32,000 bases of DNA from Pseudoalteromonas translucida KMM 520 (GTDB lineage: Bacteria; Pseudomonadota; Gammaproteobacteria; Enterobacterales; Alteromonadaceae): the NCBI RefSeq assembly GCF_001465295.1, contig NZ_CP011034.1:180001-212000 (forward strand), given 5' to 3'. The notes under the pieces are model-generated. The model was not told where the DNA came from, searched no databases, and was given only the letters and a program-made list of their open reading frames with translations. This document shows, in pieces, positions 1-32,000 of this stretch. How positions within the stretch are numbered: the stretch's first letter is position 1; each line of letters begins with the position of its first letter. A program made the translations under genes and the position numbers.

Positions 1-680
1 AAAGCTTTTTATTTACTAACTTTGTGCCTACCTCGTCAGATGTTATTAAAGAGCATATTAGCTCGTTTGCGGGCAATGCAAATCAAATGACCGCAGTGGG
101 TATTGGCTTTTTAGCTGCTATTGCCTTGTTACTTATTCGTAATGTTGATGCCACGCTTAACCGTATTTGGCGAATTAAGAAAAAGCGTCCAATGATGATT
201 TCGTTTGCCGTTTATTGGATGGTACTCAGTTTAGGACCCGTATTTTTAGGCGGCAGTATTGCTGTTACTTCGTATATTGTATCGCTGGTGTCGTTTGCTG
301 ATCAGGGAATTCCGGGGTTTAGTGGCTTTTTATTAAAGTTATTGCCGTACGGCATTTCGATGGTGGGTTTTATTATGCTCTACACCTTGGTGCCCAACAC
401 TCGAGTGTCGTTTAAAGCGGCGATACCTGGGGCACTATTTGCTGCCATGTTGTTTGAGTTAACTAAAAAAGGTTTTGCGCTTTATATTAGCCACTTTCCA
501 TCTTATGAAGTTATTTATGGTGCAGTTGCTACCATTCCTATTTTGTTTGTGTGGATATATTTGTCGTGGATAGTGGTGTTGTTAGGCGCTGAGCTTACGG
601 CGTGTATTAGCCCTGAAAATATTGAAGACACGCCCGAAATAGAGCTAGACGAGCAACCAAATACAAAGGATACGCTATAA
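1..680 (+). CDS. yihY: YihY/BrkB-family inner-membrane protein (historically named RNase BN), 5' end lies outside the window
   Basis: Frame 3 is open from base 3 with no upstream stop, so the GTG at 24 is not the real start. The translation FLFTNFVPTSSDVIKEHISSFAGNANQMTAVG...LNRIW...FAVYWMVLSLGP...FPSYEVIYG...ILFVWIY aligns with the central and C-terminal parts of E. coli YihY as I recall it. It is multi-pass hydrophobic. dtd starts 1 nt after its stop, as in E. coli yihY-dtd. Confidence 0.85.
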   Translation, partial: SFLFTNFVPTSSDVIKEHISSFAGNANQMTAVGIGFLAAIALLLIRNVDATLNRIWRIKKKRPMMISFAVYWMVLSLGPVFLGGSIAVTSYIVSLVSFADQGIPGFSGFLLKLLPYGISMVGFIMLYTLVPNTRVSFKAAIPGALFAAMLFELTKKGFALYISHFPSYEVIYGAVATIPILFVWIYLSWIVVLLGAELTACISPENIEDTPEIELDEQPNTKDTL

Positions 681-681
681 A

Positions 682-1119
682 ATGCAAGGTTTAATACAAC
701 GTGTAAAACATGCCAAAGTAGAAATTAATAACCAAGTAGTTGGCGAAATTGGCCAAGGAATTTTAGTGCTGTTGGGCGTTGAAAAACAAGATGACGAGCA
801 AGCGGCCGATAAGTTACTGCATAAGATTAGTAATTACCGCATTTTTACTGACGAAAATGACAAAATGAACTTAAGTCTAAAAGATATTGCTGGTGAGCTA
901 TTGGTGGTGTCGCAGTTTACTTTGGCGGCAAATACTAAAAAGGGCATGCGACCTAGCTTTTCATCGGCGGCAACCCCAAGCCAAGCTAATGAGTTATACG
1001 AGTACTTTGTAGCGCAAGCCAAGGCGCTTAATTTAACGGTTGCTACCGGTGAGTTTGGTGCCGATATGCAAGTGAGCTTGTGTAACGATGGGCCAGTAAC
1101 CTTTAATTTAGCTGTTTAG
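682..1119 (+). CDS. dtd: D-aminoacyl-tRNA deacylase
   Basis: 145-aa ORF, the same length as E. coli Dtd. Family motifs are present: MQGLIQRV, GILVLLGV, SQFTL, KG.RPSF, NDGPVTF. It is translationally adjacent to yihY. Confidence 0.95.
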   Translation: MQGLIQRVKHAKVEINNQVVGEIGQGILVLLGVEKQDDEQAADKLLHKISNYRIFTDENDKMNLSLKDIAGELLVVSQFTLAANTKKGMRPSFSSAATPSQANELYEYFVAQAKALNLTVATGEFGADMQVSLCNDGPVTFNLAV

Positions 1120-1831
1120 TGATCACCACGATATGATTTATATAGCCTGCTACTTTTTGCGGGCTAACTTTATAACCAAATACATTAAGTAATACTTGCT
1201 GTAACTGTTTTAATTGCGACTCATGTTGCGATAAAAAATTAATAAATAGCGTGCCGTTGTTGTTAAGGGCTGCGTGTATTTTTTGATAAAAAGCGGGTGC
1301 GAATAAAAATCGTGGCGCGTCTATTTGGCTAAATAAATCTAAAATAATCCAATCTATGTTGCGGGCGCGACCCAGTACTTGCTGGGCATCCTCACAAAGT
1401 AACCGCTGTGTATTATTACTAGGCACTTGCTGCGTAGTAAAAAACTTTTTATAACAACTAATTATATCTGCATTTATTTCAGCTGAGGTGATTTTTGCGT
1501 GTGGATATTGGTGCAGCAAATAATTACGAATTGCTCCGCCGCCAAGCCCCAGCTCGAGTACTTTTTTAGGAGTACTTAATGTGTGCCAATGCTGTGCTAA
1601 GCACTGTAAGTGTGGCAGTAATAAATTGCTTGGTTGCTGCTGCGTTACCACAGATTGCAGAGTGTCATTTATTAGCAGCCAACGCAGTTGCTGATGTTGG
1701 CGTACTTGAATGTGATCGCCCCCATATTTATGCCAATAAAGTAACTGGCCAACACTGTGGCTGTTTTCAATAAAATAGCTATTAATCAGGCCATTTACAG
1801 GGTTTATGTATTCGCTCATGTTGCTCAGCAT
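1103..1831 (-). CDS. Class-I SAM-dependent methyltransferase-fold protein, spermidine/spermine-synthase-like
   Basis: 242-aa ORF with a Gly-rich SAM/dcSAM loop (VLELGLGGGAIRNYL), an acidic beta-2 end (ITSAEIN) and DWIILDLFS. There is no N-terminal tetramerisation domain. Its 3' end overlaps the dtd 3' end by 17 nt (convergent). The family call is from motif recollection only. Confidence 0.55.
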   Translation of the reverse strand: MLSNMSEYINPVNGLINSYFIENSHSVGQLLYWHKYGGDHIQVRQHQQLRWLLINDTLQSVVTQQQPSNLLLPHLQCLAQHWHTLSTPKKVLELGLGGGAIRNYLLHQYPHAKITSAEINADIISCYKKFFTTQQVPSNNTQRLLCEDAQQVLGRARNIDWIILDLFSQIDAPRFLFAPAFYQKIHAALNNNGTLFINFLSQHESQLKQLQQVLLNVFGYKVSPQKVAGYINHIVVITKQLN

Positions 1832-1993
1832 AAACTAGCATAGCTAAAGCGCAATGGCTTTTGTCATTAATTTTTTACACTTTGCATTTGCCATCACCAA
1901 AGTCGTATTGGCAGTTTTTTTTAGATGGAGTATGGTATTTGCCATAATTAAGTGACGTTGTATTTTATTTACGGCTTAACAGCAGGAGTATGT

Positions 1994-2887
1994 ATGTTTC
2001 AGGTAAGTACACCGCAAAGTAGTGAAGATTGGCAAGCCTATTATCAATTACGCTGGGAAATTTTACGTGCCCCTTGGGGTGAGCCACGTGGTTCTGAACA
2101 GGATGATTTAGAACAAGATGCCGAGCATCGCTTTATTAAAAATAAAGCGGGCAAAGTATTGGGGGTGGCGCGGCTGCACTTTAATAACCAGCAACAAGCT
2201 CAAGTTCGCTATATGGCTGTAGCTGAAGAAAGTCGTAATCAGCATATTGGTAGTCGTTTATTACATGACCTAGAAAAAATAGCATGGTCACAAGACGCTG
2301 CAGAGTTAGTGTTATTTGCTCGCGAGCGCGCACTCGAATTTTATAAGCGCCATGGTTATGAAACACAAGAAAAAGCGCATTTGGCGTACGGCGATGTACA
2401 ACACTATAAAATGGTAAAACAAAAGCCATCAGAGCCTGGCTGGTTTCGCCACCCTAACTGGACTCAAGTGCTGCAAAACACCTGGCGTGAGTCAATTCCA
2501 ATTAGTGATGCAATGGGCATTAAAGTAGAGAGCTATACCGACTGGCAATTTACGACTAGCGCAGATTTAGATGCTAATTTAAACCTACATAACACTATGT
2601 TTGCTGGTTCTATTTATAGCTTAGCAACCCTTACGGGGTGGGGCGCAACCTACTTAGCACTTAAAGAAGCAGGGCTTGAAGGGAGTATTGTATTAGCCGA
2701 TGCCAATATTAAATATTTAAAACCGCTTAGCAGTGATCCACGCGGCTGTGTTGATATACAAAGCTGTAAGGGTAAGCTCAGCGAGTTAGAAACTGAGGGT
2801 AAAGCCAGCTATTTAGTGCCCGTTATTATTTATGATGGTGATAAGGTAGTGGCTGAATTTGAAGGGCAGTTTGTAGTAAAAAAATAA
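1994..2887 (+). CDS. fabY: Bifunctional GNAT acetyltransferase / YiiD_C hotdog thioesterase-domain protein (FabY/YiiD)
   Basis: The N-terminal half has a GNAT core (VRYMAV....RNQHIGSRLL...A...GY). The C-terminal half resembles the YiiD_C hotdog domain. Its position after yihY-dtd matches E. coli yihY-dtd-yiiD. I prefer ATG 1994, which has an AGGAG at 1984-1988, over the GTG at 1952 that opens the ORF. Confidence 0.8.
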   Translation: MFQVSTPQSSEDWQAYYQLRWEILRAPWGEPRGSEQDDLEQDAEHRFIKNKAGKVLGVARLHFNNQQQAQVRYMAVAEESRNQHIGSRLLHDLEKIAWSQDAAELVLFARERALEFYKRHGYETQEKAHLAYGDVQHYKMVKQKPSEPGWFRHPNWTQVLQNTWRESIPISDAMGIKVESYTDWQFTTSADLDANLNLHNTMFAGSIYSLATLTGWGATYLALKEAGLEGSIVLADANIKYLKPLSSDPRGCVDIQSCKGKLSELETEGKASYLVPVIIYDGDKVVAEFEGQFVVKK

Positions 2888-2920
2888 GCTGTTAGCACTT
2901 TATAGTTGAATTAAGCACGA

Positions 2921-2947
2921 AAAAAGCCAAGCAATGCTTGGCTTTTT
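2921..2947. terminator. Bidirectional rho-independent terminator between convergent fabY and pldA
   Basis: AAAAA-GCCAAGC-aat-GCTTGGC-TTTTT. Perfect 7-bp GC-rich stem flanked by an A-tract and a T-tract, so it works on both strands. Confidence 0.85.
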
Positions 2948-2974
2948 AATTTATTTACTTTAATCGCTAATGAA

Positions 2975-4009
2975 TTAAAGTAAATCGGTAAGTAATATAC
3001 CTACGCCAATGCGTTCTATATCAGCGTTGTAATCAATTAAGCTTTCGCCATAGCCATTAAAGTACTGTGCATAACCACGCACTCGGCCCCAAAGCGGAAA
3101 TGACCAATCGAGCTGTAAAGCACCGCGATTGTCTGAATTTAAGTTGTTACGGGTCATAAAGCTAAATTCATGTTCATTAAGGCGATACGCACCGCTAAAC
3201 TCAAAGTAACCCATGTATTTGTAAATGTCAGGGTTGTCGTCGCCCCTTGGATCTAAAGGTGTTTCTTTCTCGCTTTCTGAAATACGATACCAAGGCTTAA
3301 AGTTAAATACAAAGCCATTTTTTTCCCAAATAAAGTTAGCGTAAATACGGTTCCATGAACGTGAGTTTGGCTGGCTATTACCGTTAGACTGATGCGAAAT
3401 ACCCAAAACAACAGCCATTTCGTCGCCCCAAGGAACGTGCTCTTGATCTAAATAGTTAACCCAAAAAATTTCTGGCTCGTAGTTGGTCTCACGAAATGGT
3501 GATGAGCTTTCTTTGTTATAAAGCTGCCAATATGACTGTAGTGTAAAGGCAAAAAATATAGCTTGGTCTTCATCAGAAAAGTCATTGAAGAGAGGGACCT
3601 TAATTGAAAGCTGATACTTGGCTTCTAAGTTATCGAGTGGCTCGTCATTTTTTTCGCCAGTTAGCTCGTCGAATGTTTCAAATGAGCTATTGTTCGGATG
3701 CGATACATACGAGATAGGTAAAATGTAGTTACGTTTATGTGGTGTAATAACATTACGGTTTTTTTGGCTTACTGCTTCACGTGCTTTGCGCTTATCGATA
3801 GCGGTAAGCTGTTTATCTTCTTCAAGAGCGGAGCATTTTTTACGAAGCTGGTTGAGTGTTTGCTTGCCGTCTCCACCAATCACTTCATTTAAAATACATT
3901 GTTTTACCAGCTCAATATTACTATTTTGCTCATTGCTTTTAGGTTTTTCTTCAGCAAAAACAGTAGTACTAACTAATGTTGAAAGTATGATCAAGTATCG
4001 CCAGCTCAT
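2975..4009 (-). CDS. pldA: Outer-membrane phospholipase A (PldA)
   Basis: 344-aa ORF with an N-terminal signal peptide (MSWRYLIILSTLVSTTVFA). It carries the catalytic HxSNG motif (GISHQSNGNS), a beta-barrel-like alternating pattern and a C-terminal aromatic-rich end. Confidence 0.88.
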   Translation of the reverse strand: MSWRYLIILSTLVSTTVFAEEKPKSNEQNSNIELVKQCILNEVIGGDGKQTLNQLRKKCSALEEDKQLTAIDKRKAREAVSQKNRNVITPHKRNYILPISYVSHPNNSSFETFDELTGEKNDEPLDNLEAKYQLSIKVPLFNDFSDEDQAIFFAFTLQSYWQLYNKESSSPFRETNYEPEIFWVNYLDQEHVPWGDEMAVVLGISHQSNGNSQPNSRSWNRIYANFIWEKNGFVFNFKPWYRISESEKETPLDPRGDDNPDIYKYMGYFEFSGAYRLNEHEFSFMTRNNLNSDNRGALQLDWSFPLWGRVRGYAQYFNGYGESLIDYNADIERIGVGILLTDLL

Positions 4010-4127
4010 TGTAATTCCTTTGTGAGTATTGATGGTTTAATGCGTTAATTTAATTATAACGCCTTTTTACATATGTAACGGTGAACTTTTACTGAATTTA
4101 CGTATATTTTGTATAATTAGATCAAAA

Positions 4128-4150
4128 TAAAAGCGGCCTAAGCCGCTTTT
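4128..4150 (-). terminator. Rho-independent terminator ending the riboswitch operon
   Basis: AAAA-GCGGC-ctaa-GCCGC-TTTT. On the minus strand the stem is followed by TTTTATTTT. It lies 54 nt downstream of the AstE-like stop. Confidence 0.8.
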
Positions 4151-4203
4151 ATAATGCAAATTAACTATAGTTAACTTACTCTCACGCAATGAGAAGGGAG
4201 AGC

Positions 4204-5322
4204 TTAAAGCTCAAATACGTTAGTAAAAAATTTATACAGTTCAGTGCCTTGGTTAACACTCGCCGAGGCAAAGTGCAGTATGGCAATAGCATCACATTCA
4301 AGGGAAAGTGTTTGTAGTGGCTGTTCACTTAAATAACGCTCCATGCGCAGTATTTTAGCAATTGGCTCACCTGCTTTAATATGCGCGCCTAGGGGGGCAA
4401 TATACTCAACCATTCCGCCCATGGGCGCGTAATAAGCAAAGTAATCATTTAAATGACACGCGTAGCGAGTAATGTTAGCCGGCGTGTGGGGTGCATTTTC
4501 AAATACGGCTTTATAATTTAAGTAACTTAAAATACTGTTTGCATCGTTTAGTGCTTCGCTCAAATCTATTTTTTCTTGGCTGCCTAGCTCTACAGTAAAA
4601 GCTTCTACAGGTATGCTTAGCTCGCGACCTTGCTTGCTCAGTGCTTCGTTTAAATGCCACCAGGGGCAAAAGTTAGCTTCATCCATAGCGCCGTCAAAAT
4701 CACTAGGAATAAGCAGTACGTGCTCAATATTAAAATACCGAGCGCTATTAGCCGCATAGGTTGGGCAGTACAAATGTTTGCTTGAAATAGGACCTGTGTG
4801 TAAATCCAGTACTATATCGGCTTGGTGAGCGAGCTTTTGTAAGTTAAGCGCAATGCGTTTACCTGTATTGAGTAAATAAGCAGGGCCGTTGAGTTTGCTG
4901 TCAACTTCGTCAATAAGTGCCTGTTTAAACGTGCTTTTTAATGTGGCATCGTCGTATTGCGTATGGTTTTTTGCAAACTGAGTGACTAACTCAGTATTAT
5001 AATGATACATCCTATTCCAATTAGTGCCGGTGATAGGGTCGAACCGACCTAAAGTAAATTCCCCCGACTTTTGATTACAACCAATAGGGTTGGCATAGGG
5101 CACTAAAGTAATATCACCTTTAAGATTGAGGTGCTTTAATTGTTCAAGTAGTTGAAAAATTACCGCATTACCTTGTACTTCAGCCCCGTGCATGTTGGCC
5201 TGAATATACACACTTGGCCCCGTGCCATCGCCTTTTAAACGATACACAGGAATAGTGAGAGGTAAGCCATTGGCAACTTCACCAACGACGATGTTTTCTT
5301 GACTAATTGGTGAGGCGATCAT
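4204..5322 (-). CDS. Succinylglutamate desuccinylase/aspartoacylase (AstE/AspA) family zinc deacylase, M14-like
   Basis: 372-aa ORF. It has the N-terminal zinc motif HGxExxG (ANMHGAEVQGN) and a downstream DLHTGP, typical of the AstE/AspA family. It is the last gene of the L-box operon, not of the ast operon. Confidence 0.8.
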   Translation of the reverse strand: MIASPISQENIVVGEVANGLPLTIPVYRLKGDGTGPSVYIQANMHGAEVQGNAVIFQLLEQLKHLNLKGDITLVPYANPIGCNQKSGEFTLGRFDPITGTNWNRMYHYNTELVTQFAKNHTQYDDATLKSTFKQALIDEVDSKLNGPAYLLNTGKRIALNLQKLAHQADIVLDLHTGPISSKHLYCPTYAANSARYFNIEHVLLIPSDFDGAMDEANFCPWWHLNEALSKQGRELSIPVEAFTVELGSQEKIDLSEALNDANSILSYLNYKAVFENAPHTPANITRYACHLNDYFAYYAPMGGMVEYIAPLGAHIKAGEPIAKILRMERYLSEQPLQTLSLECDAIAILHFASASVNQGTELYKFFTNVFEL

Positions 5323-5343
5323 GAGTATCTCAACATTTTAATT

Positions 5344-5399
5344 TTATCTCGGGTACTTTATTTTAGGTACATTATCTTAGGTAAATTATCTCAAGTAAT
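5344..5399. repeat. Four tandem copies of a degenerate 14-nt unit (TTATCTYRGGTAMW)
   Basis: Copies sit at 5344, 5358, 5372 and 5386 with an exact 14-nt period: TTATCTCGGGTACT / TTATTTTAGGTACA / TTATCTTAGGTAAA / TTATCTCAAGTAAT. Pairwise identity is 10-12 of 14. They fill the spacer between the decarboxylase and deacylase genes, and the last copy covers the decarboxylase stop codon. Confidence 0.75.
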
Positions 5400-6591
5400 A
5401 ACTGGCATCTTCGGCTGCACGTAGGCAGCTAAGTTTGTTTTGTTCTAAAACATATTCGCCTGCAAGTTCGTGGCATAAAAAGTACGGCATACTTTCACTA
5501 AAACCATAGGCACCACATTGACTAAACACCAACCAGTCGTGCTCATTTAGATCACTTGGTAATGCGTGCTCGCCCAAGCAATCGAGTGCGGTACAAAGTG
5601 GCCCGTATAAGCTCATAGCTTGGGTTGGTGTGTTTGAATCTCGTAGTAACGCTGCTGGAAAGTCTTGACTAGTGACGGCTGGGCGCAATAAGTGGTTTAT
5701 ACCGCCACTTAAAATAACTTGTTGTTGGCCATAGTTTTGTTTTCGCTCTACTACTGGGGTCGCGTAATGTCCGCATTCACCCACGGCATAGCGGCCAAGC
5801 TCCATCCATAACTCTTCAACGCCCGCCTGTTTTTTAATTTTAGCGAGGGCAGTTATTAAGTCATCCCAATTAAGCGTTATGTCGTTTTGCGTATACGGAA
5901 TACCCAAGCCGCCACCTAAATCTAAAATTTTAAGGTTTATATTTAAATCGCGAGCAAGCTGGCTAAGTGGTGCAATCATTTGTGACCACAACTCACTGAG
6001 TTTTTGCGTGCTGAGCATATTTCCCCATTGAAAAATATGCAGGCCATCAAAGCTAAGTGCGTCATAGTCGGTAATATTAAGTGCCTGCCACTCTGTACAA
6101 CCGAGTCCAAATGGCGTGAGGCTATCGCCACCTAGTGGATTTTTTTCGCCCTCGGGCCAACGTAACTGTACGCGCAGTAATACCTGTAGTTGACAGTTTT
6201 GTAGCTTGGCTTGCTCATTGAGCCAGCGAACTTGATTAATACTTTCGGCAACAAAAGTACGTACGCCGCGCTCAATAAAGTGTTTAATTTGTTTTGGGCT
6301 TTTAGCTGGCCCGGTGTTGAGCACGCGATCGCTACTAACGCCTTGAGCAAGTACTTGCTCAAGCTCGCCTTTACTGGCTACGTCAAAATTAAACCCGGCG
6401 TTATCTAAGCATTGAATAATTTTAGACAGTGGATTTGCTTTAACCGCATACCACAGTTTTACCTCGGTTTGTGCGACCAATTGTGCCAAGTGATTATTTA
6501 GCGTATCTAGGTCGTAAACAAAAAATGGGCTATCGAGTTGGCTTGATAATTCATTAATTGCCGTTTTAACGCCCGTGCTCAAAAAGCTCAT
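5386..6591 (-). CDS. Fold-type III (alanine-racemase-fold) PLP-dependent decarboxylase, LysA/ODC family, divergent
   Basis: 401-aa ORF with the PLP-lysine motif WYAVKANP, the Gly loop LGGGLGIPY, ELGRY and CGAYGF. Two other family motifs deviate (see findings). Its start overlaps the dapD-like stop as TAATG. Confidence 0.8.
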   Translation of the reverse strand: MSFLSTGVKTAINELSSQLDSPFFVYDLDTLNNHLAQLVAQTEVKLWYAVKANPLSKIIQCLDNAGFNFDVASKGELEQVLAQGVSSDRVLNTGPAKSPKQIKHFIERGVRTFVAESINQVRWLNEQAKLQNCQLQVLLRVQLRWPEGEKNPLGGDSLTPFGLGCTEWQALNITDYDALSFDGLHIFQWGNMLSTQKLSELWSQMIAPLSQLARDLNINLKILDLGGGLGIPYTQNDITLNWDDLITALAKIKKQAGVEELWMELGRYAVGECGHYATPVVERKQNYGQQQVILSGGINHLLRPAVTSQDFPAALLRDSNTPTQAMSLYGPLCTALDCLGEHALPSDLNEHDWLVFSQCGAYGFSESMPYFLCHELAGEYVLEQNKLSCLRAAEDASYYLR

Positions 6592-7331
6592 TAACGTAAA
6601 ACCTCTTCAAGTAGTAATGATGCATCACTTTGCTCATCGCGGTACTTAACAATTAACGCGCACGACATGCTTAAACCTTGTGCACGCGCCCATTCGTTTG
6701 AAGCAGGGCGAGAGCCTGGTATTACAATAGCGTACTCAGGAATTGGCTCGCCTTTATCAAGTTGGCGCTCGTTTACACAGTCGTATACCGGAATCGTGGC
6801 CGATAAACGTACACCAGGAGCAAGCACTGCGCCTTTTTTAATTACTACACCTTCAACAATTACGCAGCCTGCGCCAATAAATGCATCATCTTCAACTACC
6901 ACTGGGCTGGCACCAATTGGCTCTAACACACCACCAAGTTGCACGGCTGCGCTAAGGTGTACATTTTTACCTACTTGCGCACACGAGCCAACTAAAGCGT
7001 GGCTATCTACCATAGTGCCTTCGTCAATGTATGCGCCAATATTTACATACGCTGGTGGCATAATAATAGTGCCTTTAGCTACATAAGCACCACGGCGCAC
7101 GCTTGAGCCACCCGGGACCATACGTACGCCATCGGTGGCACTAAACTGTTGTGGCGCTAAGTTATGTTTATCAACAAAGCCACCGGCAAATTCGGTGTTT
7201 GTACCATTTTTAAAGGCTTCTAAAATACCTTGTTTTACTGCAACGTTAGCCTGCCATTGGCCGCTTTCGTTTTGTGATGCTGCGCGTACTGCGCCCGACT
7301 CTAAATTATTTAATAGTTCTAACCAGCTCAT
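6591..7331 (-). CDS. dapD: 2,3,4,5-tetrahydropyridine-2,6-dicarboxylate N-succinyltransferase-like (short DapD paralogue)
   Basis: 246-aa ORF. The left-handed beta-helix hexapeptide region MPPAYVNIGAYIDEGTMVDSHALVGSCAQVGKNVHLSAAVQLGGVLEP is near-identical in pattern to E. coli DapD ([47 protein letters not shown], from memory). It is about 30 aa shorter at the N-terminus. Confidence 0.85.
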   Translation of the reverse strand: MSWLELLNNLESGAVRAASQNESGQWQANVAVKQGILEAFKNGTNTEFAGGFVDKHNLAPQQFSATDGVRMVPGGSSVRRGAYVAKGTIIMPPAYVNIGAYIDEGTMVDSHALVGSCAQVGKNVHLSAAVQLGGVLEPIGASPVVVEDDAFIGAGCVIVEGVVIKKGAVLAPGVRLSATIPVYDCVNERQLDKGEPIPEYAIVIPGSRPASNEWARAQGLSMSCALIVKYRDEQSDASLLLEEVLR

Positions 7332-7346
7332 TATAAAAACCTATGT

Positions 7347-8231
7347 TTAATGCCAAGATAAAATGGTGTTGTTTGCTTGTTCAATGCACGTTGTTTGCGT
7401 TAATTCGAGGTGAGTTAACGGGGGGCGTAAATACGAACTCGTTAATCGCCCTTGTAAATGCATGAGTACTTTAACGGGAATGGGGTTTGCTACAGTGAAC
7501 AAGCTACTGATTGCGCTTGACCACTGAGTAAATAAATTGGGGTATTGGCCACTTAGGCTACGCTGTACAAATTCGTGAGTTTGTAGCGGCCAAGCATTAG
7601 CTGCTACCGATACCAGTCCTTTAGCACCGGCTTGGGCAAAGTAGGGCATAAGCGCATCATCGCCGCTAAAAATAGCTAAGTTAGGAGCCGCTTGACGGTA
7701 AGCTTCAAATTGCGCAATGTTGCCACTGGCTTCTTTAAGTGCCCATAGGTTTTTATGTTGCTGTAGGTTTTGAATGGTTGCTACTGGAATATCGACAGCG
7801 CTTCGCCCTGGTACGTTATAAAGCATACAAGGGTGTTTACTTATATTTAAAAGGCTTTCAAACCAATGGGTTTGTCCAATTACACCGGGCTTTGCATAAA
7901 GCGGCGAGCCAAGTAAAAAACTATGAATAGGCAGGTGGTTACAGTATTCAACCCAGGCTAATTGCTGTTTGAGGTTCATACCACCTACAGCCACCATTAA
8001 GGGTACATTAGGTGATAATTGGCACACGTGCTCAACAATGGCTTGTTGCTCTTTAAGTGTTAAGGCTAAGCCTTCACCTGTGCTGCCTAGTAATAAAATG
8101 GCATTATTAGCAGCAGCTTGCTCAGCAACCAAAGTGGTTAAGGTGCCATAGTCGATTGTACCGTTTTGATTAAACGGAGTAACGAGCGCCGTCCAGACTG
8201 AGTAGTCATCTAAATTAAAGTTTTTGATCAT
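7347..8231 (-). CDS. dapA: 4-hydroxy-tetrahydrodipicolinate synthase (DapA family)
   Basis: 294-aa ORF with GSTGEG (E. coli GTTGES), LYNVPGRS (E. coli YNVPSRT, including the semialdehyde-binding Arg) and ALKEASGN (the Schiff-base Lys of GIKEATGN). It is the first gene after the L-box leader. Confidence 0.88.
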   Translation of the reverse strand: MIKNFNLDDYSVWTALVTPFNQNGTIDYGTLTTLVAEQAAANNAILLLGSTGEGLALTLKEQQAIVEHVCQLSPNVPLMVAVGGMNLKQQLAWVEYCNHLPIHSFLLGSPLYAKPGVIGQTHWFESLLNISKHPCMLYNVPGRSAVDIPVATIQNLQQHKNLWALKEASGNIAQFEAYRQAAPNLAIFSGDDALMPYFAQAGAKGLVSVAANAWPLQTHEFVQRSLSGQYPNLFTQWSSAISSLFTVANPIPVKVLMHLQGRLTSSYLRPPLTHLELTQTTCIEQANNTILSWH

Positions 8232-8387
8232 CTCTCGCGAACTTATAGAATGTTCGGCGAGTTAAGAAGCTATATAGGAAAGAGCCGCATTAACATCGTT
8301 CGAACAAATACCCACGTGTAGGGTATGTTATAATTCGAAGAGCGAATGGGCTTAAATAATAGGGCGCACGGCCTTATTATACTAAGA

Positions 8388-8577
8388 CCAGAAGCTCTCC
8401 ACCAAACTAATAAGCTACGTTTAAATAGCTATTGGTGACAGTCGCTAGGATTCAACCTAGTCGCCCGAAACAACAATGACACAAACATTGTTGTTTCTCG
8501 GCGTTAATTCCCCTTACGTATGCTCAATGGAGTTTGTGCTCCTAACATACGCTACCTGAATAACGCACCTCTTCCAG
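8388..8577 (-). promoter_or_regulatory. Lysine riboswitch (L-box) aptamer in the 5' leader of the dapA-like operon
   Basis: The minus strand reads CUGGAAG-AGAGGUGCGUUA...AGGUAGCGUAUG..GGAGCACAAACUCC..CAUACGUAAGGGGAAUUAACGCCGAGAAACAACAAUG-uuugugu-CAUUGUUGUUUCGGGCGA-CUAGG-uugaau-CCUAG-CGACUGUCACCAA...UUGGUG-GAGAG-CUUCUGG. The conserved AGAGGUGC, GGAG, AAGGGGA, CGCCGAG, CUGUCA and GAGAG blocks are all present. Helices P1-P5 can be drawn, including a perfect 12-bp P3. The layout parallels the E. coli lysC leader as I recall it. Confidence 0.88.
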
Positions 8578-8634
8578 CCCTTTATATTTGTACTGCAAGC
8601 AATACAAATATAATTAAATAGGGTAAGTGCGATG

Positions 8635-8664
8635 ATTAAATCATTTTAGCCATCTGGGTGTCAA
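8635..8664 (-). promoter_or_regulatory. Candidate sigma70 promoter for the L-box operon
   Basis: The minus strand has TTGACA (8664-8659), an 18-nt spacer and TTTAAT (8640-8635) preceded by TGa (extended -10). This puts a predicted start about 50 nt upstream of riboswitch P1. It is a sequence match only. Confidence 0.4.
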
Positions 8665-8784
8665 GCAGCTAAATGCAGATAGTGTCATCGATTTTGGTAA
8701 CGGTTACGTATAAGGACGATTTCCCTTAAACTAGGGGTTAATCGCGGCGCGAAATTTGTAACTGCAAAATAAGGTTTCAAGCAG

Positions 8785-9483
8785 ATGGAAAAATTTAATG
8801 ATATTTATCAGCGAGCAGTAGAGCGAAAAGGCTCAACACAAATGCTACAGCAACTACTCGCTAAACCCGCATCTAAGCAACAATTAGCAGCTTTAAGTGA
8901 TGATGATTGGCTGGAAGAGTTTACGCGTAAGGTTTTTCAAAGTGGCTTTTACTGGTCGGTTATTAACAGCAAGTGGGCAGGTTTTAGAGAGGTTTTTTGG
9001 CAGTTTAGCGTTGAAAAATTATTAATGATGCCGCCCGATATGTTGGAGCAAAAAGCCAGCGATGAGCGTATTGTTCGCAATTATAAAAAAGTAAAAACGA
9101 TCCCCGAAAATGCATTCATGATCCATGAGGTTACCCAGCAACATGGTAGCTTTAGTCAGTTTATTGCAGACTGGCCAAGTGAAGATATTATTGGTTTGTG
9201 GGCGTACTTAAAAAAACACGGTGCACGCTTGGGTGGAAATACCGGCCCTTATACTTTGCGTGCATTGGGTAAAGACACCTTTTTATTATCGCGGGATGTT
9301 GAGAGTTATTTGCGCGCGCACAAAATTATTGATGGTGGCTTACAAACTAAAAAGTCGTTAACTGCAGCGCAAGCATTTTTTAATGAATTACAGCAACAAA
9401 GCGGTTTGAGCATGCAAGAGCTAAGCTTAATTATAGCCTACAGTGTAGGCGATAATCGTGTAGGTATAAGCCAACAACAGTAG
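8785..9483 (+). CDS. DNA-3-methyladenine glycosylase I (Tag)-like domain protein, atypical
   Basis: 232-aa ORF. Residues about 40-130 (WLEEFTRKVFQSGFYWSVINSKWAGFREVFWQF...IVRNYKKVKTIPENA...GSFSQFIADW) align with the helix-hairpin-helix core of E. coli Tag. The protein contains no cysteine at all and lacks the N-terminal YHDxEWG block. Confidence 0.55.
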   Translation: MEKFNDIYQRAVERKGSTQMLQQLLAKPASKQQLAALSDDDWLEEFTRKVFQSGFYWSVINSKWAGFREVFWQFSVEKLLMMPPDMLEQKASDERIVRNYKKVKTIPENAFMIHEVTQQHGSFSQFIADWPSEDIIGLWAYLKKHGARLGGNTGPYTLRALGKDTFLLSRDVESYLRAHKIIDGGLQTKKSLTAAQAFFNELQQQSGLSMQELSLIIAYSVGDNRVGISQQQ

Positions 9484-9492
9484 AGGGTAGTT

Positions 9493-10902
9493 ATGAATTT
9501 AATGCCAAGGTACAGACAAGTAGCCGACAATTTTGCAATTGAAGATCGCCCATCTAAGGTGGCCGCCCCACAGCTATTACTCTGGAACGACAGCTTAGCT
9601 AAAGCGTTTAATATTAATGTAGCTCCTGAGTTACGGGCCAGTACTTTTGGCGGCAACGAACAGCAAGCAATTGCAGCGGTTGCACTAGGATACTCAGGGC
9701 ATCAATTTGGACATTTTTCACCACGCTTAGGCGATGGGCGTGCTCATTTGCTAGGTGCAGTAGCGGATGCGCAAAACCAGTTGTGGGACATTCAATTAAA
9801 AGGCTCTGGTGCCACTCCTTACTCTCGTGGTGGCGATGGCCGCTGTGCACTTGGCCCAGCAATACGTGAATATATAATGAGCGAAGCAATGCAAGCGTTA
9901 GGTGTTAAAACCACGCGATGCTTAGCTGTGGTTGGTAGTGGCGAAACCGTGTACCGAAACCCACCTCAACCTGGTGCTATTGTAACGCGCCTAGCCAGTA
10001 GCCACATTCGTGTTGGCTCGTTTCAGTATTTAGCAACACAAGGCGACGTTGCAGGGCTTAAAAACCTTGCCGACTTAGCTATTGAGCGTCATTACCCAAA
10101 AATTCAAACTACAGGACCTGAGCGTTATTTAGCATTTTTAGCTGCAGTGATTAAAAACCAAGTTGAGCTGGTGGTTAGTTGGATGCGAGTAGGCTTTATA
10201 CATGGCGTAATGAATACCGATAATACGCTGGTTAGCGGCGAAACTATCGATTATGGCCCATGCGCCATGATGAATAGCTTTGATTTTGATACCGTGTTTA
10301 GCTCTATTGATAAGCAAGGGCGTTATGCATTTGGTAATCAACCTAATATTGCTAATTGGAACTGCGCCCGCTTAGCTGAGAGTTTAATACCGCTTGTAAA
10401 TGATGACGACGAACAAGCTGTGGCATTAATGACCCCAATAATAGATAGTTTTGCTGAACAATTTAATGCTGAATTTAGTGCAATGTGGGCAACTAAGCTA
10501 GGCTTAGCAGGTACAGATACAGCCGATAAAGAGTTAATTTCAGAGCTATTACAGTTATTAAAAGAGCATCAACTCGACTACACCAATACGTTTGATGCAC
10601 TAACCGAGTCTTTAACAGGTGCAATGAGCATACCAGGGGCATTAGTTCAGTGGGCCGGTAAGTGGCAAAAACGCACCGATGATCGCAGCTATACAGTAAT
10701 GCGCGTAGCTAATCCGCGAGTTATTCCTCGTAACCATGTGATCGAAAAAATACTTAGTGAGTATAATAAGGCTGGCTCAAGTGAATTACTGCATGAGTTT
10801 ATGCAGGTCATGCACACACCTTATGAAAATACTGACAAATTGGCAAAATTTCAGGATGCACCTAGCAGTGATAAAGAGTATTATACTTTTTGTGGTACTT
10901 AA
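9493..10902 (+). CDS. selO: Protein adenylyltransferase SelO (YdiU/UPF0061)
   Basis: 469-aa ORF with GYSGHQFGHFSPRLGDGRAHLLG, LKGSGATPYSRGGDGRCALGPAIREYIMSEAM and GFIHGVMNTDN, the pseudokinase-fold SelO signature blocks. It starts 9 nt after the Tag-like stop. Confidence 0.92.
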   Translation: MNLMPRYRQVADNFAIEDRPSKVAAPQLLLWNDSLAKAFNINVAPELRASTFGGNEQQAIAAVALGYSGHQFGHFSPRLGDGRAHLLGAVADAQNQLWDIQLKGSGATPYSRGGDGRCALGPAIREYIMSEAMQALGVKTTRCLAVVGSGETVYRNPPQPGAIVTRLASSHIRVGSFQYLATQGDVAGLKNLADLAIERHYPKIQTTGPERYLAFLAAVIKNQVELVVSWMRVGFIHGVMNTDNTLVSGETIDYGPCAMMNSFDFDTVFSSIDKQGRYAFGNQPNIANWNCARLAESLIPLVNDDDEQAVALMTPIIDSFAEQFNAEFSAMWATKLGLAGTDTADKELISELLQLLKEHQLDYTNTFDALTESLTGAMSIPGALVQWAGKWQKRTDDRSYTVMRVANPRVIPRNHVIEKILSEYNKAGSSELLHEFMQVMHTPYENTDKLAKFQDAPSSDKEYYTFCGT

Positions 10903-11286
10903 TCATTATATTTGGGTTTAAATTGCTGATAATATAAGGTTATTTAGCGTACTTAGAGCTGCCTAATTATTGAGCTTAATTGGCTGCAGTGGTATTATTG
11001 CTACTCAATTTAAGGCTAAGTAGCTTGGAACTTAATATAACTCACCTAGTGAAGTTGGTACTATTATTTAATAAATTTAGATACCAGCGTAGTATTTATT
11101 CTCTAGGGGTTGGGTAAAGTAATTTATATGTCCTAAACTTACTAATACTTGTATATAGTGTATTGAAAATGAATTAATTTATCTTTTGTTAAGTATTGAT
11201 TAATAAAGGATCAGGTAATCTTAAAAAAACTGGTTGAGCTAGAAAGAATTAGCTATATTTTTAATTGTTAAAATGGGAAGAAAACA

Positions 11287-12342
11287 ATGAAATTAAAATC
11301 ACTTACAATCGCAATTGCGTTAGCTGCAACTAGCGCATCAGCATTTGCTGCAGAAAAAACTGAAGGTTTTTACATTGGTGTATTCGGTGACTACTATGAT
11401 GCTTCATGGAGAAACATGCGTGACCAAGCTGGCTTAGATGTAAACGAGTCAACAGGCTGGGGTGCTGAAGTTGGTTACCGTTTCAGTGATTACTGGAGCG
11501 CTCGTCTTGAGTATGCAGACATGGACTTTAATGCATTTGACAAGGTTGCTGGCAACCGTAACGGTATTGACGGTGAGCGTTATGGTATCGATGCGCTGTA
11601 TCACTTTGGTGGTGGTCCTTTTTACGGTCTATTTGGTGTTAAAGAAATGGATGCAGCAATAGATAATACTTTCTTGAACGCAGGTGTTGGTTACCAGCAC
11701 TTCATTACAGACGGTTTATTTGTTAACGCAGAAACATCTGTTTATCAAGGTCTTGACCGTGGTTATACCGATGTGAACGCTAAATTAGGTATTAACTACT
11801 TATTTGGTCAAAGTTCAGTAGCAGAAGAGCCAGTTCAACCAGCTCCAGAGCCAGTAATTGTTGAAGTTGCACCAGTAGACAGCGACAACGATAACATTCC
11901 AGATGCAGATGATAAGTGCCCTAACACACCAATGGTAGATGCAGTTGATGCTGATGGTTGTACACTTTATGAAAATAAAGAAGTAACGGTTAAGTTATTA
12001 GTAACTTTCCCTAATAATACAGCTAATGTACCAAACAAATACTTTGATGATATCAAGCAAGTTGCAGATTTCATGAAAGAAAATAGCGCAGTAACAGTGC
12101 AATTAGAAGGTCATGCTTCTGCACCAGGCGATGCTAGCTATAACCAATCACTATCTGAAAAGCGTGCAAAAGATGTAGCTGCAGAATTAGTTAAAGATGG
12201 AATAGAAGAGTCTCGCATTTCTACTGTGGGTTACGGTGAAGACCGTCTTAAAAACCCAGCCAACACACGTGCTGCAAACGCAGAGAATCGTCGTGTTGAA
12301 GCACAGTTAACTGCTACAGAAAAAGTAAAAGTTAAGCGTTAA
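11287..12342 (+). CDS. OmpA-family outer-membrane protein (beta-barrel + thrombospondin-type-3 Ca-binding repeat + OmpA_C peptidoglycan-binding domain)
   Basis: Signal peptide MKLKSLTIAIALAATSASAFA, followed by an aromatic-rich barrel segment ending NYLF. The linker carries DSDNDNIPDADDKCPNTP...DADGC. The C-terminal domain has LEGHASAPG...YNQSLSEKRA..V...L...G......GYGE..P........NRRVE. Codon usage looks like a highly expressed gene. Confidence 0.9.
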   Translation: MKLKSLTIAIALAATSASAFAAEKTEGFYIGVFGDYYDASWRNMRDQAGLDVNESTGWGAEVGYRFSDYWSARLEYADMDFNAFDKVAGNRNGIDGERYGIDALYHFGGGPFYGLFGVKEMDAAIDNTFLNAGVGYQHFITDGLFVNAETSVYQGLDRGYTDVNAKLGINYLFGQSSVAEEPVQPAPEPVIVEVAPVDSDNDNIPDADDKCPNTPMVDAVDADGCTLYENKEVTVKLLVTFPNNTANVPNKYFDDIKQVADFMKENSAVTVQLEGHASAPGDASYNQSLSEKRAKDVAAELVKDGIEESRISTVGYGEDRLKNPANTRAANAENRRVEAQLTATEKVKVKR

Positions 12343-12360
12343 TAGCTATTTATTTATATG

Positions 12361-12387
12361 AACCCAGCTTTATGTTGGGTTTTTTTA
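12361..12387 (+). terminator. Rho-independent terminator of the ompA-family gene
   Basis: AACCCAGC-tttat-GTTGGGTT followed by TTTTT, 19 nt after the stop. Confidence 0.85.
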
Positions 12388-12635
12388 TGCCTACTAAAAA
12401 CTAAAATTAAAAATAAATACTAATGATTCTTACTTAATAAACATTCATAGAAATTGATTTTACTTTATCTACTATTCATAATACTTATAGTCGGTATAAT
12501 CAGTTGCTGAACTGGATAGATTTTCATCTAACCATAAAAGCTTTATAATTAAGCGTTAGAATACTATAAGTATTGGGTAACATTGCGCTTATGAAGCGCT
12601 ACCGAATACTTTCACGTCACCAAGAGGGCAATATT

Positions 12636-15233
12636 GTGCTACAAGAATATCGTAAACACGTAGAAGAACGTGCCGCGTTAGGTATCGTACCAGCGCCATT
12701 AGATGCTCAGCAAACGGCTGATCTTATTGAATTAATCAAAACTCCACCGGCTGGTGAAGAAGAATTTATTCTCGACTTATTAGCTAATCGTGTACCGGCA
12801 GGTGTTGATGATGCAGCTTATATCAAAGCAGGATTTTTAGCGGCAGTTGCTAAAGGTGAAACTAATTCTCCATTACTTTCTAAAGAAAAAGCGGCAGAAT
12901 TATTAGGTACTATGCTGGGCGGTTACAATATCGCACCTATGATAGACCTACTTGATGACGACACACTTGCACCAATCGTAGTTAAAGGCCTTTCAAACAC
13001 ATTATTAATGTTTGATGCATTTTACGATGTAGAAGAAAAAGCAAAAGCGGGTAACACATTCGCTAAGCAAATTATTGAGTCTTGGGCAAATGCAGAATGG
13101 TTTACTAATAAACCAGCTGTTGCTGAAAAGATTTCAGTTACTGTATTTAAAGTAACTGGCGAAACAAATACGGATGACTTGTCACCTGCACCAGATGCAT
13201 GGTCTCGTCCAGATATTCCACTACATGCTTTAGCTATGCTAAAAATTGAACGTGATGGTATCACTCCTGACAAACCAGGCGAAGTAGGCCCAATCACCCA
13301 ACTAGAAGAATTAAAAACTAAAGGCTTACCACTAGCTTACGTTGGTGATGTTGTTGGTACGGGTTCTTCACGTAAATCTGCAACTAACTCAGTGCTTTGG
13401 TTTATGGGCGATGATATCCCGTTTGTACCAAATAAGCGTGTTGGCGGTGTATGTCTAGGTAATAAAATTGCACCAATCTTCTTTAACACTATGGAAGATT
13501 CTGGCGCTTTACCAATTGAGCTAAATGTTGATGAACTTAACATGGGCGAGCAAATTGACATCTACCCATACGAAGGTGTTGTTAAGCAGCATGGTACTGA
13601 TAAAGTAATCTCTAAGTTTGAACTTAAATCTGAAGTGATTTTAGATGAAGTTCGTGCTGGTGGTCGTATTCCACTAATCATTGGTCGTGGTTTAACAGAC
13701 AAAGCACGTACATCACTTGGTTTAGGTGCTACTGATATATTTAAAGTACCAACAGCAACTGAAGTATCAGATAAAGGCTTTACACTAGCGCAAAAAATGG
13801 TTGGTAAAGCATGTAACGTTGCAGGTATTCGCCCAGGTCAATACTGTGAGCCTAAAATGACAACTGTTGGCTCGCAAGATACAACAGGTCCTATGACACG
13901 TGATGAGCTTAAAGATTTAGCCTGTTTAGGTTTCTCTGCAGACTTAACAATGCAGTCTTTCTGTCATACATCTGCATACCCAAAACCTATTGATGTAAAC
14001 ACGCATCACACGCTTCCTGATTTCATCATGAACCGTGGCGGCGTTTCACTTCGCCCAGGTGACGGTATTATTCACTCATGGTTAAACCGTATGTTATTAC
14101 CAGATACCGTAGGTACTGGTGGTGATTCGCATACACGTTTCCCATTAGGTATTTCATTCCCAGCGGGCTCGGGTGCAGTAGCATTCGCAGCAGCAACAGG
14201 TGTTATGCCTCTTGATATGCCTGAGTCAATTTTGGTTCGTTTTAAAGGCGAAATGCAACCAGGTATCACATTACGTGACCTTGTTCATGCAATCCCTTAC
14301 TACGGTATCAAGCAAGGCTTATTAACAGTTGAGAAAAAAGGTAAAATCAACGAGTTCTCTGGTCGCGTACTAGAAATTGAAGGCGTTGAGCACCTAACTG
14401 TTGAGCAAGCGTTTGAATTATCAGATGCATCTGCTGAGCGTTCAGCTGCAGGTTGTACGGTTAAGCTTTCAAAAGAGTCTATTTCTGAATACCTAGAATC
14501 AAACATTGTTATGCTTAAGTGGATGATCTCTGAAGGTTATGGCGATGTACGTACGATTGAACGTCGTATTAATGCAATGCAAGACTGGTTAGCTAATCCT
14601 GAGCTTATGGAAGCAGATAAAGATGCTGAATACGCTCACGTAGTTGAAATCGACTTAGCTGAGATTAAAGAGCCAGTTCTTTGTGCTCCAAATGATCCAG
14701 ATGACGCGCGTCTACTTTCTGATGTTGCTGGCGAGAAAATTGATGAAGTATTCATCGGTTCTTGTATGACTAACATTGGTCACTTCCGCGCGGCTGGTAA
14801 GTTACTAGATGGCTTTAAAGGTCAACTACCTACTCAGCTTTGGGTTGCTCCACCTACTAAGATGGACAAAGACCAACTAATTGAAGAAGGCTACTATGGC
14901 ATCTTTGGTCGTGTTGGCGCACGTATAGAAACTCCAGGTTGTTCATTATGTATGGGTAACCAAGCACGTGTTGCTGATAAAGCAACGGTAGTGTCTACCT
15001 CTACACGTAACTTCCCTAACCGTTTAGGTAATGGTGCAAATGTATTTTTAGCATCATCTGAACTTGCTGCAGTTGCGGCAATTATCGGTCGATTGCCAAC
15101 TGCTGCTGAGTATCAAGAGTATGCAGCGAAGATCAATGCAACAGCGTCAGATACATATCGCTACTTGAACTTCCATCGCATGCCTGCTTACACTAAAAAA
15201 GCAGACAACGTGATCATTCAACAAGCAGTATAA
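12636..15233 (+). CDS. acnB: Aconitate hydratase B / 2-methylisocitrate dehydratase
   Basis: From GTG 12636 the product is 865 aa, the same as E. coli AcnB. It begins (M)[25 protein letters not shown], matching E. coli MLEEYRKHVAERAAEGIAPKPLDANQ. An AGAGGG SD lies at 12623-12628. The three Fe-S ligand cysteines are in expected contexts ([16 protein letters not shown]). The TTG at 12573 that opens the ORF is probably not used. Confidence 0.95.
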
Positions 15234-15250
15234 TTTTTACAGCTTATTTA

Positions 15251-15274
15251 AAAACCCGCTTTTGCGGGTTTTTT
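15251..15274 (+). terminator. Rho-independent terminator of acnB
   Basis: AAAA-CCCGC-tttt-GCGGG-TTTTTT, 18 nt after the stop. Confidence 0.9.
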
Positions 15275-15432
15275 ATTGGCTAAAATAAATTTTAGATAGT
15301 TAATGTTGTTTTTTTGCATTTGTTGTATTAATTTTAGTGGTTAATTGTTTTGAAGTTAAATAATAAAGCAATAAATCCTCTTTGCATGCATTAAAATCCC
15401 TGCAATATTATAATTACTATAGCAGGATTTAT

Positions 15433-16065
15433 ATGACCGCTTTAAACCCCCAGAATTTACTGCAGCTGCGTTTTATTAACCAAACAAATATTGATTTGGT
15501 TAAGCCTTCTTTTGATAACCTGCCGACTAATCCTTATGCAGATGGTGCCTTTCGTAAACGCCGTTACTCTGTAGTTAAACTACAAAATGGTGAGCTAAAG
15601 CTACAAGCAACAAAAGCATTTGTACAAGATGATGCAATTAATACTTTTCAGGGTAATGTTGAGCGTAGCTACGAAAATTTAGAGCAAAGCCTACTTGAGT
15701 CAGCGGGCATGAAAAGTATTGTGAATGAGTTTCGTCAAATTACTGGGATTGATGAAGAACGTGATATCGAAATTCATCAATTTCGTATGTTAGCGATTGA
15801 TAGTGATACGCCTGCGGCGCCAGAAGGCGTGCACCAAGATGGTTTTGATCATGTGTGTGTATGTGGTGTATCGCATGAAAACTTAGAGGGCGGTGAGTTG
15901 CTTGTATACGAAAACAAGCAAGCCGATCCCTGTTTTAAAATGGCCATAAAAGACGGTATGTTTGCAGTTATTAACGACCGTCAAGTGTGGCATAACGCCA
16001 CTCCAATGAATAAACTTGATGCCAGTAAACCAGGTTACCTGGATTGCTTTGTATTAACGTCTTAA
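15433..16065 (+). CDS. 2OG-Fe dioxygenase family protein (PF10014 type, L-isoleucine dioxygenase IDO-like amino-acid hydroxylase family)
   Basis: Blocks YADGAFRKRRYS, IHQFRM, PEGVHQDGFDHV (HxD), GGEL and QVWHNATP (distal His) parallel B. thuringiensis IDO (AYGECRARSYS, LHQVRY, PIWLHKDDEPVV, GGDN, KVFHAVTP, from memory). I prefer ATG 15433, which has AGGA 5 nt upstream, over the TTG at 15382 that opens the ORF. Confidence 0.75.
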   Translation: MTALNPQNLLQLRFINQTNIDLVKPSFDNLPTNPYADGAFRKRRYSVVKLQNGELKLQATKAFVQDDAINTFQGNVERSYENLEQSLLESAGMKSIVNEFRQITGIDEERDIEIHQFRMLAIDSDTPAAPEGVHQDGFDHVCVCGVSHENLEGGELLVYENKQADPCFKMAIKDGMFAVINDRQVWHNATPMNKLDASKPGYLDCFVLTS

Positions 16066-16068
16066 GGA

Positions 16069-17310
16069 ATGAGCATGAATATAACGCAATTACGTGAGCA
16101 ATTTCCGGCATTAATGCAAAGCGTTAATGATAAATCCCCCGTGTTTTTAGATGGCCCCGGTGGCTCGCAAGTACCGCAATCGGTACTTAACGCTATGACT
16201 GCTTATTTGGGTTATTACAACTCAAATTTAGGCGGAGCATTTTTCTCAAGCGATAAAACCGTTGAGCTAATGGCAAATGCGCGCCAAGCTGCTGCCGATT
16301 TACTTAATGCACCTAGCTCACAACAAATTGTATTTGGTCCGAATATGACCAGCTTAACGTTTAGCTTTAGCCGTGCAATTTCACGCGGCTGGCAAGCGGG
16401 TGATGAAATTATTGTCACTAACGCGGATCATTTTTCTAACGTTTCGTCGTGGCAGCAAGCAGCTGAAGATAAAGGTGTTAAAGTTAATACTGCGCTTATT
16501 AACGAAGCCGACTGCACACTCAATATGGCGCAGTTCGAGAGTTTGCTAAACAGTAATACTAAGCTGGTAGCGGTAACTTACGCCTCTAATACCACAGGCT
16601 CAATTAACAATATTAAACGTATTGTTGAGCTTGCTCACAACGTAGGTGCGCTAGTATATGTTGACGCCGTACATTATGCACCGCACGAACTTGTAGACGT
16701 ACAAGCACTTAATTGCGACTTTTTAGCCTGCTCTGCGTACAAGTTTTTTGGCCCGCATTTAGGTATGGTTTATGGCAAAAAAGAGCACCTTGAAGGATTT
16801 ACCCCGTACAAAGTTGAGCCAGCTAAAGACGTAGCGCCAGGTCGCTGGGAAACTGGCACGCAAAGCTTTGAAGCCATGGCTGGTTTTATAGCGGCAGTTG
16901 ATTATATTGCAGCAGTTAGCGAGCTTGACGACAGCCATTCGCGTCGTGAAAAGTTAAATGTTGCCTTTGCTAAAACCAAGCAACACGAAATGGCGCTGAG
17001 TGAATACTTTTTAACGCGCTTAGTTAATTACCCGCGTATTAAGCTGTTTGGTATAGATGACTTAGATCGTTTAAATGAGCGTACGCCCACTTTTGCGTTA
17101 ACGTTTGAAGATTTAGAGCCGCGCGCTGTATCTGAATTTTTAGGTAAGCAACATATTTGTGTATGGGATGGCAACTTTTACGCACAAGGTTTGTGTGAGC
17201 AACTCGGCGTACTTGATAAAGGTGGCGTAGTGCGCATTGGTTGCATGCACTACAACACCACCGCAGAGCTTGATCAGTTATTTAATTTGTTTGATGAGCT
17301 ACTAGGTTAA
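16069..17310 (+). CDS. Class-V aminotransferase-fold PLP enzyme, 'cysteine desulfurase-like' but without the SufS-position cysteine
   Basis: 413-aa ORF with the PLP-lysine motif SAYKFFGPHLG, YVDAVHYAPH and NTTGSIN. It starts 3 nt after the dioxygenase stop, consistent with translational coupling. Confidence 0.8.
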   Translation: MSMNITQLREQFPALMQSVNDKSPVFLDGPGGSQVPQSVLNAMTAYLGYYNSNLGGAFFSSDKTVELMANARQAAADLLNAPSSQQIVFGPNMTSLTFSFSRAISRGWQAGDEIIVTNADHFSNVSSWQQAAEDKGVKVNTALINEADCTLNMAQFESLLNSNTKLVAVTYASNTTGSINNIKRIVELAHNVGALVYVDAVHYAPHELVDVQALNCDFLACSAYKFFGPHLGMVYGKKEHLEGFTPYKVEPAKDVAPGRWETGTQSFEAMAGFIAAVDYIAAVSELDDSHSRREKLNVAFAKTKQHEMALSEYFLTRLVNYPRIKLFGIDDLDRLNERTPTFALTFEDLEPRAVSEFLGKQHICVWDGNFYAQGLCEQLGVLDKGGVVRIGCMHYNTTAELDQLFNLFDELLG

Positions 17311-17317
17311 TATACAT

Positions 17318-17347
17318 AAAAAAGGTGCGCTAGCTCTTTGGCGCACC
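17318..17347 (-). terminator. Rho-independent terminator of the P4H-like oxygenase gene (also a weaker stop for the convergent PLP-enzyme gene)
   Basis: The minus strand reads GGTGCGC-caaagagcta-GCGCACC-TTTTTT. The TAG stop of the minus-strand gene sits in the loop. On the plus strand the same stem lies 14 nt after the PLP-enzyme stop but lacks a clean T-tract. Confidence 0.6.
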
Positions 17348-18034
17348 GTATATTTGCTCTGCGCGGTTAAACAATACCCACGAGGTTAAAATATACTTAT
17401 CGTTAGATACTGGTTTATTGCCACGGTGAGTGTGAGTAAAGTAGCCGGGCGCTATTACCATGGTGCCTTTTTTAGGCGCAATTTTACGCTTTTGATAATA
17501 AAACTCCGTTTCCCCACCTTGCTCAACATCGTTTAAATAAAACATAAACAGCAATACTCTATGTAGCGCTTCGTTATGATTTAACTGCGGATAAACTTCG
17601 CTGTGCCAATACGGGTAACCGCCTTTATTTACTTGGTATTTTTGCGCCTGAATATTACCTAGCCTAAAAATTTGCTGCACTAATAAGGGCAGTTGTGGTT
17701 TACCCACTTCATCAAAGTTTGCGTGTGTTAAGTCAACAGGTTCGCCGCTTTTAGGGTGATATACTTTTAGTCCAAAGGCACCAATCATAATAAAAATATG
17801 TTCTTCAATGTATTTAAAAACATACTGTGCAGTGGTTTGTTGAATGTGTTTTAATTGCTCAACGTATTCCGGATGATTGTTTAAGTGTAAGTCGTGGCTA
17901 TCTTTTTTATTTAAATCGATACCGCCAGATGTCATCCCTTGTTTTATATGCGGGCTTTGAGAAAAGGTAGTGATAAAGTTATCACAAAAGTCATTGCTGA
18001 GCGCGTTATCGTATACGCGAATAAAGTCCGTCAT
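17330..18034 (-). CDS. 2OG-Fe(II) oxygenase superfamily protein, prolyl-4-hydroxylase-like
   Basis: 234-aa ORF with the P4H-like signature RVLLFMFYLNDVEQGGETEF...PKKGTMVIAP....THTHRGNKPV...KYILTSW. The first metal-ligand motif reads WHSE (apparent HxE). Confidence 0.65.
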   Translation of the reverse strand: MTDFIRVYDNALSNDFCDNFITTFSQSPHIKQGMTSGGIDLNKKDSHDLHLNNHPEYVEQLKHIQQTTAQYVFKYIEEHIFIMIGAFGLKVYHPKSGEPVDLTHANFDEVGKPQLPLLVQQIFRLGNIQAQKYQVNKGGYPYWHSEVYPQLNHNEALHRVLLFMFYLNDVEQGGETEFYYQKRKIAPKKGTMVIAPGYFTHTHRGNKPVSNDKYILTSWVLFNRAEQIYGAPKS

Positions 18035-18067
18035 AGTTTACCTTTATATAATTATTATTGGATTATT

Positions 18068-18466
18068 ATGTTTATTGAAAAAGTGATGCCGCGCTTTAGT
18101 GAAACAGATGCGCTAGGACATATTAACAATACCGTACTCCCTGTATGGTTTGAAGCTTCGCGTGCGCCTATTTTTAGGTTTTTTACCCCAGATTTAAACC
18201 CACATGACTGGAAGCTAATTATTGCTAAAGTTGAAGTGTCGTTTGTTGGCGAGTTATTTTATGGACATGAAGTAACCATTAAAACCTCAGTAGAGCATGT
18301 AGGTACCAGCTCGTTTGTATTGCGCCAAGAAGCCCACCAACAAGGTAAGTGTTGTGCAGTTGGTAAAACGGTATTGGTACGTTACGATTTTGCAGCGAAA
18401 GCAAAGCAATCGCTTTCAGTATCTGAAAAAACGTCACTTAATGCGCATTTAGCCCTAACTAGTTAG
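18068..18466 (+). CDS. Acyl-CoA thioesterase, 4HBT/YbgC-like hotdog fold
   Basis: From ATG 18068 the product is 132 aa and begins MFIEKVMPRFSETDALGHINNTVLPVWFE, the typical D-x-x-G-H-V/I-N-N catalytic N-terminus. The longer ORF from 17939 would overlap the divergent oxygenase gene by 96 nt, so I rejected it. Confidence 0.75.
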   Translation: MFIEKVMPRFSETDALGHINNTVLPVWFEASRAPIFRFFTPDLNPHDWKLIIAKVEVSFVGELFYGHEVTIKTSVEHVGTSSFVLRQEAHQQGKCCAVGKTVLVRYDFAAKAKQSLSVSEKTSLNAHLALTS

Positions 18467-18478
18467 TTTGGTAAATGT

Positions 18479-19984
18479 TTACAGCGGTATTGAGCCATTA
18501 TAGTTTTGAATATACTGGCTCAGCGCCGTTATTTGCTCAGCATTAAAACGTAAACCTAACTTACTACGACGCCACAATACATCCTCGGCGCAGCGAGCCC
18601 ACTCGCTATTAACTAAATAATTTACTTCAGTGGCGTATAAACCATGTCCAAAATGCTGGCCTAAATCAGCTACGCTTTGGGCATCTGTAAGTAGGGTATA
18701 AGTGCCTGTACCATAACTGCGTATAAAACGATTTAAAATAAACTCAGGCAACCATGCATACTTTGCCTGCAGTTGTTGCTTTAATACTACCTTTGATGAA
18801 AAGTCGCCGCCGGGTAGTGGAGTGTTTTTCGTCCATGCTTGGCCCATATGCGGATAAAAACTGGCGAGTTCGTTTACTGCGTTTTCAGCGAGCTTGCGAT
18901 AAGTGGTAATTTTCCCACCAAATACACTTAGCAGTGGTGCTTGGTTATTATTACTCGATAATATCAATTTGTAGTCGCGAGTAACGGCTTGTGCGTCGCA
19001 TGAGTTATCATCTAGTAAGGGGCGTACACCACTAAAGGTATGCACTATGTCGTTATGAGTAAGTTGTTTTTTAAAGTAATTATTAGTAATGCTAATTAAG
19101 TAATCGACTTCTTCATCGCTAATTTTTACATCTGCTATATTGCCGCTGTATTCTTCATCTGTAGTGCCAATCAGTGAATAGTCATCTTCAAATGGGGTAA
19201 CAAAAATAATACGCTGATCTTTATTTTGTAAAATATAGGCCTGCGGCTCAGTGTGAATACGCGGCACAATAATATGGCTGCCTTTAACTAAGCGAATATT
19301 ATGTGGCGACGGCTCAGTAATTACCTCATCAAAAAGCGATGCAACCCAAGGGCCCGCTGCATTTACAACGCCTTTAGCAACTATAGAGCATTGCTTTTTG
19401 CTGTCTTGTTGCTCTAAGGTCACACTCCAATTATTATTACTGCGGACTGCTTTAATACAGCGCGTGCGGCTTAAAATGGTTGCCCCTTTTTGCTGTGCTG
19501 CCAACGCATTTAAAATAACTAACCTCGAATCATCAACCCAGCCATCAGCGTATTCAAAACCGCGGGTAATAGTCTTGTTCAATATACTAGCGCAGGTAAA
19601 TTTAATTGATTTTGATGCGGGTAAAGTAATGCGTTTGGCAAGATGGTCGTATATAAACAACCCAATTCTAATCATCCAGTAAGGGCGTAAATGTGCTTGA
19701 TGTGGCAGCCTAAAAGATAGCGGCCACATAATATGTGGGGCATTTTTTAATAACACTTCGCGCTCTTTAAGTGCCTCTTTTACTAGCCTAAATTGGTAAT
19801 GCTCTAAATAGCGTAGCCCACCATGAATAAGTTTACTGCTACTTGATGAGGTAGCAGAGGCTAAATCATTTTGCTCACACAGTAATACTTTTAAGCCTCT
19901 ACCGGCGGCGTCAGCCGCAATACCAGTGCCATTAACGCCACCGCCAATAACCAGTAAGTCATATTCATTATCGAGTAATTTCAC
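18479..19984 (-). CDS. glpD: Aerobic glycerol-3-phosphate dehydrogenase
   Basis: From GTG 19984 (AAGAGG SD 6 nt upstream) the product is 501 aa, the same as E. coli GlpD. It begins (M)KLLDNEYDLLVIGGGVNGTGIAADAAGRGLKVLLCEQNDLASATSSSSSKLIHGGLRYLE and is collinear with E. coli GlpD throughout. Confidence 0.93.
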   Translation of the reverse strand: MKLLDNEYDLLVIGGGVNGTGIAADAAGRGLKVLLCEQNDLASATSSSSSKLIHGGLRYLEHYQFRLVKEALKEREVLLKNAPHIMWPLSFRLPHQAHLRPYWMIRIGLFIYDHLAKRITLPASKSIKFTCASILNKTITRGFEYADGWVDDSRLVILNALAAQQKGATILSRTRCIKAVRSNNNWSVTLEQQDSKKQCSIVAKGVVNAAGPWVASLFDEVITEPSPHNIRLVKGSHIIVPRIHTEPQAYILQNKDQRIIFVTPFEDDYSLIGTTDEEYSGNIADVKISDEEVDYLISITNNYFKKQLTHNDIVHTFSGVRPLLDDNSCDAQAVTRDYKLILSSNNNQAPLLSVFGGKITTYRKLAENAVNELASFYPHMGQAWTKNTPLPGGDFSSKVVLKQQLQAKYAWLPEFILNRFIRSYGTGTYTLLTDAQSVADLGQHFGHGLYATEVNYLVNSEWARCAEDVLWRRSKLGLRFNAEQITALSQYIQNYNGSIPL

Positions 19985-20042
19985 TGAATACCTCTTTATT
20001 AATTTAAGCGATGGCATATCAATAGCCAATAACACTATCGCA

Positions 20043-21548
20043 TTAGCAGTCGTCTTTTGTCGCGTTATTTGAAAGCGTGACCTGTGCTATACAGTGCTGC
20101 CATTTTGCGTATAAATCGTTACGTTCATCTATGTTCATGGTTGGTTCAAAACGACGGTCGCATTGCCACATAGTAGCTAATTGCTCCGTTGACTGATAAA
20201 CCCCAGTTTGCAGCCCTGCTAAATAGGCAACTCCCAGAGAGGTTGTTTCTGTTAGCGCTGGGCGCTCCACACTGGCACCTAAAATATTAGCTAAAAACTG
20301 CATGGCCCAATTGTTTTTTGCCATGCCACCGTCCACGCGCAAAATACTTGGACGCAGGCCATCACCTTCCATGGCTTTTTGTAAATCTTTGGTTTGATAG
20401 CCAACAGACTGCAGCGCCGCTGCTACTATAGTGCTAATGCCCGAATCACGGGTTAAACCTAAAATAGCACCACGGGCATTGGCATCCCAGTATGGGGCGC
20501 CTAAACCGGTAAACGAAGGCACTAAAAATACGCCGTGATCCAGTGGCACGTCCTTAACCATAGCCTCGCTGTCGCCGGCATGTTCAAGTAGCTTTAAGCC
20601 CTCAACAATCCATTGCATAGTGGCACCCGCCATAAAAATACTGCCCTCTATAGCGTAGGTCACTCTACCATTGAGCCTGTAAGCCACAGTAGTTAATAAG
20701 CGGTTATTAGAGGTGAGGGCTTTATCGCCCGTATTAAGCATTAAAAAACAGCCCGTTCCGTAGGTGCTTTTAGCCATGCCTTCTTTAAAGCAAGCTTGGC
20801 CGATTAATGCGGCTTGCTGATCCCCCGCCATGGCGCAAATTTTAATCGGTGCACCAAAAAGTTCACTGCTGGTACTGCCAAACTCGGCTGCGCTGTCCAT
20901 CACTTCTGGAAGCATAGAGTGTGGAATATTAAACTGCGTTAGTAACTCTTCATCCCAACATTGCTGATGTATATTAAATAATAGTGTACGTGAGGCGTTG
21001 GTGGCATCAGTACGGTGCACTTTACCAGCAGTTAAATGCCACAGTAAATAACTGTCAACCGTACCAAATGCTAGCTCACCGGCTTGCGCTTGTTGCTGTG
21101 CACCGGCAACATTATCTAAAATCCAGCGAATTTTAGTGGCTGAAAAGTACGGATCTAATAATAGTCCTGTTTTATCGCTAATTTTTTTACTTAGTTTATT
21201 GCTACGTATTTGCTCGCAATACTCGCTGGTACGGCGATCTTGCCACACAATGGCATTATAAATTGGTTGGCCAGTCTTTTTATTCCATACTAAAGTGGTT
21301 TCGCGCTGATTAGTGATACCAATGGCAATGACCTGCTCGGCTGTAACCTGGTTATTAGCCAGTACTGTTTTACAGGTACTTAGTACGGTTTGTAAAATAT
21401 CGTTAGGGTCGTGCTCAACCCAGCCATTATTGGGAAAGTGCTGCGGGAATGTTTGCTGAGCAGTATCAACTACCTTGGCATCTTTGGTAAATAAAATAGC
21501 CCGAGAGCTGGTAGTTCCTTGATCAATCGAGAGTATGTATTTAGACAT
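20043..21548 (-). CDS. glpK: Glycerol kinase
   Basis: 501-aa [62 protein letters not shown] and YGTGCF match FGGY-family glycerol kinase along the full length. Confidence 0.96.
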
Positions 21549-21698
21549 AAGCTTAACGTTATTTATCTTAGATACAGATAGCTTGTCTGCAAGTTAAATT
21601 AATAGCAATGCTTTTTAAATATTTGGAAGGGCTGTTATAGCTATACCGTTGCAATTTATACCAAGGGTAGGTGGCAGCGTATATTGAGGGAAAGGTTA

Positions 21699-21724
21699 AA
21701 GAGCTCATAAGTCAGAGAGCTCTT
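21699..21724 (-). terminator. Hairpin downstream of ydcH (weak terminator candidate)
   Basis: AAGAGCTC-10 nt-GAGCTCTT, a perfect 8-bp stem 25 nt after the ydcH stop. On the minus strand it is followed only by TTAACCTTT, with no clean U-tract. Confidence 0.3.
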
Positions 21725-21748
21725 AAATACAATGGCTATAAATTGCGC

Positions 21749-21991
21749 TTAGCTGGCTTTTAACAATTGTTGATGTAACCAATCCTTCAATACCACACGG
21801 TCATGTTTTAATTGCAGCATTGCTTCGTCATCAATAGGCGCGTCTTGCAGCTCTAAGGTACGAATTTCTTTATCAAGCGCATTATATTTTTTGGCTTTAT
21901 CTGCAAACTCTGGATCATTGCTATTGAGTTTTTTAATGGTACTTAAGTGCTCAGGAAAGTCTTGAGTTAATGAATGATCTTCGCCTAACAT
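21749..21991 (-). CDS. ydcH: YdcH/DUF465-family small protein
   Basis: 80-aa ORF with the characteristic ...L...D..F......Y..LD.EI..LE..........L..LK..R..LKD.. coiled pattern of DUF465. Confidence 0.75.
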   Translation of the reverse strand: MLGEDHSLTQDFPEHLSTIKKLNSNDPEFADKAKKYNALDKEIRTLELQDAPIDDEAMLQLKHDRVVLKDWLHQQLLKAS

Positions 21992-22262
21992 AGGTACTCC
22001 TTAACGGTGCGTGTAATAAATGTGTTTTAAAAATAACACGCTTAGGGTTTAGTTAAATTCAGATTGCATGGGTATTTATGTACGCCATAATATTAGAGCT
22101 GGGGGTTGCTTGAGTATAAATCAATATAGAGCCGTTATTAATTATTATTACGGAAATACTTATATATCACTATACAAAGCACTGACACTCAAAGATGCTT
22201 AAGTTAGAATACAAAATGCAACAACTCCTCGCAAACAATAACTACTTTGAGTGCTTTATTAC

Positions 22263-22844
22263 ATGCTTTTAATGATCGACAATTACGACTCGTTTACCTA
22301 TAACTTGGTACAGTACTTTCAGCGTTTAGATCAAGAGGTGCTGGTTAAACGCAACGACCAAATAACGCTTAGCCAAATTAAGCAGTTAAACCCACAACAC
22401 ATTGTAATATCACCTGGTCCTAAAAGCCCAAGCGAAGCGGGTATTTCATTAAGTATTGTTGAGCAATTAAAAGGGCAGTATCCTATTTTAGGAATTTGCT
22501 TAGGGCATCAAACTATTGCGCAAGCTTTAGGAGCCAAGGTCGTGCGTGCTAAAAAAGTAATGCACGGTAAAACATCGCCAATTTACCATAGCGATCAAGG
22601 AGTATTTAAAGGCTTAGCTAAGCCTTTAACGGTATGTCGGTATCATTCTTTAATTGTTGAGGCGCAGTCGCTGCCTAAAGAGTTGCAAGTAACAGCCTGG
22701 ACCCAAACCCAGCAAGGTGAGTTTGACGAAATTATGGGATTATTACATACAGACTTGGCACTTGAAGGTGTACAATTTCATCCGGAAGCTATTTTAACTG
22801 AGCAAGGTTTAGCGTTACTTGATAACTTTTTAACTCGCTTCTAA
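22263..22844 (+). CDS. pabA: Aminodeoxychorismate/anthranilate synthase glutamine amidotransferase component II
   Basis: From ATG 22263 the product begins [19 protein letters not shown] (E. coli Pab[20 protein letters not shown]). It has the triad Cys in GICLGHQ and HPE near the C-terminus. The pabA call over trpG rests on its monocistronic context near argD/astC, as in E. coli. Confidence 0.85.
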
Positions 22845-22889
22845 GCTTATAGTATTAAGTAAATATCATTACATTAAAGACAGAGAGCC

Positions 22890-24050
22890 ATGACCGAAAT
22901 AGTGCAGCAACCGCGTATTGTTAAAATGCTTAATCAACGAGCACATGATTTGCTGCTTGGTCATAACTTTGCTCATCAACAAATTGGCTTTATTCATACG
23001 CTAGAAATGGACTATGGCGAACCACTAAAGCAACGCACATTACTTGAAGTAGAGGTTGCCGCTCAGCAAAAGCGCAAGCTAAAAAGTACCGCGCATCATA
23101 AATACCGTGCAGCAGCGAGCGAGCAACTACATAAAGCAATAGAAAAAATGATGTCTGAGCAGCTTAGCGATATAGACAGTGTTATTCAAAACACCATAGG
23201 TGTAGAGGATAACGTATGTGCCATGTTAGATATTTTAGCCACAAAAAGCGCATCGGTTGGGCGTTTAGAGCCCTTAATTAACGACCTAAGCTGGCTTGGC
23301 AGAGAGTTAGTTACTTTAGTTAACTTGCCTTATTATCGTAATCAGCGCAGCAAAAATACCGCTGTGAAAGTAGATAGCCCTGCTTTAGCGCTGCGTTATA
23401 TTGGCCTAGATAACTTACAGCTAGTAGTGCCAACTTTTGCAGTGCGCCATTGGATGCCTTATAGCACAGAGCCTTTTTCGTTACTAAAAAGGCGCTTAAA
23501 AGAAAGCGCCATGGCGAATGCTATTGCGGCACAAAAAATTGCTGAAGTTAACGAAGTTAACCCAAGCCATGCCTTTACTTTAGGAATGTTATTAAACGTG
23601 GGGCAAATAGCCTTAGTGCGTTTATATTTAAAAGTGTTTGAGCAAATTTGGCAGCGAAAAGTGCAGTTTGCTCGCACCACAGCTAATAAAGACTTACATA
23701 CTGCATTGCTGGAGCTAAAACCAGACCCTTTATTTTTAACCACCTTACTGAGCGAACAGTCGTTGGCTATTAGCGCTAAAATAATTGAAAAAATGGCCTT
23801 TAAGTATTTGCCGTTTAATAGCGTAATGCAGCAGCTTGTTAATGGGGTAGAAAAAGGCGATACAGCGCTGCCTTTAACGCAGGTAATGTTAAAAGCACGA
23901 TGTTACTCTCAGTACTTAACGCTAAAGCAGCATCAGCTAGTTGAACCGGATGAAACGCTTAGTTGGTTTTCGTACTTTAAGTTCACCAAAAAAGAGCTAA
24001 AAGCACTCCAAGCAAGCAATTTTAATAATCTTGCTATTCAAATTGATTAA
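22890..24050 (+). CDS. Hypothetical protein with an HDOD-like (degenerate HD) domain
   Basis: 386-aa ORF. The central region (LINDLSWLGRELVTLVNLPYY......SPALALRYIGLDNLQLVV....ESAMANAIAAQKIA...NPSHAFTLGMLLNVGQIAL) follows the HDOD helix pattern, but GMLLNVG stands where GLLHDIG is usual. This is a low-confidence family call from pattern memory. Confidence 0.4.
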   Translation: MTEIVQQPRIVKMLNQRAHDLLLGHNFAHQQIGFIHTLEMDYGEPLKQRTLLEVEVAAQQKRKLKSTAHHKYRAAASEQLHKAIEKMMSEQLSDIDSVIQNTIGVEDNVCAMLDILATKSASVGRLEPLINDLSWLGRELVTLVNLPYYRNQRSKNTAVKVDSPALALRYIGLDNLQLVVPTFAVRHWMPYSTEPFSLLKRRLKESAMANAIAAQKIAEVNEVNPSHAFTLGMLLNVGQIALVRLYLKVFEQIWQRKVQFARTTANKDLHTALLELKPDPLFLTTLLSEQSLAISAKIIEKMAFKYLPFNSVMQQLVNGVEKGDTALPLTQVMLKARCYSQYLTLKQHQLVEPDETLSWFSYFKFTKKELKALQASNFNNLAIQID

Positions 24051-24394
24051 ATTTGTTAATTTTTTTGCGACTATCCATTCACTTTTTATTATCTCTTTTC
24101 AATACATTTCCCCGTTTAAAGTTAGGCGCGCTCGTTGTTCAGGCGCTTTATTGGCTAAAAACGAGCTGCGTAAAGCAAGCAAATAGTTATTCACTATCTA
24201 TGAAATTATATCTCAAGCCCTTTATTATCAAGGGTTACATGAAAGTTTTTGAAGAGACATAATCAATGTTTTCTGAAATAATAAGCGTCTGAAAATTGAA
24301 CCACACAGCCCTTTTTATGCAAATATCGCTATACTGAGTTTGCTAAAAAACACATATGCTACAGGTTACCACACAGCTATTTACGGCTTTGTGA

Positions 24395-25624
<1,230 letters not shown>

Positions 25625-25645
25625 TAGCCAAACAATATCTATTAA

Positions 25646-25664
25646 GGGCAAACTTAGTTTGCCC
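25646..25664 (+). terminator. Intercistronic hairpin between astC and astA (possible partial terminator/attenuator)
   Basis: GGGCAAAC-tta-GTTTGCCC, a perfect 8-bp stem 22 nt after the astC stop, followed by TCTAATTTTAATTT. Confidence 0.45.
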
Positions 25665-25709
25665 TCTAATTTTAATTTACCGTTATATTATAAGGGAGTA
25701 AGCGGGTTT

Positions 25710-28212
<2,503 letters not shown>

Positions 28213-28232
28213 AATTACTACTAAATAATTAT

Positions 28233-28257
28233 AAAAGCAGCTTCGGCTGCTTTTTTT
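28233..28257 (+). terminator. Rho-independent terminator of the ast operon
   Basis: AAAA-GCAGC-ttcg-GCTGC-TTTTTTT, 21 nt after the astD stop. Confidence 0.9.
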
Positions 28258-28340
28258 GTATTAGCTATGTCACTAAGCTAGTAATTATTACTGCTTTCTG
28301 CTTAAATTACTGAATTAATTATTTTTAAGGTATACGTATA

Positions 28341-28679
28341 ATGGTTTTAAATAGGCAAGGGTACGACGATTTAATTATGTACCTAACTCAAAACTTAGCT
28401 TTATTTGAGAAGCCGGGTGAAATAAAACCAGGTGCTCCTACGATTATGGAATTAATCGAAGACGTGATTGCACAAAACGTAATGCTCATATGTCAGCAGC
28501 ACACAGAGCTCACTACAGAGCAGCGTAGCCAAATTGTACGTGAAGTCGATGGCATAGTTTACGATTTACAAGAAGTCCTCAGTAGCATCACCTCGCGGCC
28601 TGTTACGGTAGAGCAACACGTGTTTATTGATGAGTTTGGTGGTTTGGTTAAAAACCTATTTGATAACGCCGTTTCTTAG
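28341..28679 (+). CDS. Hypothetical small cytoplasmic protein (possibly DUF3802-like; recollection only)
   Basis: 112-aa ORF in an otherwise empty 630-nt interval. Composition is coding-like and there is no TM segment or signal peptide. No motif I can name with confidence. Confidence 0.5.
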   Translation: MVLNRQGYDDLIMYLTQNLALFEKPGEIKPGAPTIMELIEDVIAQNVMLICQQHTELTTEQRSQIVREVDGIVYDLQEVLSSITSRPVTVEQHVFIDEFGGLVKNLFDNAVS

Positions 28680-28848
28680 CTTTCAACCCTTCTATATTTT
28701 CCGGTAGCCCGCTTTAAATGCGCTGAGAGTTTTACCACCCTTGCATAAATTTAAGTGCCTTGATCAAGCTCATTTATATTATTGCTGGGCGCTCACTTAT
28801 TAAAGCTGATTGGTATACAATCAAGAAAATAATTTTTGAGGTATAACA

Positions 28849-29262
28849 ATGCAAGCAAATGTAAAATGGGTTGAAGGTAATACCTTTATTGGTCGCTCTA
28901 ATTCAAATCATAATGTTGTATTTGATGGCGGTAGCGACAGTGCTGCACCAAGCCCTATGGAAATGGTATTAATGTCAATCGGCTGTTGTTCATCGGTTGA
29001 TGTAGTGAGCATTTTAAAAAAAGCAAAACAAGATTTTAGCAACGTAGAAGTACAGTTAACGGCAGAGCGCGCCGAAACTGCCCCACGAGTATTTACCAAA
29101 GTTAATTTACACTTTGTAGCAACGGGCAATAATGTGTCTGAAAAGCACCTTGCACGCGCTGTTTCACTCTCTGCTGAAAAGTATTGCTCGGTTGCATTAA
29201 TGCTTGATAAAACAGTAAAAATTACGCATAGCCACGAAGTTGTGCAAGATCAAGTAAAATAA
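28849..29262 (+). CDS. OsmC/Ohr-family protein (YhfA-like)
   Basis: 137-aa ORF with APSPMEMVLMSIGCCSSVDVVSILKK and SAEKYCSV, the two conserved Cys-containing blocks of the OsmC superfamily. Confidence 0.8.
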   Translation: MQANVKWVEGNTFIGRSNSNHNVVFDGGSDSAAPSPMEMVLMSIGCCSSVDVVSILKKAKQDFSNVEVQLTAERAETAPRVFTKVNLHFVATGNNVSEKHLARAVSLSAEKYCSVALMLDKTVKITHSHEVVQDQVK

Positions 29263-29349
29263 CGCTTTTTCCATGAGTAAAATTCGTATAAAATCCGCGA
29301 ACTTTTATTCTGCTAGAGCAGATTTCACTAATTTATAGGTTGGTTTATT

Positions 29350-30162
29350 ATGAACAAACCCTTCGATAAACTTAAACTCCATGGTTTTAATAATTTAACT
29401 AAAAGTTTAAGCTTTAGTATTTACGACATTTGCTATGCAAAGACCGAGCAACAACGTAAAGAATATATTGAATATATCGATGAGCAGTACAGTGCAGATA
29501 GACTAACCGACATTTTAGGTGAAGTTGTTGATATTATAGGTGCTAACATTTTAAATGTAGCGCGCCAAGATTACGAACCGCAAGGTGCAAGCGTAACTAT
29601 TTTGGTTTCAGAAGAGCCGGTAGAAGAGCAGCAAAATTACGATGCTGACGAAGCTCCAGGCCCATTACCAGATTCAGTGGTTGCTCATTTAGATAAAAGC
29701 CATATTTGTGTACACACGTACCCAGAAGCTCACCCTGATGACGGTATTTGTACTTTTCGCGCCGATATTGAAGTGTCAACTTGTGGCATAATATCGCCAC
29801 TTAAAGCGTTAAACTTCCTTATTCATAGCCTAGAGTCAGACGTAGTAACAATTGACTACCGCGTACGTGGTTTTACCCGCGACATAAACGGCGTTAAACA
29901 CTACATTGACCATGCAATTAGCTCAATTCAAAACTTCATGACAGAAGATACCAAAGAAGCGTACCAAATGATGGACGTGAACGTGTATCAAGAAAACCTG
30001 TTCCACACCAAAATGATGTTAAAAGAGACTGATTTAAATACCTATTTATTCGGCCTTTCTACGGATGATTTGTCAGATGAAGAAGAGGAAGAAATTCGCT
30101 CTAAACTGACCCGTGAAATGCAAGAAATATTCTATGGCCGTAACTTGCCAGACCTAGATTAA
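29350..30162 (+). CDS. speD: S-adenosylmethionine decarboxylase proenzyme (E. coli type)
   Basis: [63 protein letters not shown] (self-cleavage K-S site), [13 protein letters not shown] and [12 protein letters not shown] are near-identical to E. coli SpeD. Confidence 0.96.
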
Positions 30163-30181
30163 ATAGCAAAATATAGTCAAT

Positions 30182-30212
30182 AAAAATGGCGCTCAATGAG
30201 CGCCATTTTTTT
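30182..30212. terminator. Bidirectional rho-independent terminator between convergent speD and the serine transporter gene
   Basis: AAAA-ATGGCGCT-caatg-AGCGCCAT-TTTTTT, with A- and T-tracts on both sides. Confidence 0.88.
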
Positions 30213-30255
30213 GTGTTAAAAAACTATAAAAAGCTTATAGCTAGTATATTTAGTA

Positions 30256-31515
30256 TTATTTAAGCATGCTGTAAAGCAAAGCCATTACTGCCATTGAGCC
30301 AACCGCTAATATAAATAAGGTGCTTAAACGATTACGATGTTTGTGCAATGCCGGTACTTTATACACAGCAATCATGGGCATAATAAATAAAATCATCGCA
30401 ATGATAGGGCCAGATAACTGATCCATCATATCGAGTATGCTTGGGTTTTTAACCGCGCAAAACCAAATAGCAAAGAACATTAGTACAGCACCTACCTTAT
30501 CGGCAACTTTAGCGCTTATGTTCGATTGCTTAGTCACCAAGCCAGTAAAGCTTTCGCGTGCACCCAAAAAGTGCCCTAAAAATGACGACATAATCGCAAT
30601 AAACGCCACCAATGGGCCAAGCGTAGCAATAAACGAATTGTCAGTAATGTTGGCAAGGTACGATAAAACCGACACATTCGCCGCTTTTGCCGCCGCCATT
30701 TGCTCGCCAGTTAGTGACAACACACACGAAAACACAAACAGCAATACAAAGGTAATTAACAGCAAGCTGGTACGCTTTAATATCGCCTCAGACTTAGCAA
30801 CCGCTTTATTACCATAATGACCGCGTTGTACGTTAACAAAGCTCGAAATAGCCGCTGCGTGGCTAAACGAAAACACAATAATAGGAATCGACAACCACAA
30901 TGTTTTACCAAAACTACCCACTGCAGGCAGCGCCATATTCGGCATTTGCCAACTAGGGATTAAATACAAGGATAAAAAAAACAATATGCCCACAAGCGGA
31001 TAAACTAAAATAGCAAAAGCGCGAAGCATCAGCTTTTCGCCGCCCATCATTAAGGCAATCATACCTGCAACCAATACACCAGAAAGCAACACCCGCGATG
31101 GCGACTCCATGCCAAGCTGGTTCACCATAAAGCTGTCTACGGTATTGGTTAAACCGACACCGTAAATAAGTAAAATCGGAAAAATAGATAAAAAGTACAG
31201 CAAAGAGATTAACCGACCCGCGGTCACCCCAAAATGCTCCTCTACTACATCGGTAAAGTCAGCATCTTTATTTTTTGACGACAGCACAAACCGCGCTAAA
31301 CCGCGGTGCGCTAAAAAGGTCATTGGAAAGGCCAAGCACGCCATAATAATTAACGGCCAAAAACCGCCAATACCAATATTAATAGGTAAAAATAAAATAC
31401 CGGCACCAACGGCGGTACCAAATAGGCTTAACGTCCACTGTGTGTCGTGTAAAGTCCAAGAAGACTGTTTTGCTGTAGATGCATTAAAATGCGTAGCATC
31501 TTGAGAAGGGGGCAT
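30256..31515 (-). CDS. sdaC: Serine/threonine:H+ symporter, HAAAP family (SdaC/TdcC-like)
   Basis: 419-aa polytopic ORF. WTLSLFGTAVGAGILFLPINIGIGGFWPLIIMACLAFPMTFLAHRGLARFVLSS and FSFSHAAAISSF parallel E. coli SdaC ([25 protein letters not shown]..., FSFNHSPIISSF). The family is certain; the exact paralogue (sdaC, tdcC or yhaO) is not. Confidence 0.85.
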   Translation of the reverse strand: MPPSQDATHFNASTAKQSSWTLHDTQWTLSLFGTAVGAGILFLPINIGIGGFWPLIIMACLAFPMTFLAHRGLARFVLSSKNKDADFTDVVEEHFGVTAGRLISLLYFLSIFPILLIYGVGLTNTVDSFMVNQLGMESPSRVLLSGVLVAGMIALMMGGEKLMLRAFAILVYPLVGILFFLSLYLIPSWQMPNMALPAVGSFGKTLWLSIPIIVFSFSHAAAISSFVNVQRGHYGNKAVAKSEAILKRTSLLLITFVLLFVFSCVLSLTGEQMAAAKAANVSVLSYLANITDNSFIATLGPLVAFIAIMSSFLGHFLGARESFTGLVTKQSNISAKVADKVGAVLMFFAIWFCAVKNPSILDMMDQLSGPIIAMILFIMPMIAVYKVPALHKHRNRLSTLFILAVGSMAVMALLYSMLK

Positions 31516-31839
31516 AAGCTCACCAGTTTTTTTTTTAAGAATAATAATGACGGCAAAGCATATAGTTTTTACTTAATGATTTCATTCGATAAACTAGCTT
31601 AATATTCGGTTATTTGTAGCGTACCAGTTACGCCTGTAATTAATTTGCAACAGCGTTATAAAAGTGAGCAGAGAATGGCAGTGGCTTTAGCTCAACGTTA
31701 AAAATAATAAGCAGGAAAGGTGCATTTAAAGGGGGTTTAATAACTACCCCATAAAATTTATGCACTGCAATCTAAGGTATAATTATTGTAAACCTCACTT
31801 TCCACCTAGGTTGTAAAGTGATTAAAAACAGGAGTTTTT

Positions 31840-32000
31840 GTGATATTTGAAACCTTGTCAGTTAAGCATTTAGCTATGTTATTGCAATTTGAATCAGAAA
31901 ATAAAGCTTGGTTTGAATCAATGCTGCCGCCGAGAGAAGATTACTTTTATCGCGATTTAGGCATTAAAATGCATATTTATGATGCCATTATAAACATGCA
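31840..32000 (+). CDS. GNAT-family N-acetyltransferase (RimJ/RimL-like), 3' end outside window
   Basis: GTG 31840 lies 5 nt after AGGAG (31830-31834), and the frame stays open to the window end. The translation VIFETLSVKHLAMLLQFESENKAWFESMLPPREDYFY resembles the N-terminus of RimJ/L-type GNATs. Only 53 codons are visible. Confidence 0.45.
   Translation, partial: MIFETLSVKHLAMLLQFESENKAWFESMLPPREDYFYRDLGIKMHIYDAIINM

What the first reader, a model, noticed from the sequence alone, without database searches (positions are those of the whole stretch)
4128..8664. Lysine-riboswitch-controlled dapA / short dapD / divergent decarboxylase / AstE-family deacylase operon: candidate non-canonical end of the succinylase lysine pathway
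Seen in sequence: four co-directional minus-strand genes sit behind one L-box and in front of one strong terminator (4128-4150).

The junctions are tight. There are 15 nt from the dapA-like stop to the dapD-like start. The dapD-like stop overlaps the decarboxylase start as TAATG. A 63-nt repeat-filled spacer precedes the deacylase.

The DapA-like protein keeps its catalytic motifs, and the DapD-like protein keeps the E. coli-type hexapeptide core. The operon has no dapB, dapC, dapE or dapF. Its last two genes are not the canonical DapE (M20 peptidase) and LysA. They are a motif-divergent fold-type III decarboxylase and an AstE/AspA-family zinc deacylase.

Established knowledge: L-boxes switch lysine biosynthesis and transport genes off when lysine is bound. 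Characterised AstE/AspA-family enzymes hydrolyse N-acyl amino acids (N2-succinylglutamate, N-acetylaspartate; N-acetyl-diaminobutyrate for DoeB).

Inference, hypothesis H1: the deacylase replaces DapE on N-succinyl-LL-DAP.

Inference, hypothesis H2 (more interesting): the decarboxylase removes the carboxylate at the free-amine L-centre of N-succinyl-LL-DAP to give N2-succinyl-L-lysine. The AstE-like enzyme then desuccinylates it, chemically parallel to AstE. This would bypass DapE, DapF and LysA. The missing aminotransferase step could be supplied by astC/argD (24419-25624), since E. coli ArgD also has N-succinyl-DAP aminotransferase activity.

I do not know of a description of such a cassette, and I cannot search to confirm novelty.
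Basis: partly seen in the sequence, partly recalled or inferred. Interest (0 to 1): 0.75.

Follow-up and report, generated by a model that had tools for sequence, protein, structure and literature searches.

The report
Lysine-riboswitch operon: candidate meso-DAP-bypassing lysine branch
A lysine-sensing RNA switch in a marine Pseudoalteromonas controls four genes whose last three (a DapD copy, a decarboxylase that is not LysA, and a deacylase that is not DapE) travel together in lysine operons of several bacterial phyla and probably form an undescribed last stretch of lysine synthesis.

Summary
A lysine riboswitch (8384-8581, 104.8 bits) precedes minus-strand dapA2, short dapD2, a fold-type-III decarboxylase and an AstE/CphZ-like zinc deacylase, and a strong terminator follows.

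The operon was already listed in 2017 as "dapA-dapD-lysA-hypothetical", with no proposed function. New here: dapD-decarboxylase-deacylase is a conserved block. It occurs in 75 of 80 Alteromonadales loci, in Ferrimonas, Halobacteriovorax, an Opitutia genome and unnamed lineages. It often sits in 7-8 gene asd-lysC-(aminotransferase)-dapB-dapA-dapD-dec-deacylase operons, many behind lysine riboswitches, and never next to dapF, dapE or a second lysA.

The decarboxylase keeps LysA's two arginines for the distal carboxylate. The glutamate that binds DAP's free distal amine is an invariant threonine. The deacylase keeps the acidic Lys/Arg side-chain pocket of cyanophycin dipeptidase CphZ.

Main counter-evidence: the deacylase persists without the decarboxylase nearby, as riboswitch-lysC-deacylase in Shewanella and riboswitch-dapA-deacylase elsewhere. 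Rival step orders remain open. Nothing has been tested biochemically.

The parts
8635..8664 (-). Promoter-like TTGACA (8659-8664), 18-nt spacer, TGaTTTAAT extended -10 (8635-8643)
   Evidence: Read directly. The consensus scan did not report it because its -10 rule requires A at position 2. Unverified.
8384..8581 (-). Lysine riboswitch (L-box) aptamer
   Evidence: Rfam RF00168, 104.8 bits, E=3.7e-27, full length. Homologous aptamers lie upstream of the operon in 78 of 80 related loci.
8232..8383 (-). Expression platform / leader. It has no intrinsic terminator. A conserved GCUCUUCGAA element and a CGAAC...GUUCG hairpin abut the AGAG-AUG start region.
   Evidence: The conserved element is complementary both to the aptamer 3' strand (GAGAGC) and to UUCG..AGAG at the start codon. 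Lysine-OFF translational control is inferred, not shown; no covariation was found.
7347..8231 (-). dapA2: 4-hydroxy-tetrahydrodipicolinate synthase paralogue
   Evidence: TIGR00674 259 bits, above the 206 cut-off. Catalytic T45/Y107/Y133/R138/K161 equivalents are kept. The E. coli allosteric lysine-site residues are not kept.
6591..7331 (-). dapD2: tetrahydrodipicolinate N-succinyltransferase, N-terminally short (246 aa)
   Evidence: NF008808 299 bits, above 204; TIGR00965 189, below 375. The closest solved structures are succinyltransferases 6CKT, 1KGQ and 3BXY (165-173 bits), against 75-90 bits for acetyltransferases. It aligns from residue ~35 of those proteins. It is 83-98% identical across Pseudoalteromonas.
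5386..6591 (-). dec: fold-type-III PLP decarboxylase of a distinct non-LysA family (motifs H-x-F-Q-W-G and C-T-x-L-D). Proposed N-succinyl-DAP decarboxylase.
   Evidence: K51 is the PLP lysine. R267 and R303 correspond to TmDAPDC R249 and R285. T334 replaces E315. In every locus where the upstream DNA is held, dapD lies immediately upstream (the only exception is L091, a 3.2-kb contig that starts just before dec); a deacylase gene is adjacent in every locus examined.
5323..5385 (-). 63-nt intergenic spacer with three imperfect ~12-nt direct repeats
   Evidence: In other Pseudoalteromonas loci the decarboxylase and deacylase matches lie about 10-30 nt apart, and they overlap or abut in L056 and L058. 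The longer spacer is therefore probably strain-specific.
4204..5322 (-). deac: AstE/AspA-family (M14-like) zinc deacylase, orthologue of PDB 3FMC and 3LWU. Proposed N2-succinyl-L-lysine desuccinylase.
   Evidence: PF24827; 3FMC 439 bits, 3LWU 434 bits, AbCphZ 8EIN 94 bits. H45/E48/H175 (Zn), E245, R93/N103/R104 and D214/E215 are invariant in all lineages.
4127..4152 (-). Intrinsic terminator closing the operon
   Evidence: 11-bp stem, 4-nt loop, T-run.
24419..25624 (+). astC/argD-type transaminase: candidate supplier of the N-succinyl-amino-oxopimelate transamination step (not part of the operon)
   Evidence: NF003468 'acetylornithine/succinyldiaminopimelate transaminase' 732 bits, above 522. 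It is followed by astA and astD. The link to the cassette is inference only.

Best explanation
The cassette is a lysine-repressible, lysine-dedicated end of the succinylase DAP pathway.

Proposed steps:
1. DapA2 and DapD2 push flux to N-succinyl-L-2-amino-6-oxopimelate. Both activities are assigned from family models only. DapA2 lacks the E. coli lysine feedback site and so would be controlled by the riboswitch instead.
2. A transaminase encoded elsewhere makes N-succinyl-LL-DAP. It would be ArgD/AstC-type in this organism, and a BCAT-like enzyme encoded inside the operon in some lineages.
3. The LysA-like decarboxylase removes the carboxylate at the free-amine end and gives N2-succinyl-L-lysine.
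4. The AstE/CphZ-like zinc hydrolase removes succinate and releases L-lysine.

The succinyl group would thus serve as a protecting group up to the last step. DapE, DapF, meso-DAP and LysA are bypassed, so lysine synthesis can be switched by lysine without touching peptidoglycan DAP supply.

What is shown: the gene identities, riboswitch linkage, synteny across phyla and residue patterns. What is inferred: both substrate assignments, the order of the last two steps, the transaminase, and the OFF logic of the switch.
For: 1. A real lysine riboswitch precedes the operon. Riboswitches also precede the block in Colwelliaceae, Ferrimonas, Halobacteriovorax and two unnamed lineages.

2. The decarboxylase family is distinct.
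- There is a score gap from 238 to 211 bits among 50%-identity representatives.
- It scores below the LysA equivalog cut-off.
- Its best solved relatives are BtrK and SbnH, which decarboxylate L-amino acids whose distal group is acylated (enzyme roles from my knowledge; ranking).

3. Mapped on T. maritima LysA (sequence verified against 2YXX):
- The PLP lysine and both distal-carboxylate arginines are invariant (R249 to R267, R285 to R303).
- E315, which binds DAP's free distal amine, is an invariant Thr.
- The E315T mutant of that enzyme loses most DAP activity and prefers 2-aminopimelate, which has no distal amine (PMC8277567).
- About 60 of 68 canonical LysA genes caught in the same metagenome scan show a C-E-[S/T/C]-x-D motif. 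In the others my pattern match missed the motif or landed elsewhere; one (L122) read CTPND.

4. The deacylase keeps AbCphZ's zinc ligands, catalytic Glu, alpha-carboxylate triad and the D-E pocket that binds the Lys/Arg side-chain cation, in every lineage. CphZ's Asp181, one of two residues near the aspartyl moiety of its substrate, is Gly here (DLHTG). That fits an acyl group lacking the aspartyl alpha-amino group, if D181 is what contacts that amine (my inference).

5. dapD-dec-deacylase is syntenic in 75 of 80 Alteromonadales loci and in Ferrimonas, Halobacteriovorax, L089, L090 (Opitutia), L092, L171 and L172.
- The Opitutia operon asd-lysC-AT-dapB-dapA-dapD-dec-deac would encode every step from aspartate to lysine under this model.
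- Across 94 loci (1.54 Mb) there is no dapF and no second LysA. By contrast, 10 of 68 canonical lysA loci have dapF adjacent.

6. The decarboxylase is never found without an adjacent deacylase gene: AstE-like everywhere, or an M20 amidohydrolase in L088. That is expected if its product is a dead end until deacylated.

7. Rationale: the ancestral gammaproteobacterial dapF-lysA operon cannot be lysine-regulated because dapF is essential (PMC1480536).
Against: - The deacylase is retained without dapD2 or dec nearby in at least four places of its tree: all Shewanella examined (riboswitch-lysC-deacylase), L061 and L075 and L065 (riboswitch-dapA2-deacylase), and L079 and L081 (alone). So it has a use that does not need this decarboxylase. 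That fits a role on the ordinary intermediate N-succinyl-LL-DAP, or lysine salvage from other N2-acyl-lysines. I could not check whether a decarboxylase copy lies elsewhere in those genomes.
- The Thr and double-Arg pattern is also found in neighbouring decarboxylase clades of unknown substrate, so it is not unique to this family.
- The CphZ-Asp181 position is Asp, not Gly, in L090 and L092, and Lys364 is not conserved in distant members.
- AbCphZ itself does not cleave N2-succinyl-arginine.
- I could not establish whether canonical dapE, dapF and lysA are present in these genomes.
- There are no enzymatic, genetic or expression data.
Confidence: 0.45

Rival explanations
1. Reversed order (H4). 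The AstE-like enzyme is a DapE analogue that desuccinylates N-succinyl-LL-DAP. The decarboxylase then acts on an L-centre of LL-DAP and gives L-lysine directly, bypassing only DapF and LysA.
For: - It explains every gene context, including the deacylase kept without the decarboxylase in Shewanella, L061, L065, L075, L079 and L081. N-succinyl-LL-DAP exists in any succinylase-pathway organism.
- It explains complete operons lacking dapF.
- The nearest solved relatives of the decarboxylase, BtrK and SbnH, act on L-centres (ranking; enzyme roles from my knowledge).
- In L088 the deacylase slot is taken by a TIGR01891 M20 amidohydrolase. The alternative DapE of Bacteroidota is likewise a metal-dependent amidohydrolase, distantly related to N-acetyl-DAP deacetylase.
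Against: - LL-DAP has a free distal amine, yet the family has an invariant Thr where nearly all canonical LysA genes sampled have Glu. E315T cripples DAP use in TmDAPDC.
- The deacylase pocket carries two invariant acids and no conserved extra cation for DAP's distal carboxylate.
- If LL-DAP were the substrate, the decarboxylase would not need its own deacylase wherever DapE exists, yet the two are always adjacent.
Confidence: 0.2
2. Plain paralogue set. The deacylase is a second DapE and the decarboxylase is a divergent meso-DAP decarboxylase. DapF and the transaminase come from housekeeping genes. The cassette only adds lysine-repressible capacity to the normal pathway.
For: - The 2017 survey and many database records name the decarboxylase lysA or diaminopimelate decarboxylase.
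- TIGR01048 still scores 200 bits, and the distal-carboxylate arginines are kept.
- Deacylase-only contexts fit a DapE-like role.
Against: - The decarboxylase scores below the LysA equivalog cut-off.
- The Glu that reads the distal amine is lost in all members.
- dapF is never in these operons, even in 7-8 gene versions holding every other step. It is next to canonical lysA in 10 of 68 control loci and is included in the Thermotogae lysine operons listed.
Confidence: 0.15
3. The deacylase is a CphZ-type beta-Asp-Lys/Arg dipeptidase, or a general N2-acyl-lysine hydrolase, that salvages lysine when lysine is scarce. Its linkage to dapD and the decarboxylase is regulatory rather than a shared intermediate.
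For: - PMC9974463 judged 3FMC and 3LWU 'likely CphZs' from conserved Arg and Asp pockets and noted cyanophycinases in those Shewanella species.
- The Arg/Lys pocket and catalytic residues are conserved.
- It explains riboswitch-lysC-deacylase in Shewanella.
Against: - Only 28% identity to AbCphZ.
- CphZ Asp181 is Gly in most members.
- No cyanophycin genes were seen in any of the annotated loci.
- The tight, often overlapping dapD-dec-deacylase order in distant phyla is hard to explain by shared regulation alone.
- This reading is compatible with H2 if the enzyme accepts both acyl groups.
Confidence: 0.1

Closest known systems
Succinylase branch of the diaminopimelate pathway (DapD, DapC/ArgD, DapE, DapF, LysA)
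   Same: It starts from tetrahydrodipicolinate with a bona fide DapD-type succinyltransferase. It needs a transaminase, then a desuccinylation and a PLP decarboxylation, to reach lysine. It is lysine-regulated.
   Different: The desuccinylase is not an M20 DapE and the decarboxylase is not LysA. No DapF is associated. Under the preferred model, decarboxylation precedes desuccinylation and meso-DAP is never formed.
LysA, meso-diaminopimelate decarboxylase (TIGR01048; e.g. T. maritima 2YXX)
   Same: Same fold and two Pfam domains. Same PLP lysine, catalytic Cys and Asp of the C-x-x-x-D loop, and both arginines for the distal carboxylate.
   Different: 200 bits against a 298 cut-off. Glu315 becomes Thr, the PLP-stacking His becomes Phe, Ser182 becomes Gly, and there is a family motif H-x-F-Q-W-G. 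It is never next to dapF.
BtrK (2J66/7RU7) and SbnH (6KNH): fold-III decarboxylases acting on L-amino acids whose distal group is acylated (enzyme roles from my knowledge)
   Same: They are the best-scoring solved relatives (120 and 111 bits) and share the C-T-x-x-D loop. The proposed substrate has the same logic: an amino acid with an acylated distal function.
   Different: BtrK and SbnH lack the R303 equivalent (Ala and Leu) and have Glu instead of Asp70. No carrier protein or siderophore genes lie nearby. The context is lysine biosynthesis.
CphZ cyanophycin dipeptide hydrolase (AbCphZ 8EIN; PaAotO) and AstE N2-succinylglutamate desuccinylase
   Same: Same AstE/AspA catalytic domain, H-E-H zinc site, catalytic Glu, R/N/R alpha-carboxylate clamp, and the D-E pocket for a cationic Lys/Arg side chain. 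N2-succinyl-lysine differs from CphZ's substrate beta-Asp-Lys only by lacking one amino group.
   Different: 28% identity to AbCphZ. Asp181 is Gly in most members. There is no hit to AstE equivalog models. It is encoded in lysine operons and riboswitch regulons, not in cyanophycin or AST clusters.
Protect-modify-deprotect routes (N-acetyl or N-succinyl ornithine in arginine synthesis; LysW-linked lysine synthesis ending with LysK)
   Same: An alpha-amino protecting group would be carried to the last step and removed by a metallo-amidohydrolase to release the basic amino acid (established pathway logic; the analogy is inference).
   Different: Different enzymes and carbon skeleton. Here the protecting group is the succinyl group already installed by DapD.

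Membership tests
Lysine riboswitch (Rfam RF00168) | Covariance-model score above the gathering threshold over the full aptamer | tested here: met
   104.8 bits against 30, model positions 1-182.
Lysine riboswitch (Rfam RF00168) | Lysine-dependent switching of downstream expression (OFF) | tested here: inconclusive
   No terminator lies between the aptamer and the start codon. Conserved complementary elements suggest start-site sequestration, but no covariation was found. An experiment is needed.
DapA (TIGR00674) | Equivalog score above the cut-off, and the catalytic Lys/Tyr/Arg/Thr set | tested here: met
   259 bits, above 206. K161, Y133, Y107, R138 and T45 equivalents are present.
DapA (E. 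coli-type, lysine-inhibited) | Allosteric lysine-site residues S48, A49, H53, H56, N80, E84, Y106 | tested here: not met
   The aligned residues are G, L, L, Q, M, Q, L. Lack of feedback inhibition is inferred.
DapD succinyltransferase | Family model above the cut-off, and closer to succinyl- than to acetyl-transferases | tested here: met
   NF008808 299, above 204. Succinyltransferase structures score 165-173 bits against 75-90 for DapH. TIGR00965 is not reached (189, below 375), and about 35 N-terminal residues are absent.
LysA meso-DAP decarboxylase (TIGR01048) | Equivalog score above the curated cut-off | tested here: not met
   200.5, below 297.9.
LysA meso-DAP decarboxylase | Glu of the C-E-S-x-D loop that binds the free distal amine of DAP | tested here: not met
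   Thr334 is invariant in 16 family representatives. The C-E motif was read in about 60 of 68 canonical LysA control loci.
LysA meso-DAP decarboxylase | Two arginines binding the distal carboxylate (Tm R249, R285), and the PLP lysine | tested here: met
   R267, R303 and K51 are invariant.
DapE (M20 N-succinyl-LL-DAP desuccinylase) | M20 peptidase fold and family models | tested here: not met
   The deacylase shows only PF24827 and a weak M14 hit, with no M20 or DapE model. Whether it has DapE-like activity was not testable.
AstE (N2-succinylglutamate desuccinylase) | AstE/AspA catalytic domain | tested here: met
   PF24827, 96.7 bits, above 25.
AstE (N2-succinylglutamate desuccinylase) | Equivalog-level match and an AST operon context | tested here: not met
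   No AstE model hit; the only hit is DoeB at 32.8, below 402.7. The window's astC-astA-astD operon is 16 kb away and separate.
CphZ (beta-Asp-Arg/Lys dipeptidase) | Zn ligands, catalytic Glu, R/N/R carboxylate clamp, D222/E223 cation pocket | tested here: met
   H45/E48/H175, E245, R93/N103/R104 and D214/E215 are invariant.
CphZ (beta-Asp-Arg/Lys dipeptidase) | Asp181 and Lys366 contacting the aspartyl moiety; linkage to cyanophycin genes | tested here: not met
   The Asp181 equivalent is Gly177 (Asp only in L090 and L092). The Lys366 equivalent could not be aligned and Lys364 is variable. No cyanophycin genes occur in the annotated loci.

The most novel reading that the evidence does not exclude
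A further, undescribed variant of bacterial lysine biosynthesis. N-succinyl-LL-DAP is decarboxylated by a dedicated non-LysA fold-III enzyme to N2-succinyl-L-lysine. An AstE/CphZ-like zinc hydrolase (the family of the orphan structures 3FMC and 3LWU) then desuccinylates it. Lysine is made without DapE, DapF, meso-DAP or LysA. The module is spread across Gammaproteobacteria, Bdellovibrionota, Verrucomicrobiota and other lineages and is usually under a lysine riboswitch.
Probability: 0.42. Interest if true: 0.85.

Novelty: new variant of a known kind. Interest (0 to 1): 0.75.

Why it matters
- **Pathway knowledge.** Lysine and DAP synthesis is a textbook pathway and an antibiotic target. Its known variants (succinylase, acetylase, dehydrogenase, DapL aminotransferase) all pass through meso-DAP and end with LysA. 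A route that leaves the pathway at N-succinyl-DAP and never makes meso-DAP would add a new branch.
- **Regulation.** It would show how cells separate lysine supply from cell-wall DAP supply so that lysine can regulate one without harming the other.
- **Annotation.** It would give a function to two orphan crystal structures and to a large set of "PLP-dependent decarboxylase" and "succinylglutamate desuccinylase family" annotations. It would correct "lysA" calls in many marine genomes and change pathway-gap predictions.
- **Applications.** It would offer new enzymes (an N-acyl-DAP decarboxylase and an N2-succinyl-lysine hydrolase) for lysine engineering.
- **If a rival order is right.** The module would still be a non-homologous replacement of DapE and LysA.

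Tried and rejected
- **Third protein search.** The search with the decarboxylase returned only Pseudoalteromonas orthologues, so it could not show whether Shewanella has the enzyme.
- **Metagenome scan.** The scan with the family alignment mostly caught canonical LysA, because one search pattern was generic. Only L091 and L092 were family members. I reused the rest as a LysA control set.
- **Canonical dap genes.** Three literature attempts to establish canonical dapE, dapF and lysA in Pseudoalteromonas or Shewanella found nothing usable.
- **Expression platform.** Single-sequence and alignment folding gave only a small invariant hairpin and no covariation. In one search the window row started too far downstream and was misaligned. 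ON versus OFF therefore rests on analogy.
- **Lys366 of AbCphZ.** It could not be aligned; HMMER alignments stop at residue 323 even with a profile.
- **GapMind 2026 alternative DapE.** I checked whether it is the same enzyme. It is an unrelated M20-type amidohydrolase of Bacteroidota.
- **PLP-dependent DAP epimerase.** I considered that the 'decarboxylase' might be one, like DapF2/Alr2. I rejected this as unlikely because it carries both decarboxylase-family domains and the catalytic Cys loop.
- **Direct decarboxylation of ring-opened tetrahydrodipicolinate followed by transamination.** Rejected, because it would need neither DapD nor a deacylase.
- **Structure prediction.** Not run. Coordinates are not returned, and close crystal structures already exist.

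Full report

Yes. Four minus-strand ORFs lie at 7347-8231, 6591-7331, 5386-6591 and 4204-5322.

Rfam finds one element in the whole 32-kb window. It is a full-length lysine riboswitch aptamer at 8384-8581 on the minus strand (104.8 bits, E=3.7e-27).

- DapA: TIGR00674 259 bits, above the 206 cut-off.
- DapD: NF008808 299 bits, above 204. It is N-terminally short and stays below the TIGR00965 cut-off.
- An Orn/DAP/Arg-type PLP decarboxylase that does not reach the LysA equivalog cut-off (200.5 against 297.9).
- An AstE/AspA-domain protein: PF24827, 96.7 bits.

The junctions are as stated: a 15-nt gap, a TAATG overlap, and a 63-nt spacer carrying three imperfect ~12-nt repeats. An 11-bp terminator hairpin with a T-run lies at 4127-4152.

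The organism is a Pseudoalteromonas. The deacylase is 93% identical to proteins of P. arctica, P. fuliginea and P. distincta.

**2. What is already known**

A 2017 survey of lysine riboswitches lists exactly this operon for P. haloplanktis TAC125 and Pseudoalteromonas sp. as "dapA-dapD-lysA-hypothetical1-hypothetical2". It also notes a riboswitch before dapD in Colwellia. It offers no functional idea (PMC5584792).

The deacylase has two orphan crystal structures from Shewanella, 3FMC and 3LWU (439 and 434 bits; ~54-55% identity over the aligned length). [quoted passage not shown] The authors of that work guessed that 3FMC and 3LWU are CphZs too (PMC9974463).

Searches for an N2-succinyl-lysine route found nothing. 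The 2026 GapMind update does not contain these enzymes. Its alternative DapE is an unrelated M20-type amidohydrolase.

**3. Comparative genomics**

A scan of species-representative genomes with the deacylase returned 80 loci, from Pseudoalteromonas, Thalassotalea, Colwellia and relatives. Their gene content and riboswitches:

| Arrangement | Loci |
|---|---|
| riboswitch-dapA2-dapD2-dec-deacylase | 69 |
| riboswitch-dapD2-dec-deacylase | 6 |
| riboswitch-dapA2-deacylase | 3 |
| deacylase alone, no riboswitch | 2 |

In Shewanella the orthologue directly follows, or overlaps, the riboswitch-controlled lysC.

Searching 50%-identity representatives with the decarboxylase shows a compact family: about 20 clusters at 40-56% identity, then a drop from 238 to 211 bits.

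Looking up members of that family gave further contexts:

| Locus / organism | Arrangement |
|---|---|
| Ferrimonas marina | riboswitch-lysC-dapD-dec-deacylase |
| Halobacteriovorax | riboswitch-lysC-dapB-dapA-dapD-dec-deacylase |
| L092, L171 | riboswitch-asd-lysC-dapB-dapA-dapD-dec-deacylase |
| L089 | the same seven genes, no riboswitch found |
| L172 | dapB-dapA-dapD-dec-deacylase |
| L090, Opitutia single-cell genome | asd-lysC-AT-dapB-dapA-dapD-dec-deacylase |
| L088, 1.1-Mb contig | asd-lysC-AT-dapA-dapD-dec, with a convergent M20 amidohydrolase |

"AT" in the last two rows is a BCAT-like class-IV aminotransferase.

Across the 94 loci (1.54 Mb) there is no dapF and no second LysA. In the control set of 68 canonical lysA loci, caught by the same metagenome scan, dapF is adjacent in 10.

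**4. Residue evidence for the decarboxylase**

I recalled the T. maritima LysA sequence and verified it against 2YXX. I then aligned it with 16 family representatives, BtrK and SbnH.

| T. maritima LysA | This family | Role, or note |
|---|---|---|
| K46 | K51, kept | PLP lysine |
| C314, D318 | kept | Catalytic loop |
| Y343 | kept | Binds the PLP phosphate |
| R249, R285 | R267, R303, invariant | Distal carboxylate; BtrK and SbnH lack the second |
| E315 | Thr, invariant | Binds the free distal amine of DAP |

Experimentally, E315T removes most DAP activity and makes 2-aminopimelate the preferred substrate (PMC8277567).

The pattern fits a DAP-like substrate whose distal amine is blocked. 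In an operon with DapD, that points to N-succinyl-DAP.

One caveat applies. Neighbouring clades of unknown function share the Thr and double-Arg pattern.

**5. Residue evidence for the deacylase**

All members, from every lineage and context, keep the following:
- the zinc ligands and the catalytic Glu;
- the R/N/R clamp for an alpha-carboxylate;
- the Asp-Glu pair that in AbCphZ binds the cationic end of Arg or Lys.

That predicts a basic amino acid as product. Lysine fits this better than DAP, whose distal end also carries a carboxylate.

CphZ's Asp181, one of two residues within hydrogen-bonding distance of the aspartyl moiety, is Gly in most members. This fits a succinyl group. It is Asp in two distant members, and the C-terminal Lys is variable. 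The acyl-side argument is therefore weak.

**6. Other parts**

- DapA2 keeps its catalytic residues but not the E. coli allosteric lysine site. It is probably controlled only through the riboswitch.
- DapD2 is clearly of the succinyltransferase type.
- The leader has no terminator. It has conserved elements that could sequester the start region when the aptamer closes. This is unproven.

**7. Weighing the models**

The decarboxylase-then-deacylase order (H2) is supported by:
- both residue patterns;
- the decarboxylase never occurring without an adjacent deacylase gene;
- the completeness of the 7-8 gene operons without dapF.

A deacylase tree argues against a strict form of H2. Decarboxylase-less contexts are nested among decarboxylase-linked ones at four or more places. 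The deacylase is therefore useful on its own.

That is natural if it acts on N-succinyl-LL-DAP (H4 and H1). It is also natural if it releases lysine from other N2-acyl-lysines such as beta-Asp-Lys.

I could not check the rest of those genomes.

My estimates are H2 about 0.45, H4 about 0.2, H1 about 0.15 and salvage-only about 0.1.

With much higher confidence (about 0.8), the block is a lysine-dedicated terminal module that replaces DapE and LysA with non-homologous or divergent enzymes.

A plausible selective reason comes from PMC1480536. The ancestral dapF-lysA operon cannot be lysine-regulated because dapF is essential.

**8. Verdict**

- The operon as such is already catalogued. The pathway proposal and the cross-phylum module appear undescribed in the literature I could search.
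- It is a new variant of a known pathway, directly testable with a few enzyme assays and complementations.

Noticed in passing
L088:6496-7368 and L090:3755-4624: A BCAT-like class-IV aminotransferase (NF005146 and TIGR01122 above cut-off) sits inside the lysine operon in two unrelated lineages. The two proteins are 51% identical to each other. It is a candidate non-canonical DapC for this module.
   Followed up: partly
L093:203-4178 (also L095): A high-GC metagenome contig carries dapB-dapA-dapD followed by a more distant decarboxylase (31% identity, HVFGAS and C-S-G-L-D motifs). No deacylase lies downstream. The DapD-decarboxylase linkage may therefore extend beyond the family studied.
   Followed up: partly
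window 7347-8231: DapA2 and its operon-linked relatives lack the E. coli allosteric lysine-binding residues and have Ser for Thr44. Feedback-insensitive DapA under riboswitch control is a likely design.
   Followed up: partly
window 5323-5385: Three imperfect ~12-nt direct repeats fill the decarboxylase-deacylase spacer. Other Pseudoalteromonas loci have a much shorter gap there. Function unknown.
   Followed up: no
window 24419-28212: Arginine succinyltransferase pathway operon astC-astA-astD, all well above the family cut-offs. No astE lies next to it.
   Followed up: partly
window 2975-4009 and 9493-10902: The flanking genes are a PldA-like outer-membrane phospholipase A (220 bits, below its cut-off) and a SelO/YdiU protein adenylyltransferase. 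The 2017 paper's 'hypothetical2' is probably the phospholipase gene, which lies beyond the terminator.
   Followed up: no
L026, L028, L029, L035, L038, L039, L041, L048, L053 (about 3.5-4.5 kb upstream, opposite strand): Several Pseudoalteromonas loci have a class-IV aminotransferase gene (about 34% identical to the Opitutia operon enzyme) near the cassette. The window does not.
   Followed up: no
L067:4235-5491 and L079:6759-7964: A conserved ~400-aa ORF of unknown function lies just upstream of the riboswitch (L067) or of the lone deacylase (L079) in Colwelliaceae.
   Followed up: no
L083:5643-8107: In Shewanella the lysC stop and the deacylase start overlap by one base. This indicates translational coupling of aspartokinase and the deacylase.
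   Followed up: partly
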